DNA from: Sphingobacteriia bacterium
GTDB lineage: Bacteria; Bacteroidota; Bacteroidia; B-17B0; Aurantibacillaceae
Length of the DNA: 64,000 bases
Assembly (NCBI GenBank): GCA_009927275.1
Contig: RFNG01000086.1
Coordinates: 337 to 64,336 of the forward strand
Reading direction: 5' to 3'
This document shows, piece by piece, positions 1 through 64,000 of the stretch. Below the pieces are notes generated by a model. That model was not told the DNA's origin and did no database searches. It saw only the letters and a program-made list of their open reading frames with translations. A program made the translations under genes and the position numbers. Positions within the stretch are counted from its first letter, which is position 1; each line of letters opens with the position of its first letter.

Positions 1-1
1 C

Positions 2-478
2 AGTCAAGTATCTTATGGTAATATTAGTGGTGTTTTAGACGTTACCACATTACCTTTGGAAGCGCTTGAACTGCATCAAGATAAAGCAAATCCCTCTTCT
101 GCTGGTGCTACGGCATTTGACGATTATAATGCCAACTTTGCCACCTCCCCTGTAATAACTGGGGCCAATAATATTTATACCAGTGCAGCACCCTATACAC
201 GTCCTGTTGCAGCTGAAAAATACATTGCCGGACATAATGCCGCAACCGACTTTGTTGCCGGTGGAAGCTATTTATTATTAAATCCTACCGTTGGTGCCGG
301 TAGTAATTATTGGTACAGTATTGACTACCGTTTGGTACCAGGCTTACCCGCTATATTTCCAAATGCCCGTACCAATGCCGGTGTGGCGCGTGATATTGCA
401 ACCGTTTCAGGTGCTGGTACGTATGCACGGCCGGGCGTATACACCATGAATGTGAAATATGTTTTAGTTGAAAATTAA
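2..478 (+). CDS. 5'-truncated pilin/fimbrial-subunit-like protein, paralog of the next gene
   Basis: The frame is open from base 2 (SQVSYGNISGVLDVTTLPLEALELH...), so the true start lies upstream of the window. It is Ala/Gly/Thr/Asn-rich, ends in an alternating beta-strand PGVYTMNVKYVLVEN, and shares motifs with ORF 564..1214. Confidence 0.6.
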   Translation, partial: SQVSYGNISGVLDVTTLPLEALELHQDKANPSSAGATAFDDYNANFATSPVITGANNIYTSAAPYTRPVAAEKYIAGHNAATDFVAGGSYLLLNPTVGAGSNYWYSIDYRLVPGLPAIFPNARTNAGVARDIATVSGAGTYARPGVYTMNVKYVLVEN

Positions 479-520
479 ATAAAGCTTTTAAAAATCTACT
501 GTTAACAAGTTATTTACATT

Positions 521-548
521 AAGGCGCCGCTTAAGCGGCGCCTTTTTT
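521..548 (+). terminator. Rho-independent terminator/attenuator hairpin
   Basis: Perfect inverted repeat AAGGCGCCGC-TTAA-GCGGCGCCTT (521-544) followed directly by a T tract, 42 nt after the stop of ORF1. Confidence 0.85.
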
Positions 549-563
549 ATTTTGTAGGGTTAG

Positions 564-1214
564 ATGCCCTCATTTAAAACCATTTTTACTCTTATATTTT
601 GGCTGATTTTACAATGCGGAAAATCGCAATGCCCGGGCCCCTCGGGTGGAGCATCTAATTGCGATCCGCTACTTTCTGAAATCCGAATGAATACTTCCAA
701 TATGGTGGACTTTACGTTTGATTCGTTTTCAAAAATAAATGGAGGTATGGAAATTTTTGGTTCAACCCAAATTAAAATTATAACCGTTAATAATCCGGCA
801 TTAACCTGCAAGTGGAATTTGATTATGTATGTGTTTAATAGCGGTATACCTACCCCAGCCAATGCTTTTGATAATTTGGCACAATACGGAAACGGAAGCG
901 GTCAGTTGCCTACCCTAAATTACATACAGGTGCGTGTAACCAATATATGTGGCACTCCTGTTAATAATGGCGTTTGGCAAACCTTTGCTGCCTCCAGCGG
1001 ATCTGCCTTGGATATAATAAATAATATTGTTTTAACTGCAGCCGGAAATTGCAATACCTCAAAAGTAAATACAGCAGGTTCGTATTTAACCAATCCGGGG
1101 GAATATACATTTATAATAGATTATAAAATTTTACCGGCGGCCGGGATACCGGCTTTTCCGCTAACACCGGGTAGATACAGCGCCAATATTAAATTTTGTT
1201 TAAGCGAAATGTAA
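564..1214 (+). CDS. Secreted pilin-like subunit (putative minor/tip subunit), 216 aa
   Basis: Signal peptide MPSFKTIFTLIFWLILQCGKS-Q, several Cys, C-terminus PGRYSANIKFCLSEM. Shares YGNxSG, GSYL, IDY(R/K)xxP and GxPAxxP with ORF1. Confidence 0.6.
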   Translation: MPSFKTIFTLIFWLILQCGKSQCPGPSGGASNCDPLLSEIRMNTSNMVDFTFDSFSKINGGMEIFGSTQIKIITVNNPALTCKWNLIMYVFNSGIPTPANAFDNLAQYGNGSGQLPTLNYIQVRVTNICGTPVNNGVWQTFAASSGSALDIINNIVLTAAGNCNTSKVNTAGSYLTNPGEYTFIIDYKILPAAGIPAFPLTPGRYSANIKFCLSEM

Positions 1215-4204
1215 TGAAAATGCAAAAAACATGTTTTTGCTTAATTTTATTTTTTTGTTGCGCCGTTTCAATTAGTAAATCTGCAAGTAGTGCTGCACCC
1301 CCCGATTCATTACAGTGCAATTATCTTTATAAAGATGTGATACTTAAAGATCTTAATTTTGTTTCCAATGTTTTACGAATTGTAAACCTGTCGTCAAAAT
1401 CGGTTTCAATTACCCTTGAACATGCCATACCGGATTTTTGGAAAATTATTGGCACGCAGCAAGCCACCATTGGCTTAAATGCCAAAGACTCTATTTTTAT
1501 ACCGGTTCGATTGAGTCCGATACAAAAAAACATTGTTAGTGGATTTCGTTATAAAATTATTAGCATTGTTAAACTACCAGATGAATTTCGTCAAATACAA
1601 TGTGTTTTTTTAATTGAAAAACCAAGGGTGCACCGATTTTCAATGGATTTGCTATCACCAAAAACCGTTTACTTAAAAAACAATGAACGTAAAATTACAT
1701 CTAATCTGATTTTAGAAAATAAAAGTGATTTTTCAGAAAGTTATTTATTTAGTATTGATTATACAGGCAGAAACATTCGCCTAATCGATTCCAGTCAGCG
1801 TTTTAAAAAACAGGCCTATATAGGACTTATTAAACCCTATACAGATACCATCTCAGATATAATTAGCGATTTAAGTCCTGATAAAAGCATACCCGTTCGA
1901 ATAGATCCCAATTCTTACATAAATGGCGAATCGTATTATTATCCCATTCGCAATTCTGTATTTTATAAAGCCCGGCTATTAAACGGTTTTAAAACCGATA
2001 CCAGCAAGTCTAATCTGCAGCAAACTTTATTGTATACTAAACATCAAAATATTATTAAATTATATAACCGCTTTTACGTAAATAACAATTTTCAAAATGA
2101 AATCCCTTCATCCTTACGTGTTAATTTTTTTAATTTGGTAAGCAAACAACCCATAATGAATGTATTGCTGTTTGGCCAATCGCGAACAGAAAAACTTGGG
2201 TATTTAAGCTATTACCTTCAAAGCTATTTAAATACCTATAGTTTTAACAGCAATACATTAAGATCCTTTTTTGGTCAAATTAATTTTATAAATACTAAAT
2301 ACACCGTTTCGTTTGGCAGTAATCCGATTTTAAGCTTTTCAAATGGTAATAATGCAATGATAAACTCCAATGGTTTTGGCTTGGGATATAAACGCAGTTT
2401 TAAAAACAATCAGGAATTGGGCTTTGTTTTTAGTCGACCTCTGTATGCCGGCACCAGTAATTTAAATTTAAATTATGGTATAGGCTATCAAAAAACATTT
2501 CAACGCGCTTCAATGGGGCTTGTTTTTCAACAGCTTTTTCCAAATGCAACTAAAAATTATAAACTTATCAGACCTAATTTAACCTTGAATTTAAATGCAA
2601 AAAACATACTGATGCTGTATTCTAACTTAGTATTTGATACTAAATTGATAAATACCAATTACGGAATGAATTATTTTAAAAATTGGAAAAACAAAGGTTT
2701 TTCTAATGTCGCTTTTCAATACAATCAATCAACCAATTATAGTTTTTTAAGTCCACAAGTTTATAGCTATTCCAATGATAATTTAAATATATCTGTAAGA
2801 AATCAGTTTCTTGTTAAACAACAAACATTCCAGGTTTTTAACACATTTATACAAAATTCATTTTTAAACGTTCAAACACAAACACTCAATTACAACTCAA
2901 CTCTTAGTAATAATATTTTAGTAGGTCGGTATAAAATATTAAATAAAGCATTAATTCCAGGACTTTACATTGATCATAATTCCATATTTAATATTAATAC
3001 ACTGAGTTACGGGAGTATTTTAAACTTTAATAATTGGTTTTATAATAAATCTTTAATATCGAGTTTAAATTTAAGATCCGGTTACAATCATTTTTTAAAT
3101 AATAAATTGCCCAATTTTTTTACTGCACAGGTAAATGCTTTTGTATCTTATAAGCTATGGCGTATAAACGGCCGCTATTATTATGGCCCAATGAATTTTA
3201 CTAATTTGGTAAATAAGTTTAACGGTAAACTACCTTATGAGCAATTTGTATTTTCAAACATTACACATCAAATTCAATTTAAGAACAAACAATTTGTTTT
3301 AGAAAATAATGTGTTTTATAATTTAATTTTTTCAATTAACCGACACGTAACGGGCTTTTTTAGTCAGTTTTACTATTTTACCACCAGTGGATGGGTATTT
3401 AATGTAAACGTAAATTATAATTTAAATACCTATCAAAAGTATGTATTTAATTATAATCCCAATTCAAATTATAATAATATTGCAAGCGATGATCGCGTGT
3501 TTTCGAATACGTTTCAATTGGGTTTTGGAATTCGAAAAGATTTTAACATTTCATTACCCGCAAATCTCATTGTAAAACCTACACATAATCTAAAATTTAA
3601 AACATTTATTGATCTTAATTCAAATCGAAAATATGAACCGGGTGAACCGGGTATTGAAAATGCTGTAATCACTTTGGGTGATTACCAGTTTCAAACTGAT
3701 ACGGCAGGTGAGGCAAGTATTTACAGATTACAAGATGGCTGGTATAAATACTCGGTTATACTTTTACAAGACATCGGATCTTGGTTTCCAATAACCTACG
3801 ACAGTTTATTTCACGATGGTACACCCTGTTTTTATATACCATTTACACGAGGTGGTGAAATTTTAGGTAAACTGGAAGTAAAACGCGATGCATTGAGTGA
3901 AAAACTGATTGAAAAAATTGATGTTTCGGGAATTCGCATTCAGTTAACCGACAGCTCCGGAAAAACACTTACTACCTTAACAGATGTAAAAGGTAATTTT
4001 AAATTTAATGTACCTTTTGGTGATTATAATATGTACATCAATGATAATAGTTTTTCAAACGATTTTATGTTAAGTGAAAATCATGTAACATTTAATTTAA
4101 ATACCGACTATCCGGCATTTTACCAAAGCTTTTTTATTTTAGAACGGCTTCGCAAAACCAAAAAGAAAAAGTTTGATGCTAATGGAAATTTAATTATTGA
4201 ATAA
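1214..4204 (+). CDS. Large secreted/outer-membrane usher-like protein (~996 aa)
   Basis: Start reassigned to ATG 1214, which overlaps the upstream stop as TAATG. Signal peptide, N-terminal Ig-like segments (VSNVLRIVNLSS...DSIFIPVRLSP), a long central region of alternating aromatic/Asn strands ending TFQLGFGIRKDF, then an SdrD-B-like motif FIDLNSNRKYEPGEPGIEN and a carboxypeptidase-regulatory-like segment TDVKGNFKFNVPFGDY. Confidence 0.55.
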   Translation: MKMQKTCFCLILFFCCAVSISKSASSAAPPDSLQCNYLYKDVILKDLNFVSNVLRIVNLSSKSVSITLEHAIPDFWKIIGTQQATIGLNAKDSIFIPVRLSPIQKNIVSGFRYKIISIVKLPDEFRQIQCVFLIEKPRVHRFSMDLLSPKTVYLKNNERKITSNLILENKSDFSESYLFSIDYTGRNIRLIDSSQRFKKQAYIGLIKPYTDTISDIISDLSPDKSIPVRIDPNSYINGESYYYPIRNSVFYKARLLNGFKTDTSKSNLQQTLLYTKHQNIIKLYNRFYVNNNFQNEIPSSLRVNFFNLVSKQPIMNVLLFGQSRTEKLGYLSYYLQSYLNTYSFNSNTLRSFFGQINFINTKYTVSFGSNPILSFSNGNNAMINSNGFGLGYKRSFKNNQELGFVFSRPLYAGTSNLNLNYGIGYQKTFQRASMGLVFQQLFPNATKNYKLIRPNLTLNLNAKNILMLYSNLVFDTKLINTNYGMNYFKNWKNKGFSNVAFQYNQSTNYSFLSPQVYSYSNDNLNISVRNQFLVKQQTFQVFNTFIQNSFLNVQTQTLNYNSTLSNNILVGRYKILNKALIPGLYIDHNSIFNINTLSYGSILNFNNWFYNKSLISSLNLRSGYNHFLNNKLPNFFTAQVNAFVSYKLWRINGRYYYGPMNFTNLVNKFNGKLPYEQFVFSNITHQIQFKNKQFVLENNVFYNLIFSINRHVTGFFSQFYYFTTSGWVFNVNVNYNLNTYQKYVFNYNPNSNYNNIASDDRVFSNTFQLGFGIRKDFNISLPANLIVKPTHNLKFKTFIDLNSNRKYEPGEPGIENAVITLGDYQFQTDTAGEASIYRLQDGWYKYSVILLQDIGSWFPITYDSLFHDGTPCFYIPFTRGGEILGKLEVKRDALSEKLIEKIDVSGIRIQLTDSSGKTLTTLTDVKGNFKFNVPFGDYNMYINDNSFSNDFMLSENHVTFNLNTDYPAFYQSFFILERLRKTKKKKFDANGNLIIE

Positions 4205-5754
4205 TGTTTGTAATCCAAAATACTATACTTACAGGCGTGATGATAATGGTTGTTCAAATTGAACTTGCACAATCGCTGTCCCCTTATACATTTTTTAAAG
4301 ATGGTATTGGAATAAACCTAATAACTCAAGGTAATGGCGAACGTTGTAAACCTGCCCATGAACTTACATTGCGGTATTCAATGGGTTTTCATCCTGACAC
4401 CTTATTAGATCAATCAAATTCAAATTTTACATTTATTTTGGGTGAACGTGAGGGCTTAAAAGGATGGGACCTGGCATTACAGCATTTGCATATTGGTGAC
4501 AGTGCCGTTTGCATAATACCCGATTCATTGGCATACAGAGGACAAAAAATTGGCCGTTACCAAACACAAAGGCCACTTATTTTAAATGTAAAAATAATTG
4601 GTCAGCGGCCCGTTTATTTTGACATCCCAAAACATAATAGGGATAGCATCCGTGTTGGTGCAGGTATTAAAAAAATTATTTTAAAGCCGGGTAAAAATAC
4701 TGTACAGGCCTATCATTATGTAGATTTTACCATTACCGGATATATAAAAACAACGGAAGGTTACCGGCGACGATTTATACAGGGATCTAACACCCAATTA
4801 GGTTTAAATGTACAACTGGGCACAAAAAATTTTATTGAGGCCCTGGATAAAACCCTTTTAAGTATGAAAACCGGTGAAAAGGCTCATGTTATAATTGAAC
4901 CTTATGCGGGATTACAAAATGATAAAAAACAAGCTGGAATTCCGCCCAATAGCAGACTTTTTTTTGACATTGAATTACATTCTACTATTAATCCGTTTAA
5001 ACACTTGGCTTTAAAAGATACCATTACTAAAATACCTGGATTTTATTGTGTAGTTAATGGCGAAAAACGGAAAAATATTTTGCGTCAGGTTTTGCCTGAA
5101 GATGAGCAAATCATATCCACGCAAGGCTATTATTTTAAATTGGATTCAAATGGAAACGGAATCATTACTTCTAATTCGTACATTACAGGACGTCCGTTTA
5201 TTTTTAGAACCCGTTCATCTCTTTTTCACGCTGCATTTATTAATGGCTTTAAGCACTTGCAATTTGGTGATGAGGTTTTATTAATTTACGATTCGGTACC
5301 AGCGGCCAATGGTTTTGAAAAACAAGGTATGTATTTAGAAAGCGTTCGTTTTACACCTTTTCCGTTTTACAAAGAAGATACCCTTTTGCGACAAAAACAA
5401 AACCGCGTTACATATCAGGATGTTGTTCGCACTGATAATCCATTAAGCGTAGAAGCGCAAGACACCATATCCATACGTTTTACGGGTTATTATAAAACGG
5501 ATAACGGAAATCGTCGTATTTTTGATTCGTCAATGGATTTACAACGCGGTTTTACATTTGTGTTAAATGCTACATCCATTATACCGGGTTTAAAAGATGG
5601 TATTATAGGCATGCGCAGCGGTTCAAAACGTATAATTTATGTACCCTATTCGCTCGCCTATGGTACTGAAGGATTGCCTAAGCGAGGTATACCACCAAAA
5701 ACCAATTTAATTTTTGATGTAGAAGTTTTACATATTTCCAAACACAAGCTTTAA
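4204..5754 (+). CDS. Multi-domain FKBP-type peptidyl-prolyl cis-trans isomerase (about 4 FKBP repeats, one degenerate)
   Basis: Repeated FKBP signatures: LKGWDLALQHLHIGDSAVCIIPDSLAY; IEALDKTLLSMKTGEKAHVIIEP...GIPPNSRLFFDIEL; AFINGFKHLQFGDEVLLIY; IIPGLKDGIIGMRSGSKRIIYVPYSLAYG...GIPPKTNLIFDVEVL. TAATG overlap with the upstream gene. Confidence 0.85.
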   Translation: MFVIQNTILTGVMIMVVQIELAQSLSPYTFFKDGIGINLITQGNGERCKPAHELTLRYSMGFHPDTLLDQSNSNFTFILGEREGLKGWDLALQHLHIGDSAVCIIPDSLAYRGQKIGRYQTQRPLILNVKIIGQRPVYFDIPKHNRDSIRVGAGIKKIILKPGKNTVQAYHYVDFTITGYIKTTEGYRRRFIQGSNTQLGLNVQLGTKNFIEALDKTLLSMKTGEKAHVIIEPYAGLQNDKKQAGIPPNSRLFFDIELHSTINPFKHLALKDTITKIPGFYCVVNGEKRKNILRQVLPEDEQIISTQGYYFKLDSNGNGIITSNSYITGRPFIFRTRSSLFHAAFINGFKHLQFGDEVLLIYDSVPAANGFEKQGMYLESVRFTPFPFYKEDTLLRQKQNRVTYQDVVRTDNPLSVEAQDTISIRFTGYYKTDNGNRRIFDSSMDLQRGFTFVLNATSIIPGLKDGIIGMRSGSKRIIYVPYSLAYGTEGLPKRGIPPKTNLIFDVEVLHISKHKL

Positions 5755-5757
5755 ACT

Positions 5758-6642
5758 ATGAAACCAATTATACTTTTACTATCATTTATTTTATTACAAA
5801 TTGTTCATGCACAGGTTTTAAATACCGACAGCGGAACAGTGCCTAAACCCAATGCAATGGATAATACCGAACGGTCGGCCGGTGTTGCGGTGTCGCCCTC
5901 AACGCTTCGATTTAACGCCAAGCCCGGAACACTGCAAATTAAAACATTTAAAATAACCAACGACAGTAAACGGAATTATCAGTTCAATTTAATATTACAG
6001 GATTATGCCGTTGACGAACAAACAGGCAAAGAAGTATATATGCCTAAAAGTTACCGCTATGCCTTGTCTAAATACTTAAGTGTATCTCCAAATTTTATTG
6101 AATTAAAACCGGGTGAGTTTAAAAATATTGCTGTAACCATAGATATTCCTCCTGTTGATACTAATAATATTTCCATGTGGACTATGCTTATTGTTGATCA
6201 GGTAGTAAATAAAAATAAAAAATTAGAATTAAATAAAGCCAATGCCAATGCCCTCGCAATGGGAATTAATGTGGGCATGGGATTTGGAATTCGGATGTAT
6301 CAAAATCCACCAAACGTTAAAATAACCGATGTGGAAATATTAAAATTAGCATATGCAGCTCCCAAAACCAAAAAAAATAAAGGGTATTTACTCATTGATT
6401 TACAAAATATGGGAGATGGCATTTCCTACTGTTTAAATTATATTGAAATGACCCATTTTGCAACCGGTAAACAAACTAAATACAAAGTAAATCAATTAAG
6501 TATTATGCCAAAAAATAAAAAACAGGTAAAGTTTGAATTGCCCGCAGAATTAAGCTCAGGTAAATATTCAGCAGTTGTGGTTATTGATTTTGGTGATAAA
6601 GACAATTTACAAACCGCCGAAATAGAATTTAAAATAGATTAA
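5758..6642 (+). CDS. Periplasmic two-Ig-domain PapD/DUF916-like chaperone
   Basis: Signal peptide ending VHA-Q. Domain 1: GVAVSPSTLRF...FKITNDS...YLSVSPNFIELKPGEFKNIAVTIDIP. Domain 2: LQNMGD...IMPKNKKQVKFELPAELSSGKYSAVVVIDFG. This is the layout of pilus chaperone-like proteins. Confidence 0.65.
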   Translation: MKPIILLLSFILLQIVHAQVLNTDSGTVPKPNAMDNTERSAGVAVSPSTLRFNAKPGTLQIKTFKITNDSKRNYQFNLILQDYAVDEQTGKEVYMPKSYRYALSKYLSVSPNFIELKPGEFKNIAVTIDIPPVDTNNISMWTMLIVDQVVNKNKKLELNKANANALAMGINVGMGFGIRMYQNPPNVKITDVEILKLAYAAPKTKKNKGYLLIDLQNMGDGISYCLNYIEMTHFATGKQTKYKVNQLSIMPKNKKQVKFELPAELSSGKYSAVVVIDFGDKDNLQTAEIEFKID

Positions 6643-6643
6643 T

Positions 6644-7852
6644 ATGAAACCAGCTTACTTGGTTGACACGCTGCGAACACCCATTGGATCTTTGGGTGGA
6701 TCACTCGCATCTGTTAGGGCAGATGATTTGGCGGCCCATGTGTTACGCGAACTCGTAGCCCGAAATTCAGGCCTTGATCCACACGGTATTGAAGATGTAA
6801 TTTTAGGCTGTGCCAATCAGGCTGGTGAAGATAATCGGAATGTTGCGCGAATGGCGCTGTTACTTGCCGGATTACCTCAAAGCGTAGCGGGACAAACCGT
6901 TAATAGACTATGTGCAAGCGGATTAAGTGCGGCCATGGATGCTGCTCGCAGCATTATGTGTGGCGATTCTGATCTGCTTATTGCAGGAGGTGTAGAACAA
7001 ATGACGCGTGCACCATGGGTTTTAAGTAAATCGGAAACTGCCTTCGGACGTCAACAGGAATTGTATGATTCCAGCTTTGGCTGGCGATTTATAAATCCTA
7101 AAATGCACGAACGGTTTGGTACCGATGCCATGGGGGCCACCGCTGAACATTTAGCAGAACAATTTAATATCAGCAGAGAAGATCAGGATGCATTTGCTTT
7201 ACTGAGTCAGCAAAAAGCTTCCCTTGCCCAGGCATCCGGACGATTGGCTCGTGAAATTACGGGAGTTTTAATTCCACAAAAAAAAGGTGAACCGCGTTGT
7301 TTTGAAGCGGATGAGTTTATTAAACCTCAAACACATAAAGATGCATTATCTAAATTAAAGCCGGTTTTTAAAAAAAATGGTACCGTTACTGCAGGTAATT
7401 CCAGTGGGTTAAACGATGGTGCAGCTGCGCTTTTACTCGCTTCAGAAGCTGGCATTAAAACACATCAATTAAAACCTTTAGCCCGAATTGTAGCTTCTGG
7501 TGTATGTGGTGTTGAACCTCGCATTATGGGTATTGGCCCGGTTGAAGCAAGTTATAAGGCATTAAAACGTGCCGGATTAACAATACATGACATGGACCTT
7601 ATAGAACTTAACGAAGCTTTTGCTGCACAAAGTTTGGCATGCTTACGATCATGGAAATTAGATGACAATGACCCTCGCGTTAATGTAAATGGCGGTGCTA
7701 TTGCACTGGGACACCCCTTGGGTATGAGTGGTGCACGAATATTAGGTTCGGCAGCACTTGAACTCCAATATCGCAATTTACAGTATGCATTAGTAACCAT
7801 GTGTATTGGCGTTGGTCAGGGATTTGCAGTAATTATTGAACGCGCCTCATGA
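6644..7852 (+). CDS. pcaF: Acetyl-CoA C-acyltransferase (3-oxoadipyl-CoA thiolase, PcaF/PaaJ type)
   Basis: Thiolase motifs TVNRLCASG, NEAFAAQ, GHPLG, MCIGVGQG; RNVARMALLLAGLP. Confidence 0.85.
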   Translation: MKPAYLVDTLRTPIGSLGGSLASVRADDLAAHVLRELVARNSGLDPHGIEDVILGCANQAGEDNRNVARMALLLAGLPQSVAGQTVNRLCASGLSAAMDAARSIMCGDSDLLIAGGVEQMTRAPWVLSKSETAFGRQQELYDSSFGWRFINPKMHERFGTDAMGATAEHLAEQFNISREDQDAFALLSQQKASLAQASGRLAREITGVLIPQKKGEPRCFEADEFIKPQTHKDALSKLKPVFKKNGTVTAGNSSGLNDGAAALLLASEAGIKTHQLKPLARIVASGVCGVEPRIMGIGPVEASYKALKRAGLTIHDMDLIELNEAFAAQSLACLRSWKLDDNDPRVNVNGGAIALGHPLGMSGARILGSAALELQYRNLQYALVTMCIGVGQGFAVIIERAS

Positions 7853-8508
7853 ATATACACCGTCTGGATTTAAATAACAGTATTCTATGCGAATACATGA
7901 TTGGAATTCGTGATATTACATTACAAAAAAACAGGACTTTATTTAAATCGCATTTAAAATTCATTGGACGCTTGATGGCTTATGAAATCAGTAAAACGCT
8001 ATCATTTACCGCTAAGTCTGTTCAAACACCTTTGGACACCTACTCGGGTTTTGAATTGCAACAGCAACCCGTTTTAGCTTGTATTTTGCGTGCTGCATTA
8101 CCTTTTTATGATGGCTTTTCTGAAGTGTTTTCACAAGCTGATACTTTATTTATTGCAGCAAGCCGAAACTATAACAATGAAACAACGTTTGAAATCGCAC
8201 AACATTATTTTGCCGGTCCAAAACTGGGTTCTGCTCCATTAATTTTATGTGATACCATGTTGGCCAGCGGTTTATCTATTCACGACTGTATAAATTTAAT
8301 ATTACAGCACGGCCAAACCGGCCCAATTCATGTAGCATGCGTATTAGCCTCAGAACCCGGTATTACATTTTTAAAAACAGCATTCGCGTCATCCTCCATT
8401 ACTTTATGGTGTGGTGCAGTTGATCAAAACTTAAATGCGCACGCCTATATTGTTCCAGGCTTGGGAGATGCCGGTGATCTTGCATTTGGAGAAAAATATA
8501 CAATTTGA
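7849..8508 (+). CDS. upp: Uracil phosphoribosyltransferase
   Basis: ILRAALP, PRPP-binding LILCDTMLASG, C-terminal AYIVPGLGDAGDLAFG. Confidence 0.9.
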   Translation: MNIHRLDLNNSILCEYMIGIRDITLQKNRTLFKSHLKFIGRLMAYEISKTLSFTAKSVQTPLDTYSGFELQQQPVLACILRAALPFYDGFSEVFSQADTLFIAASRNYNNETTFEIAQHYFAGPKLGSAPLILCDTMLASGLSIHDCINLILQHGQTGPIHVACVLASEPGITFLKTAFASSSITLWCGAVDQNLNAHAYIVPGLGDAGDLAFGEKYTI

Positions 8509-8510
8509 AC

Positions 8511-10108
8511 ATGCGGTATTCTTGGGATACATACCCCCTACACCCTGCCGTTGATGCATTTATTAAACATGATCCGGTTACCAATGAATTAATATCATGT
8601 CCCACACATATTGATGCAATACCCGAATTTATTAATACCCATGGTTTTACAGTAGAAAAACGGCAGGTGCTATATACTGTTTAAAAAATCAAACACAGGC
8701 TTTACACTTAGATATACCTCAGGTTAATGAAAATATTGAACGTATCAAAGCACCCACTACGTATACAGTAACCTGTGGCCATCAACTGGTGCTTTGGAGC
8801 GGACCACTTTTTGTATGGACTAAAATTGCACATTGTATAGCCATTTGCAAGCGTTTACAAATTCAGTTTCCTCAATACCAATTTGTGCCGGTATTTTGGC
8901 TGGCCGCTGAGGATCATGACACAGCTGAAATACAAACCGTTCATGTATTTGGAAAACGCTACCACTGGCCTGTAACAGGTAATGGACCGGTTGGCGAATT
9001 AATTCCAAATTCAGAATTAAATAACTGCCGAATAAATTTGCAAAACGCAATTCAAGGAATGCCCTTTGCCGATGCGTTTAATGCAGCCTTAAACGATTTT
9101 CAAAATTCAAAACATTTATCACAAGCCGTACAAGGTCTTTTATATCGGTTTTTTGGATCAGAAGGTTTAGTATGTATTGATGCCAACCGTGCAGAACTTA
9201 AACAACTCTTTAAAAATCAACTAAAGGCCGATATTTTACATCAAGAAACCATAAAAGCCAGTTTACAAACCATGCAGTTATGGCAAAGCAAGCAATGGAA
9301 ACCGGTTATTGGATTTCGACCTTGCAATATATTTTACATTTTTGAAAATACACGTAAACGCATTGACAAAACTCCTACGGGATTTGAATTGTCTGATAAA
9401 AGTAAATTCTGGACAACTTCTGAAATGGAACTTGAAATAGATTCTAATCCAGAACGTTTTAGCCCTAATGCACTTTTACGACCGTTGTACCAGCAATACA
9501 TTTTACCAAATATTATGTATGTTGCCGGACCTCAGGAATTGGCGTATTGGTTGCAATTAAAATCTGTTTTTAAACATTACAACATTTCCTTTCCGTTGCT
9601 TAGTTTAAGATACATGCAAATACCGCTTTCAGCAAAAACCATACGCTATTTACATAAATTAAATTTACAACCTATTGATACATTTAAAACGGAACAAGCG
9701 CTTTTAACTGCGGTTACATGTAATGACCCTTTAACATTACATGCAGTAGAATGGAATGCAACTTTTAAATCACGCATTGAAGATTTGGGACAACGTATAT
9801 ACCAAGTGGATGCAAGTTTGAAGCCTGCATTTGAGGCTGAAACGCATAAATATCTTAAAGGTATTGAACGATTAATTTCAAAATCAAATGCTAAAATTAA
9901 AAGCAATGCTACACAATTTCAACAGCAAATTAACAACATTAAAAATGCCGTTTTTCCCCAGCATCAAATTATAGAACGGACTGAACATCCTGCACAATGG
10001 TATTTACTAGAAGGACCTGATTTTATTAAACAACTTATTATGCGTTGCGAACAATTAGAGGGTGAAATCGTTTTTTATGCAACTGCACGGCATAACACAG
10101 AATCATGA
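8511..10108 (+). CDS. bshC: Bacillithiol biosynthesis cysteine-adding enzyme BshC (frameshift near 8681)
   Basis: ATG 8511 frame (MRYSWDTYPLHP...EKRQVLYTV) stops at 8682. Adding one T joins it to the frame reading ...YTVTCGHQLVLWSGP...FWLAAEDHD...FSPNALLRPLYQQYILPNIMYVAGPQELAYW, typical BshC motifs. Confidence 0.85.
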
Positions 10109-10716
10109 AAAAAAAATGGATTATTGCACTCATTATTTGCTTTCCCTCCTTATTTTGGATTATTTTAGAAAGCTCCACTATAAATTCAAAAAGATTACCC
10201 TTTTATGGTCCTAAATCTATAATAGAAAAGGATACTGTATATTACAAAGCACCTACTGTATTTTACGATATGGTTCGTAAAGACAGCTTTAGCTATCCGG
10301 GATCGTATATAGGCGTATTTATCGATGAGTCGTATCGCAAAGACAGTTACCGATTAGACGGTCTGTGGGAGTATTTTAATTATAATTTTGAGAAAATTAA
10401 AGAACTTCCGTTTATTTTTATTTTTGAAAATACCAATCGGATTACTGAACTTAAAACTTTTATGAAACAGCCTAATTTCTATTTTACAAACTGTACAAAT
10501 TTTGCTGCAACACAAAAGTCATATTACCTTAAAAAACCCTATTATGTAGATTCAAGCTATTTTGTACTTGTTGATCTAAATCGGCATATTCGAGGGTATT
10601 ATGACGCCCGTTATATTGCTGAGGTAAAACGGCTTATTGATGAATATCAACACTTACGTATAAAAGAAGAAAAACAACTTTTAATAGAAAAAAATGAAAT
10701 TAAGCAAAATCCTTAG
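10105..10716 (+). CDS. SCO-like membrane-anchored protein lacking CxxxC
   Basis: N-terminal TM, KRLPFYGP, and FVLVDLNRHIRGYYD mirror the adjacent SCO protein, but no CxxxC is present. Confidence 0.65.
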   Translation: MKKKWIIALIICFPSLFWIILESSTINSKRLPFYGPKSIIEKDTVYYKAPTVFYDMVRKDSFSYPGSYIGVFIDESYRKDSYRLDGLWEYFNYNFEKIKELPFIFIFENTNRITELKTFMKQPNFYFTNCTNFAATQKSYYLKKPYYVDSSYFVLVDLNRHIRGYYDARYIAEVKRLIDEYQHLRIKEEKQLLIEKNEIKQNP

Positions 10717-11368
10717 TGTTGCATTTGCCTTAGTGTTTATAAGCTGTAACACACAAAATTCAACTACACTTCCCTTTTATGGACCCAAAAAATTACTGGC
10801 AAGTGGAGATACTGCGTACCACCAAATAGGTAAATTTTCATTAATCAATCAAGATCAAGTTTCCATAAATGAGCAAATACTGCAATCTAAAATCAGTGTG
10901 GTTAATTTCTTTTTTGCCACCTGCCAAAGCATTTGTCCTATAATGAGCAAACATTTAATGCACTTACAAGACAGTTGTTTAAAATTTAATTCCGTATCAC
11001 ATGCTTATCCATTTCAGTTTATTTCTATAACTGTAAATCCAGAGCATGACAATCCTGATGTTTTAAAAAACTACGCAAAAAGCTACAATGCCAAATCGGG
11101 ATTTTGGACTTTTTTAACCGGATCAAAAACCGAAATTTACCATTTAGCTAAACATGATTTTTTAGTAAATGCACTAGAAAATAATTCTACCGCTGAAAAC
11201 ACAGCCTATACGCTTTCTACCGAAGAGTTTATACACAGTGAATTATTAATGTTGATTGACCCTAAAGGACATATACGTGGATTGTATAATGGCACAGATG
11301 AAAGCAGCGTTATTGAGTTATGGGATGCTCTAAAACGTCTTAGTAAGGAATTTGAAAAGCCACACTAA
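10694..11368 (+). CDS. SCO1/SenC copper chaperone (lipoprotein)
   Basis: Lipobox FISC, FFATCQSICP (CxxxC), SITVNPEHD, FIHSE, LIDPKGHIRGLYNG. Confidence 0.9.
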   Translation: MKLSKILSVAFALVFISCNTQNSTTLPFYGPKKLLASGDTAYHQIGKFSLINQDQVSINEQILQSKISVVNFFFATCQSICPIMSKHLMHLQDSCLKFNSVSHAYPFQFISITVNPEHDNPDVLKNYAKSYNAKSGFWTFLTGSKTEIYHLAKHDFLVNALENNSTAENTAYTLSTEEFIHSELLMLIDPKGHIRGLYNGTDESSVIELWDALKRLSKEFEKPH

Positions 11369-11370
11369 GT

Positions 11371-12894
11371 TTATTTAGCAGACTCTATCTGTTCAAGGGT
11401 TTGCAACATTTGGGGAACCTGTTCGGCACCTAAACGTTTTGCTTTAATTCGTTTTTCTGAATCCAGAATATAGATGACCGGTGTTGAGTAAATATCAAAT
11501 TTTTCCTTTAAGTTATTGATGTGAATAGGATCAAACACATGTATAAAGTCTTTAAGTTTCTTTTCAATTATAAACTTCTTCCAGTCTTTGTATAACTCAT
11601 CTTTGGTTTGTACAGCCAGTACTTTAAAATCAAGTTTTGATTTTAAAGCCCCTAACTCTTCATGTAGTTTAGGTACTTCCGTTTGACAATGTCCGCAATC
11701 TGCAGCCCAAAATACAAGCACGGTGTATTTAGCCTTAATACCATACAGGGTTTTAAACAAAGGGGTAATCTTATCAATATTTTTATAATACAAATCGGTA
11801 ATTGATTTACTGGATGATGCCGTGTCAAATCCCATTTTTCGGACTACACCGCCATAGGTGGTATCAATAGCAAATAAATCCGGTACTCTTGAATCTAAAA
11901 GCAAGTTACGCAGCACATCTACACGTTCTTTTATTTTAGCAACAGTTTCGTCTGCATATACTTTTTCTGCACGTCCGGAAATAATGAATTTATCTGCCAG
12001 ATGCACAAAAATCTTATCAAAACCCATTATTTTACTTTGTTCGTATTTATAAGTAAAATGTCCAATTAATAAATTATATATCAGTTCGTTTTCAGGACAT
12101 TTTAAAATTAATTTGTCTATTTCTTGGATAATAGTGTCCGGATGCTGTAAAATAACCTGATCAAAATAACGTATGATGCGGTCATCAAAAAAGGGCGTAC
12201 GAATAATTCGTTCATCTTTAAAATCTATTCCATCAAAAAAATGAGATTTATAATAGTAATAGGCATAAATACTATCAGGACGATTATTTTTAGCTTTTGG
12301 TAAATCTTTAGCCTCTTTTTCTGTTTTTAAATTCATAACATCATAAACGTAGGTACCCTTAGAGCGTGTCATAAAATTTTGATCAAACGTTTTAACCTCT
12401 TCATTTAATCGATCTAAATTTCGCTTCATGTATGCAGCACTATCAGAAGCATTAAGGCCCTTGGTTTGATCGCGCAGTGTTCCAAATTGTTTATTTTTAT
12501 CTGAAATAAATTTTAGATAACTAAAAAACTGCTCGTTATCTTTTGAACCGGTACATTTTAAATTGGAAATAATATCAGATTTATCCGTAGTTATAGTAAA
12601 CTTAAAACTATCGTTTATAAAAAAATCGAAATACACCGATTTACCCTGACTCACCAGCGTATAAATACCCTTGTCTAAGGGATCTTGTCCTTTAAAGCGA
12701 ATAAGACCGTCTTTAATATTTTTACAGGTATCGGTTATATATTGTTGGTCAAAAATATATTTTACCAGATACACCATTGAGTCATTACAACCTTTCATTT
12801 TAATGGTAATATCATAGCCTTTTTGGGCGTATGCGCTAACTACAAAAAGCATAGAAAGGAAAAGGGAGTTGAGAATTTGAGAGGCTTTTTTCAT
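11371..12894 (-). CDS. Redoxin/TlpA-like disulfide reductase with long N-terminal region (DUF5106-type architecture)
   Basis: Signal peptide AYA-Q; FWAADCGHC; FDIYSTPVIYILDSEKRIKAK. Confidence 0.85.
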   Translation of the reverse strand: MKKASQILNSLFLSMLFVVSAYAQKGYDITIKMKGCNDSMVYLVKYIFDQQYITDTCKNIKDGLIRFKGQDPLDKGIYTLVSQGKSVYFDFFINDSFKFTITTDKSDIISNLKCTGSKDNEQFFSYLKFISDKNKQFGTLRDQTKGLNASDSAAYMKRNLDRLNEEVKTFDQNFMTRSKGTYVYDVMNLKTEKEAKDLPKAKNNRPDSIYAYYYYKSHFFDGIDFKDERIIRTPFFDDRIIRYFDQVILQHPDTIIQEIDKLILKCPENELIYNLLIGHFTYKYEQSKIMGFDKIFVHLADKFIISGRAEKVYADETVAKIKERVDVLRNLLLDSRVPDLFAIDTTYGGVVRKMGFDTASSSKSITDLYYKNIDKITPLFKTLYGIKAKYTVLVFWAADCGHCQTEVPKLHEELGALKSKLDFKVLAVQTKDELYKDWKKFIIEKKLKDFIHVFDPIHINNLKEKFDIYSTPVIYILDSEKRIKAKRLGAEQVPQMLQTLEQIESAK

Positions 12895-12904
12895 AATGAG
12901 AGCT

Positions 12905-14452
12905 TTAACGGGTATTAGATTGATTTTGAATTTTTTGCAATGTAGATAAAAGTTCAGTTAAACTTTGATGATGTGATATTATAGTACTTTCAGCGTCCAA
13001 TAACATAAATGCAGGCGTAGCTTGTATGTCAAATGTAGTTTTAAATTTATTGAGATGTACAGGATCGGCATAATGTTTGAAAAAATTTAAGTTTTTTTCA
13101 CGAATAAAGTTAAGCCAACCTTTATAATCTGTATCAATTACATTAATTGCCAAAACCTTAAGTAAACCCGACTCTATAAGCGGTTTTAACCGGTCCTGAA
13201 TAATTGGAAGTTCTGAAATACAATGGGGGCAATCTGTAGACCAAAACAAAAGCAATTGCAATGGTCCGTTTTTAGTATTAAAACTATAAAACATAGATTC
13301 TAATTGTGCTTTGCGAAGCTCGTACAAGCGTTGTGCGTTTTCGGAGGAAATCCCAACTTTAAAACCCCAAGATTGAGCAATCCGGGTATTCATCGTGTCT
13401 AAAACTAGAAGTTCCGGAAGGGGTTTTCCGGTTAACAACGGCTCAATTTGTTGAATTCGGTTTAGCATTCGGTTTCGGGTTTCAGAATCAAATGAGGCAT
13501 CTAAAAATCCGGATCGTATGTATGTATTAACCAGTTCTACAAATACATCTTGCATGCCTCGCGGTTTTTTTGATTTATCAAAAATAAGCTCATTGCGGTT
13601 TTCATATATGGTCATTAAATGGGAAATTACATATGTTTTACTTTTCTTTTGCATATGCATGTTGGTAACCATTCTAAAGATTTCAGCAGTTACTGAATCG
13701 GGATGTAAGCTTACCCAATTTTCAAAATACTCTTGAATACGGGGGGCAAGGAATGGATTGGTTATTAATTCGGGTTTTGAAAAATCTATAAATTGCCAAT
13801 ACCGCCTTTTAAATTCAAGGCGCTGTTTAACCGAATCAGCAGGTACTTTTGAATACGTGCGCGGCGGGTTAATTTTTAATTTGAGCATTTGACCAAACAC
13901 ATTGGTGTAGTTTTTTTTAAATAACGAATCGCAATACATGAGGCTTCGTTTTTGAATTTGTGCAATGGTGTGTGTTACATCCGTACTTTGGTTACCTTGT
14001 GTTTCGCGCAATATTTGGCATCGTTCCAAATCACGGTTCCAGTTAGACAATTTTCGATTCCATTCAAAATAACTTTCATTTATAGCATGCGTTGAAGAAT
14101 GAAGTGTTGTAAGGGCATTGTGCACTTGGCATTGAATTTGTAATGGAAAATTGCCATCCATAAAAAAATCAAAATACGAACTTGATTTAGTTGCGTCTGT
14201 TATTAAATACATACCGGCCAAAACCTGATCAGGACATTTAAATACGGCTGTTCCATTCATATCGGTATGAGCACTGTCTAAAATTAATATTTGATCGTAC
14301 TCGTAACCGGCCAAAAACACTTTTGAACCCGGAATATCCTCAAGTTTAAGCGTTAGTATATTTTGATTTTGACTATACACAAACGAAATAAAGAAAATCC
14401 AAAATATCAACAGAACCCTTTGAAACGATTTAAGCTTAATGGCAATTAACAT
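12905..14452 (-). CDS. Second, diverged redoxin/TlpA-like paralog
   Basis: Signal peptide VYS-Q; FWSTDCPHC; FDIQATPAFMLLD; colinear with the adjacent gene. Confidence 0.8.
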   Translation of the reverse strand: MLIAIKLKSFQRVLLIFWIFFISFVYSQNQNILTLKLEDIPGSKVFLAGYEYDQILILDSAHTDMNGTAVFKCPDQVLAGMYLITDATKSSSYFDFFMDGNFPLQIQCQVHNALTTLHSSTHAINESYFEWNRKLSNWNRDLERCQILRETQGNQSTDVTHTIAQIQKRSLMYCDSLFKKNYTNVFGQMLKLKINPPRTYSKVPADSVKQRLEFKRRYWQFIDFSKPELITNPFLAPRIQEYFENWVSLHPDSVTAEIFRMVTNMHMQKKSKTYVISHLMTIYENRNELIFDKSKKPRGMQDVFVELVNTYIRSGFLDASFDSETRNRMLNRIQQIEPLLTGKPLPELLVLDTMNTRIAQSWGFKVGISSENAQRLYELRKAQLESMFYSFNTKNGPLQLLLFWSTDCPHCISELPIIQDRLKPLIESGLLKVLAINVIDTDYKGWLNFIREKNLNFFKHYADPVHLNKFKTTFDIQATPAFMLLDAESTIISHHQSLTELLSTLQKIQNQSNTR

Positions 14453-14484
14453 CCTAAATGAAATTTAAAGTATCAAATTTACAT

Positions 14485-14492
14485 TATATTTG
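14485..14492 (+). promoter_or_regulatory. Bacteroidota sigma-ABfr -7 element
   Basis: TATATTTG matches TAnnTTTG, 10 nt before ATG 14503. Confidence 0.6.
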
Positions 14493-14502
14493 ACAGGTAT
14501 TT

Positions 14503-15450
14503 ATGCATCCTGCCCTCATTGTTTTAACTGCATGTTTATTTGCATTACCCTACAGGGCTCAGGTTGATCAATCCGATTCCTCAGTTTTAAAAACCTTATT
14601 TTTAATTCAAAAACAGGCCGATCGGTTGTTTAAAAACCCTTCTGTTAAAATCCAAACCGCAAGCCATGATTCACTCGTTGCAGCCCTGGAGTTTATATTG
14701 CAATGTAAAGACCCGCTCATACTACCTTGGGACTCCTTAAAAAGCCATTTTTCGGTTTTAATACCTGCAAACCGCAGATTACTTTTAATAACCTGGAATT
14801 TACCGGAACGCAATGAGTGTAACCGTTATTATGGATTCTTATGGCAACAGGCAACTTTTAAAAAAAACCACTTTTGGCAGCGCAAAAAAAACACTACTGT
14901 AGCCCTACCCAACTTCGTGTACCGATTGCATGAAAACACAAATTGGTTAAAGCAAAAATCTCCTGAACTCTATACCGGTTCAGCCGAACAATGGCCGGGT
15001 ATGTTGTACACAGCTATAGTACCTGCAAACGGATATTATTTATTATTGGGCTGGAACGGTAAAGATGCTTACACCCAATTTAAAGGTATAGATGTGTTAT
15101 GGTTTGATGCAGAACATCAGCCACATTTTGGGAAACCGGTTTTTAAAATACCCAAAAAAAATCCCAAACGAATGTTATTTGAGTACAGTAAAGAAGCACA
15201 AATGAGTTTACGTTACGACCCCTGGTCACGCAGGGTAATTTACAGTCATTTAGGGCCACGTGATGAAAACCCTGCATTGCTTGGTCAATTTGCTTTTTAC
15301 GGCCCGGATGGTAGTTTTGATGCCTTAAATGAACGTGACAACCGCTGGATACTGGAAGAAGCTATAGATGTTCGAAACAAGCGTTCTAAACTGGATAATG
15401 CACCCAAGCCGGATACCGAACAGCAAATACAATTGTACCCTATAAAATAA
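14503..15450 (+). CDS. Secreted hypothetical protein
   Basis: Signal peptide YRA-Q. Motifs LLLGWNG, FGKPVF, FEYSKEAQMSLRYD and FYGPDGSFDA look conserved, but I cannot name a family. Confidence 0.7.
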   Translation: MHPALIVLTACLFALPYRAQVDQSDSSVLKTLFLIQKQADRLFKNPSVKIQTASHDSLVAALEFILQCKDPLILPWDSLKSHFSVLIPANRRLLLITWNLPERNECNRYYGFLWQQATFKKNHFWQRKKNTTVALPNFVYRLHENTNWLKQKSPELYTGSAEQWPGMLYTAIVPANGYYLLLGWNGKDAYTQFKGIDVLWFDAEHQPHFGKPVFKIPKKNPKRMLFEYSKEAQMSLRYDPWSRRVIYSHLGPRDENPALLGQFAFYGPDGSFDALNERDNRWILEEAIDVRNKRSKLDNAPKPDTEQQIQLYPIK

Positions 15451-15831
15451 TTAGAGTCCGATAAGGCTTTTGTAAGCTTCGGCATCCAGAAGTTGACCAA
15501 TTTCCTCAGGATTTGAAACCGTGATTTTAATCATCCAACCCGCACCGTATGGATCTTTATTAACCGATTCAGGATTTTGATCTATGGATGTGTTAGCAGC
15601 ATTAACGGTACCACTTAGGGGCATAAACAAATCACTAACCGTTTTAACAGCTTCTACAGTGCCAAAAATAGCTTCACGAGATACTTCTTCACCAACAGTG
15701 GGAATATCCACATAAACAATATCTCCCAATTCGTTTTGAGCAAAGTCCGTTATACCTATAGTGGCTTCAGAACCTTCTATACGAATCCACTCATGGTCTT
15801 TTGTGTATTTTAAATCTGCTGGTATATTCAT
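15451..15831 (-). CDS. gcvH: Glycine cleavage system H protein
   Basis: [15 protein letters not shown], lipoyl motif [17 protein letters not shown]. Start reassigned to ATG 15831. Confidence 0.95.
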
Positions 15832-15857
15832 AACGGATTCAAATATATACAATTTTA

Positions 15858-18800
15858 CTATTGAAAATTAATCCGCAAACTAAATCCACCATTGGCATTT
15901 GCCGTTGGAAATGCAGCTGATGTTTGCGGTGTATTGCTGGTCCAGTCGTAAAACAGGCGTAAAGTGATCATATCGGTAATCTGATAATCGGCTGAGGATC
16001 GAACAGACCAAATATTGGTACCCGCCGATGGCATGCTGTTGGCTGTTGAAATGTCGCGTATTACGGTTATATTTTTTCTATAACTTAAATCTAAACGTGT
16101 AGTTAACGGACTTTCCAGTGGTCTACCCAAAACCATAAGTTTTCCTATTTTTAATTTAGGATGTTTGTATCCAAAACCCACTACAAACTCTTGGCCCCGG
16201 GTTTCTATAATTTGAATACTCTTGGGATTTAATGCAATGGTTTTATTACGCTTCATTTCTGTATTAAAGGTCCATTTAGGATCCTTAAATTGAAAATCAA
16301 AACGAATGAGAGGCTCAAAGTTTTCTGAAAATACAACCGTATTGATATTGTAATAACTTATAAAATTGGGATTTAATTCGGTGGACCCTGATATTACCGA
16401 AACCTGATACCTTCGGTTTTGAAGCGCACTATCACTGTTAAACAGTAAATCGTTATTAAATGAACTGATACTGTATGTGCTTCGATAGCCGTGACGTACA
16501 CTTATACCCCTAAAGTGCTTTTGAATTACGGGTAATTGCCCCAATCCATCAAAGTTTAATGTCCAACCCGGTAAAGGTAGCTTAGGAAATATCGATTGGG
16601 TTGAATACGATTCTATGTCACGGCCAGTATAGGCTTTGTAAAAAGCATACAATAAAACATCTTGCTGATTTACAGAATATCCGTCGTAATAGGCTTTACC
16701 GGTTCCGGGTATGATTACACTGCCTTTTGAATATTTGTTTTTAGCACTTAACATCTTGGCAGCATTGTCGCGTTCACGTAAAAAATCATCAAACAATATA
16801 GAAGTTAAAGCATCTGCATTTTCGCGAAAGGACCGTCCTAACATAAGCGTTGAAATATTAAAATTTCCCGTTTCTACCGGACTTATATTAGTGCGATATC
16901 CATTAGTATTAAGTTGCGTTGAATCGTACACTATATAACTACTTTTACTTTTATTTAAGGTATATACACCATTAAAATCAATTCGTAAACTTTTATGCGG
17001 CTCAACACTGGCTCTGTAATTTAATATACGACCTGCATTTTCCAAATAAGGCGTTGTTTGCACAGCATTTGTACTTATCCAACGGTTGTTAATACTGGTT
17101 TTTAAAAAGTCCGGATCGTAGATACCACCCACAAATTTAATCCCTGGCGCTAAGTCATTATCTGAATCTAAACCTGCCGCACGCGATCGGGGTTTAAAAT
17201 TTGGAAGCGCCTGACCGCCGGTTAATTGGTAAGTTAATGAAGCATTTTTAAGCATTAACAGGGTTTGTCCCGCAAATTGTAAAATAGCTTTAAACGGATT
17301 GTCTTTTTTTGGTTTTAAGGTATCTCCTAAGGTCATTTCTCTTTTTTTAGCATCGCCTCTTGCCAGTGCCTGAACTGTTCGCGGAGCACCAGCCGTGGGA
17401 TTTAAAAGTTTATTTAAAAAAGGAATACGGCTGTAAAATGACACAAAATTTAAATTTGCGGTAATATTTTGTGTATTGGTATTTTGTATCGTATTGCCAA
17501 TTTGCAGGTCTGCTGCAAACGGTTTACGATTCCATGTATAGGTGCCGCCATAGCGGTATGAAATTTTTATAAAACTTAACACAGGGATTTTATTTATAGG
17601 TACATCCCAATTTAAATTATGCTGTTGTCTAAATTGTGTGTTTTCGCCGAATTGACCCATGGTGGTTACCGAACCATCAGCCAATACAGAGTCTCTACCG
17701 TTTTTAAATGTATTCCAGATGTAGTCGTTTTGTGAAACCGAACCGGACACCCATTCACCAGGTAATTCTAAAATTCGAGACTCGTTGGTGGCAGTATAAT
17801 CCCATTTAAGTGATTTTGAGAGATTCCACAACAAATTGTAATTACGTGTCATAATAAAGTTTTTATTAATTAAGGCCGGATTAGAAAAGCCTAATGTATC
17901 GGCATACAGACTTGTATTGTCACGGTTTTTAAGTAATACATAGGTTCGGTTTATGTCGGTTGAAAATCCAAAATTATTTGGCGTTAACTGTATATTAAAA
18001 TCTTTAATAAGTGCTAAACTTTTAGCTTTTAAAAATTTTAAGTTTTGAAAAGGCGTTATACTTAAAGGTGATTTAATTGCATATGCATATTGTACATTTA
18101 ATCGTAATTGCCTATTAACAGATTGTTCTATGGTAACATTACGCTTTGAAATTTCATTATATACATAGGTGGCAGTAAAATTTGAAATATCATAAAAAGC
18201 AGGTTTTGCCACTTTACGTTTTAAGCCCTCAATTTTAACATTGCTTACGTTAAATCCTTTACGCTCGGTGATATCTAATACACGATTAAGAATATCCTGT
18301 TGCAATGCAGCATCAGAAATCTGATTTAAATCTTGCATTCGCACATCCGGATCCAGTGGATTAAATAAAGGTGTTATTCGGGTTTGACCAAAATTGTAGT
18401 AAATGGGTAAGGTAATTTTTAATGCTTCGGGTAAAAACTTACCCATATTTAATGCAGTACTCATATCCCAATCAACTGTGGATTCCTTGGTTCGGTCATT
18501 GATTTTACTTTCTACGCCTCCCCAAAACGGCGACTTATATGTTCCCGACAACGCCATATTACCCACATCTGCTAGTTTAGTTTGTACTTGTCCGGTAGCC
18601 GCCCAACCGCCTTGATTATTAAAATCCGTAAGGCGTAATTCGTTAATCCAGATTTCAGCACAATGTGAAAGGCGATCTGGTGTTTTACGATTACGAACAC
18701 CTACCATTATACTTTTAACATTACCAAGGTTAGGATTTCCAACAATTGTTACCGAATACGTACCAAAGGATTTTGTAAATGGAACTGACACCTGATTTAA

Positions 18801-21800
18801 ATTGGAGAAATATCCAATACTTTGATTTCGTAATTCTTTTAGAATACTGATGTCTGAAAATTTTAAATTAATTTGATTTGATTCGGGCCAAACGTTTCGG
18901 CGATCTCCATCACTATTGGCATCGTAAATACCTTTTGGGGTTATAACCAAGGGAATTTCATACTCGTAAAAATTACTATTATAATCCGATCCAATTCTAA
19001 AAAACAAATTTAAATCGCCATCTGCTAGGGTTTGTGCATTAAGTGCTTCGGCATGTACATCCATTTTAATGTTATTAAACATGCGGGTATCAAAATCTAC
19101 ATTTTTAAAAATAGCACGGCTGTCTCCGTCTTCAAGACCGCATATGCGCATTTGCAAAGCCTGTTCATTTAGTAATACCAGATTGGTGGTTTGAACATTT
19201 TGCTGTTGCTGAATATTTGGTGGCATAACATAATTTACAGGAACTTTTTTTCCGTTTTCTTGTAAACTCACAGCTGAAACATCAAAACTGGTGTTTTGAG
19301 CATCGCCGCTTAAATATTCTCCACTTTGTTTTAAATCATATTGATACCGTCGCCAATCGCTGCGCACCAACTCAAATCGGGCCATACGTAACATAACAGG
19401 CCGTTCAAAGCCTTTTAAAAATACTCGCATAAACCGAATGGAGTTAAATCCCTCCAGGCCACCAACATTTTTTTCAAACTGACTTACCGGAATTTTAAAT
19501 TGATACCACTTAACTGTTTTGGTTTCCGATCCAAAGGTAGCTGTACCGTTAAAGGCATCTACTATAAAATTGCGTCCTACGGCAGTTGCATTAACATCAT
19601 TAGGCGAGATACTAATTCGGTATTGATAATAATTTTCAGATTCGCTTAATGTATTGTCACGGTTAATATCTTCAATATTTGGAAGTGTTGTAGATCCGGT
19701 AGGGTAATTACCGCCCTTAGGGTTTAATGCACCGTACTGGGCTTCGGTGGGTGAATTTCCCTCGGGATTGTTATAATACTTGTATCGCTTAACGGTATTA
19801 AATAAGGCTGCGTCGTAATCATCGCCTCTAAAAAAATGATAATCATCCGAAGACGGATCATTTAAAAAAGACTTTATGAATGGGGAAGCTTGATTAAAAT
19901 TCGATCCTCGCGCATCGCTAAGCATCGCACTAAATCGTTTTCGTTCAGCATCATTTGAAAGCCCATCATAGCCCACATCTTGAGCCGTTCTATCGGCATT
20001 ATCCAGCGAAAAGGCATTTATAACGGGTGGTATTAATGGCACATTTGCCAATACCGTGGTATCAATTTTTAAATTTTTAGAATAGTCGGACGGTCCCGGT
20101 AATCCATTTTCATATACCATTCGGCCATCTTTGATAATATCCTCTGAAATGTTACCTAAGTTTATGTACATCTGCCCGGCGGGTAAACTTGTAGCATCAA
20201 ACATTGAATCGGTACTGGATTTGTAGTCTTCATTATAAGGATCCATTAACCAAAACTGAATGTACTCAACATTGGCAGATTGAAAATCATTGGTTTCTAA
20301 CCTACGACTAATACCGGCCCATCGGGTTTCCGGATTATTTAACAAACCTTCATTATCAACTCCTTTAGAGTATCCGGTTTTTGGTAATACATCATAATTA
20401 TACGGTCCGCGTAATTGCGGATAAAATAAAAGGTCGAGCGTTTGAAGGATTTGCTGCTGTCCGTTAGGAGGAATTTTACTAGGAAATAGCTCGGTTTCAA
20501 ATACCTGTCGCCACATGTTATTAGAATATAATTTACGTCCGGTATAATAATCGGGAGTTGTAGCCTGTTCTCGAGTAAACATTGGATCAACATTATACCA
20601 ACACAACTTAGCGCGATTAAGCCCGGGAATTGTAGTATTAGACTCTGCTGCCTCCGGAAACAATTGCGCCTGACCCTGAGGTATACTGGATAAATTCCAT
20701 GCTGTGGCACCTTTAACATCAATTAAACTAATTGAACCTTCAAAATCATCTATGTAAGAATTTCCTCCATTAGTACTAATTGCTTTGGCATTTCCGGCAA
20801 ATAATTTGGCTATTTCGCCCCTCGAGGTAATACTGCTCATTTCTTTGGTACTAAAAAAAGGTAATTTGTCTAACCACCGAGTTATAAAAGGAGCATCTGC
20901 CTTGTAGTTATAATCAAGCCCTAAAATAAAATTACTGGCGGGCTCTTCTCCAAATGCTACCTTTTGAGTTAATGGCCTTTCGGTAAATTTTAAAAATGTA
21001 CCACCTAAATTTAAATATCGGGAGGCTTTATAATCAAAACGCGAACCCAATAAGGATTTTTGCTGCACACTAAACAAGGAATTACTTTCCAGTGAAATTT
21101 TAATTGTAGCGCCTGAATTAAGGATGCCCTCGTTAATAATTTTAACGCGCCCTAAGGTATAATCGATGGTATAATCGGTGTTTTCGGTTAAGTTAACACC
21201 ATTGGCACTAACTACCACTGCCCCTTGTGGTATGTTCATGGCATTTAATGAAATTTCAGAACCCGATGAAGTTCTAAATTGCCCTTTTAATTTAAAGCGG
21301 TTTTTATTTTGTATAAATGATGCTGCGGTTCGGGTGGAATCGTACAGTTCATAAAAAATATATTTATTTACATCTGGAAAATCGGCTGCTTCAAATGCAG
21401 CGGCCAGGCTTTTCCCAAAAGGTTCAGCGGTTGGAAAATAAATGCGACCCGTATTTTGCTGTACGGTATAGCCGTTAATAAAATCATATACGCCATCGGG
21501 CAATTTATCGCCGTTTACACTCAATCGATCCGCCTGCAACACCCGAATTAACTGTTTACCATTTACCTTTCCTGAAACCGAACCGGCGGGAAGATAGGGT
21601 ACATCTACACCCGTTTCAATATTATTATAAAATACATCCAGTTTAAAATCCTGCGGATTTAAATTGTAAGCACCTATTGCATACACATTTTTCATCATCA
21701 AATCCCATACCGGCTGTTTAACATTTACTACCGTGCTTTTTAATAGTTTACATACCAATAGCTTAGTATTATCGGGTACTTGTTCACTAAATTCGCCAAC

Positions 21801-23336
21801 CTGAAACGTTCGGCCACCATACGTAAATTGAAATGAAATACCCAAGGCCTGATCGTTGTTAAGTTGTTGATTAAGTGAAATGCAGCCGGTACGGGGATTA
21901 AATACAAATTCATTGGCGGTAAGTCGTCTGGCATTTCTAATAATATTATAATCACGACTGGCATCCATGTAAATACCTCCAGCATTATTTGGGTTTGAAA
22001 CCCATTTAGACGTTGATAACTGTTCGGAAACATCATCTATTTTTCGGTCTCGTAAAAGGCCGTTGGTTGGATTTGTTAAAATCTGGTACAAACTGTTTGA
22101 AGTGTTTGAAGGCAGACTGTCGGGACGGGCATCTGAAATTATATAAGCACCGTCGGATAAACCGCGTTTTAATCCCGGCCATACAAAACTGGTATCTTCA
22201 CCTAAATCTTCAAAGGCAACAATATTTCGAGTTTGTTCGGCACTGCCGTTAATGCCAAGTACATATACCTCCATTTTTGTTATGACAATTGGCGTATTAA
22301 CAACCGGCAGCGATTGCATCCATATATCGTAATAGCTTCTAAAATAATGTGAAATAAAAAAATGTTTATTTTGCTCATACTGATCAGCACTGATATTAAA
22401 ATTTTGTACCTGTGCCCCGCCCTGAATGGTTATTTCCTGTTTTTTTCCTTTTTGCTGACTCAGCACTGTAGTGGCCCGGAGTTTACCAAATTGTAAATCT
22501 GTTTTAATTCCAAACAGGGTTTGGCTACCAGAAATAAGTGAACTGTTTAATGGCAAGGTAACATTACCTGCTTCAATTTTTTTGATGATATCATCTTCAA
22601 GGCCCGCAAAATCAATTTTAACTTGATTTTCCCATTCAAAGGTTGCATCCGTATTGTAATTGGCGTTTATTTTTAATTTTTCACCAATTTTACCAGCTAA
22701 ATTCATTTGAATGCGCATGTTAAAATCGAAATTGGTAAGCTTTTGCTGGTTTTGAGGTACTGATGGATTTCGGTTTACATTGCGATTAAGTCCAAAAATT
22801 ATTTCTGCTACTCCATTTGGTTTAATTTCAACCACATTACTTCCAAAAATACGTTCAAACAGTTCACTGTTAACCTGCAATTTAGGTATCATACCGGGCC
22901 TGGGCTGTTGACTTAATTCATCTGCAGAAACCTTAGATTTCCAGTATTCAAGCATAAGTTTACGGTACTGGTAATTTTGATATTCGGGCTTTGTTAAATA
23001 GTCGGGCGCACTTAGATGTAAACTACCTGCATTGGTACCAAACTGATAGCGCTGCAATGCGGGCACGTACAAAATAGTGGTACTGAAATTGGAAGGTGCA
23101 TTTAAATACCATTTAGATTCTTTAAATGGTAATGAAAATGGAGCGCTTGTTTTAGGTATGGGATACGGTAAATTCACTTTAGGAGTATCCGAAGGCTGAA
23201 AACATTGAACCCGATGGCGGTAAACCATGCGTGTAGTGCCCTTAAAAACCGACTTGGGGGTTTTGGTTAATAAACTCCACCCCATCAATACAAAGGATAA
23301 GCCTATAAACACATATCGAACTGCTTTAAATGGCAC
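15858..23336 (-). CDS. sprA: T9SS outer-membrane translocon SprA/Sov (2492 aa)
   Basis: [53 protein letters not shown]-terminal [16 protein letters not shown]; ruvA-sprA-gcvH order; GTG start. Confidence 0.95.
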
Positions 23337-23340
23337 AATT

Positions 23341-23934
23341 TTAAAGGAATTTTAGAGCAGATTTGATAATTACATCAGGTTTGGTTTCGTGCGATAATCC
23401 TTCGCGTAATGCACGTTCTATAGCTTTTTCAGCAGCAGATTTATTAAATCCAAGAGTCATTAATGCTAGTAACGCTTCATCGGGTGTTTTAGTATGGCCC
23501 GAAGTTAAAATTGTACTTATGCCACCTTCGTGTTTTCCAAGTTTTCCTTTTAAATCTACCACAATTCGTTGGGCGGTTTTTTCGCCAATCCCTTTAATGG
23601 TTTTAAGTAAACTAACATTTGCAGTATTTATGGCTGTTTCTATATCTTGCGGTGCTAAACTAGACAACAACAGTAAAGCACTGTTTCCACCCACTCCACT
23701 TACAGATACAAGTTTTCTAAACAATTCACGCTCCTGTTCTTCGTAAAAAGCATACGATTTAGGCAAATCATCTCTGCTGTATAGCGATTCAACGAAAAGT
23801 TTTACAGTTTGCTTATCAGAAAGTTGCGAATACGTACGTAGGGAAATGCTAAACCCATAACCAAGTCCACCGCATTCAATAACAACATACGTTGGTTTTA
23901 GCGCATACAGGGTTCCGCTTACATGATGAATCAT
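23341..23934 (-). CDS. ruvA: Holliday junction branch migration protein RuvA
   Basis: VVIECGGLGY, LVSVSGVGG, IKGIGEKTAQRIVVDLKGK, ALLALMTLGF. Confidence 0.95.
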   Translation of the reverse strand: MIHHVSGTLYALKPTYVVIECGGLGYGFSISLRTYSQLSDKQTVKLFVESLYSRDDLPKSYAFYEEQERELFRKLVSVSGVGGNSALLLLSSLAPQDIETAINTANVSLLKTIKGIGEKTAQRIVVDLKGKLGKHEGGISTILTSGHTKTPDEALLALMTLGFNKSAAEKAIERALREGLSHETKPDVIIKSALKFL

Positions 23935-23935
23935 A

Positions 23936-26205
23936 TTAGTTTTTTTTCTGTGCGTCTATTACAGCAATAATTATCATGTTTACAATTTCACGCACACTGC
24001 TGCCCAATTGTAAAATATGTACCGGTTTTTTTAAACCCATTAAAACCGGTCCTATTGCTTCTGCACCGCTTAATTCTTGCATCATTTTATACGCAATATT
24101 GCCGGCTGCCAGGTTAGGAAAAATAAAGGTATTTACATTTTGATCAACAAGTTTACTAAATGGAAATTGCTCTTTTAAAAGATTGTTATTTAAAGCAAAG
24201 TTTGCCTGTATATCTCCATCCACTATCAAATCGGGATGCTGTTTATGTAAAATTTCAACAGCTTTTGACACTTTATTAGGAATAGCCCCCGGCGTTGAAC
24301 CAAAATTGGTGTAGGATAACAGGGCCATGCGGGGTTTAACATTAAACTGCTGAACCTTGGATGCAGTTAAGAGGGCAATATCTGCTAATTCCTCAGCTGT
24401 AGGATCGGCATTCATGGTGGTATCGGCAAAAAAATAAGGGCCTTTTTTTGTGACCATGATATACAACCCTGCAACCTTTTTTACACCTATTTCTAAATCG
24501 ATAATGTGTAGTGCGGGCCGGATGGGCTGTGCGTATTTGCGGGTTAATCCGCTAATCATAGCATCGGCCATACCCTGCTCAACCATCATACATCCAAAAT
24601 AATTACGATCACGCATTTGCTTGCGTGCGTCATATTGCGTAAGTCCACGACGTTGGCGTTTATTCCAAGTAAATCCCCAAAGTCATTTCGGTGCTGTTCT
24701 TGTGTATCAGCAACAGGATCGATAATGGGCATGTCGGTTAAATCTAGATTATGCTGTTGCGCCAATAATTGAATTTTTTGCTGATTTCCCAGTAATATGG
24801 GATGTGCTATCCCCTCATCACGAACCACCTGCGCCGCTTTTAAAATTTTATACGTGTCGGCTTCTGCAAAAACTATACGTTTGGGATTTCGTTTGGCTTT
24901 ATCGGCCAAGCTTCGCATTAATTTATTATCCTTTCCCAAACGGTTTTCAAGTTCATTGCGGTAAGCATTCCAGTCGGTAATTGTACGACGGGCCACACCA
25001 CTGTCACATGCTGCTTTTGCTACAGCAGAAGAAACTTCTACAATTAACCGGTTATCTATAGGTTTGGGAATTATATAATCTTTTCCGAAAGCCAAATTTG
25101 CTGAGCCATATGCCAAATTCACATAATCGGGAACCGTTTCTTTGGCAAGCTGTGCAATTGCATACGTGGCTGCTAATTTCATGGCTTCGTTAATTGTTGA
25201 AGCACGTACATCCATGGCGCCTCTAAAAATAAATGGGAAACCCAAAACATTGTTTACCTGATTTGGATTATCGCTACGACCTGTTGCCACAATAATATCC
25301 GTACGTGCCGAAAGGGCATCTTCATAGGAAATTTCAGGTGTTGGATTGGCCAAAGCAAAAACGATACAATTGGCATTCATGCGTTTTACCATTTCCCGTG
25401 TAAGGATATTGCCTTTTGATAAACCCACAAAAACGTCTGCATTTGTAATGGCATCGTCTAAGGTTTTTAAATCATCTGTTTTACGTGCAAAAAAACGTTT
25501 GTAAACATCCAGGTCGTTACGACCTTCGTGAATTACGCCTTTACTGTCAAGCATTATAATGTTTTCTTTTTTAACACCAACCGCTATATACATTTTGGCA
25601 CAAGAATTGGCTGATGCGCCGGCACCATTAATTACAACGCGTATCGCATGCATCTGTTTACCCGAAAGCTCAACGGCATTTATTAAACCCGCCGCAGAAA
25701 TTATGGCTGTACCATGCTGATCATCGTGCATCAGCGGAATGTTTAATTCTTCTTTTAAACGACGTTCAATTTCAAAACACTCTGGAGCTTTTATATCTTC
25801 TAAATTAATTCCCCCGAATGTGGGTGCAATATGTTTAACGGTGGATACAAATTCATCTATATTTTTAGTGTCAATTTCAATATCAAAGACATCGATATCG
25901 GCAAATATTTTAAATAAAAGCCCTTTACCTTCCATAACCGGTTTTGATGCTAAGGCTCCTATATCCCCCAAACCTAATACGGCTGTACCATTTGATATTA
26001 CTGCAACCAAATTACCTTTAGCAGTATACTTGTAGGCATCTTCAGGATTTTTTTCAATTTCAAGACAAGGCTCTGCTACACCTGGTGAATATGCTAAGGT
26101 TAAATCGCGTTGTGTACTGTAGGGTTTTGTTGGAATTACCTCGATTTTACCTGGACGCCCCTGCGCATGATATTCGAGTGCGTCTTCTTTTCTAAATTTT
26201 GCCAT
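23936..26205 (-). CDS. maeB: NADP-dependent malic enzyme with phosphotransacetylase-like C-domain (frameshift near 24667)
   Basis: LAYSPGVAEPC, VAVISNGTAVLGLG, INLEDIKAPECF, HDDQHGT, FALANP, NQVNNVLGFP. Adding one base restores DLLWNKRQRRG..ARKQMRDRNYFG and joins the PTA-like domain (IFPNLAAGNIAYK, GPVLMG). Confidence 0.92.
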
Positions 26206-26217
26206 AATTGAACGCTG

Positions 26218-26225
26218 CGAAGGTA
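26218..26225 (-). promoter_or_regulatory. Variant -7 promoter element for maeB
   Basis: TACCTTCG on the minus strand, 12 nt upstream of the maeB ATG. Confidence 0.45.
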
Positions 26226-26274
26226 CTAAAAATAATAGATCTAATAAAATGCTAAATAATTGAAAAACAGTATT

Positions 26275-29058
26275 TTAAACTTTAAATAAAAGCCTAAAAC
26301 CGGTACGTAGTGTAGGGGGTTTAAAATATTCCAAATCCCCTCCCATTGAAACCATAAGTTCTTTAGAAACCATTAGCCCCAAACCTGAACCGGATGTTTT
26401 TGAACTGAATCGAAATTTAAATAGCTGTTGTTGTTGTTCGATGGAAAGACCTTTTCCGTTATCATTTAACTCCAGCGCCAAATTGTTTTGGGGAGTTATG
26501 TACATAACTATTTCAAGCATGGGCTCATTAACTGCATCCATGGCAGCAATGGCATTATGCAACACGTTATTTAATACCCGAAGCACACTTTGCGGTTCAG
26601 CTTGAACCGGTAATTTAAGTTGCTTTGTCCATATCACTTTTACATGGTTAGGCACTATTGCCAGTGCTGTAGTAATTAATTCTGCCAGCGGTACCGGTTG
26701 CAGTTTCAGTGGCTCTGCATTTGAAAAATCTGAAAAGCGTTGCACCATGGCATTAATATGATCTAATTGCTGTACCAATTGCTGGGCTTGCGCTTTAAAA
26801 TACAGTGTAAAATTTTGGGCATCGCGTTCTTGCAATTGAATAAGGTATTGTAAATTTAATTTTAAGGGCGTTAAGGGATTTCTAATGTCGTGGGCAACCT
26901 GTAGTGCCAATTCTTTCCAGGCCTTTGATTGTTCTTTTAATTTTAATACTTCAATATTATTTTCCAAACGGTCAATTAACAAATTATAGGCCCCAATCAG
27001 CTGGGCTAAATCACCACTACCCCGAATGTGTATTTTTGAATTTGTATGTTCAACTGAAAGTAAGGGCAACTGCTGCCGCAATTGTCGTAAAGGTTTTGTT
27101 AATTGATAATTTATTAGCGATGAAAGCAATATACATAACAGTAAGGTAACAATAAAAATATGGATGCAACGGTTGCCAATATGAGCCTTAATTTGCTTTT
27201 GGTATGCAAAGTCTTTTACATTTAACGTTGCTATATAAATATGCGAACCGTCAGGTATAAAACGGCAATTGCTTATAAAAACCGGATACAGCTGCGTGTT
27301 TAAAACAAAACCTGCATCTACATTGGTTAAGAGATTGGGATTTATTTTACCAGGGAAAAAACTATTTTTTACATGTGATGACAAGGTTTGCATTTTAATA
27401 TATTTTCCGCTGGAGTCATACAACAAAATGGGTGTGCTGTAACGCAGCTGCAAATCGCTGCAAACCTGGCTCCACAATGGCACCTGCGCTTTGTCAAAAA
27501 CCGATGCTTGTGAAAACTCAGATTTAAATTCTTGCACAATTGCGTTGTTTAACTGTATTCCTTGACGCTCTTGTGAGGTTTCAAATGAAATTTGTATTTG
27601 ATAGTATACCAATAATAAAAGCACTGCAGAAAATAATGTGATGAGTACTGTTGCTACCCAAACATTTTGATGCCATAAACTAGCCTTTATAGCATTATAT
27701 AGTGTTTTACCTCGATACAGCAACTGCAAAACAAAAAACACACCAACGGCACACAACAATATAGATAGTACCAAAAAAAATACATTTTCAAAATTTGAAT
27801 ACAATTCATAAAATACCCATTTTGATCCGGACTGTAAGGTGCAGGTATATTTAGTTTTAAATGCTTGCGGTAAAAGATTTTCGGTACCAAGTAAATATCC
27901 CGAAGAATTATAGTAGGCCGATTTAATATTTGCCGTATTAAACAAAAGATTTTCAATGGAATCCTTGGATGTTAGTGCCGTATAAGTATCTCTTAAACTA
28001 TTAAATTGCTCAGGATTATAATACAATTTAAACTTGTACTGCGCGTTAACATAAAATTCAATAAAATAAAAACAGCTGTCATTAGCAGATTTATAAAAGT
28101 GACTTTGGCCGGAGCCTTTAGGAGCCATTTTATGCTGTATTAAATCTGTATGTTGAAGCCTATTTAACCATGGATGATTAGCCTTAACCAAAACTTGGCC
28201 ATCCTTTGAAAAAATGGCATATTGAACGTACGGAACAGCACGTGTAAGTTGTAAATGACTTCGAATACGGTTTTGTAAGGTAGCATCCGATTGTGGCAAA
28301 AAAGCAATAAGATTCGCCAGGGTAGAATCGTTTTTTATACGATTAACCCAGCTTTCAAAGGTTTTATCCATTGTATAATTTTCGTGATTTGCCCAAATTT
28401 TAACAGCATTACGCATACTTTGCCGTTGATTTTGGTTATGCACATTAATTACAGAAACGGCTGCTGTAAAAACCCAACACATACTTATTAGTACATGGGT
28501 TGCCCTTTTTAATCTTGCAGATTGTATAGTAATACTAATACAATACAATAACAAACAACAAGCAATCCAAACAGGCTTTTGAAAATTTAAATAAAATATC
28601 CAAAATAAACTTCCTACATACAATGTTAAAAGTATTGTAAAATTGGATTTTTGTTTTACGGCACGATACCATAAACTAAATCTTGAAAATACCTGATATA
28701 ATAAAATACTCAATAAGGCCACATGGCAGGTGTAAAACAAATTGCTTTGATTTGAAAAATACTCTAAAACACTGAGTGCTTTAATTTTTCCCAAAGGCAT
28801 TTGATCCATATTTGTAAATACCACATAAAGTGTGAAACATTCAAAAATGGGCCAATTACGATTTAAAACTTTAAACTTTGGATTTAAGCGTATCATTCCA
28901 AAAAGCAAGGTTAATAACGCAAGCCCCTTAAATGAAAATGAAAAAAAGGGCACCAAGCACAATAACAGAAAATGAAAAGTCAAATAAATTACATTTTTAC
29001 GATTTGGTTGGGTTTTTAAAAATATAAACCCAAAAAGTAAAAGATATAAAAGATACAT
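26275..29058 (-). CDS. Multi-TM sensor histidine kinase (HAMP, HisKA, HATPase; NtrY-like kinase core)
   Basis: Many N-terminal TMs; LTKPLRQL...LAQLIGAYN (HAMP); WKELALQVAHDIRNPLTP; NNVLHNA; DNGKGL; GSGLGL. Confidence 0.88.
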   Translation of the reverse strand: MYLLYLLLFGFIFLKTQPNRKNVIYLTFHFLLLCLVPFFSFSFKGLALLTLLFGMIRLNPKFKVLNRNWPIFECFTLYVVFTNMDQMPLGKIKALSVLEYFSNQSNLFYTCHVALLSILLYQVFSRFSLWYRAVKQKSNFTILLTLYVGSLFWIFYLNFQKPVWIACCLLLYCISITIQSARLKRATHVLISMCWVFTAAVSVINVHNQNQRQSMRNAVKIWANHENYTMDKTFESWVNRIKNDSTLANLIAFLPQSDATLQNRIRSHLQLTRAVPYVQYAIFSKDGQVLVKANHPWLNRLQHTDLIQHKMAPKGSGQSHFYKSANDSCFYFIEFYVNAQYKFKLYYNPEQFNSLRDTYTALTSKDSIENLLFNTANIKSAYYNSSGYLLGTENLLPQAFKTKYTCTLQSGSKWVFYELYSNFENVFFLVLSILLCAVGVFFVLQLLYRGKTLYNAIKASLWHQNVWVATVLITLFSAVLLLLVYYQIQISFETSQERQGIQLNNAIVQEFKSEFSQASVFDKAQVPLWSQVCSDLQLRYSTPILLYDSSGKYIKMQTLSSHVKNSFFPGKINPNLLTNVDAGFVLNTQLYPVFISNCRFIPDGSHIYIATLNVKDFAYQKQIKAHIGNRCIHIFIVTLLLCILLSSLINYQLTKPLRQLRQQLPLLSVEHTNSKIHIRGSGDLAQLIGAYNLLIDRLENNIEVLKLKEQSKAWKELALQVAHDIRNPLTPLKLNLQYLIQLQERDAQNFTLYFKAQAQQLVQQLDHINAMVQRFSDFSNAEPLKLQPVPLAELITTALAIVPNHVKVIWTKQLKLPVQAEPQSVLRVLNNVLHNAIAAMDAVNEPMLEIVMYITPQNNLALELNDNGKGLSIEQQQQLFKFRFSSKTSGSGLGLMVSKELMVSMGGDLEYFKPPTLRTGFRLLFKV

Positions 29059-29260
29059 TTTTATGTTGAATATAGTAATTCTAGATTAAATTATTTTAGA
29101 AACTTACTTTAAAACAAATGCAATAAAGTGATTTAATATTTGACTTGGCATAGCAGACATTATCCGAGCGTAGCGAGCCCAAATCTGGTATTTAATATAA
29201 TCTACCTGCCAAATAGATATGTATTAATTGCTTTTTGTATCTTTATAGATTCAAAATTAT

Positions 29261-32008
29261 ATGGCAACTAACGATCGTAAAACAAGTAAAAATCCTGTAT
29301 CTTTTTCTGTTTCATTACCACAATTAGAAACACGGTTTAAGTACTTTCCGTTTTTAAATGAAAAAATAGCCATGGTATTAATTGGTATTATTGGCTTTAC
29401 CTTTTACATTACTTCAATAAATGGTGAATATGCACTTGATGATGGTATTATTATTCATCAGAACGATCACGTTATCAAAGGCCTTAGAGGTATTAAGGAT
29501 ATTTTAACAAAGGATGCCTATGAGAGCTTTTACCGCCGTATGTGTGCAACCGATCAACTTGCCGGTGGTCGATACCGTCCCCTTTCCGTAGTTAGTTTTG
29601 CCTTAGAACAAGAATTTATTGGACCGTACCGTACCGGTTTATACATGAAAGTTGAAGACTCTAACCGCAACGGTGTGCTCGACAAAGAGCCCGTAAATTA
29701 TATCACGCCTTGTGGACGTCCTGAAACAAATTATGAGTACAATGATTTTGTAGATAAAAACGGTAATGGTATTGCAGAGGGCAATGAGTGTTATCCATGC
29801 TGGGATTTAAACAAAAACTTTCAAAATGATTTTAATGAAGATTTAAATGTAGACGGTATTTTTAACGAGGTTGATTGCCAAGTATATGGCGCCAAAGTAC
29901 GACACTTTAATAATATTTGGACCTATGCTTTAGGATGCATGTTTTTATATTTAGTATTTGCACGTTATATATTTAGAACCAACCCGGATTTGGCATTTAT
30001 ATCTGCACTTTTATTTACCATGCATCCTATTCACTCGGAAGCTATCGCTAACGTAAAAAGCCGAGATGAAATATTTTCTTTAATTTTTATTTCGCTAACC
30101 CTGTTGTATACCTTTAAATACCTAGAGTTTAAAAAAATAAGTCACTTATTTTGGGCTTGTATTTTATTTTTACTAGCACTTTTATCAAAAGAATATGCCG
30201 TAATGCTATTAATTTTAATTCCTATTGCTGTATACATTTTTACAATTAATGATTTTGACGTAAAAGGTTTTTTCAATTATTTAAAAACACCTTCTGCTTG
30301 GTTAAAAAACAAATTGTTTAGTCCAATACTTTTTGTGGGAATGGCATTTGCCTTATCGGCATTTTTTATGCTGTATTTAAAACGAAATTATGACGTGCAC
30401 GCCCTTCCTGGTGCACCACCAATTAAATCGTTTTGGATTTTTCCGTTTTTATATATCGGTGTTGGCCTCCTGATGCTGGGAGGCAATAAAACACATGGCT
30501 TTCATCGCTTAATGAGCTGGTTTTACCTTGTTATGTTGGTATATTTAGGGATGCGCCTTGTTGCCGTTAAACTTAAACCGGGTGTACCCGATACAGAAAT
30601 TTTAAATAATCCATATTTATTAGCAAATGGCGAAGAGCGTTTTGCTACCAAAGGTTATGTGTTATTAAAGTATTTAACATTGCAGTTATTTCCGCATCCT
30701 CTTTCATCCGATTATTCTTACAATACTATACATTACCGTCATTTTTTAAGTTGGGATTTTCTGCTTTCTATGGGCTTACATCTGGCTATGGTATATTATG
30801 CTGTGAAACTAACCATCAAAAAACATATTTTGGGCTTTGCACTTATGACCTATATTTTGTTTGCCTTAATGATAGGCAACGTATTAATGGATATTGGTGC
30901 AACTATGGGCGAACGTTTGATTTTTCATTCAAACATTGGCTTTTGTATTGCAATTGCTTATGTATTGCTATATGTATACGAGCGTCTATTTTCAAAATCA
31001 CAAACTTTTGAAGTTGCCAGTTTGGGCAGCAGAACCAGTTTATATGGTATGTTAATTGGAATTGGTTTGTTATTTGGTATGAAAACTTGGGAGCGCAATT
31101 GGGATTGGAAAAATGATGTTACCTTGTTTTTAAAGGATGTTAAAACCATGCCGCATTCGGTATTAGTATTAGGAAATGCGGGTGCTCGCTGGGTAGATTT
31201 AGCCGATACCAAAGAGGTAACCGGCAAACAGGTTGTTGGACAGGACTCTACGCGTTTTAACGATTATAACGGCACACTTAAAATTACAGATGAAGATATT
31301 GTGGAATTTAATTCCAAAGACAGGTTTGTTAGTACCGTTGAAATCCATTCTAAACCCCGAACTATTACAAATCTAACCGAAATGTATAAGGCTATTGAAG
31401 ATGCAAAACAAGCATTGTCAAACGCCGGAGCTCCTAAAACAGAAGCTTACAAAACAGCACAAAAAACACTTACGGCTTTAAAAGATAAACTTGGTGATTT
31501 AAAACGTACAGCCGCTTTAAGTAAAGGCATTAAGTTTTTAAAACATGCTATAGAATTACACCCCCGTTACGTAAACGGATATTTAAATTTAGGATTGGCA
31601 AGCTTTAAACTCAAAAACGATTACGATGCATTATTTTATTGGAAGTATAACGCTGAGCGCCTATATCCCAACAACCCGTACCTGAGAAGTTATTATCAGG
31701 TATATGAAATTGAGCTCCGTAATCGTGGTGCACTTGCAGCACAACGTGGGCGTTGGGACTCTGCTGCTATAGCCTACAATAAATGGACTATTTTATCACC
31801 TCAAAATTCTGATGCTTGGACCAGTTTAGCGGGTGCATATTTTAATCAGGCTAAATTCAAATTATCCTATAAGAGTATTCAAGAAGCTTTAAAATACAAT
31901 CCGGGTAATGCGGAAGCCAAACGTATACAAGGTATGATTACACCTCAATTACTGGGTATTGTAACACAACCAACACAAGTTCCCGCAGTACCTAAAAATT
32001 CACGTTAA
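29261..32008 (+). CDS. TMTC-like GT-C glycosyltransferase (DUF1736 region) with C-terminal TPRs
   Basis: EYALDD, GRYRPLS, HPIHSEAIANVKSRDE, LSKE, PLSSDYS, MGERL, TWERNWDWKND..LF; TPRs AIELHPRYVNGYLNLG and ALKYNPGNAEA. Confidence 0.85.
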   Translation: MATNDRKTSKNPVSFSVSLPQLETRFKYFPFLNEKIAMVLIGIIGFTFYITSINGEYALDDGIIIHQNDHVIKGLRGIKDILTKDAYESFYRRMCATDQLAGGRYRPLSVVSFALEQEFIGPYRTGLYMKVEDSNRNGVLDKEPVNYITPCGRPETNYEYNDFVDKNGNGIAEGNECYPCWDLNKNFQNDFNEDLNVDGIFNEVDCQVYGAKVRHFNNIWTYALGCMFLYLVFARYIFRTNPDLAFISALLFTMHPIHSEAIANVKSRDEIFSLIFISLTLLYTFKYLEFKKISHLFWACILFLLALLSKEYAVMLLILIPIAVYIFTINDFDVKGFFNYLKTPSAWLKNKLFSPILFVGMAFALSAFFMLYLKRNYDVHALPGAPPIKSFWIFPFLYIGVGLLMLGGNKTHGFHRLMSWFYLVMLVYLGMRLVAVKLKPGVPDTEILNNPYLLANGEERFATKGYVLLKYLTLQLFPHPLSSDYSYNTIHYRHFLSWDFLLSMGLHLAMVYYAVKLTIKKHILGFALMTYILFALMIGNVLMDIGATMGERLIFHSNIGFCIAIAYVLLYVYERLFSKSQTFEVASLGSRTSLYGMLIGIGLLFGMKTWERNWDWKNDVTLFLKDVKTMPHSVLVLGNAGARWVDLADTKEVTGKQVVGQDSTRFNDYNGTLKITDEDIVEFNSKDRFVSTVEIHSKPRTITNLTEMYKAIEDAKQALSNAGAPKTEAYKTAQKTLTALKDKLGDLKRTAALSKGIKFLKHAIELHPRYVNGYLNLGLASFKLKNDYDALFYWKYNAERLYPNNPYLRSYYQVYEIELRNRGALAAQRGRWDSAAIAYNKWTILSPQNSDAWTSLAGAYFNQAKFKLSYKSIQEALKYNPGNAEAKRIQGMITPQLLGIVTQPTQVPAVPKNSR

Positions 32009-32412
32009 TGCCTTTAGCCAGGTTTTTAACCTTTTTGATTTTATTGGTTATACACCATAAAAGTTTTTTTGCGCAAATACAACACAGCGCAGAAATACCA
32101 TTTGATTCCAAAAAAAATATTGATGTTGTATCATTATTTGAAGACTCTTTATGCAGTAGTTTTGCCATTCAAATTAAAACAAATGTTTTACCGCATAAAC
32201 ATGCTCAACACAGTGAACATGTTTATGTTGTATCGGGCTTTGGTGAAATGGTTTTGGGCACAGATACCTTTAAAATAGCTTCTGGCGATTTGATTTTTAT
32301 TCCCAAAAACACGGTGCATGCGGTAAAATCAATTGGCGCATCGGTTTTAAAGGTTATCAGCATACAAAGCCCACGTTTTGACGGAACGGATCGCATCCTA
32401 ACAAAGCCTTAG
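32008..32412 (+). CDS. Secreted cupin-domain protein
   Basis: HKHAQHSEHVYVVSG, GDLIFIPKNTVH; N-terminal signal peptide; TAATG overlap with the upstream gene. Confidence 0.85.
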   Translation: MPLARFLTFLILLVIHHKSFFAQIQHSAEIPFDSKKNIDVVSLFEDSLCSSFAIQIKTNVLPHKHAQHSEHVYVVSGFGEMVLGTDTFKIASGDLIFIPKNTVHAVKSIGASVLKVISIQSPRFDGTDRILTKP

Positions 32413-32414
32413 TT

Positions 32415-33626
32415 TTATTCTGAAATTTGCCCCAATTTCCAAGATTCTATCGCTGATTCCAGCATGTCGGCATATTGTGTGGAACGGTTTAACATCCATG
32501 GTTTACAATTGCAGTTGGGCGTTTCGGTTTTGGTAAAATTAAATCGTACAGTTGACGGACTGCCTAATGGTCCGTAAATCCAGGTTTCTTCGTTATTATA
32601 CTGAATCACCTGGGTAGGCTTACCAAACAAGATATACGTCATACCCTGATCGGTGAAAGCACCCGGTGAAGCATCAGAATACCATACATGTGCATTATTT
32701 ACACGCTTGTAATACGACTTAATAACCTTTCGGGCCAGTATTTTACTTTTGCATAATGCTAGCCATACCGAATCAAGATCCTGTTTATGAAACATGGTTT
32801 TTTGTATGGTATTTCGGTCTTTAGGATTTAATAAATACAATACAGGCCAGTATAAATCCGATGCCATAGTCCATAAATCTGAAACGGCACTGGCGTACAT
32901 GCAAATACCTGTATTTTGAGCATTGCAATGAAACACATAAAGGCCATCGTATAGAGGTTGTAGGGTAAAAACGCCGTTGGTAGCATGTAACGTTTGAGTG
33001 CTTACTGGTAAATGTGTTTGCTGCGCCTCGGTGTCATCTACAGGATGGGGTATTATATGGTTAAAGCTAAAATATTGAAGCTCCAGCGATTTAAAAAAAG
33101 TATCTGCAAATTCAATAGTATATTCCCTACCCGTTTGTAAATGCGGTTTAGCCATCCATTGCCCATTTTCAATTAATTTAAATCGTGATTGCGCATTACA
33201 CAATTCAGCGTATGATAAACTACGTATTTGTGTTTTTCCTGTATGTACATCTGCGAACTGAATACTTAACACCTCAGATTTGAATAACCTTGCATTTAAT
33301 GTAACGGATGCTGATATTATTCGCATGGGTCTTAGTTGTGATTGTGCCTTAAGTTCTAAAAACGTTTCTCCCAGTATTTTAAATTCATTGGTTTTTTTTT
33401 GCAAACCGTATTGTATGTTTAATCGGGACGAGAAGGTGCCACTCTCAGATTCACGCTTATAAGTTAACTCAGAAGACGAAATGGAAAATAAAATTTGCAG
33501 GGAATCGCCTTTGCAAAATGTAGTAAGTTGTAAATTGGGATTAGTTTGAAGTGATTGCGCCTTTATATTAAAAAAAATTAAACAAAAAAATAAACAGAAT
33601 CTAAAATTTGATGTTTGAAAGCACAT
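32415..33626 (-). CDS. GWxTD-domain-like secreted protein
   Basis: YYKRVNNAHVWYS...PGAFTDQGMTYILFGKP..EETWIYG matches the GWxTD family layout with a degenerate motif; signal peptide IKA-Q. Confidence 0.75.
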   Translation of the reverse strand: MCFQTSNFRFCLFFCLIFFNIKAQSLQTNPNLQLTTFCKGDSLQILFSISSSELTYKRESESGTFSSRLNIQYGLQKKTNEFKILGETFLELKAQSQLRPMRIISASVTLNARLFKSEVLSIQFADVHTGKTQIRSLSYAELCNAQSRFKLIENGQWMAKPHLQTGREYTIEFADTFFKSLELQYFSFNHIIPHPVDDTEAQQTHLPVSTQTLHATNGVFTLQPLYDGLYVFHCNAQNTGICMYASAVSDLWTMASDLYWPVLYLLNPKDRNTIQKTMFHKQDLDSVWLALCKSKILARKVIKSYYKRVNNAHVWYSDASPGAFTDQGMTYILFGKPTQVIQYNNEETWIYGPLGSPSTVRFNFTKTETPNCNCKPWMLNRSTQYADMLESAIESWKLGQISE

Positions 33627-33660
33627 GTGTTAATACGAATTTAATACCTTTAGACTAACA

Positions 33661-34746
33661 ATGACATCCCTGTTTAAAAAAATACTGCCCTGGATTGGGT
33701 TTTTGATTTTGTTACTTTGTACGTTTTTGTTTTATAAGATTGCTATCTATTTTACTTTGTCGGTATTTGTGTATTTAATGTGTCAACCTATAAAACAAAT
33801 TTTACAAAACACGCTTTTTAAAAAAATAAAAGCCTCAGAAGTAACCTTCAATTTTTTAGCTTTTATCATTTTAATTAGTTTTTTAATACTGATTGGTATT
33901 TTTATTTTTCCAACCCTGTTTATTCAAACTAAACTTATTATTACAAACCGAACACATTTAGTACCCTTTGTTCTTGATAGTTTTCCGGCATTATCACGGA
34001 TTACCCAAGAGTATATGAGTAAAACCGAATTACTGACCCTGTTAAATACGCAGATTGCTCAGGTATTTGATCAAATACAAATTTCTGTACTTATTGGAAA
34101 TTCACTTGAATTGATTAGCAATGTATTTTCTGGTATATTTTGTGTTATGGTTATTTCTATTTTTTTATTGAAAGACCGCACGCTTATTGTAAAAATTATT
34201 GATGCATTTACACCAGATAAATACCGCCATGAAATCCTGCAAAGCGTTCGGAAAAGCAGAATAATTTTAGGAAAATACTATTTGGCTTTACTTTTAGACA
34301 TGTTTGTGGTAGCAGCCTTATCATTTATACTGTTAAGTTGTTTTGGTTATAAAAATGCCTTTATTATTGCCATTTTTGCAGGACTTTTTAATGCAATACC
34401 TTACGTAGGGCCATTGTTAACTTTTACGCTTTCTCTAATTTTAACCTTAAACGAGGCCTTTATTAGTCATAATCCCGAACATGTTTCGTCCCAATTGATT
34501 ATTGCTATATTATGTTTATGTGCTGTGTATCTTTTTGATGCAGCCTACCTGCAACCCAAATTATTTTCAAAATCCATTCAGGCACATCCTCTTGAAGTTT
34601 TTACAATAATAATAATGGCCGGCTCCATTGGTGGTGTTATTGGCATGATGTTTGCGGTTCCACTGTATTCATTAATTCGTGTAATTTCCAGCACATTTTT
34701 ATCACATATAGAATTTTTTAACACGATATCAAAAAACATTAAATAA
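33661..34746 (+). CDS. AI-2E family transporter
   Basis: Multi-TM; IFAGLFNAIPYVGP, YLQPKLFSKSIQAHPL, GVIGMMFAVP. Confidence 0.9.
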   Translation: MTSLFKKILPWIGFLILLLCTFLFYKIAIYFTLSVFVYLMCQPIKQILQNTLFKKIKASEVTFNFLAFIILISFLILIGIFIFPTLFIQTKLIITNRTHLVPFVLDSFPALSRITQEYMSKTELLTLLNTQIAQVFDQIQISVLIGNSLELISNVFSGIFCVMVISIFLLKDRTLIVKIIDAFTPDKYRHEILQSVRKSRIILGKYYLALLLDMFVVAALSFILLSCFGYKNAFIIAIFAGLFNAIPYVGPLLTFTLSLILTLNEAFISHNPEHVSSQLIIAILCLCAVYLFDAAYLQPKLFSKSIQAHPLEVFTIIIMAGSIGGVIGMMFAVPLYSLIRVISSTFLSHIEFFNTISKNIK

Positions 34747-34765
34747 GGTTGATTGTTGTGGCATT

Positions 34766-35541
34766 ATGAACACCACGCAATTAAAAAACCTACAAAATGA
34801 GATTGAAGGTACGCGTCAATTACTCGTACAGCATCCCCTTTATAAAAGTATACGTACGCCGGCGCATGTTATCCAGTTTATGGAACATCATGTATTTGCG
34901 GTTTGGGACTTTATGAGCTTGGTTAAATCCCTTCAGCACGAACTCACTGTAACCAATGGCCTTGGTTTACACGCACGACACCTGAACTTCGCAGACTTAT
35001 TAATGAAATTGTGTTGGGTGAAGAGTCTGATATTCATCCGGCGGGTGGCTTTTGCAGCCATTTTGAACTGTATTTAGAAGCCATGAATCAATGTGGCGCC
35101 CGTACAAATTCTATTTTAGCTTTTTGCAAAAACTACGAAACCTCCAATAACTTAACCCTTGCATTTAACCGTGCCCAAGTTTTACCGGCGTGCCAAAATT
35201 TTGTTGCATTTACTATGGGTATACTTCAAATGCAAAAACCTCACTGTACCGCTGCTGTATTTACGTTTGGCAGAGAGGATTTAATTCCTGATATGTTTAT
35301 TAAATTGCTGCATCATTTTGATTTACAGGATCAAAAACGATTTAGTACGTTTAATTATTACCTTAAACGCCATATTGAAATAGATGGTGAACAGCATGGT
35401 AAAATGGCCTTAAGCCTCGTGTCACATTTATGCGGAACAGATCCTTTAAAGTGGCAAGAAGCTACATCGTATGCCATCAAAGCACTTGATGCCCGTCGTA
35501 CACTTTGGGATGCTGTTTTAACTACATTACAGAAATCTTAA
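34766..35541 (+). CDS. DUF3050 family protein, heme-oxygenase-like fold (frameshift near 34958)
   Basis: HPLY..I, FMEHHVFAVWDFMSLVKSLQ. Adding one base restores PWF...RRLINEIVLGEESD. Also SHFELYLEAM, FTFGREDLIPDMF, YLKRHIEIDG..HG. Confidence 0.85.
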
Positions 35542-36138
35542 TTATACTATTGAACGAAATGTAATATTAATACGTGCTGCTGTAATAGATTTAGCTTTTG
35601 GTAAGGCATGTTGCCAATACAGTTGCGTACCACCGTGCATAATTAATAACGATCCATGTTCCAAGGGCAGGTTATAAACTGTTTTATGGTTAGATTTTAA
35701 ACGAAATTTAATATTTCGCGTTATACCAAACGAAAACGAGGCAATAACCGGATCGTTTCCCAGTTCGGGTTCATCATCACTGTGCCAGCCCATAGAATCT
35801 AATCCGTTATTATAACGGTTTAATAAAGCTGCGTTCCAATTGGATTGATACACCCTGTTACAACAATTTAAAAGGTATTTTAATTGCTGATTCCAGGGCT
35901 TTGGATTTAGCTTTAAATTACTATACGTATATGGCTTATCCGCGTCGGCATAATAAGCAATACAACGGGGTTGCATTACATCACGTCCAAACAACCTAAT
36001 GGGATAACGCTTCCACTCTGTTTGATGATTTAGAAATTCATAAATACGATGGGCTTCGTTGGTATTAAAAAAATTAGGGTAATAGCTTAAATGTAATTGC
36101 TGTTGATGTATTGTAATTACATGTTTTAAACCCTGCAT
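35542..36138 (-). CDS. AlkB-family 2OG-Fe(II) dioxygenase (ALKBH2/3-like)
   Basis: QPRCIAYY, LLNRY..G.DSMGWHSDDE, SFSFG..R, WQHALPK, RINITFR. Confidence 0.92.
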   Translation of the reverse strand: MQGLKHVITIHQQQLHLSYYPNFFNTNEAHRIYEFLNHQTEWKRYPIRLFGRDVMQPRCIAYYADADKPYTYSNLKLNPKPWNQQLKYLLNCCNRVYQSNWNAALLNRYNNGLDSMGWHSDDEPELGNDPVIASFSFGITRNIKFRLKSNHKTVYNLPLEHGSLLIMHGGTQLYWQHALPKAKSITAARINITFRSIV

Positions 36139-36698
36139 TATACCGTTAAAATCTCTTTTTCTTTTTGCTCAACATGCTTATCAACTTTTCCAACAAAAGT
36201 ATCTGTAAGCTGTTGGATTTGTTGTTCCTGGTCTTTTGCAACATCTTCAGGTAATCCGTTTTTTTGTAATTTTTTTACAGCCTCCATGCCTTCTTTTCGG
36301 GCATTGCGAATACCCACTTTGGCATCTTCCCCTAAAGCACGCGCCGTTTTGGTTAATTCTTTACGTCGTTCTTCAGTTAATGGCGGTATACTGATACGTA
36401 TAATGACACCATCATTTTGAGGATTTAATCCCAAATTAGCCATTTGTATGGCCTTTTCTATGGGCGTAAGCATGGATTTTTCCCAAGGTTGTATAATTAA
36501 GGTTCTGGCATCCTGGGTATTAACACTTGCTGTATTTGATATTGGCACACGTGATCCGTAATAATCAACCATCACATTTTCTAACATCACGGGATTTGCC
36601 TTGCCGGCTCTTACCTTTTGTAATTCGGTTTCTAAATGTGAAATGGCTTTTTCCATTGCCACTTTCGTTTGGTTTTGAATTTCAATAACATCATTCAT
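36138..36698 (-). CDS. frr: Ribosome recycling factor
   Basis: RAGKANP, VDYYGS, IQPWEK, NPQNDG, IPPLTEERRKEL. Confidence 0.97.
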   Translation of the reverse strand: MNDVIEIQNQTKVAMEKAISHLETELQKVRAGKANPVMLENVMVDYYGSRVPISNTASVNTQDARTLIIQPWEKSMLTPIEKAIQMANLGLNPQNDGVIIRISIPPLTEERRKELTKTARALGEDAKVGIRNARKEGMEAVKKLQKNGLPEDVAKDQEQQIQQLTDTFVGKVDKHVEQKEKEILTV

Positions 36699-36707
36699 AA
36701 AAATTGG

Positions 36708-37838
36708 TTAATTGGTTAATAAGTGTTTTAATGTATTTAAGGTGTATTGAATTTCTTGTGAGGTGTTAAATTTACTAAAACTGAAACGTACCGAAGGCTT
36801 GTTCATATTAACACCCAAGGCTCTTAACACATGGCTTCCCTGATTGCTTCCGCTACTGCATGCGCTTCCACCGCTTGCGGCAATTCCTTTAATATCTAAA
36901 TTAAACAACAGCATTTCCGCATCGGGATGTTCTGGAAACCTACAATTTAAAACGGTATATAATGCTTTTTCAAAATCCGTTTCACCATTAAACTCAATAT
37001 CAGGTATTATATTTTTTAAACCCGCCATAAATTCTTGCTTCAGTCCATAAATATGGGCTTGATGCGTTTCCATTTCGGTATAACATAATTCAAAGGCTTT
37101 TGCCAGTCCAACAATACCAGCCACATTTTCAGTACCTCCTCGCATCTGCCGTTCTTGTGCGCCGCCATGTATTAATGGTGTTAATTTATGTGCCCCATCC
37201 ATATATAAAAAACCAATACCTTTTGGACCATGAAATTTATGAGCGGCGCAGGTCATAAAATGTACTTTGTCACGCTTAGGCTGTAATGCATAATGCCCCA
37301 TGGTTTGAACCGTGTCAGAGTGAAATAACGCCTTATAGGATTCACACAATTGTCCCACCTTATCTAAAGGAAGTAATGTTCCAATTTCATTATTGGCATG
37401 CATCAGGCTTACCAGAGCATCGGGATTGGATTTTAAAAGCCCTTCTAAATGCTCTAAATCAATATTTCCTTTTGAATCGGTTTGTACCCAATGCAGTTTA
37501 ATTTTTCCCTGTTGCTCTAATATTTTAGCCGTATGCTCAACAGCATGATGTTCTGTTTTTGCAGTGATGATGTGTTTAACACCAAAGGCCTCTGTACATT
37601 GCTGAAGCACCATATTATCGGCTTCTGTACCTCCACTTGTAAAAAACAACTCTGAAGGCGCTACACCTAAATAGTGTGCAATCTGTTTGCGGGCAAGTTC
37701 TATATGATTTCGGGTTTTACGTCCAAAATGGTGTATCGAGGAAGGATTTCCAAATTCCGTTGCCATCACCGGCCACATGGCATCTAAAACTAAAGGATCT
37801 ACGGGTGTTGTAGCGGCATTATCAAAATATACATGCAT
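36708..37838 (-). CDS. Cysteine desulfurase family protein (IscS/NifS-like)
   Basis: YFDNAATT, FTSGGTE, HANNEIG, HSDTVQ, AAHKFHGPKG, SGGSACSSG. Confidence 0.92.
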   Translation of the reverse strand: MHVYFDNAATTPVDPLVLDAMWPVMATEFGNPSSIHHFGRKTRNHIELARKQIAHYLGVAPSELFFTSGGTEADNMVLQQCTEAFGVKHIITAKTEHHAVEHTAKILEQQGKIKLHWVQTDSKGNIDLEHLEGLLKSNPDALVSLMHANNEIGTLLPLDKVGQLCESYKALFHSDTVQTMGHYALQPKRDKVHFMTCAAHKFHGPKGIGFLYMDGAHKLTPLIHGGAQERQMRGGTENVAGIVGLAKAFELCYTEMETHQAHIYGLKQEFMAGLKNIIPDIEFNGETDFEKALYTVLNCRFPEHPDAEMLLFNLDIKGIAASGGSACSSGSNQGSHVLRALGVNMNKPSVRFSFSKFNTSQEIQYTLNTLKHLLTN

Positions 37839-37863
37839 TATTTACAAAATTACAAATTCAAGG

Positions 37864-39255
37864 CTAATGAGTTAAATTTAAAATATGTTGCGCAAATTGT
37901 TTTGCGAGCGTTTCCGATTGTTCTGCTGTAGCGGATTCGGTATATATTCTGATTATTGGTTCTGTGTTACTCTTTCGTAAATGGACCCAGGCGTCATCAA
38001 AATCAATTTTTAATCCATCCTGTGTATTTAATTTGGCATCTGAAAATTGTGTTGCTAAACGGTTTAAAATGTTATCTAAAGCAATTGAAGAATCCAGTTC
38101 AACTTTATGTTTTGACATGACATAGCGTGGCAATTGCGCTTTACATGCCGATAATGGTATATTTTGTTCAGCCAGCCAAGATAAAAACAATGCAATTCCT
38201 GCCAATGCATCACGTCCGTAATGTAAATCGGCAACAATAATGCCTCCGTTTCCTTCACCGCCAATGCGCGCTCCAATACGTTTCATGGTAGATACCACAT
38301 GAACTTCACCAACTGCTGAAGCCTCATACACCGCACCGGCCTTTCGGGTTATGTCTGACAAGGCGCGTGAACTTGACAAATTACTAACCGTTGGTGTACC
38401 TGGAATGCACTTTAGCATATATTGTGCAACAGCTACTAAAGTATATTCTTCTCCAAAAAGTGTACCGTCCTCGCAAACCAATGCCAATCGATCAACATCC
38501 GGATCTACACTAATACCCAAACTTGCCTTTTGAACCGTTACAGCTTGGCATAAATCCTTTAAATGCTCGGGTAATGGCTCGGGATTGTGTGCAAAATCAC
38601 CATGCATGGTATTATGAATACAGGTGGGCGCTTGTAAACCAAGTGCTAGTAATAACTGTGGAACAGCCAGAGCCCCAATGGAATTAATAGGGTCTACCAC
38701 TATGTTAAAATTAGCACGCTGAATTGCCTTTGCATTAACATAAGGCAATTGTAATATGGCTTGAATATGCCGCTCTAAAGCTCCTTCTACCTTAAGATAA
38801 GTACCTAATTGGTCTACGTTGGCATAATTAAAGTCCAAAGTTTCTGCAATTTGCAACAAATGCGCACCCCATGCGGCACTGATAAATTCACCCTTATCGT
38901 TTAAAAGCTTTAATGCATTCCATTGTTTGGGATTATGGCTTGCTGTTAAAATAATACCGCCCTGTGCCTGTTGATGCACCACTTCGAGTTCTGTTGTAGG
39001 TGTTGTTGCTTGCCCTAAATCCAGCACATGGATGCCACAAGCCATGAGGGTGCCAGATACCAATTGATGTACCATGTGTCCGCTTATTCTAGAATCACGG
39101 GCGATAACAACAGCACATTGTTTTTGTGGATTTTGCAACTGAATTAAGCGCGCATAGGCGCTTGTAAATTTTACAACATCCGGAGGCGTTAAATTATCTC
39201 CGGGCATGCCGCCAATGGTACCTCTAATTCCTGAAATACTTTTAATTAATGTCAC
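37864..39255 (-). CDS. glmM: Phosphoglucosamine mutase
   Basis: MTLIKSISGIRG, TASHNP, DPDVDR, GGEGNG, RKSNTEPIIR; GTG start. Confidence 0.92.
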   Translation of the reverse strand: MTLIKSISGIRGTIGGMPGDNLTPPDVVKFTSAYARLIQLQNPQKQCAVVIARDSRISGHMVHQLVSGTLMACGIHVLDLGQATTPTTELEVVHQQAQGGIILTASHNPKQWNALKLLNDKGEFISAAWGAHLLQIAETLDFNYANVDQLGTYLKVEGALERHIQAILQLPYVNAKAIQRANFNIVVDPINSIGALAVPQLLLALGLQAPTCIHNTMHGDFAHNPEPLPEHLKDLCQAVTVQKASLGISVDPDVDRLALVCEDGTLFGEEYTLVAVAQYMLKCIPGTPTVSNLSSSRALSDITRKAGAVYEASAVGEVHVVSTMKRIGARIGGEGNGGIIVADLHYGRDALAGIALFLSWLAEQNIPLSACKAQLPRYVMSKHKVELDSSIALDNILNRLATQFSDAKLNTQDGLKIDFDDAWVHLRKSNTEPIIRIYTESATAEQSETLAKQFAQHILNLTH

Positions 39256-39265
39256 TTTTTTTATG

Positions 39266-39273
39266 CGAAGATA
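39266..39273 (-). promoter_or_regulatory. Variant -7 promoter element for glmM
   Basis: TATCTTCG on the minus strand, 10 nt upstream of the GTG start. Confidence 0.45.
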
Positions 39274-39336
39274 TTGAATATTCGCATTTTTAAGTTCTGT
39301 TGATGTGCCATTTATTTACATTATATTTACTTACAT

Positions 39337-39732
39337 ATGCGTTGTGCAAGTGTACTTCTTGTAATGTTGGGATTTTATGTTGCCAAAGGCAACACGCCGT
39401 ACATTGTTATATTTCAAATTAAAAACCCATCATATACCTGTTTAAACGATTCTAACAGACTTAAAGCGCCTTTAGGAACACAGTATTTACAATTGTTAAA
39501 TAATCGTGTTAAACGCCGTATAGCAGCCGGATTGGCATTTCCGTTTCCGTTTGGAATTACCGGCTTACATCGGGTATACCTGGGCACCTCACCGCATGTG
39601 CCAGTTGTTTATATGGCAACACTCGGTGGCGCTTTAGGTATTTTACCGTTAATTGATTTTTGTATTTTATTAAGTAATTCCAATATTGATACCTACTGTA
39701 ACCGAAACCGGGTATTTATTTGGCAGCCTTAG
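39337..39732 (+). CDS. TM2/NINE-domain membrane protein
   Basis: AAGLAFPFPFGITGLHRVYLG...TLGGALGILPLIDF. Confidence 0.75.
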   Translation: MRCASVLLVMLGFYVAKGNTPYIVIFQIKNPSYTCLNDSNRLKAPLGTQYLQLLNNRVKRRIAAGLAFPFPFGITGLHRVYLGTSPHVPVVYMATLGGALGILPLIDFCILLSNSNIDTYCNRNRVFIWQP

Positions 39733-39738
39733 TGGATT

Positions 39739-41642
39739 ATGTGCGGAATAAATGGCTTTATAGTTAAAAAAGGACCTGCACCGCATACCCAAAACTGGCT
39801 GCAAAAAGCCAATACAATTATTCGCCATCGCGGCCCGGACGGTGATGGCTTTGCACTCTTTTCAAATTCGGGTTATTCAGTTTATTACGATCAAATAAAG
39901 CCTAAACAAACGCAATCGTTTTGTTACATACCTCAAAAGCCCTTTGAAATTTCATCTGAACACTTTAAAGTAGGATTTTCACATCGCCGCTTAGCAATTT
40001 TAGATACAAGCGCTGCAGGGCATCAACCCATGTGTGATGTATCCCAGCGCTACTGGATAACGTATAATGGCGAAATATACAATTATATTGAAATTCGTAA
40101 TGAATTAATTGCATTAGGTTATTGTTTTTACACTCAAGCGACACTGAGGTTATCCTGCAGGCTTTTGCGCATTGGAATACACAAGCACTTAATCGGTTTA
40201 AAGGCATGTTTGCCTTTGCACTTTACGATACTGAAAATGCATGTGTTTACTTTTGCAGGGATGGCTTAGGAGTAAAACCCCTGTATTACTTAAATACACC
40301 CGAAGCTCTATATTTTTCAAGCGAACAAAAAACTTTTACTCAAAGCGGATTACTATCGGTTCGTGCCCATCCTGCTGCGCAACAGCACTTTTTATTAAAC
40401 GGCGAACCCGAAACACCTCAATGTAATTTTTTTGAACAGGTAACAGAGCATCTACCCGGAACAATTTCTGTTTTCCAATTAAACAGCAATACTATAAATA
40501 CAAGTACGTTTTTTAATATTAGTGATATTCAAGTACCTGTTGCGCAGAACTATGCAATTGTAACTAATGAAACCCGTAAAAAAGTAGAATTAAGCATTGT
40601 GCAGCATATGCGCAGCGATGTGGCCATAGGGACCTGTTTAAGTGGTGGACTTGACAGTTCAATTATTTTAAATGTAATGGCAAAATACCACCCAAAACCA
40701 TTACATTGTTTTACCGCACGCTTTTTGGGAAGTTCTGCAGACGAATGGAGCTATGCACAGGCCGCATCCAAATCACTAAACGTACATGCCATTGCTGTTG
40801 AACCACAGCAAGATGAGTTTAACCGCGATTTAAATTCCATGCTGTATGCCTTGGATGCTCCCATTTGGGATACCAGCACCTATGCACAATTCAGGGTAAT
40901 GCAGGCTGCACAAACGCAGGGTATAAAAGTAGTATTGGATGGCCAGGGTGCTGATGAATTATATGCTGGGTATGATCATTATTTTATTTCCTATTGGCGT
41001 TATTTACTATCCAATTTTAAAATATTTAAGGCTATTAAACATTTGCAAAACAGTCATAAATCAATACCTCAACCATTTATACTTCTTTTTAAAGACGTTA
41101 TTAAACAACATTTTTTACCACCCACAGCGCACCGGTATTTAAATTCTGATTATTTGGCTTCATATAAACCCGATATACAGGACCCAGTATCGGTATTGGC
41201 ATCACAAAAACATGACCTTACACAACAGCGTCTTTTTTCTTTTTTACGTTGTGAAGACCGCTGCAGTATGTGGCACAGTGTTGAAAGCCGAACACCATTT
41301 AGTGACGATCCCGACCTTATTTACCATGCACTTAAAATTTCAGATGAAGCAAAATTTCGATTTGGTATTCGTAAATCGGTATTGCGAGACGCCTTTGCAG
41401 ATTTAATTCCAAGTGCCATTTACAACAGAACCGATAAAAAAGGATTTGAAACCCCTTTTGAAACCTGGTTTGATTTGAATTGGAATTCATGGAAAACAGA
41501 ACTGATTGACCGGCGTTTTGATTGCGTTAATCAACAGCAATTGGAGCGGGTTAAACCTCAATCACAACGTGAAAAACGAATGTTATTTCGACTTTTTATT
41601 TTAAAACGTTGGGAAGATGCGCACCGAACTACTTGGACTTAG
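39739..41642 (+). CDS. asnB: Asparagine synthase (glutamine-hydrolysing)-type amidotransferase (frameshift near 40136)
   Basis: MCGI, HRGPD, HRRLAILD, YNGEIYNY. Adding one A restores SDTEVIL. Also LSGGLDSS, DGQGADE, DRCSMWHSVESRTPF, KKGF. Confidence 0.9.
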
Positions 41643-43608
41643 TAATTTTAAATTCTGTTCTTCGGTTTTCTGCACGGTGGCTATCATTATCATTTAATAC
41701 CAGGGGCTTTTGTTCACCGTAACCCTTATATTTTAAACGGGATGAAGCTATGTTACCCTCGGTAATTAAAAATTGATACACCGCTTTAGCCCTGTTTTCT
41801 GACAATGTAATATTTGCCGCTTTATCGCCCACATTATCGGTATGTCCCCCTATCTCAATTTCAACATTTGGGTTTGTTTTTAAAAATGCAATTAAAACCC
41901 ATAATTCTGCTTTGCTTTCTGGTTTTAGTACCGCTTGATTAACATCAAAAAAAATGTTTCGTAAGGCCACGCGAGAGCCTGTATCTATGGGAACCAGTGG
42001 AACCTGAATTATAAATGGATTTTTAAAATCCGCCGGCTGATCTTTTAAGGAAAAATGTGCACTATAAAATAAATACCCGGGCTTTTTTACTTGTATACCG
42101 TAATCATGTCCAGCGGTTAATGTAACTAAAAACTGACCATTAATATCCGACTGCAGTTGTGCCGCATTGATTTGGGTTTCGAGTGCCGTTAACGCAAGGT
42201 CCGCAGCTAGTGGTTCGGACGTTTTAGCATTAAAAACACGTCCGCTTACATAGGTAATTTTTTGGGGTTTTAATAATTCGGGTAAGTTAAAACGGTAAAT
42301 ATCTAAACCGCCCAAACCACCCTCACGATCAGATGCAAAATAGGCTTCGTTTCCACTTGGAGCAATAATCATGCTATTTTCATCTTTGGATGTATTAATA
42401 GGAAATCCTAAATTTTGAGGCTGTGACCACGAACCGTCAGGCTGTTTTCGTGATAAAAAAATATCAAAGCCTCCCATGCCCGGATGCCCTTTACTTGAAA
42501 AGTATAGGGTTTGATTGTCGGGATGTATAAATACAGATTGCTCATCACGGTCTGTATTTATTGGTGATGGTAATTTCTGTGCCTCGGTAAACTGACCCTC
42601 AGCATTCAGATGACTTTCGTAAATGTCCACTTCGCGTACTGAACCGTTACGCTGTGGTTTACCTCTTAAAAAATATAATGTTTTGCCGTCACTGCTAAAA
42701 CAGGGTTGGCTTTCCCACGCAGGTGTGTTTATAGCAGGTCCTAAATTGGTGGGGCGGCTCCAAACGCCGTTTTGCCTTTTGGTAAAAAATATATCACAAC
42801 TGCCATACCCTTTTGATTTTCCACCCATATACAGGCCATCCATTTCCTGTGAAACGGTTATAAACATATATTGACCATCGGCAGAAATACTTGGAGCACC
42901 TTCATTTCCGGTACTTGATAATTCTTGAATTTTACGAGCTTCCGTCCACTGTCCAAAACGGTTGCGTTGCGAAATAAAAATATCCTCCTGATAAGGATTA
43001 TAACACACAGCACAATTTAAACGACGTGTAAAGATAAACTCAAATTCATTAGAGGTAAACGACGGAAAATATTCATTAAGGTCTGAATTCCATTCTGCCC
43101 CGCAATTTTTAAATTCAACAGGTACTGGATGCTTTAAAGCTTCAAGCGCAAATGCAATGCATTGAAGTTTAAATTGACTTTCAGAACGATCTGCTGCTGA
43201 AATACCTCTATAAGATAAAAACTTTGTGTAATGCAATTGGGCTGATGCATACTGGGCGTCTGAAAGCTCAAGTTCAGCCAGTCTAAAATAATTTTCAATG
43301 TATAATTCGGGGGCCAGTGCAAGTGCAGACTTTAATGCCTGCAATTCTTCTGCATAGCGTTTTTGTTCTCGACATAGCACTGAAATTAAAATATGGGCTT
43401 CTGCAAATTGTGGATCTACCTCTAAAGCTTCATGCATAAAGCGCTCCGCCTCCTTGTCGTTACGAGCATCAAAACAGCGTTTACCGGCTTCAAATCGCTT
43501 TATGGCTTTACGTATTTTACTTGTATAAATACCCGGAGGTAATACTTGTTGTGCAAAACCATAGTAATTTAAAAAACAAAGGCATAATATTAAAAAAACA
43601 CGTTTCAT
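41629..43608 (-). CDS. PorE-like OmpA-family protein (TPR, PD40, CRD-like, OmpA domains)
   Basis: TPR ALEVDPQFAEAH; PD40 repeats (NEGAPSISADG, WESQPCFSSDG, EQSVFIHPDN, ENSMIIAPSG); IEIGGHTDNVG, LSENRAKAV, NRRTEF. Confidence 0.88.
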   Translation of the reverse strand: MKRVFLILCLCFLNYYGFAQQVLPPGIYTSKIRKAIKRFEAGKRCFDARNDKEAERFMHEALEVDPQFAEAHILISVLCREQKRYAEELQALKSALALAPELYIENYFRLAELELSDAQYASAQLHYTKFLSYRGISAADRSESQFKLQCIAFALEALKHPVPVEFKNCGAEWNSDLNEYFPSFTSNEFEFIFTRRLNCAVCYNPYQEDIFISQRNRFGQWTEARKIQELSSTGNEGAPSISADGQYMFITVSQEMDGLYMGGKSKGYGSCDIFFTKRQNGVWSRPTNLGPAINTPAWESQPCFSSDGKTLYFLRGKPQRNGSVREVDIYESHLNAEGQFTEAQKLPSPINTDRDEQSVFIHPDNQTLYFSSKGHPGMGGFDIFLSRKQPDGSWSQPQNLGFPINTSKDENSMIIAPSGNEAYFASDREGGLGGLDIYRFNLPELLKPQKITYVSGRVFNAKTSEPLAADLALTALETQINAAQLQSDINGQFLVTLTAGHDYGIQVKKPGYLFYSAHFSLKDQPADFKNPFIIQVPLVPIDTGSRVALRNIFFDVNQAVLKPESKAELWVLIAFLKTNPNVEIEIGGHTDNVGDKAANITLSENRAKAVYQFLITEGNIASSRLKYKGYGEQKPLVLNDNDSHRAENRRTEFKITKSK

Positions 43609-44476
43609 TTAAAATATAATTTTTTAAAAGGTATATAAGCCAATCCCATTAGTATTGCACTTGATATTAAAGATACACTTAAGGATTCATCTATTTGAGA
43701 CGTCCATAAGGCCGGTGTTTGTAAACTTGCATGAGGATATTGTACCCATAATACCACCGAAAGATTATGCGCAAAATGAACACTCCAAGGCAATAACACC
43801 GATCCGGATTTTAATTTTAGCATTGAAAAAAATAAACCAAATCCAAAATAATACATTGCTATCCAATACCACGGATAAACAGTAAATTCAGAGTTTCCTG
43901 AATGCAAAACAGCAAAAACCAGTGCGCTTATTACATGTGCTCCTTGCGGTGTGCTGAATGTAAACAGTTTAGGTAGCCAAAAACGAAACATTAATTCTTC
44001 AAATAACGTTTGGGCAGGTAATGTTAAAGTCCAAAATGCGGCAGCTAGCCACCAATGGGGAAAAGAATAGGTAAAGTGCCAATTGGTTTTATGAATATTT
44101 TTTAGCACCAAGGTTAAAGCCAGCATACATACAAACCAAATTCCAAAGCCCCCAAAGCAATAATTAAATACATTATTAGCTTTACCTTTTATTAATTCAA
44201 AAGCAGGTTTACGATATACTTTTTTTAAAATCCAACTTGCAATAACCAAAACAATTACAAAAATTAACATACTTAATATTAATGACGATGGTATATGCAC
44301 ATACGGAATAACAGCTGGAAACAAATGCTGTAATTGCCCTTGCATAAAAAATTCCATTAGCATCCAAGCCAGCAACACGGCAAAAAAACCAAAAGCCGAA
44401 ATTAAAACGGCGGGTTTATGAAATTCTTGGGGCACTTCTGATTTATAATTTTTAAAAATACTACTTTTGAGCGCAT
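43605..44476 (-). CDS. CPBP family intramembrane glutamic endopeptidase (start uncertain)
   Basis: FEELMFR, FAVLH, VHFAHN, multi-TM. The start is either ATG 44476 with a possible homopolymer frameshift near 44450-44458, or a downstream GTG. The tracked start 44537 overlaps the divergent gene. Confidence 0.75.
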
Positions 44477-45427
44477 GATACGGTATTTGGCCATTGGTGT
44501 TATCATCTTTATTACTTGGTATTGCACGCCTCCACATACTGTTTCAATGTTTAATAACGCTGTTGAGCTGGGCGAAGCACTTTTTAAAGATCCCATTTTA
44601 TCACGCGATTCTTCACTGAGTTGTGCCTCATGCCATAAGCCCGATTTTGCTTTTGCAGACACAAGCGCTTTAAGTAAGGGACATAAAGGCCAAAGGGATT
44701 ACGAAATACTCCCAGTGCCATGAATATTACAGATCATAATTTTTATTTTTGGGATGGTCGTGCAGCTACCCTTGAAGAACAGGCTCTGGGGCCCATAGAA
44801 AATCCGGCTGAAATGAATTTACCGTTAAGTTTGGCTATTCGCAGGTTAAAACGACATGCCCTGTATGCAAAGTCATTTTATGCCATTTATGGCGTTGCCC
44901 CTTCGGCTTTAAATTTATCTCAGGCTTTGGCAGATTACCAGCGTAGTCTTGAAACCTCTGACACGCCATTTGACCGTTACATGCAAAACCAAGACAGTTC
45001 GGAATTTTCATTATCAGCGCGGCGCGGACTTCAAATTTTTAACACTAAGGGAAAATGCTTTGATTGCCACTTTGGCTCGGATTTTACGGGAAACGATCAG
45101 TTTAAAAATATTGGGCTATATGATGGCAAGAGTTGGAATGATAAAGGACGGTTTGAAATTACTCATAACCCTAAAGATTTAGGAGCATTTAAAACTCCCG
45201 GACTTCGAAATATTGCCCTTACAGCACCGTATATGCATAATGGTGCTTTTAAAACGCTAACAGACGTAATTGAGTATTATAATACCCCCGATAAATTTGT
45301 TTCTGCATCCATTGGACGCGACGCGTTATTACAACAACCCTTGGGTTTAAGCGCTCAAGAAAAATCGGATTTGCTGGCCTTTTTAATTTCTTTAACCGAT
45401 AGGCGGTTTACACAAAAAAAAATCTAA
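44475..45427 (+). CDS. Di-heme cytochrome c peroxidase/MauG family (frameshift near 44696)
   Basis: LGEALFKDPILS, CASCH. Adding one G restores RNTPSAMN. Also FWDGRAATLEEQA, CFDCH, FKTPGLRNIALTAPYMHNG. Confidence 0.9.
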
Positions 45428-46173
45428 AAAACGCTATACAATACCGGCCGGCTTGGACTGGCATCATTTTCGATAGGTGCAATTTGCAGTTCTAACAAAT
45501 AATTTCCATCGGGACAAGAGTTGGGAACATAAACCAGTTCGGTAATGGTTTTTGAGGATTTTGAATTCATCGGATAATTCCAAAATTGTTTATGTCGCGC
45601 TAATGCACCCCCATCCGATTCACGGTCTACACTTGGTAAATCTATAAGCAAATGTTCTATGCCCCATGTATCTAATTTTGATATACAGAGTTCATCGAGA
45701 TACGGCGGATTGGTATTACTATAATTTTGATTTATTTTACTGATTCCATTGCTTAAGGTTCTAATGATAAGAGCCTCCGCTGGCCATTCTGAAGGGGTTA
45801 TATCCAAATCGGAACCACGCAAAATCATGTCTCCGTTTGCTGTAGTATGCGGTAAAAGCGTACATACTGTTGTTAAAAAAAAATAACGGTCAAAAAGATT
45901 ATGAACACTTTGAAAGTCTTTACTGATATGACCTGCTGATTCGGTATGCGTACAATGTGCATGGGGATTTACATGAAGGTCATTAAAATTAACACTTCCT
46001 CCCTGCGCTACAGAACCCACCCAAGAATCGCTAACAACCGGAATCCGTTTCATGGGAGGCTGATACCATGCCCTTAAACTGTGCTCATTAACAGTTGCAG
46101 CAATGGAAAGATCTATGGGTTTAAAAAAATCAACCTTAAAACTAACGCCTTTATGTATAATACTGGCAAGCAT
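45424..46173 (-). CDS. Cyclase family metallohydrolase (kynurenine formamidase-like)
   Basis: NPHAHCTHTESAGH, HLLIDLPSVD, TITEL, DASPSRPVLY. Confidence 0.8.
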   Translation of the reverse strand: MLASIIHKGVSFKVDFFKPIDLSIAATVNEHSLRAWYQPPMKRIPVVSDSWVGSVAQGGSVNFNDLHVNPHAHCTHTESAGHISKDFQSVHNLFDRYFFLTTVCTLLPHTTANGDMILRGSDLDITPSEWPAEALIIRTLSNGISKINQNYSNTNPPYLDELCISKLDTWGIEHLLIDLPSVDRESDGGALARHKQFWNYPMNSKSSKTITELVYVPNSCPDGNYLLELQIAPIENDASPSRPVLYSVF

Positions 46174-46967
46174 TAAATGGCAACCTCGGCTTTAATGTGA
46201 GGGTGAGGATCGTAATTACACAATTCAAAATCTGAAAAAATAAAATCAAAAATTGATGTTCGTTCTGAATTTATGCGCATTTGTGGTAAAGGCCTGCATG
46301 CACGCGTAAGTTGTAATTTTGCCTGATCTATATGATTTAGGTATAAATGCGCATCGCCTAAAGTGTGCACAAAAGTACCGGGCTTTAAACCGGTAACCTG
46401 AGCCATCATAAGGGTTAACAGCGCATAGGAAGCAATATTAAAAGGTACACCTAAAAAAACATCTGCGCTGCGTTGATACAACTGACAACTTAATTGACCT
46501 TCGGCAACATAAAACTGAAAAAAAGCATGGCAAGGAGGTAGTTTCATTTTAGGGATATCTCCTACATTCCAAGCACTTACAATTAAACGTCTGGAATGTG
46601 GATTTTTTTGTATGTCTGCTTCTACCTGACGGATTTGATCAATGGTGCTGCCATCTGAGCAGGACCAGTTGCGCCACTGGTGCCCATAAACCGGTCCCAA
46701 ATTTCCATCGGCATCTGCCCATTCATTCCAAATACTTACGCCATGTTCTTTTAAATATGAAATATTGGTATCACCTTTTAAAAACCATAACAATTCATGA
46801 ATAATGCTCTTAGTATGAATTTTTTTTGTGGTAATTAATGGAAATCCTTCCTGTAAATCAAAGCGCATTTGATATCCAAACACGCTTCGGGTTCCGGTAC
46901 CTGTGCGATCTTGTTTGGTAATACCATTTTTTAAGATATGGTCAAGTAAATCGTGGTAAACTTTCAC
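46173..46967 (-). CDS. thyA: Thymidylate synthase
   Basis: [45 protein letters not shown]. Confidence 0.98.
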
Positions 46968-47019
46968 GCATTAAAAATACTTGGTATTTTATTATAAAAT
47001 AAAATTGTTCAGAAATTTA

Positions 47020-49920
47020 CTATTTTAAAAGCAGTACATGCCCGGTGTATTCTCTACGGCCAGCACCATTCATGCCAATTAACTTAATTTTATAGATATA
47101 TGTGCCTTCAGCCATAGGCATACCCCCAACCGTGCCGTTCCAGCCCCAATTGAGTTCACGTGTCATGTATATACGGTTACCGTTTCGGTCAAATATCTCC
47201 ATTAAAAAGCCTTCGGATTTTATAGCGGAACCCGAAATTTTAAACATATCGTTGAGATTATCTCCATTTGGCGTAAAACTATTAGGGATATATACTTTAA
47301 AATCATCAATAACCTCAATGTAGTCCATTACGGTATCTCTGCAGCCGTTTTCATTTTCAGACACTAAAATCACTTGGTATCGGCCGGGTAATTCGTATTT
47401 TCTTTGCGGATATATGTAGTTGCTGGTATCAAAACCTAAACTGTAATCATAGGTTGTATCTATTTTTACAGGTGAACCTCCCGTAAAAGTCCAGGCGTTT
47501 CGGATTACGGGCTGTATAGCGTGTAAGGGTTTAAATTCAACAATATCGGTGGTAGTAGGATTTTCAGGTGACCATGATATTGAAGAACCCGGATTGGGAT
47601 AAACTTCAATGGGAACCGGAAAATCAAATATGCCATGACATCCGTTTGTACCAGTTGTTGAAACCTGCAGTGAGTATATTCCAGGTGCATCCAAACAATA
47701 TTGAAAACTGTCCTGCTGGATTTTACGCACACCTCCAAAATCATACATTACAATAGCAGCCTCTCTTCCGGTTTTAGAATTTAAAAACATGCATAAAGGT
47801 TGACAACCGTAAGCTTTATCAATTGTAAATTTTGGTTTTGGCGGCTGGTTTACTTTAATGTCAAAAGCATGAGAAATTGAATATCCAGGGCACGCAATAT
47901 CAAAGGCTAAAATATTATAGTTTACGGAAGATAAAGGAATTGCAACTTTTTGTGGTCCTATTGGATTGCCAATATAAACCGCAGGACTCCAGGTGTAGGC
48001 ATAATTTTGACTGCCTCCCGATGCACCGATTTCCAAATAAACCGTATCACCAGAACATACCGTTCTGTCAAAAGGTCTTAAAGTAAATTCAATAGGGGTT
48101 AAGATGTCAATTGTAGTGCTGGCGGTTGTTATACATGGACCAAGCGATACGTTTAAAGTATAGGTGCCTGACTGATTGGGTTGGGTAACAGGAAACACTA
48201 TGTCTTTTAAGTTTGATGTGAACCCTGTACTACTGGTCCAGGTATATCCAGTTGCACCTGAAGGGCCATTAACCACTAAACTCGTATTATAGCAAGCTTG
48301 TTGACGATTTACCAAACTAAATGTTAAAACAGGATTAACCGTAAGTAAAGTTGTATTTGTATTAGAACATGAAATATTGTTTCCAACAAAAAACGCTGTA
48401 ACTGTATAAATTCCCGTAGCATTTGTACTGGGATAATACACTGTTGCATTAGGTCCAGGCGCATTAAAACCATTAGGACCGGTCCATACAAACTGATTTG
48501 CACCGAGAGCTGATGCCTGTAAAAACGCATTGTTGGGTGTACAAACCGGCTGTGTAGGTATAATTGAAATGGTATTTACAGGAACTACATTTAATTGAGC
48601 CGAACTGGTTGCCGCACAAGTTGTACTGTTTTGGCTAAAAATGGCCGATACATAATAAATACCCGATGCATTGGTTTGAATATTTGTTAAAACCGTATTG
48701 GTACTGTTGGCCGAAAAATTATTGGGACCATACCAGTTAAATGCAGACGCACCTGTGGCAGCAGCGCTTAAACTAAGTGTATTGTTTTGACAAACACTTG
48801 GAAGCATCGTAATAACAGGGCTATTTACAGTAATTACCGAAACTGTAATTTGAGCATTTCGTTGACAGGTAATTACATTATTGGTAAATAAGGCAGTAAC
48901 CGTGTAGGTTCCCGAGTTTAAAGGTAAAGCTGGATTTATAGTGGGATTTGCAATAGAAGCGTTAAAACTTTGCGGACCCGACCAGGACCATCCAAAAGCA
49001 CCTGAGGCTCCGGCGTTAAATGATAATTTATCACCTTGGCATAAAACTGTTGAAGGGGATGCAGAAACATTTATAGAATTAGTACTTACCACACTGACTT
49101 GCGTAATGGCAGTTCGCGGGCATTGAATGGTGTTAAAGGGTAAATTAGCTGTAACGGTGTAATTTCCAGAATTGTTTGGGGTAACACCTGTAAGTAACAC
49201 ATTGGATACATTTGTGCCCAGTGGGGTTCCGTAGGGGTCGTACCATTGGTAATTTACACCACCGGGTAAATTTGCCGTAAGCTGAACAGTACCATTTTGA
49301 CACACATTGCTTGGAGAATTTACGGTAATTGGAGTTGTTGGCGATACATTAATGGTGGTAACCCCTGTAGCTGTACAGCTGCCTGCAGATGTAATCAGAT
49401 ACGTACAATTGTTTATTGCAGACAAATTAGGTATTAAAATAACATTACTCTGCAAGTTATTGGCACTAAAACAGGTACTGTTTACATTGTAAAATAATCC
49501 ACCCGGAGGTGCTGTAATGGTGGCTGTTGAGCCCGCACAATAATTTACCTGATTTGTAAGTGATAGCGGTGCGGGTGGCACAATAGTTAAATTGATGGTT
49601 GCTGAACTGGCTACCTGACCTTGCAAACTTGTTCCTACACCGTTTAATGTAAACTGAAAATTTCCTAAAATTTGACTGGAATGTGAAATTGTAAACACGT
49701 TAGAAGCCAAAGCCCCTGAGGCCGGGCTACCGCCATTGGGCACCGATAAGTTATAGCTTACGTTTCCCACATTGGGCCACGTTGCAGTTACAGTAACAAC
49801 CTGATTTGGACAAGCAGTGTAATTTTGAACTTGAATTTGAGCATTTAAAACGTTTACAAAAACACTTGTAAACAGCAAGATTATCAAAAGCCTAAAATTC
49901 GATGTAAAATTCTGAAACAT
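47020..49920 (-). CDS. T9SS cargo with tandem Ig-like repeats, PKD-like domains and a type-B (gliding-motility-associated) CTD
   Basis: Start reassigned to ATG 49920. Signal peptide LNA-Q. Repeats of C-x-G/N...GA..Y/F.W.GP..F...SG.Y.VTA. CTD VYIPNSFTPNGDNLNDMF...IFDRNG...WNG...GTYIY. Confidence 0.9.
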   Translation of the reverse strand: MFQNFTSNFRLLIILLFTSVFVNVLNAQIQVQNYTACPNQVVTVTATWPNVGNVSYNLSVPNGGSPASGALASNVFTISHSSQILGNFQFTLNGVGTSLQGQVASSATINLTIVPPAPLSLTNQVNYCAGSTATITAPPGGLFYNVNSTCFSANNLQSNVILIPNLSAINNCTYLITSAGSCTATGVTTINVSPTTPITVNSPSNVCQNGTVQLTANLPGGVNYQWYDPYGTPLGTNVSNVLLTGVTPNNSGNYTVTANLPFNTIQCPRTAITQVSVVSTNSINVSASPSTVLCQGDKLSFNAGASGAFGWSWSGPQSFNASIANPTINPALPLNSGTYTVTALFTNNVITCQRNAQITVSVITVNSPVITMLPSVCQNNTLSLSAAATGASAFNWYGPNNFSANSTNTVLTNIQTNASGIYYVSAIFSQNSTTCAATSSAQLNVVPVNTISIIPTQPVCTPNNAFLQASALGANQFVWTGPNGFNAPGPNATVYYPSTNATGIYTVTAFFVGNNISCSNTNTTLLTVNPVLTFSLVNRQQACYNTSLVVNGPSGATGYTWTSSTGFTSNLKDIVFPVTQPNQSGTYTLNVSLGPCITTASTTIDILTPIEFTLRPFDRTVCSGDTVYLEIGASGGSQNYAYTWSPAVYIGNPIGPQKVAIPLSSVNYNILAFDIACPGYSISHAFDIKVNQPPKPKFTIDKAYGCQPLCMFLNSKTGREAAIVMYDFGGVRKIQQDSFQYCLDAPGIYSLQVSTTGTNGCHGIFDFPVPIEVYPNPGSSISWSPENPTTTDIVEFKPLHAIQPVIRNAWTFTGGSPVKIDTTYDYSLGFDTSNYIYPQRKYELPGRYQVILVSENENGCRDTVMDYIEVIDDFKVYIPNSFTPNGDNLNDMFKISGSAIKSEGFLMEIFDRNGNRIYMTRELNWGWNGTVGGMPMAEGTYIYKIKLIGMNGAGRREYTGHVLLLK

Positions 49921-49929
49921 ACCGCATTG

Positions 49930-49937
49930 CAAATATA
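49930..49937 (-). promoter_or_regulatory. -7 promoter element for the T9SS cargo gene
   Basis: TATATTTG on the minus strand, 9 nt upstream of ATG 49920. Confidence 0.55.
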
Positions 49938-50037
49938 ACCATATGTGTTAAAAAAAAAAGAAAATTAACTCAATTGAAGCCCTTATTAACGAAGTATAAA
50001 CCATTCTAACGGGATTTTTAGCAAATTTGCCATTACT

Positions 50038-50898
50038 ATGAAAGGTATAATTTTAGCGGGTGGTTCAGGAACCCGACTACACCCGTTAACGCTTGCAGTT
50101 AGTAAACAACTCATGCCGGTTTATGACAAACCCATGATTTATTATCCGCTTTCTGTATTAATGATGGCCGGAATTCGTGAAATTTTAATTATTTCTACGC
50201 CACAGGATATGCCGCAGTTTCAACGCCTGCTGGGAAACGGAAAACAATTGGGTTGTGCATTTTCATATGCCGTTCAAGAAACGCCTAATGGCCTGGCACA
50301 AGCATTTGTAATAGGTGCTCCTTTTATAGGAAATGATGATGTAGCTTTAATTTTAGGAGATAATATTTTTTATGGTGCCGGTTTGGGTAGCGCCCTTCAA
50401 AATGTTAATACACCAGAAGGCGGCGTGGTATTTGCTTATCACGTAAGTGATCCTGAACGCTATGGTGTGGTTGAATTTGATTCTCAATTTAAAGTTTTAT
50501 CCATAGAAGAAAAACCCAAGCATCCAAAATCCAACTATGCGGTTCCCGGACTTTATTTTTATAATAATGATGTTGTAGAACTGGCTAAAAACTTAAAACC
50601 CAGTGCCCGCGGCGAATATGAAATTACAGATATTAATAAAATATATTTACAACAACAAAAACTTAAAGTTTCTTTGCTTGACCGAGGAACCGCCTGGCTT
50701 GACACAGGTACTTTTCCGTCATTAATGCAAGCGGGACAATTTGTTCAGGTTATTGAAGAGCGTCAGGGTTTAAAAATTGGTTGTATTGAAGAAATTGCTT
50801 TTAAAATGAATTTTATTAACCGTGATCAGCTTTTAAATCTTGCTCAGCCCCTTATTAAAAGTGGATATGGCAGTTATCTCATACACTTAGCGGGCTAA
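50038..50898 (+). CDS. rfbA: Glucose-1-phosphate thymidylyltransferase
   Basis: [56 protein letters not shown]. Confidence 0.97.
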
Positions 50899-50904
50899 TT
50901 TTAA

Positions 50905-51873
50905 ATGTTTAATACATTTCAACACTTGTTTAATGGGCGGCTTGAGCAGTATCTTAAAAACACGGCCCTTAAAAACCCACAATCCCTGTATGAAGCTGAA
51001 AGCTATATGCTTCAACTTGGAGGTAAACGCATACGTCCCTATTTAGTGTATTTAGGTGCTTGCGCCGCAAATGGAAACCAGGCCTATGCCATGGATGCGG
51101 CCCTGTGTGTTGAGGTGTTTCATAATTTTAGTCTTATTCATGATGATTGGTTAGATCAATCCCAGCTTCGGCGAGGACAGGCTACCGTACACAACAAATG
51201 GAATGCCCCACAATCAATTTTAACAGGTGATGTCATGTTTGCAAACAGCTTTGCACTTTTACAATCGTATCCGGATTCAATTTGTGGCGCATTATCAAAA
51301 ATATTAAGCAAAACAGCCTCTGAGGTTTGCGAGGGTCAGCAATTGGATTTAGACTTTGAACATACCTCACAGGTAACCGAAGCAGACTATCTACATATGA
51401 TTCGCCTCAAAACGGCCGTATTATTAGGCTGTTCGCTACAATTGGGTGTCATTACAGCGGGGGGGAAAATGGAATTACAACACGAATTATACCATTTTGG
51501 TGTGGATACCGGCATTGCGTTTCAAATATTAGATGATTATTTAGATGCTTTTGCTGAAACCACGGGACCTTTTGGTAAAACAATTGGGGGCGATATTATT
51601 GGGGGCAAAAAAACACTTTTGTGGATTTACAGCAATTCCAAAAAAGAAATGCCAAAACTTAAATTAGAATCACATGCGCCCCATTTTAATTCTGAAAAAA
51701 TAAAATTGCATCGTGCATGGTATAACGAAACCGGTGCTACAAAACATTGTTTGGAAACCGTATCCAAATATCATAAACAAGCCCAACTCCGTTTACAAAA
51801 TCTTGAAATGGATGCTGCTGTAAAAAATGCATTAAACACCCTTTTATTAGAATTGGAACAACGCATGGTATGA
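50905..51873 (+). CDS. Polyprenyl diphosphate synthase
   Basis: GGKRIRP, LIHDDWLD, RRGQ.TVH, EGQQLDL, QILDDYLD. Confidence 0.9.
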   Translation: MFNTFQHLFNGRLEQYLKNTALKNPQSLYEAESYMLQLGGKRIRPYLVYLGACAANGNQAYAMDAALCVEVFHNFSLIHDDWLDQSQLRRGQATVHNKWNAPQSILTGDVMFANSFALLQSYPDSICGALSKILSKTASEVCEGQQLDLDFEHTSQVTEADYLHMIRLKTAVLLGCSLQLGVITAGGKMELQHELYHFGVDTGIAFQILDDYLDAFAETTGPFGKTIGGDIIGGKKTLLWIYSNSKKEMPKLKLESHAPHFNSEKIKLHRAWYNETGATKHCLETVSKYHKQAQLRLQNLEMDAAVKNALNTLLLELEQRMV

Positions 51874-52295
51874 ATATTGAAAACGCTTTTAAACATCGTA
51901 TTGCTTTGCAGATTCGGTTTTCTGACATTGACCGGCTGCATCATGTAAACAATGCCGTTTACCATCAATATGTTGAATATGGACGTGTTGAATATTTTAA
52001 CACCGTTTTGAAAGATTTAGTAAACTGGAACCTACACGGTTTTGTGTTGGCTCGTACCGAAATGGATTTTATACACTCACTTAAATATGGAGACGAAGCG
52101 ATCTGCTGCAGTAAGGTAACAGAAATTGGAAATAAAAGTGTAAAAACAGAAACCCATATTTACCACCTTAATAACGGATACCATTTAGCCGCACAGTGCA
52201 AAGGTGTTTTGGTTTGCATGAATTACTCAAATCAGCAAAGCATGGAAGTGCCTGATGCATGGAAGGTGCGGATTAAAGATTTTGAATCGGCTTAA
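51870..52295 (+). CDS. Acyl-CoA thioesterase (hotdog fold)
   Basis: QIRFSDIDRLHHVNNAVY. Confidence 0.9.
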   Translation: MNIENAFKHRIALQIRFSDIDRLHHVNNAVYHQYVEYGRVEYFNTVLKDLVNWNLHGFVLARTEMDFIHSLKYGDEAICCSKVTEIGNKSVKTETHIYHLNNGYHLAAQCKGVLVCMNYSNQQSMEVPDAWKVRIKDFESA

Positions 52296-54070
52296 GTCAT
52301 TTTAACACCAATTACAAGCACATCGTCCACTTGCTCGTGTACTCCCTGCCATTCAATAAGTGATGTGTTTAAAACTTCTTTTTGTTTAAATGAATCGTAG
52401 GTGCTGATTTTTTCTAACAGGCGTTTAAAATTTCCTGCCATAAACTTTTTGCCATGAGGTCCACCAAACTGATCGGCATAACCGTCTGAAAATACAAAAA
52501 TTTGATCGCCCGGTTGAAGTTCGATTTCATGATTTTCAAAAGCTTGTTTTTCGCCATGATGAAACCCAACAGGAAATTTATTGGCTGAATGGATTGTCAA
52601 AGCGCCATTTCTGACAATTATTAACGGATTGAATGCTGCGGCATACTGCAATTTTCGAGATTTAAAATGTATTGCACACAAAGTAATATCCATGCCATCT
52701 TTGGCCTGGGCAGAACCTTCCGCACTTAAGGTAGATATAAGATTATCCCGTAATTGATTTAAAATTTCAGCAGGTGTTATTAAGTGGGCATTCTTTAAAA
52801 TATCTTTTAAGTTATTGTAGCCGAGTAAACTCATAAATGCACCTGGAACACCATGCCCTGTACAGTCCACTGCTGCAAAATACACCCAATCGTTTTTTTC
52901 TTCTATCCAATAAAAATCCCCACTTACAATGTCTTTAGGCTTAAATAAAACAAATGCATCGGGCAGTAACCGTTTAACCTTGTGTGAAGTTGGTAATATA
53001 GTATCTTGAATGCGTTTGGCGTAATGTATACTGTCTTTTAACTGCAAATACACTTCTTCCAGTTCAGTACTTTTGCGTTCAATTTCAGATTTTTGACGAA
53101 CCACTTCCTCTGTACGTTCCTCCACTTTGCGCTCCAAAATACGCTCGTTTTCCGCTAGGTCTTCACGCATTTTTAATAATGCCATGCCTAATGTGTCTTC
53201 TTCACTTAATGGCTTAAAATTGGCATCAAATTCACCAGCCCCTGTAGCTTTGGCAAATTCGGTAGTACGCTCCATGGAATTAATAAGCTCCGTTAGGGCA
53301 TTACTCATTTCACCAATTTCATCCTTGCGTTCTGGAATTCGGGTTTTGGGTAAAATACCTTTAGCCATTGTTAAAATCATACCCTTTAACTCATGTACAG
53401 GTTTTACGATAGAACGTGCAGTAAAAAGGGCTACTGCAATACCTCCTATAACAAGTGCTAAACCCATAAATTTAACAAACCATTCTAAAAATCTAAAGGA
53501 GTTTAATAGTTTATCATTTTCATCACTGGCATTTATTTGTTTTTGTGTAATTAAAGCGTTAAGGCTCTGGTATAAATCGTTTAAATCCGATTCGGCATCA
53601 CGTAAAGCGTTTTCAGCTAAAAAATAAATTCCGGGATCGTTATACGACTCCAAATTTACAAGCGGTTCCATGATATTAAGGCGGTAATCTAAAAACAGCG
53701 TATCCGCTTTACCAATAATGCGCTTCCAGGTTTCAAGTTCAGTGTTTTTCCACGAATCGGTAAAACGACTTACCGACTGTTTTTGTTTTACATAGTCTGT
53801 TGCGATGAGTTTTTCAAGTTCAACACGGCCGGCATCATTTACATCTTTACTATAATACCATTTTGAAATCAAGGTTTGTGAACGTTGTAATAAAAAATTA
53901 AATTCTTTAAGTGCTGCAACAGAAGGGGTTACTTTGCCTATTACGTTTTCAGTGGTTGTTCGGCTCGAAGAAAGCGTAAGCAGTGTTAAAATAAAAGCGG
54001 TTATGGTTAAAACAATAAAAATACCAAAACCCAAATTAAGCCGGCGGCCAATTGTCAATTTATCAAACAT
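52292..54070 (-). CDS. Membrane sensor PP2C/SpoIIE phosphatase (2 TM, periplasmic helical sensor, HAMP)
   Basis: Two TMs; HAMP IVKPVHEL...KDEIGEMSNAL; KDIVSGDFYW, DCTGHGVPGA, DGMD, FSDGYADQFGG, DDVLVIG. Confidence 0.9.
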   Translation of the reverse strand: MFDKLTIGRRLNLGFGIFIVLTITAFILTLLTLSSSRTTTENVIGKVTPSVAALKEFNFLLQRSQTLISKWYYSKDVNDAGRVELEKLIATDYVKQKQSVSRFTDSWKNTELETWKRIIGKADTLFLDYRLNIMEPLVNLESYNDPGIYFLAENALRDAESDLNDLYQSLNALITQKQINASDENDKLLNSFRFLEWFVKFMGLALVIGGIAVALFTARSIVKPVHELKGMILTMAKGILPKTRIPERKDEIGEMSNALTELINSMERTTEFAKATGAGEFDANFKPLSEEDTLGMALLKMREDLAENERILERKVEERTEEVVRQKSEIERKSTELEEVYLQLKDSIHYAKRIQDTILPTSHKVKRLLPDAFVLFKPKDIVSGDFYWIEEKNDWVYFAAVDCTGHGVPGAFMSLLGYNNLKDILKNAHLITPAEILNQLRDNLISTLSAEGSAQAKDGMDITLCAIHFKSRKLQYAAAFNPLIIVRNGALTIHSANKFPVGFHHGEKQAFENHEIELQPGDQIFVFSDGYADQFGGPHGKKFMAGNFKRLLEKISTYDSFKQKEVLNTSLIEWQGVHEQVDDVLVIGVKMT

Positions 54071-54074
54071 GGAC

Positions 54075-55046
54075 TTATTTTTGGGGTTGGGTTTCTTCGA
54101 GTTTTAATCCTTTTTGCAAACCCAAGGATTTAAATTCGTTGGATTTATTAAAATCATTTAAGAGTCTGTAGATATAAAACAGGGCTTCGATGGCTTTTAA
54201 ATTATTTTGATCGTTTTGATATCCTTTGGAGACAAATTGTTCACTTTGCTTTCCGAGTTTTACTAAATTATCTTGTACTAAATCCAACTCTTCGAGTGGA
54301 GTATCTTCATTAAGTTTTTGAATAATATTAGCTGCCTGGTTGTAATACAATAAGCCCATTTGTATATTGGCAAACACGTTATTGGGATCAATTTGTAATA
54401 CTTTTAAATATGCCGATTTAGCCAAGCTGCCCGCTTCGGCATTTGAATTATCTTTTTCAAATAAATACGAAAAGTAACTTCCCAAAGCTTCATAAAATTC
54501 GAGTTCGTATTTACGTACGTCCATGTTTGGAAAATAAGTTTCATATATGGATTTAAATTTATTAAAATTTGCAAGCGCATTCGCATGGTAACGTTTTAAA
54601 AGCGCGGCAGCATTATTGCTTTTATCTGCTGCCATTGACTTCATAAGTGTAGTGTCTTTAAGCTGCAGTGAAGCCATGTTGTAAAAACGTTTAGAAATAT
54701 AACGCAGCAAAATATAATTGTCTTTTGTAATATTTGAATCTGGTAAATAATTAAAGGAACGCTGAACGGAAATAAATATAGAATCTAGTAGCTCTGCTTT
54801 TGTGCTATAATTTTGTACACGACACAATTCATAATACGCACGCCCTCTTAATGTCCATGACACCGACAAGGTTTTAGTTTCTGCATGGCGCACGACAGAA
54901 TCTAAAATTTTAACGGCTTTAAGGGGGTTTTCGGCGAGTATGGTATTAGCCCTTACCAGTGCAGATTTTTGAGCATGCAATGCTCCGCCATCTAAGCCCA
55001 AAATAAGGATTAAAAGCCCGATTAGGTATTGATTAATGCGTTTCAT
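54075..55046 (-). CDS. Secreted TPR-containing protein
   Basis: Signal peptide LHA-Q; helical; TPR AYLKVLQIDPNNVFANIQMGLLYYNQA. Confidence 0.7.
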   Translation of the reverse strand: MKRINQYLIGLLILILGLDGGALHAQKSALVRANTILAENPLKAVKILDSVVRHAETKTLSVSWTLRGRAYYELCRVQNYSTKAELLDSIFISVQRSFNYLPDSNITKDNYILLRYISKRFYNMASLQLKDTTLMKSMAADKSNNAAALLKRYHANALANFNKFKSIYETYFPNMDVRKYELEFYEALGSYFSYLFEKDNSNAEAGSLAKSAYLKVLQIDPNNVFANIQMGLLYYNQAANIIQKLNEDTPLEELDLVQDNLVKLGKQSEQFVSKGYQNDQNNLKAIEALFYIYRLLNDFNKSNEFKSLGLQKGLKLEETQPQK

Positions 55047-55048
55047 AT

Positions 55049-55603
55049 TTAATTAATTACTGTAGCAGCTAAGGTTTTAAAATCATCATTGGTTTTTAGT
55101 CCGGTTTTTACGGCATTAGAGTAACTGTACTCAAACTTTAGTTTGTTTTCAAGATAAATGAAATTTACACACGATCCAGACCTGCAGGCATCGGGTTTTT
55201 CGCTGATAAGTAAAACACCTTTGTTTCGTAGCTTTGAAGCGGCATCTGAAATGGGCTGCAACTCTAATTCATTTGTAAAATAAATCATATGTGCCAATTG
55301 GTTTTTTTCCATTTTAGTATGATTTACAACTATTATATTTTGGGCGCCCACTTTCTTTTTTTGAGCTAATGCCTTTAACTCATTGGTTAAACTGGCATTT
55401 TGGCCAATAAGATAAATAACAAAATCACCTGATTTTTTAGCCTCAGGCCATTCAAAATAACGCGTGAAATTCATTATAAACAATGCTTTTAATTTTGCAT
55501 TGGGATCAAAATCGGGCGGACGGTAACTCATTGCAATACTGCCCAATACACCTATCAAAACCAACCTGATACGGAAATTAACATGTGGATTGAACCCGAA
55601 CAT
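55049..55603 (-). CDS. YfiR (DUF4154) family periplasmic protein
   Basis: AKLKALFIMNFTRYFEWP, VLLISE, VNFIYLENKLKFE...AVKTGLK. Confidence 0.85.
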   Translation of the reverse strand: MFGFNPHVNFRIRLVLIGVLGSIAMSYRPPDFDPNAKLKALFIMNFTRYFEWPEAKKSGDFVIYLIGQNASLTNELKALAQKKKVGAQNIIVVNHTKMEKNQLAHMIYFTNELELQPISDAASKLRNKGVLLISEKPDACRSGSCVNFIYLENKLKFEYSYSNAVKTGLKTNDDFKTLAATVIN

Positions 55604-55637
55604 ATTTTAAAGTTACAAAAAAAAACTAAACGCGAAA

Positions 55638-56549
55638 TTAATCGTTATGCATGGTTTGTGACCTAAACCATTGCTCCATCGCCATTTCTTGTCGTTCTAG
55701 CCGAGTAAGCACAGCACCCTTTGAAGCTACATATTTAAAAAGCAGCGCTTCCCAATCACCCATAGATTTAAATTCTAAATTCCAGTTTATCCCTATGTTA
55801 TCTGTACAATTAATGCCACTGGGGGCTGTAAAATCAGTCCAAAAGGTATTTGGTACTGCTTGTTGTAATTGTATATGCAAAATCATTTTACTGCCGGTTT
55901 TTAATGCAGCAAGCGTTGAGTCTGCTACCAATTTTCCTGACCGTATAATAATAACGCGATCGCATAAGGCCTCTACTTCCTGCATTATATGTGTACTAAA
56001 CATAACTGTTTTTTGAGCACCCAATTCTTTTATAAGGGCTCTAATTTGAATGATCTGATTGGGATCTAAACCCGTTGTAGGTTCATCTAATATTAAAACC
56101 TCAGGATCCTGAATTAAAGCTTGAGCTAACCCAACCCGCTGACGGTAACCTTTACTAAGCTGTTTAATTTTTTTATGTTGCTCCGGTCCAAGACCTGTTT
56201 TTTCAATAAGTTGGTTTACAATTTTTAAACGGTTAGTAACATTAAATAATCCGGCGGTAAATTGTAAAAATTCACGTACATACATATCTGTATACAGCGG
56301 ATTGTGTTCTGGTAAATAACCTATAGATTTACGCCATTGGTATTGATTGGTATCATTACGCTGTCCGGAAATTACGCAATAACCAGAATCGGGTTTTGTA
56401 AAACCGGTTATAATACGCATAAGCGTACTTTTTCCGGCACCGTTGGGTCCTAAAAAACCTAAAATCTGCCCCGTTGGTGCAGAAAAGGACACGTCACGTA
56501 ATGCACATTGTGAGCCAAAATGTTTTGTAATATTATGAACTTCTAGCAT
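55638..56549 (-). CDS. gldA: Gliding-motility ABC transporter ATP-binding subunit
   Basis: GFLGPNGAGKST, IGYLPEHNPLYTDMYVREFL, LSKGYRQRVGLAQA, LDEPTTGLDPNQ, STHIMQEVEA. Confidence 0.85.
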   Translation of the reverse strand: MLEVHNITKHFGSQCALRDVSFSAPTGQILGFLGPNGAGKSTLMRIITGFTKPDSGYCVISGQRNDTNQYQWRKSIGYLPEHNPLYTDMYVREFLQFTAGLFNVTNRLKIVNQLIEKTGLGPEQHKKIKQLSKGYRQRVGLAQALIQDPEVLILDEPTTGLDPNQIIQIRALIKELGAQKTVMFSTHIMQEVEALCDRVIIIRSGKLVADSTLAALKTGSKMILHIQLQQAVPNTFWTDFTAPSGINCTDNIGINWNLEFKSMGDWEALLFKYVASKGAVLTRLERQEMAMEQWFRSQTMHND

Positions 56550-56567
56550 TAACTATAAATTACAGTT

Positions 56568-57533
56568 TTAAAAGGTACCCCAACGTTCCATTTCATCAGA
56601 TGTCCACAAATCAGGGAAAAAAATTCGTTTTTGAAATCGGGGAGGTAAATATTTTTGCCAATTAGTGCCACCGGTTGCTTGCGTGCTATCGGAACCACGC
56701 TGTAAATAACGCACCGCACTTTTATAGTGCACTAAAGGCCATCGTACATTTACCTGCAAATCAAGCTGCCTTAAAGCATCTTTTAAACCCGGATGTGCTT
56801 GATCGTTTAAATTGAGTTCTTTAAACTTATGCCATACAGTTTTGTGGGCATAGGCCTTGGCATGAGCTATAAAATGATTACGGTACTGACTTTCAAAATG
56901 CTTAAGCGTTAAAGTTTTTTTACCGCTTTCTAATTCTGTTGCACCTTTATTCCAATAGATATGATCTAATAATGTTTCTATTGAAGTTTCATCTTTTAAA
57001 TTTAAGCGCTGATCGGCCGATACAAGATGTATTAATGGACAGCAGCTCATTTCAATTAAACGGTACTGTGCGCTTTGAAAACCACTGGCAGGCAACAGAG
57101 CCATTCTGAATTTTAAAAATTGTTGCGGCTCCATGCCGTCAACCATAATATCAAACGATTGTGTGAGCGATTCGAAATAACGAACAATTCGCATAATACG
57201 CATTTTAAAAAATTCAGGATCTAATGCAGCATTCCATCCCAAATCATGCCCATCCGAAGAAATGTTTTTTCCATTATGGGTTATTTGCTGTAACTCATGC
57301 AATACCAATTTAAAATACAGCTCTGTTATTTGATGGTACATTATAAAAATCAGTTCATCCGGATAATCGGTTTTGGGATGTTGAATGCTTAACAAGGTGT
57401 CTACCTGTATATAGTCCCAATACTTAGTATAATTTCCTTGAATTAAGCCCTCGAGATAACTCATGGGATCTTGCCCCGTTAATTTATACTTTGATTGTAT
57501 TCGTTCCCAAGCATTTTGTAATTCAGCATCCAT
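56568..57533 (-). CDS. kynA: Tryptophan 2,3-dioxygenase
   Basis: YWDYIQVDTLL, PDELIFIMYHQITELYFK, FRMALLPASGFQSAQYR, ATGGTNWQKYL. Confidence 0.92.
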   Translation of the reverse strand: MDAELQNAWERIQSKYKLTGQDPMSYLEGLIQGNYTKYWDYIQVDTLLSIQHPKTDYPDELIFIMYHQITELYFKLVLHELQQITHNGKNISSDGHDLGWNAALDPEFFKMRIMRIVRYFESLTQSFDIMVDGMEPQQFLKFRMALLPASGFQSAQYRLIEMSCCPLIHLVSADQRLNLKDETSIETLLDHIYWNKGATELESGKKTLTLKHFESQYRNHFIAHAKAYAHKTVWHKFKELNLNDQAHPGLKDALRQLDLQVNVRWPLVHYKSAVRYLQRGSDSTQATGGTNWQKYLPPRFQKRIFFPDLWTSDEMERWGTF

Positions 57534-57549
57534 GATATAAAAATACGGA

Positions 57550-58573
57550 TTATCGGAATATTTTATTACGATTTAAAGACGCTTGATAGGTTTTGGCATT
57601 TCGTAAATGTTCCGCATACGTTTTAGAAAAATTTGAAAACCCATCACGTTCTGCTCGAGCACAAAAATAGAGAAATGCATGTGTATCACAATGCAATACC
57701 GATTCTATAGAAGTTGTATACGTAAGCGCGATTGGACCGGGAGGTAATCCTTTATATTTATATGTATTATAAGGTGACTCAATTGTTTTATCACTATTTA
57801 ATAGCCGTTTTACACCCCGTAAACGGTTTGCAAAAACCAAAGTTGGGTCAGCTTGTAAAGGCATTTGCGCCTGAATACGATTTAAATAAACCCGGGCAAT
57901 TTTTTGACGTTCTGTGTATACCGGACTTTCCGATTGTACAATAGAAGCTAAAGTAATAACTTCTGGGCAGCTGAGATTTAGTTTTTGAGCGAGTTTCAGC
58001 CTATTGAGATTCCAAAATTTTTTATAATGATACAAAATGCTATCGGTCAAATTTTCAGGCGTAATTGTCCAAGGCACATTATATGTTTTTGGTATTATAC
58101 AAAAAAAATAATTTGCTGAATCTCTTCCTAATGTAGATTTTAATACTGTAGATGAAAACATTTTACGAAAATCAGTTTCATTAAAAAACAACTTTGCATC
58201 CAAATATTTACATAAATCTTCTGGACGATGTATTTGTGAATTAATATAAACCGTAATTAATTCCTGATTACCTGAAACTATAATAGAAACAATAGTTTTT
58301 AACTTTTTTATACCTCTGATATTATATTTTCCTGGAATTAATTTTTTATTTTTTAATACTAAACGTATATTATTTTTTAAGTACAAAAACCGGAATATCC
58401 GGATATAGATTGTGTAATTGTGAAACCAAAGAATCGGAAGTGTCATAGGGTTTAATCCATACTATAGCTTTTGCTTTTAATGCATTATGGGGAATAGAAA
58501 AATTCCATATCCAATACCCTAAACCTATAAACGCACAGATACAAATTAAAACTATTTTAAACCACATTTTCAT
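57550..58573 (-). CDS. mltG: Endolytic transglycosylase MltG (frameshift near 58375)
   Basis: N-terminal TM fragment (58370..58573) joins at a 6-base A run to the frame carrying LASIVQSE, LQADPT, SPYNTY..GLPPGPI, LYFCA. Confidence 0.88.
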
Positions 58574-60522
58574 TACGTACTCGTTTTTGCTTGTGCCTGC
58601 CGCTTTGTTAATTCTATAACTTTATACTTAAGTGCCTTGTAGTAGCGTGCCGAATCGTTTTTATTAAGCATGTTATAAAGCCGTTCTAAATTTGACAAGG
58701 TTGTTACATGAAAGGGATTATAATGATATGATTTTTTTAAATAGGTACGTGCTGAATCCAATTGATTATGATCTAAAAAATAATATCCCATATTTAACCA
58801 GGCTCTGGCAAATCCGGGCTCTTCCTTTAAAATGGCACTCCAAATAATAACGGCCTCATTTAACCGATTGGCATTATACAGTAAAACAGCTTTTTTATTT
58901 AAAAATTCATGATTGTAGGGCGCTAAAAGAACTGCTGTTTCCATTGCTTTTAATGCATCCATTGGTTTTTTTTGCTGTGTATAAGCTTCTGCAATATGAT
59001 ACCACATCCAAGCATCACGGTTTTCAAAATCCTTAGAATTAAAATACTTTAATAGTGATTGTGTTCCACCGCAAATATTCACATACTCTAAAAGTGCTAA
59101 ATAATCTGATTTCAAATAATAATACCGTATCCACAATCGACCAAAACTTGTATTTCGGTAATGGCGCTTTAAAAGATTATATGCAGAATCTAACATATAC
59201 ACAGATGATTGAAACCGTTCAAACTGATTTAAATAGGCTTCTATTCGGGTTTTTATAGGTGGTGCATTTGAATTTATGGCCTGCAGGCCCATAAAATTTG
59301 ATTTCTCCTTTGAATGGGCATAGCTTATAGGAATCTGAATTTTATGATCGTGTATACTAACATGTGGTATGTCGGAGGATCCGGATTTGGGCATATGGCA
59401 TTGCACACAATTGGATTGGGCATTTATATTACGCTGAGTATGTATGGTATTGATTGTACTTGAATGATGACAGGACATGCACACATTATTAAAAGAAGCC
59501 GTTCCTGTAGCTTTAACACTTACATGCGGATTGTGGCAACTTACACACGTTAACGCATTTTTATAGGGTTTAAGTGCCTTGGGGTTTACCTTTGTAATGG
59601 AATTAATAAAACAAGCACTTTGCTTTAAACGATCGGCATGAGAAGCCATAATAAAAGACTGATCTGCATTTGAAAAACGGGGTAAAAAAACCGTTATAAA
59701 ATCACTTAATCGCATACCGGGCTTAAAATCATAAAATGAAGCCCCCTCTGCCAACACCATATTACCTTGTAAATGGCATCGCTGACAAATATCAAATTGA
59801 CGGTCAACAGAAAGTTTGGCAGGATTTACAATAGAATAATCAATTTCATGAGCTGTATCTACAGGAGACTTGCTTTGACGCAGCGCCACATGTATACTTC
59901 CCGGGCCATGACAACGCTCACAATCTATACCCTCGGGCATGGCACTGTATTTGTTTTCAGAACCCAACACCATAGTTGGAAATGCATTATGACAGCTTAT
60001 ACATTCTAAACTCAGTTTGCGTCCAAACCTGCTATTTTCACCAGATTCAAATCCCGGAGGCAAATCCCATACTTTTTTGCTGTGTGTAATACGTCATAGG
60101 CATCTGATAACAATATCCCTGAAGTGCAGATATATGAGAATTGGTATGTTGCCCCGAGCCAATTATATAATTTACAGGTAGTGTTAATTTATTAGCCTCG
60201 TATGATTCTGTAATTAACATGCGGTTGTTATCCCAGTGCATGGTATACAAAGCACCAAATATTGAATCACTTACCTTTGCAACGTTTCCTTTAAATGCTG
60301 TTTTTTGTACTTGTGCCCTACCAAAAGATTGCCCCATGCCCGTTTTATGTAGGTTTCAAATATCTTTGCGTGACATGTTTTACAGGTAGTAATACCCACG
60401 TACTTGGCCGTATCAGCATGATTTAAATACTGATGTTCATTGACAGTTGCATCCGTAGAAACACAGGCATGCCAAAAACCACTAATCAGCAGTAATACAC
60501 TGTAATAATGATACCGGTTCAT
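58573..60522 (-). CDS. Multiheme c-type cytochrome (7 CXXCH) with C-terminal TPRs (two frameshifts, near 60344 and 60075)
   Basis: Three ORF pieces join into about 649 aa with CKTCH, CISCH, CERCH, CQRCH, CVSCH, CMSCH, CVQCH; GSGQHT; WDLPPGF; TPRs at the C-terminus. Confidence 0.85.
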
Positions 60523-61009
60523 AAATGTGTGGTTGTACTTTTATCCAATCTTTAAGTATACCGGCCTGCACAAAACCCATATCTTTAAATAATGTTAAGC
60601 TAATGGAATTGGTTAATGCAACAAAGGCGTATAATTGATGAACATGCAATTGATTAAACGCAAAAGATTTAGCTAACCGAAGGGCATGTTTGGCGATGCC
60701 TTTTCGGCGATGCGCTGCACCAATATAAATACCAATTCCGCACCGCATAGATTTTGGGTCAAAATCATAGAGGTCAATAGTTCCCAAAGGCTCGTTTTCT
60801 GCTTTATGTGCAATTACAAAACGTAATTGACGGTCAATAAAAATATCATTGTGTGTATTGTATACCAAGTCCATAAGTGCCGACTTGCTTATAGGTGTTG
60901 TTAAATTTGTTGAATTCCAGTGTTCGGTATCATTTTCCCAAATGTAAAACAACGATATATCCTCAGGTTCTGAGGGACGAAGCGTAATTTGTTCAGCAGT
61001 TAATTTCAT
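60482..61009 (-). CDS. GNAT family N-acetyltransferase (RimL-like)
   Basis: LRPSEPED, LGTIDLYDFDP, HRRKGIA, AFNQLHVHQLYA, GILKDW. Confidence 0.9.
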   Translation of the reverse strand: MKLTAEQITLRPSEPEDISLFYIWENDTEHWNSTNLTTPISKSALMDLVYNTHNDIFIDRQLRFVIAHKAENEPLGTIDLYDFDPKSMRCGIGIYIGAAHRRKGIAKHALRLAKSFAFNQLHVHQLYAFVALTNSISLTLFKDMGFVQAGILKDWIKVQPHIYEPVSLLQCITAD

Positions 61010-61016
61010 TGGTTAT

Positions 61017-61802
61017 TTAAAGATTAATAAAGCCTGAAAATACCCATTTTGCCGGGCCTGACAATTCAATTGCATCGTAGCCTTCATTTGTTTTTTGTGC
61101 GCTAACATACAAAGTCCCCCCTCTTGTATTAACCTGAATTCGATGGGTTTGTAATGTTGCTGAATTTTTATGCATTACAGCTAATGCCGAAGCGGTAACA
61201 CCTGTACCACAGGATAACGTTTCAGCCTCTACACCCCTTTCGTAAGTACGTACAAAAATGTCTCCATTGGTATGTGAAACAAAATTAACATTAATCCCCT
61301 CGTTTAAATACTTTGGGCTGTTTCGTATCTGTAGACCTTTATCAAACACCTCATATTGATGTATGTTTTCAACAAAAACAATTAAATGAGGTGAACCCGT
61401 ATTAAGTTCGTAACCCAAATCGGTTTTTAAAATACGCTGTACCGGTTGCATAGAAATTGCTATACAATCGGTTTCCGTAGTGTATTGAGCCCTGTGCAAT
61501 CCGTCCGCTGCATGCAGTACAGCCGAGTGCTTAACCCAATGCTGCGATTGCGCGTAGCGAAATGCAGCACGTGCGCCGTTACCACAAAAGGAACCAGGAT
61601 GTCCATCGGCATTAAAATAATCCATTTTTAAAACCTCATCCTCCAGTTGGGTTAACACTATAAATCCATCCGCACCAATTCCAAAATACCTGTTGCAACA
61701 CGCTTGTATTTGTTGCGATTCGATACCCTGTAGGAGATTTGAACCATCAACAATTATAAAATCATTTCCACAAGCTTGGTATTTATCAAAAGCCAATTGC
61801 AT
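61017..61802 (-). CDS. dapF: Diaminopimelate epimerase
   Basis: KYQACGNDF, GIGADG, FNADG...FCGNG, NTGSPH, RTYERGVEAETLSCGTG. Confidence 0.96.
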   Translation of the reverse strand: MQLAFDKYQACGNDFIIVDGSNLLQGIESQQIQACCNRYFGIGADGFIVLTQLEDEVLKMDYFNADGHPGSFCGNGARAAFRYAQSQHWVKHSAVLHAADGLHRAQYTTETDCIAISMQPVQRILKTDLGYELNTGSPHLIVFVENIHQYEVFDKGLQIRNSPKYLNEGINVNFVSHTNGDIFVRTYERGVEAETLSCGTGVTASALAVMHKNSATLQTHRIQVNTRGGTLYVSAQKTNEGYDAIELSGPAKWVFSGFINL

Positions 61803-61881
61803 CTGTAAACGTTTTATTCAATTTTATAATTTTTTAAAATTAAGGAATGTTAAATTAGAATATACCATTTGTTTCAAAAAT

Positions 61882-61889
61882 TACTTTTG
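61882..61889 (+). promoter_or_regulatory. -7 promoter element for the HtrA gene
   Basis: TACTTTTG lies only 4 nt before ATG 61894, implying a very short leader if real. Confidence 0.4.
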
Positions 61890-61893
61890 TTTT

Positions 61894-63342
61894 ATGAAAA
61901 CAAAATTTTTAATAAGCGTTTTTTTTGTAGCACTTATAGGTAGTTTATCTGCTTTGTGGATACATACCCATTGGATGGCGGAACATTCAACAATCAAAAG
62001 TCAAGTACTATCGGATACCCCTACTTCAAAGCTGGTTGGACTTACCAAAAGTACTGAAGATCCTGCGCATTTCAGCGCTGCTGCTGAAAAAGCCCTACCC
62101 TGCGTGGTGCATATTAAAACAACAAGCACTGCTAATAATTTATCGTATGACCCATTTACTGAGTTTTTCTTTGGGTATCACGGTAAACCCGCACCCCAAA
62201 TTCAGCAGGGCAGCGGCAGTGGTGTAATTATAAGTGCTGACGGTTATGTTGTTACCAATAACCATGTTATAAATGGATCAGATAAAATTGAAGTTACACT
62301 TAATGATAAACGACATTTTGAAGCTGAAGTTATTGGTGTGGATGCCAGTACCGATATAGCACTTTTAAAATTAAAAGCTCAGGATTTACCATTTATTATT
62401 TACGGCAACAGTGATGCAGTTCGTATTGGTGAATGGGTTTTGGCTGTTGGAAATCCATTTAATTTATACAATACGGTTACGGCCGGTATTATCAGTGCAA
62501 AAGGACGAAATAATATTATTAATTCCAGTCAGCGCGCTATAGAATCATTTATACAAACAGATGCGGCCGTTAATCCCGGTAATAGTGGCGGTGCACTGGT
62601 AAATTTAAATGGCGAACTTATTGGCATTAATACCGCAATTGCTTCTAATAATGGAGCTTATCAGGGTTATGCGTTTGCCGTTCCTGTAAATATTGTAAAA
62701 AAAATTGTTCGTGACCTTGCTGAATTTGGAACGGTTCAACGCGCTTACCTTGGCATAAACATTCAAGACATAGACGCCAAATTTGCCGAAGACAAAAATT
62801 TAAGCCGTTTAAAAGGTATTTATGTTAACGGATTAATTCAGGGTGGTAGCGCAGATGTTTCAGGTATTCAAGCCGGTGATGTTATAATCCGAATTGAAGA
62901 TGCGGAAGTAAATACGGTTAGCGAACTTCAAGAACAAATCAGCCGGTACCGACCCGGAGATGCCGTTAAAGTTAGTTTGGTAAGAGGAAAAAAAGAAATA
63001 CAAATATCGGTTACATTAAAGACGCTTGATAATACCACAAAGCTCTCAAAAACCAGCAGTTCAAAAGCTGTATTTGATGAACTTGGAATTGAATGTCAGG
63101 AATTAGACACTGAAACCCTTAAAGCTATGCAATTGCAAAATGGTGTACAGGTTTACAAACTTAAACCGGGTAAATTAACCCAAATTGGAATTCAAAAAGG
63201 CTTTGTCATTACAGCCATTGATCGTAAAAAAATTGAATCGCTGGAGGATTTAAAATCCGCCCTGCAATTTAAAAAGGGAATGATAACCCTTGAAGGGGCC
63301 TATCCCAATGGTATGCGCGCCACGTATAGCTTTCCGCTATAA
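61894..63342 (+). CDS. Do/HtrA (DegP/DegQ) serine protease with two PDZ domains
   Basis: Start reassigned to ATG 61894 (MKTKFLISVFF). GSGSGVI, VTNNHV, TDIALLK, IQTDAAVNPGNSGG. Confidence 0.95.
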   Translation: MKTKFLISVFFVALIGSLSALWIHTHWMAEHSTIKSQVLSDTPTSKLVGLTKSTEDPAHFSAAAEKALPCVVHIKTTSTANNLSYDPFTEFFFGYHGKPAPQIQQGSGSGVIISADGYVVTNNHVINGSDKIEVTLNDKRHFEAEVIGVDASTDIALLKLKAQDLPFIIYGNSDAVRIGEWVLAVGNPFNLYNTVTAGIISAKGRNNIINSSQRAIESFIQTDAAVNPGNSGGALVNLNGELIGINTAIASNNGAYQGYAFAVPVNIVKKIVRDLAEFGTVQRAYLGINIQDIDAKFAEDKNLSRLKGIYVNGLIQGGSADVSGIQAGDVIIRIEDAEVNTVSELQEQISRYRPGDAVKVSLVRGKKEIQISVTLKTLDNTTKLSKTSSSKAVFDELGIECQELDTETLKAMQLQNGVQVYKLKPGKLTQIGIQKGFVITAIDRKKIESLEDLKSALQFKKGMITLEGAYPNGMRATYSFPL

Positions 63343-63830
63343 TGATGCAACCAAAATACGATGCAAGCCTGTTGTTTGTTTGCTTAGGTAATATTTGCCG
63401 ATCCCCCGTTGCTGAGGCCGTTTGTCGGCAATATGTAACGCGCATGAATTTAAATATCCGTTGTGATTCTGCCGGCTTACACGATTATCACAAAGGTGCA
63501 TTACCCGACTCCAGAACGCTTAAAAATGCTGCTCTACATCAATTAGACATGTCGGGGATACGGTCTCGAAAAATTACAGTTAATGACGGGAACCAATGGG
63601 ATTATATAATTGCCATGGACCATTCCGTATATGAGCAACTAAAAACACAATTTCCCGCACAAGCGCAACCCAATGTGCTTTATGAGTTTATGGCATTTAA
63701 CCCGCAAGCCCAATGGTTAGAAGTACCTGATCCGTATTACGGTACGGCCAAGGATTTTGAACTTGTCTATGAGTTGTGTGTATCTACAATGCCATGGATC
63801 GTACAAAAAGTAAAATCGGCTATGTTATAA
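63342..63830 (+). CDS. Low-molecular-weight protein tyrosine phosphatase
   Basis: FVCLGNICRSP, DSAG, VPDPYYG; TAATG overlap with the upstream gene. Confidence 0.93.
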   Translation: MMQPKYDASLLFVCLGNICRSPVAEAVCRQYVTRMNLNIRCDSAGLHDYHKGALPDSRTLKNAALHQLDMSGIRSRKITVNDGNQWDYIIAMDHSVYEQLKTQFPAQAQPNVLYEFMAFNPQAQWLEVPDPYYGTAKDFELVYELCVSTMPWIVQKVKSAML

Positions 63831-63859
63831 ATCCGTAAATTTAGATTTTTATATATTAT

Positions 63860-64000
63860 ATGATGCCCTACGCTTCGATTACTGAATTTATGACCCGGCA
63901 TTACCGGCATTTTAATGCTGCCGCCATGTTGGATGCTTCCAAAGCATATGTTGAACATATAAATGCCGGCGGAAAAATGATGATAACCCTGGCTGGTGCC
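63860..64000 (+). CDS. 3'-truncated deoxyhypusine synthase family protein (not in the ORF track)
   Basis: Translates as MMPYASITEFMTRHYRHFNAAAMLDASKAYVEHINAGGKMMITLAGA, matching the N-terminus (F..HY.HFNAA...TLAGA) of bacterial DHS-like proteins. Confidence 0.85.
   Translation, partial: MMPYASITEFMTRHYRHFNAAAMLDASKAYVEHINAGGKMMITLAGA

Follow-up and report, generated by a model that had tools for sequence, protein, structure and literature searches.

In the classical usher of chaperone-usher pili, the barrel has 24 strands and is interrupted by a plug domain between strands 6 and 7. To our knowledge, type V pili are the sole characterised pili of the Bacteroidota; their pilins (FimA/Mfa1) are made as lipoprotein precursors that proteolysis activates, and we know of no chaperone or usher for them.

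Two further systems are directly relevant here. The fibrils TLP-1a and TLP-1b, recovered from pond water (CryoSeek, Tsinghua Lotus Pond), were solved by cryo-EM (PNAS 2024; PDB 9IKJ and 9IKK; PMC11494351). [quoted passage not shown] With this n+4 exchange, each tubule is made of four separate DSE chains. A matching gene, organism, mass-spectrometry peptide and assembly factor were all sought by the authors and not found (PMC11494351). The second system is the WxL/Elr pilus of Enterococcus faecalis and other Bacillota, for which the DUF916/DUF3324 protein ElrE was experimentally shown to be a donor-strand complementation (DSC) chaperone; using the criteria PF06030 + PF11797 + PF13731, its authors described the system as confined to Bacillota (bioRxiv 10.64898/2026.10.17.759780).

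Organisation and conservation of the locus

Positions 2-6642 of the window (the whole stretch of 64,000 nucleotides that was analysed) contain five co-oriented, tightly coupled ORFs, all predicted to be exported. The ORF listing bore out the first-pass annotation on these points. The features are:

2..478, + strand, 5'-open in the window: ORF1 (sub1), major pilin, a TLP-1-type donor-strand subunit (Foldseek to 9ikk_A/9ikj_A; profile against PDB)
521..554, + strand: terminator- or attenuator-like hairpin between the sub1 and sub2 genes (AAGGCGCCGC-TTAA-GCGGCGCCTT, then a T-tract)
564..1214, + strand: ORF2 (sub2), minor pilin paralog, 216 aa (paralogy to sub1; donor strand absent)
1214..4204, + strand: predicted usher-like outer-membrane protein, 996 aa (AF2; Foldseek to FimD/PapC)
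4204..5754, + strand: multi-FKBP prolyl isomerase, predicted exported, 516 aa (three FKBP_C and one degenerate module)
5758..6642, + strand: DUF916-like two-domain Ig-like protein, 294 aa, putative periplasmic donor-strand chaperone (PF06030-family matches)

The junctions read as first described, with stop/start overlaps at 1214 (GAAATGTAATGAAA) and 4204 (GAATAATGTTT) and a 3-nt gap at 5755-5757 (TAA-ACT-ATG at 5752-5760). The usher-like ORF was read from the ATG at 1214, with a TTG at 1196 as an alternative start, and the ATG of a thiolase gene lies at 6644, 1 nt after the stop of the DUF916-like gene. Each of the five proteins showed a single N-terminal hydrophobic segment and no second membrane-spanning window. 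The sub1 gene is open in the window only; once the upstream contig sequence was added it was complete, starting 278 nt before the window, which begins at base 337 of the contig (C100:59-814, 251 aa including the signal peptide). Upstream of sub1, the same species carries unrelated genes. Each module gene was single-copy in this 99.3%-complete genome, and four of the five proteins had no family match at gathering level in Pfam or NCBIfam.

The chaperone alone was used as the query to collect 68 loci. The chaperone, sub1, sub2 and usher-like ("big") genes were adjacent in about 58 of these, almost all from Bacteroidota, in the orders chap-sub1-sub2-big (43 loci), sub1-sub2-big-chap (6), sub1-sub2-big-FKBP-chap (3) and sub1-chap-sub2-big (2). 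This four-gene linkage is far beyond chance, and the co-occurrence of homologs in other genomes held for the core four genes in dozens of genomes and through four shuffled orders. An equivalent hairpin was found 3' of sub1 in 46 of 62 loci (0.6 expected from shuffles) and in the chaperone-sub1 spacer in only 2 of 54. The sub2-usher spacer had a median of 3 nt, and a scan for sigma-70 promoters performed no better than on shuffles. The carriers were mostly uncultured freshwater, soil and marine Bacteroidota lineages. Flavicella marina 2A-7 is a cultured carrier and more divergent copies are present in cultured Saccharicrinis spp.; since such carriers exist, the module can be tested at the bench.

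The FKBP gene adjoined the module in only about eight loci of one clade (the window, L003-L007, L013 and L044), and the multi-FKBP isomerase is a clade-specific accessory. A distinct pathway with its own prolyl isomerase had been proposed; the chaperone-usher-like pathway was supported, but the isomerase did not belong to its core. Likewise, of the four FKBP modules announced, three were clear FKBP_C domains, while the fourth, an FKBP-sized segment (residues 266-389), was unrecognised by Pfam. This protein scored 97.5 bits against NCBIfam BamJ, for which the cut-off is 100; in Bacteroidota, BamJ is a lipoprotein on the surface side of the BAM complex (PMC12578637). As it has no lipobox and falls just under the cut-off, identification as BamJ was set aside.

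The subunits and the TLP-1 fibrils

The AF2 model of mature sub1 (pLDDT 85.8, pTM 0.83) matched 9ikk_A (TLP-1b) and 9ikj_A (TLP-1a) by Foldseek with E 3e-23, TM 0.87 and 0.85, respectively, and 44% identity. Chaperone-usher pilins ranked directly after TLP-1, and the remaining leading matches were all DSE subunits (CfaB, PapA, TasA (8aur), FimA/F/G, Caf1, SafA and CanA). In agreement with the fold, the sub1 family profile recovered the TLP-1 chains among PDB sequences by hmmsearch (residues 2-236; E 5e-69 and 9e-68), and from chain residue 2 the TLP-1 donor strand, (x)LISEQNVTVTMDLQP, aligned with the mature N-terminus of sub1, QLVDEQNVTITMDLQP. Hence, sub1 and the TLP-1a/b protomer are closely homologous, and sub1 retains the TLP-1 strand almost letter for letter. 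Both also share the C-terminal strand PGVYT[ML]NVK[YF]V and a cleaved signal peptide. The nearest genomic relative of TLP-1 found was the sub1 of locus L007 (53%), from the clade with the FKBP gene, to which the window also belongs.

Residues 1-16 of mature sub1 were among the most conserved (0.87 vs 0.69 overall), with hydrophobic residues at positions 8, 10, 12 and 14. In the AF2 monomer model these 16 residues had no structure and low pLDDT; AF2 models of TLP-1 likewise leave the N-terminal strand unstructured (PMC11494351). Like its homolog TLP-1 in the solved fibril, sub1 would polymerise by DSE through this N-terminal extension. The expected small subunit without a complete fold is seen in TLP-1, whose Ig-like fold is incomplete and has a donor-strand groove in that fibril. 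TLP-1 is a structure obtained from filtered water, whereas sub1 is a gene in a genome, beside minor-subunit, chaperone-like and usher-like genes, and the fibre is here predicted from those genes. The statement that no system of this form had been characterised was therefore true of the genes, the host and the machinery, which had not previously been identified, but not of the fibre, already solved as TLP-1.

The proposed paralogy of sub1 and sub2 was confirmed (26% identity, E 2e-10). The mature N-terminus of sub2, QCPGPSGGASNC, carries a two-Cys loop, and in all 37 sub2 homologs read the sub1-type strand was replaced by a Cys-loop or by Q[LI]HCG. Since sub2 lacks exactly the donor strand, it is likely the tip or cap subunit.

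The likeness of these subunits to those of type V pili lies in the host phylum and in a strand-exchange polymer of Ig-like subunits. They differ in that sub1 has an N-terminal donor strand, dedicated chaperone-like and usher-like genes, and no lipobox: the subunit signal peptides end in A/S-Q, and the sub1 cleavage site has no lipobox Cys. Pfam gave zero matches for sub1 and sub2, the FimA/Mfa families included.

The usher-like and chaperone-like proteins

The AF2 model of the usher-like protein was all-beta (pLDDT 79.4) and comprised two Ig-like domains behind the signal peptide (about 33-255), a region of about 26 long strands (about 273-780) and two prealbumin-like domains (about 790-977). 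According to the AF2 secondary-structure string, about 26-28 strand elements make up the region 273-780, which ends in a conserved GxGxRK[DE]F motif. Its largest non-strand gaps are about 20 residues, so that a plug-sized insert of ~80 aa was not evident. The best four PDB matches by Foldseek were FimD in pilus complexes (E 2.7e-12, 2.1e-11, 6.5e-11 and 8.2e-11, about 780-830 columns), followed by PapC (E 7.5e-9), and TonB-dependent receptors appeared at E about 2e-5 only. The TM-scores to ushers were low (0.26-0.45), which is expected because the models are multi-domain, although the match is still weakened by them. These models suggest a large barrel in the outer membrane, flanked at the N- and C-terminus by periplasmic beta-sandwich domains, which is the architecture of an usher at the fold level only.

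CarboxypepD_reg and SdrD_B matches were present in 43 and 42 of the 48 usher-like homologs, respectively. PF00577, with PapC_N and PapC_C, was absent from the window protein and from the 48 homologs even at E<=1. The comparison of the family with E. coli FimD by hhalign gave a probability of 0.2%, with the low power of a single-sequence target, and searches between PDB chains and the protein, both as a single sequence and as a profile, returned no usher and nothing useful. The first Ig domain aligned with the chaperone family with a probability of 50%, which is suggestive only. The initial picture of a ~1000-aa barrel with Ig-like domains at both ends thus fits the strand string and the leading FimD/PapC matches, and its identity as an usher stands at the fold level but not as family membership.

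The N-domain of the 294-aa protein is related to DUF916 and the PapD-like clan. PF06030 (DUF916) matched 38 of the 40 members of the family (best E 4.3e-7), although the score of the window protein, 20.8 bits, was under the 27.3 cut-off; some relatives carry DUF916 as their source annotation. Other matches to the PapD-like clan among the 40 members were Cep192_D6 (34), MSP (30), ASH and PapD-like PF14874 (3), while PF00345 and PF02753 were found in none of them. By hhalign, the family aligned with ElrE in register over 128 columns (probability 32%) and gave 0.4% with E. coli FimC, a single-sequence target of low power. PDB chains, searched with the single sequence and the profile, yielded only a weak synaptotagmin C2 match to the C-domain (E 5e-3). 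PF11797 (DUF3324) was absent from the family, as was a C-terminal membrane anchor, the signal peptide being the sole hydrophobic window. The earlier label of a two-domain PapD/DUF916-like protein is right at the superfamily level; the protein is not of the PapD family and lies nearer to DUF916. On sequence and by analogy, we propose that it may be a soluble periplasmic donor-strand chaperone. In a related locus, the chaperone and a subunit form an in-frame read-through fusion.

Assembly model and alternative readings

The locus resembles classical and archaic chaperone-usher pili (Fim, Pap, Csu, Caf1) in its operon logic: the major-subunit gene is followed by a hairpin of terminator type and then by genes for a minor subunit, an outer-membrane protein of ~1000 aa with a FimD/PapC-like fold and a two-domain Ig-like periplasmic protein, and one subunit has no donor strand (the tip adhesins; here sub2). 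It differs from them in the absence of detectable usher, chaperone or pilin sequence homology, in having about 26 strands and no evident insert for a plug, in the two PapD/ASH-like Ig domains that replace the usher NTD, in its DUF916-like chaperone and Bacteroidota host, and in the n+4 exchange of TLP-1, with four chains per tubule. The data support a chaperone-usher-like pathway whose resemblance to ushers and PapD is at the fold or superfamily level, and the locus is probably an operon for a TLP-1-type DSE pilus together with its dedicated assembly pathway.

In this operon, all five proteins would be exported by Sec, with cleavage by signal peptidase I before a Gln. The open groove of new periplasmic subunits would be capped by the soluble DUF916-like protein through DSC, as by ElrE or PapD/CsuC, and the complexes would bind the ~1000-aa barrel protein at its periplasmic Ig-like domains. 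Unable to donate a strand, sub2 would enter first and end at the distal tip; copies of sub1 would then be added at the base, where the N-terminal strand of each incoming copy would take the place of the chaperone, and the chain would thread through the barrel. Outside, DSE chains would pack side by side into an 8-nm TLP-1-like tubule with donor n+4. The hairpin after sub1 may provide a surplus of major-subunit mRNA and, in this clade, the multi-FKBP isomerase probably aids the folding of the barrel or of the proline-rich subunits, in which a PGLPAxFP motif is invariant. A role of the fibre in adhesion or matrix building is a guess.

Several points count against this mechanism, namely the missing usher/PapD sequence homology, the low TM-scores, the lack of a plug-sized insert in the secondary-structure string and the sub-cut-off DUF916 score of the window protein. 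The mechanism does not explain how a single-chain usher would build a four-chain n+4 tubule, which also counts against it.

It is possible, though unlikely, that the locus encodes a true WxL/Elr-family pilus that has passed into a diderm, with highly diverged WxL subunits, an anchorless ElrE ortholog and an added outer-membrane pore. The likenesses are the PF06030 matches in the chaperone homologs, the in-register ElrE alignment, two paralogous subunits of similar size (about 230 aa mature) and an N-terminal DSE strand of about 15 residues, in which the buried positions reported for ElrD (8, 10, 12 and 14) coincide with the hydrophobic ones of sub1. Read by eye, the subunits also show SWDLYA / KWNLIM as a W-x-L motif, and their C-terminal strand follows the pattern Y-x-x-x-[IV]-x-[YF]-x-L, but these resemblances are short. 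Against this membership, none of 46 homologs of sub1 matched PF13731 at a threshold as loose as E<=1. An ElrD-family alignment was built from the ElrD sequence in the preprint methods and 24 homologs, and its hhalign comparison with the two subunit families was not significant (47.6% over 30 columns, and 2.8%); the idea that the subunits are diverged WxL domains was accordingly set aside. Moreover, Elr pilins are Pfam WxL proteins anchored to the cell wall by sortase, with no outer-membrane component and with a chaperone bearing DUF3324 and a membrane anchor, whereas the soluble candidate chaperone here has neither and no sortase or LPxTG partner was found. Defined by PF06030 + PF11797 + PF13731, the Bacillota survey could not have included the present module.

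A real fibre made without chaperone-usher handover is a distinctly improbable reading. The barrel would then be a passive pore or anchor, or export would take another route, with spontaneous polymerisation outside and with the DUF916-like protein serving as a structural component, an adaptor or a binder of the cell wall. DSC fibres without chaperone or usher do exist (TasA fibres, archaeal cannulae), which also counts against the proposed mechanism; TasA and CanA are among the sub1 fold matches, DUF916 was first described as peptidoglycan-binding and WxL-interacting (Pfam name WxLIP_PGBD), and the lack of sequence homology to ushers or PapD and of a visible plug-sized insert fits this reading too. 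It is opposed by the strict four-gene linkage through shuffled orders, by best structural matches of the large protein that are specifically ushers complexed with pili, by the demonstration of the DUF916 protein ElrE as a DSC chaperone (bioRxiv 10.64898/2026.10.17.759780) and by the predicted soluble, periplasmic type of the protein here, without the host-binding module PF11797.

That the neighbours are unrelated to the fibre, the large protein being for example a nutrient-uptake or OmpA-like barrel in a cluster kept for other reasons, is scarcely credible: TonB-dependent receptors are among its fold matches and CarboxypepD_reg is common N-terminally in such receptors of Bacteroidota, but ushers beat them by seven orders of magnitude in E-value, Plug and TonB_dep_Rec matches are absent (Pfam), the prealbumin-like domains are C-terminal, and the gene is translationally coupled to sub2 and co-occurs near-universally.

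Under the preferred reading of a dedicated chaperone-usher-like pathway, the orphan TLP-1 fibrils can be assigned to a gene family and to the Bacteroidota, and acquire a candidate machine for their assembly. Chaperone-plus-usher logic would be present in Bacteroidota outside the classical Pfam families, and DUF916-type chaperones would be extended to diderms one month after the Bacillota-only preprint (bioRxiv 10.64898/2026.10.17.759780). The export of a four-chain DSE tubule is posed as a mechanistic puzzle. More tentatively, the locus might represent a third donor-strand pilus lineage bridging the two known ones, with a soluble DUF916-type chaperone sister to the membrane-anchored ones of Gram-positive WxL systems, an outer-membrane usher of independent origin or split off ahead of every known one, and a four-chain n+4 tubule beyond any single-chain usher model. 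If so, an oligomeric or cooperative usher would be expected, and chaperone-guided DSE would have a common origin older than the monoderm/diderm split of these lineages.

Genomic organization and conservation of the cluster

The five open reading frames (ORFs) of the proposed cluster were borne out by an ORF check of the window, all of them on the + strand:

2–478, + strand, sub1 (ORF1), major pilin, 5'-open in the window
564–1214, + strand, sub2 (ORF2), minor paralog of sub1
1214–4204, + strand, large usher-like protein, 996 aa
4204–5754, + strand, multi-FKBP protein, 516 aa
5758–6642, + strand, 294-aa protein, proposed chaperone, DUF916-like
6644 onwards, + strand, thiolase gene

When the junctions were read, the TAATG stop/start overlaps at 1214 and 4204 were exactly as claimed in the first-pass annotation, and so was the 3-nt gap between the FKBP and 294-aa genes (TAA-ACT-ATG, 5752–5760). 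Since the window covers bases 337–64336 of a longer contig (C100, 67.6 kb; assembly of 2.29 Mb, 37.7% GC, estimated 99.3% complete), ORF1 is complete in the assembly (C100:59–814, 251 aa), with the signal peptide MKKFILVAAVLFVGIGKA followed by Gln. Each of the five proteins carried one N-terminal hydrophobic segment, and a hydrophobicity scan detected no second membrane-spanning window in any of them. Upstream of ORF1, a same-species contig contained unrelated TonB-dependent receptor and cobalamin adenosyltransferase genes and then a 217-nt AT-rich spacer; therefore, the cluster begins at ORF1. Contig breaks within or just upstream of sub1 were seen in several independent assemblies of the same species and near relatives (C100:1–58, L004:1–55, L075:1–40, L078:1–53), which may reflect strain-level diversity of this surface-exposed major pilin or a variable upstream element.

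A single nucleotide separates the chaperone stop codon from the start of the thiolase gene (window 6642–6646). The thiolase-UPRTase-bshC set was also found downstream of the module in contigs L004 and L075; in the window's lineage only, transcription of the pilus operon probably continues into these housekeeping genes. The bshC gene at window 8478–10108 looked frameshifted (frames open at 8478–8684 and 8636–10108; listed ORF of only 439 aa), and an intact 532-aa BshC was encoded directly after the UPRTase gene in the same-species contig L075; the frameshift could be an assembly error or mark a pseudogene.

For the large protein, a word-indexed search returned no more than eight relatives; the 294-aa protein has over 150. 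Using the 294-aa family alignment alone, 68 loci were fetched from species-representative genomes, and HMMs of the window's families were then run on their ORFs. The expected co-occurrence of the module genes in other genomes was confirmed, as the 294-aa gene had sub1, sub2, and the large-protein gene for neighbours in nearly all loci that no contig end interrupted. These four genes are linked and form a conserved module; their proximity is not due to chance. Across 72 loci in all, the order chaperone-sub1-sub2-big was counted in 43, sub1-sub2-big-chaperone in six, sub1-sub2-big-FKBP-chaperone in three (the window's clade) and sub1-chaperone-sub2-big in two. Compared with a distant contig from soil (L001), the window's sub1 was 58% identical, its chaperone 43%, its sub2 40% and its large protein 25%. 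The carriers were almost all Bacteroidota MAGs (Chitinophagales, Flavobacteriales, Bacteroidales, and Sphingobacteriales), the cultured ones being Flavicella marina 2A-7 and two Saccharicrinis strains. The module was rare and patchy, present in 2 of 401 genomes sampled evenly across the phylum and in 4/37 of the window's own genus, and 350 representatives of the subunit superfamily were found in 1.84 billion protein clusters.

Several variants were also recorded. A Cloacimonadota contig and an unclassified contig (L070:384–5541; L072:8682–15241) each encoded a divergent chaperone and a large usher-like protein, with small ORFs (~180–230 aa; two of them in the Cloacimonadota contig), unmatched by the subunit HMMs, between or beside them; outside Bacteroidota, such machinery may handle other families of subunits. 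A C39-peptidase ABC transporter was encoded near the module in 11 loci, on varying sides and in varying orientations, including L001:13256–16776, where the gene of a 416-aa membrane protein follows. Two tandem sub1 paralogs preceded sub2 in a Bacteroidales locus (L063:10973–12602) and may provide a mixed or alternative major subunit. About 12 members of the subunit superfamily (P0159, P0167, P0169, P0174, etc.), 420–457 aa long with two subunit-like stretches each, could be pilins with tandem domains or else tip adhesins.

The major subunit is a homolog of the TLP-1 protomer

No Pfam family was matched by any of the 46 sub1 homologs scanned. An AF2 model of mature sub1 (83-sequence alignment; pLDDT 85.8, pTM 0.83) matched PDB entries 9IKK and 9IKJ in Foldseek (E 3e-23, TM 0.87/0.85, 44% identity), and the remaining leading matches were nearly all donor-strand fibre subunits (CfaB, PapA, TasA, FimA/F/G, Caf1, SafA, and CanA). 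Furthermore, the sub1 family profile retrieved both chains by sequence (E 5e-69 and 9e-68). These results showed that sub1 is a fibre subunit, homologous to the protomer of TLP-1a/TLP-1b (9IKJ/9IKK; Wang et al., PNAS 2024, PMC11494351). TLP-1 was reconstructed from filtered pond water as 8-nm helical tubules with a 15-A lumen, in which the Ig-like fold of protomer n is completed by the N-terminal strand of protomer n+4 (PMC11494351). Its authors reported neither a metagenomic sequence nor a peptide matching it, with a best predicted-structure match below 40% identity, stated the source species as unidentified and did not discuss neighbouring genes (PMC11494351). No later paper tying TLP-1 to an operon was found in the searched literature. 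In the collected set, the closest relative of TLP-1a/b was the sub1 of L007 (53%), followed by those of L003, L005, L004, and the window (44–47%), that is, the FKBP-carrying clade; since the sequences of TLP-1 were deduced from density, these identities may be underestimates.

In the profile alignment, the mature N-terminus of sub1, QLVDEQNVTITMDLQP, lies opposite LISEQNVTVTMDLQP in the opening residues of the TLP-1 chains. It ranks with the best-conserved parts of the family (majority-residue frequency of 0.87 vs 0.69 overall). Residues 1–17 were unstructured in the AF2 model (pLDDT 50–69), a behaviour of this strand also noted by the TLP-1 authors (PMC11494351). Hydrophobic residues occupy mature positions 8, 10, 12, and 14, the positions reported as buried in the donor strand of ElrD, the E. 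faecalis WxL pilin (bioRxiv 10.64898/2026.10.17.759780), a parallel suggested by reading the sequence. The donor strand is conserved in sub1, and sub2 is a paralog without it: sub2 could be aligned with sub1 from the following strand onwards, and a short Cys segment (QC-x7-10-C or Q[LI]HCG) took the place of the donor strand in 37/37 homologs read. Expected to accept a strand but to donate none, sub2 would sit at the tip, the distal end of a base-growing fibre. Chaperone-usher tip adhesins are built likewise.

The usher-like protein and the putative chaperone

The AF2 model of the large protein (48 homologs; pLDDT 79.4, pTM 0.56) was all-beta, with two sandwich domains at ~33–255, ~26–28 long strands between residues 273 and 780, and two more sandwich domains at ~790–977, weakly recognised as CarboxypepD_reg, SdrD_B or SpaA in most homologs. 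At the end of the final long strand stands a nearly invariant RK-x-F, as might be expected of a barrel-closing signal. The top PDB fold matches in Foldseek were FimD in four pilus-assembly complexes (E 2.7e-12 to 8.2e-11, ~780–830 aligned columns), followed by PapC (7.5e-9 and 7.8e-8); isolated FimD/PapC pores scored ~1e-5 (TM 0.40–0.45) and TonB-dependent receptors ~2e-5. No plug-sized insert was visible in the predicted strand string. No sequence-level link to ushers was detected with 48 homologs by Pfam, profile search against the PDB or hhalign against FimD; the predicted model showed an usher-like fold, and membership of the usher family is not claimed. Further matches, to ASH/PapD-like ciliary proteins and the E. 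faecium WxLIP structure 9I1Y, presumably arise through the N-terminal Ig pair. This pair (window 1214–1980, residues 33–255) resembles two-domain PapD/ASH-like proteins and 9I1Y, its first domain aligning weakly with the chaperone family (hhalign probability 50%); the usher-like protein may thereby contain its own docking module of chaperone-like type.

The 294-aa protein carries a signal peptide and lacks a membrane anchor. Its first domain matched DUF916/WxLIP_PGBD in 38/40 family members (best E 4.3e-7), as well as other PapD-like-clan models (Cep192_D6 in 34 members, MSP in 30); the window protein itself scored 20.8 bits, under the Pfam cut-off of 27.3. PapD_N and DUF3324 were not matched in the family, and hhalign placed the whole DUF916 domain in register with ElrE, the E. 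faecalis WxL chaperone, at a probability of only 32%. By sequence, the family is kin to DUF916 proteins, and domain kinship, topology, and linkage make the 294-aa protein a candidate chaperone.

The WxL/Elr pilus system was reported to be confined to Bacillota, in a search demanding PF06030, PF11797, and PF13731 together (bioRxiv 10.64898/2026.10.17.759780), a combination that the Bacteroidota module, unlike that system, cannot provide. The subunits resemble WxL pilins in a W-x-L motif and in their C-terminal strand. Because tests for WxL domains in the subunits were nevertheless negative (Pfam on 46 sub1 homologs) or not significant (hhalign against the ElrD family), common ancestry with the Gram-positive system was supported for the chaperone domain only.

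Operon design and the proposed pathway

A hairpin of 10 bp, with eight G-C pairs and a T-tract, lies between sub1 and sub2 (521–554). An equivalent one followed sub1 in 46/62 loci, against 0.6 expected from shuffles and with unrelated stem sequences, and was found in only 2/54 chaperone-sub1 spacers; the median spacer between sub2 and the usher-like gene was 3 nt. Such a layout is the classic one by which a major pilin is over-produced relative to the assembly genes.

The multi-FKBP gene is accessory, being adjacent only in the window's clade (window, L003–L007, L013, and L044). In the suggested pilus-assembly pathway with its own prolyl isomerase, the isomerase is therefore not a core part. 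Of the four FKBP domains proposed, each a segment of ~125 aa, three were clear FKBP_C, and the one third in order was unrecognised by Pfam. The protein is exported and not a lipoprotein. Its identification as BamJ, a surface lipoprotein of the BAM complex (PMC12578637), was rejected on that ground, with a score just under the model cut-off. An invariant proline-rich motif of sub1, R-x-x-P-G-L-P-A-x-F-P, would be a plausible FKBP substrate, and we speculate that the FKBP protein acts on it; this would be its role in the pathway.

The locus is best read as a chaperone-usher-like donor-strand exchange (DSE) pilus pathway building TLP-1-type fibres, in which the proposed chaperone would cap the subunits and these would be exported through the putative barrel. 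The n+4 exchange makes the tubule a set of four separate DSE chains, of which a single-chain usher is not obviously the maker. The interpretation as a distinct chaperone-usher-like fibre system was supported with amendments: the mechanism class was already known and the fibre already imaged, but no description of the gene set, its host phylum, the putative soluble chaperone of DUF916 type or the usher-like protein, novel in sequence, turned up in the searched literature.

Follow-up and report, generated by a model that had tools for sequence, protein, structure and literature searches.

A predicted usher-like outer-membrane barrel protein encoded beside TLP-1-type fibre subunits in a freshwater Bacteroidota bacterium

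The locus and its fibre subunits

The fibrils TLP-1a and TLP-1b (9IKJ/9IKK), solved by CryoSeek from pond water, are formed by donor-strand exchange, and the study that described them (Wang et al., PNAS 2024; PMC11494351) covers the fibre only: it gives no gene, organism or assembly machinery, and the authors' own metagenome and mass spectra gave no match. Within the window, meaning the whole stretch of 64,000 nucleotides analysed from a freshwater or river bacterium of the Bacteroidota, an open reading frame on the forward strand (1214-4204) encodes a 996-residue outer-membrane protein. Its operon also encodes a close relative of the TLP-1 subunit, and the protein is therefore probably the missing pore through which those fibres are exported and assembled.

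The major fibre subunit A (2-478, forward strand) is cut by the start of the window; its full gene, of 252-257 aa, was found at G000:C100:41/56-814 (locus L005). A phmmer comparison with the PDB matched subunit A over its full length to 9IKK_A (E 1.9e-56) and 9IKJ_A (E 2.9e-56), with the N-terminal strand conserved; a profile search against the TLP-1 chains gave E 1.5e-42, and identity to TLP-1a/b is about 50%, donor strand included. The predicted signal-peptidase site yields the same mature N-terminus as in the solved chains, and this N-terminus, QLVDEQNVTITMDL, is the donor strand; in the comparison with the TLP-1 donor strand, LVDEQNVTITMDLQPILQL aligns with LISEQNVTVTMDLQPVLQL. The freshwater or river host is a further point of likeness. 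At about 50% identity the source organism is not, however, the actual origin of TLP-1a/b, and the barrel protein is no part of the solved structure.

The minor subunit B (564-1214, forward strand) is a paralogue of A, rich in Cys but without a donor strand at its N-terminus. The two subunits align, share the invariant motifs DF.FD, W.L, IDYR and PG.Y, and cross-match in tblastn at 1e-8 to 1e-13; B is accordingly a candidate tip or initiator subunit. Neither T9SS C-terminal domains nor lipoprotein signals were found in the subunits, and the further subunits also lack TonB-receptor domains in Pfam searches.

The stop codon of subunit B and the start codon of the barrel gene overlap by one nucleotide (TAATG), and the two genes are translationally coupled. 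A second overlap of one nucleotide joins the stop codon of the barrel gene to the ATG of a gene for an exported multi-domain FKBP-type prolyl isomerase (4204-5754, forward strand; PF00254 in three stretches, E 8.6e-48). The FKBP gene occupies the same position in loci L004, L006 and L007 and is absent from the other loci, which makes it an accessory of one sub-clade. It is followed by the gene for a periplasmic two-Ig chaperone-like protein (5758-6642, forward strand) of 294 aa, with a signal peptide and no membrane anchor.

This arrangement recurs. In all seven metagenomic loci with adequate flanks the chaperone-like protein, A, B and the barrel protein are syntenic, and the barrel gene lies in such a cluster again in five more distant genomes, where the chaperone-like gene is adjacent in four, pilin paralogues are present in all five, and three of the clusters also contain an adhesin-like subunit of 339-478 aa. 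Synteny thus holds across 12 loci, down to about 20-25% identity, and in 12 of the 13 loci with flanks the chaperone-like gene has a barrel or pilin gene as its neighbour. Among 401 sampled Bacteroidota genomes, one set of eight has the barrel protein together with the pilin family and gives a strong match for the chaperone, whereas the remaining 393 have neither barrel nor pilin. No other conserved exporter was found in the clusters.

Predicted structure of the barrel protein

The reading frame of the barrel gene (1196/1214-4204, forward strand) is open throughout, and translation from the ATG at 1214 gives 996 residues beginning with a Sec signal peptide, MKMQKTCFCLILFFCCAVSISKSASS. The protein belongs to a family that, at E<=1e-30, comprises 270 representative clusters, and river metatranscriptomes contain transcripts of its gene; it is not a chance open reading frame. 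Its homologues are named in source records, where a name was seen, merely 'hypothetical protein', and no Pfam or NCBIfam family model matches the barrel protein or the pilins. Specifically, Usher, PapC_N and PapC_C (PF00577, PF13954, PF13953) gave no match at E<=0.1 in Pfam, nor did NCBIfam return any, and in all PDB sequences neither phmmer nor a search with the 102-sequence profile of barrel-protein homologues found an usher at E<=10. The sequence-only reading had recognised neither a T9SS C-terminal domain nor a TonB-receptor signature; in agreement with this, Por_Secre_tail and Plug/TonB_dep_Rec have no Pfam or NCBIfam match in the barrel protein, which speaks against T9SS cargo or a TonB-dependent receptor.

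A confident AlphaFold2 model built from an alignment of 102 sequences (pLDDT 84.3, pTM 0.69) places two Ig-like domains (residues 32-136 and 140-256), a barrel (273-780) and two beta-sandwiches (790-890 and 905-980) in that order. This is the usher-like layout that had been read from the letters of the sequence, and the peptides then quoted are all present, LGFVFSR at residue 402, YGIGYQKTF at 421, FNVNVNYNL at 729, FQLGFGIRK at 767, DLNSNRKYEPGE at 800 and RKTKKKKFDANGNLIIE at 980-996. The signal peptide (1214-1306; residues 1-31) is modelled with low pLDDT and has a hydrophobic helix at residues 4-16. The strands of the Ig-like pair (1307-1981), which is likely to be periplasmic, have pLDDT of 80-94; over some 260 columns Foldseek also relates this pair to two-domain PapD-type chaperones and to other tandem Ig proteins, and a profile comparison links the region weakly with the first Ig domain of the chaperone-like protein (hhalign probability 30%).

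The predicted transmembrane beta-barrel (2030-3553) is, as had been proposed, rich in Asn and aromatic residues (Asn 17.5%, Phe 10.4%, Tyr 7.9%), with Asp and Glu together making up just 2.2%. It terminates in a beta-signal-like FQLGFGIRKDF, in which at least 90% of the 102 homologues keep K775; F777 is invariant among the eight closest and prevails as majority residue in the consensus of all 102. Ushers have a 24-stranded monomeric translocation barrel with a plug of about 75 aa between barrel strands 6 and 7, and it had been suggested that 24 strands and a plug would support the usher reading. That expectation was not borne out in this form. The DSSP string of the model has 27 strands between residues 273 and 780, most with pLDDT above 80, which by parity, both barrel ends being periplasmic, leaves 24 or 26 membrane strands; and in that string an insertion the size of an usher plug is seen nowhere in the barrel. 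The sole irregular segment of the barrel in the model, and the sole plug candidate, is a stretch of 48 residues (340-387) comprising one helix and four strands, all of them short.

C-terminal domain 1 (3581-3883) is an SdrD-B-like beta-sandwich with a F.D.NGN...D..E motif. The DxNxNG...E motif at residues 800-811 is invariant or nearly so among the 102 homologues (D800 invariant; F798, N802, G803 and E811 conserved in at least 90%), PF17210 matches the position of this domain in homologue P0020, and the A2 profile matches the prealbumin-like repeats of NOMO2. C-terminal domain 2 (3926-4153) has modelled strands consistent with a carboxypeptidase-regulatory or prealbumin-like fold; PF13620 (CarboxypepD_reg), PF17210 (SdrD_B) and PF17802 (SpaA) fall at residues 903-965 with sub-threshold E of 1e-4 to 2e-5. 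The two modelled sandwiches agree with the earlier assignment of these domains to SdrD-B and CRD types. The chain ends in a Lys-rich tail, RKTKKKKFDANGNLIIE (4154-4204 with the stop codon), whose consensus E.xRKxxxKKF is conserved. In longer homologues the tail is followed by a linker and then by LysM (E 2e-20) or SPOR modules (27 and 21.5 bits, above cut-off), and homologue P0009 has a marginal match to an OmpA domain (E 1.4e-8, covering 17% of the query). Since LysM and SPOR extensions bind peptidoglycan, the C-terminal end of the barrel protein lies in the periplasm, in keeping with the suggestion that periplasmic domains flank the barrel on both sides, the Ig pair before it and the two sandwiches after it.

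Relation to ushers, other barrels and WxL pili

Foldseek comparison of the AlphaFold2 model with the PDB gave the FimD and PapC ushers as best matches (E 1.1e-11 to 4e-7, about 800 columns), led by 9FW9_D, 3RFZ_E, 9FY9_D, 6E14_D and 7LHH_C at 1e-11 to 1e-8. TM-scores against ushers are low (0.27/0.36), and the FimD translocation domain alone (3OHN) reaches 0.43. The highest TM-score for the barrel was obtained with the 26-strand MtrB (0.30/0.44), with E of 3.6e-5 as against 1e-11 for ushers; TonB-dependent receptors were also matched, at about 1e-5. An earlier, weaker model ranked ushers likewise and also matched LptD (3e-4 to 8e-4).

The resemblance to FimD and PapC (PF00577; 3RFZ, 9FW9, 7LHG) extends from one or more N-terminal periplasmic domains through a large monomeric barrel to two C-terminal periplasmic beta-sandwiches. 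It extends also to the operon, with its two-Ig chaperone-like protein, major donor-strand pilin and strand-less minor subunit, neighbours that lend weight to the usher-like reading, and to a terminator-like hairpin after the major pilin gene. There are also differences: the barrel protein, which occurs in Bacteroidota, has no detectable sequence homology to ushers, begins with two Ig domains, probably has some 26 strands where ushers have 24, shows no plug domain inserted in the modelled barrel, and carries SdrD-B and prealbumin-type C-terminal domains, one with a motif like a calcium site. With the layout of an usher but no sequence relationship to that family, it is best regarded as the usher-like platform of an undescribed Bacteroidota pathway of chaperone-usher type, and not as a member of the classical usher family.

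A second comparison is suggested by the chaperone-like protein. Its homologues match PF06030 (WxLIP_PGBD/DUF916) in nine cases out of nine, the best at E 8.3e-7, an MSP domain in eight and PapD_N in one; in the two members with scores shown, the PF06030 matches are below the cut-off of 27.3 bits, at 20.8 and 19.3. The chaperone ElrE of the Gram-positive WxL (Elr) pili is of the DUF916/DUF3324 type (bioRxiv 10.64898/2026.10.17.759780), and the motif Yxxx[VI]x[YF]xL at the C-terminus of the pilins resembles YKTTITWTL of ElrD. On the other hand, comparison of ElrD-family and subunit profiles was not significant (hhalign probability 3.7% and 18%), and PF13731 (WxL) had no match at E<=10 in the genome, nor in 23 subunits. 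The Elr chaperone pairs PF06030 with PF11797 and a C-terminal membrane helix, whereas the present protein has no PF11797 match, is unanchored, and ends ...AEIEFKID without a hydrophobic helix; and the Elr system is sortase-anchored and has no outer-membrane component.

Assembly model and its alternatives

We think it reasonably probable that the barrel protein acts as the usher of a Bacteroidota pilus system, an outer-membrane platform from which subunits are exported and joined by donor-strand exchange into fibres of TLP-1 type. All five products carry signal peptides and are exported by Sec. In the periplasm the two-Ig chaperone-like protein may cap the groove left open in subunits A and B, with the multi-FKBP isomerase assisting folding in the source sub-clade. 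The two N-terminal Ig domains of the platform would receive chaperone-subunit complexes, its barrel of about 26 strands would serve as the conduit, and its two periplasmic C-terminal beta-sandwiches may hold the growing base, by analogy with the C-terminal domains of FimD; in those relatives that have them, LysM or SPOR modules tie the C-terminal domains to peptidoglycan. [quoted passage not shown]

The barrel might instead be a mere secretion channel, which chaperone-bound subunits pass singly, the fibre then polymerising outside from a nucleus of B and no usher-type catalytic platform being involved. The subunits of curli (CsgG) and of TasA/TapA fibres are secreted and polymerise outside the cell. 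We consider this unlikely for the present system: the periplasmic domains, two N-terminal and two C-terminal, follow an usher layout that serves chaperone-subunit handover, a dedicated chaperone-like gene is linked, and the peptidoglycan-binding extensions of homologues suggest a fixed, load-bearing base. Speaking for a channel are the lack of a visible plug domain and the architecture of TLP-1 itself, in which the donor is protomer n+4, giving four separate donor-strand chains per fibre (PMC11494351); four laterally associated chains fit extracellular self-assembly more easily than single-chain extrusion. TLP-1 fibrils were moreover recovered free in filtered pond water (PMC11494351), and the title of a paper on archaeal cannulae reports donor-strand polymerisation without a chaperone (PMC12518558).

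The LysM, SPOR and OmpA-type extensions, together with Ig-like domains that could bind a terminal subunit, can also be read as belonging to an anchor or base plate, whose barrel and peptidoglycan-binding tail would attach the fibre to the envelope, export being left to a different system. This seems improbable to us, given clusters without another conserved exporter, subunits without T9SS C-terminal domains or lipoprotein signals, and a barrel of about 500 residues that far exceeds an anchor's need. It would be more surprising still if the protein were an unrelated large porin or transporter, resembling LptD, MtrB or a TonB receptor, that lies next to fibre genes by chance. The absence of an usher sequence signature and the additional Foldseek matches to all three would allow it, and MtrB and LptD are 26-strand barrels of comparable size; but the E-values are weaker, the flanking domains, partner proteins and gene neighbourhoods are all unlike, and neither a TonB plug, an LptD jellyroll nor a partner gene for those systems is present. 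Translational coupling, conserved synteny and exact co-occurrence with the pilin family (8/8 carriers as against 0/393 others) likewise speak against it.

Returning to the export and assembly platform, a bolder version of the proposal is offered more tentatively, with doubt slightly outweighing belief: that the barrel protein represents a new class of pilus platform, a plugless barrel of about 26 strands with Ig domains in tandem as receiver and C-terminal domains of calcium-site and prealbumin type, which arose independently or has diverged beyond recognition, and which builds the tubular, four-chain TLP-1 pili of freshwater Bacteroidota with a DUF916-like periplasmic chaperone. Its ancestry might be common to Gram-positive WxL/ElrE rather than to proteobacterial Pap/Fim. 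Such a class, if real, would give diderm bacteria a second principle of chaperone-usher assembly. The pili known from Bacteroidota are of the protease-matured type V (FimA/Mfa1); chaperone-usher pili are, to our knowledge, undescribed in that phylum, and an usher-like pore unrelated in sequence to PapC/FimD would broaden what is known of donor-strand-exchange assembly. The locus and its relatives also give the orphan TLP-1a/b fibres a phylum of origin, candidate genes and an assembly machine open to testing. An usher that extends a single chain does not simply explain four TLP-1 chains with donor n+4, and how a four-chain tubule is extruded is a question that a pore of this kind would raise.

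The expression of the locus is uneven. Between A and B lies a hairpin (521-544, forward strand) with a GC-rich stem of 10 bp, eight of them GC pairs, followed by a T-run, TTTTATTTT; its form suggests an intrinsic terminator or an attenuator. RNA contigs of X26 and X28 stop at 496 and 436, and depth drops from 496-611 to 3-10 downstream. Across four river metatranscriptomes the depth of the pilin contig is 128-610, whereas the genes downstream, the barrel gene among them, reach 2-10, these being assembler contig depths that may include DNA; read with that caveat, the hairpin would keep pilin mRNA much more abundant than the mRNA of the machinery genes. The pilin belongs to the carrier's well-expressed genes in situ and the carrier is found in some twenty freshwater or river metagenomes, so that these fibres may add to the fibril load of natural waters.

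Predicted architecture of the barrel protein

The barrel protein is encoded in an open frame that begins at 1196 and ends at 4204 (+), and translation from the ATG at 1214 gives 996 residues with a typical Sec signal peptide. Six peptides quoted in the sequence-only reading were all located in it, at residues 402, 421, 729, 767, 800 and 980. An antisense ORF at 560-862 and further short antisense ORFs were regarded as spurious. A weak AlphaFold2 model from eight sequences (pLDDT 62) was superseded by one based on a 102-sequence alignment (A2), with pLDDT 84.3 and pTM 0.69. In this model an N-terminal signal helix precedes two Ig-like domains (aa 32-136 and 140-256), a barrel for which the DSSP string lists 27 consecutive beta-strands (aa 273-780), two C-terminal beta-sandwiches (aa 790-890 and 905-980) and a Lys-rich tail. 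The 508 residues of the barrel region contain 17.5% Asn, 10.4% Phe and 7.9% Tyr, and just 2.2% acidic residues. Foldseek comparison with the PDB placed the ushers FimD and PapC on top (E 1.1e-11 to 4e-7, ~800 columns aligned), and the eight-sequence model ranked the matches identically; the usher-like layout read from the sequence, with Ig domains, a large barrel and two C-terminal sandwiches, is also that of the predicted structure. Global TM-scores to ushers were low (0.27/0.36), and the FimD translocation domain alone gave 0.43 in Foldseek; by TM-score the 26-strand barrel of MtrB, at 0.44 to the barrel, is on a par with the ushers, and TonB-dependent receptors scored ~1e-5.

The sequence-only reading had named 24 strands plus a plug as support for an usher. 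In the DSSP string no plug of usher size is inserted within the barrel, the sole irregular stretch being aa 340-387. The same string, taken alone, suggests 24 or 26 membrane strands, an even number because both termini would be periplasmic. The final barrel strand terminates in FQLGFGIRKDF, which reads like an internal beta-signal; K775 is kept by 90% or more of the 102 homologues, and F777 is invariant in the eight closest relatives and the consensus residue across the wider set. In the first C-terminal sandwich, F798-x-D800-x-N802-G803...E811 is invariant or at least 90% conserved among the 102 sequences; it is the SdrD-B-type motif noticed earlier.

A periplasmic location for the C-terminal domains, as in ushers, is suggested by longer homologues that carry peptidoglycan-binding modules at the same C-terminus, either two LysM domains (E 2e-20) or SPOR (27 and 21.5 bits, above cut-off). 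In P0011, P0013 and P0020 (~1150-1260 aa) the LysM or SPOR module is appended past the conserved Lys-rich tail. P0009, which has an OmpA domain, is a marginal relative (E 1.4e-8, 17% query coverage). Two other homologues, P0068 and P0069, have 470-615 additional N-terminal residues instead.

Pfam gave solely sub-threshold SdrD_B, CarboxypepD_reg and SpaA matches at aa 903-965, with Usher, TonB-receptor and T9SS domains all absent, in agreement with the earlier statement that neither a T9SS CTD nor a TonB-receptor signature could be recognised. NCBIfam and a phmmer search of PDB sequences gave zero matches. Membership of the classical usher family was rejected, as Pfam, NCBIfam, and phmmer and profile searches of the PDB returned no usher. 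The impression of a very rare family, from a word-index search that found just eight or nine relatives, was overturned when 1.84 billion representatives were searched exhaustively with a profile. This gave 1639 matches, of which 270 clusters lie at E<=1e-30 and over 100 are full length. The named loci of the family are all from Bacteroidota, including Sediminibacterium and Bacteroidia and Flavobacteriia MAGs. No description of the family or its gene cluster was found in the searchable literature.

Subunits A and B and the TLP-1 fibre

Upstream of the barrel gene lie the genes for two secreted paralogues, A (window 2-478, with the whole gene on the contig as L005) and B (564-1214). A profile of A and B together matched PDB entries 9IKK/9IKJ with E 1.5e-42, and A alone matched them over its full length with E 1.9e-56; A is therefore homologous to the subunit of a donor-strand-exchange fibre. 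These entries are the TLP-1a/b fibrils, obtained by the CryoSeek approach from the water of the Tsinghua Lotus Pond, and TLP-1 is an 8-nm tubule in which the Ig fold of protomer n is completed by the N-terminal strand of protomer n+4 (PMC11494351). Its authors were without a gene, organism or machinery for the fibre, their own metagenome and mass spectra being unmatched (PMC11494351), and the later literature examined adds nothing on these points.

The predicted mature N-terminus of A, QLVDEQNVTITMDL, aligns to the donor strand of the solved TLP-1 chains. B is alignable to A from the following strand on, its donor strand being replaced by the Cys-rich QCPGPSGGASNCDP. In classical systems a missing donor strand distinguishes the subunit at the tip, or the first one. 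Both A and B have an invariant W-x-L in mid-sequence.

A 2026 preprint (bioRxiv 10.64898/2026.10.17.759780) shows that the WxL pilins of Enterococcus form polymers through donor-strand exchange, with ElrE, a membrane-anchored DUF916/DUF3324 chaperone, as the primer; it reports the WxL/Elr system from Bacillota alone. The last strands of the pilins (window 432-475 and 1170-1211), PGVYTMNVKYVLVEN and PGRYSANIKFCLSEM, share the spacing Yxxx[IV]x[WYF]xL with the ElrD C-terminal AYKTTITWTLANTPA. Mature ElrD was translated from a synthetic insert whose sequence the preprint gives, 24 homologues were gathered, and hhalign against the pilin profiles gave probabilities of 0.1% (single sequence), 3.7% and 18% (family profiles, with the C-terminal strand alone aligned). 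The WxL HMM found no match. Homology to WxL pilins is therefore unsupported, the hhalign scores being non-significant and the likeness limited to the C-terminal strand motif, and the WxL connection is offered as a lead, not a result.

Gene neighbourhood and proposed role of the barrel protein

Downstream of the barrel gene are genes for an exported protein with three clear FKBP_C domains (4204-5754, +) and for the 294-residue chaperone-like two-Ig protein (5758-6642, +). The B/barrel and barrel/FKBP junctions are one-base overlaps (TAATG), and the next gene follows 3 nt on. The FKBP protein scores 97.5 bits to NCBIfam BamJ (beta-barrel assembly machinery; cut-off 100 bits). The chaperone-like protein carries a signal peptide and lacks a membrane helix; the last strand of its first domain lies around NISMWTMLIVDQ. 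PF06030 (DUF916), which comes first among the domains of WxL-interacting proteins, matched all nine aligned homologues (best E 8.3e-7), with bit scores under the cut-off in both members displayed; MSP domain matches were found in eight of the nine and PapD_N in one. Homology between this protein and the N-terminal Ig domain of the barrel protein is not claimed, hhalign giving a weak probability of 30%.

Gene order was read, where flanks exist, from tblastn matches of the window's five proteins in 13 related loci. The order is chaperone-like, A, B, barrel in L002, L003, L008, L009, L012, L013 and L014, and A, B, barrel, FKBP, chaperone-like in the window, L004, L006 and L007, the sub-clade to which the FKBP gene is restricted. 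In a further five genomes, more distantly related (barrel matches at E 1e-43 to 1e-251), the barrel gene again lies within such a cluster. There the chaperone-like gene adjoins it in four, and all five encode between one and five small pilin paralogues that have a donor-strand-like N-terminus and a C-terminal G.Y...V.Y motif. Three also encode, adjoining the barrel gene, a secreted protein of 339-478 aa (L019:5545-6981 (-), L020:10546-11565 (-), L021:10221-11657 (+)) that shares the pilin C-terminal motif (..TYS.NVYYSFTAI / PGTYTTYVYFVIVPN) and looks like a two-domain tip adhesin in layout. Upstream, these distant clusters have as many as five 181-aa pilin paralogues in tandem.

Among 401 Bacteroidota genomes drawn evenly over the phylum, the eight with a full-length barrel protein are exactly the eight with the pilin family, and all eight have strong chaperone matches; barrel, pilin and chaperone-like genes are tightly linked. 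One complete genome (G083) has seven scattered, near-identical pilin-family genes, all at E ~3e-43, and a single barrel gene. Another 38 genomes, from other classes of Bacteroidota, have weaker chaperone-like matches (E 1e-6 to 1e-25), for example at G069:C30:15807-16493 and G285:C6:69547-70233, and no barrel or pilin match at the thresholds used; these chaperone-like proteins may belong to more diverged systems or represent the same fold in a different use.

On balance, the barrel protein is probably the platform, in the outer membrane, of a chaperone-usher-like pathway that makes TLP-1-type pili. The two-Ig protein would act through donor-strand complementation, the Ig domains of the barrel protein would receive chaperone-subunit complexes, subunits would cross the outer membrane via the barrel, and B would start the fibre. 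A role in which the barrel just secretes the subunits is unlikely, and stays alive because the four donor-strand chains of the fibre are unexplained by a single one-chain usher. That the barrel protein serves only as an anchor is a weak reading and a quite improbable one, and that it is a porin present by coincidence is weak to the point of being very hard to credit.

Habitat and transcription

About 20 aquatic metagenomes, freshwater and river ones among them, contain the 6.7-kb locus at around 90% of sampled words. The locus is transcribed in situ, being present at >99% identity in four river metatranscriptomes, where contigs of gene A reach depths of 128-610 and B and the barrel gene have patchy cover at depth 2-10. 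A hairpin (521-544, +) with a perfect 10-bp GC-rich stem and a T-run separates the major pilin gene from the remaining operon. In metatranscriptomes X26 and X28 the high-depth contigs end at 436-496, just 5' of it, and contig depth is ~50- to 100-fold lower beyond it. The remaining two metatranscriptomes have a high-depth contig that continues to ~1100-1700, after which depth falls. By contig depth, a crude measure of expression, the step fits an attenuator that keeps the pilin:machinery ratio high.

A thiolase gene (6644-7852, +) starts 1 nt past the chaperone-like stop. RNA contigs of 6-9 kb span this junction; the 3' part of the locus may therefore share a transcript with housekeeping genes.
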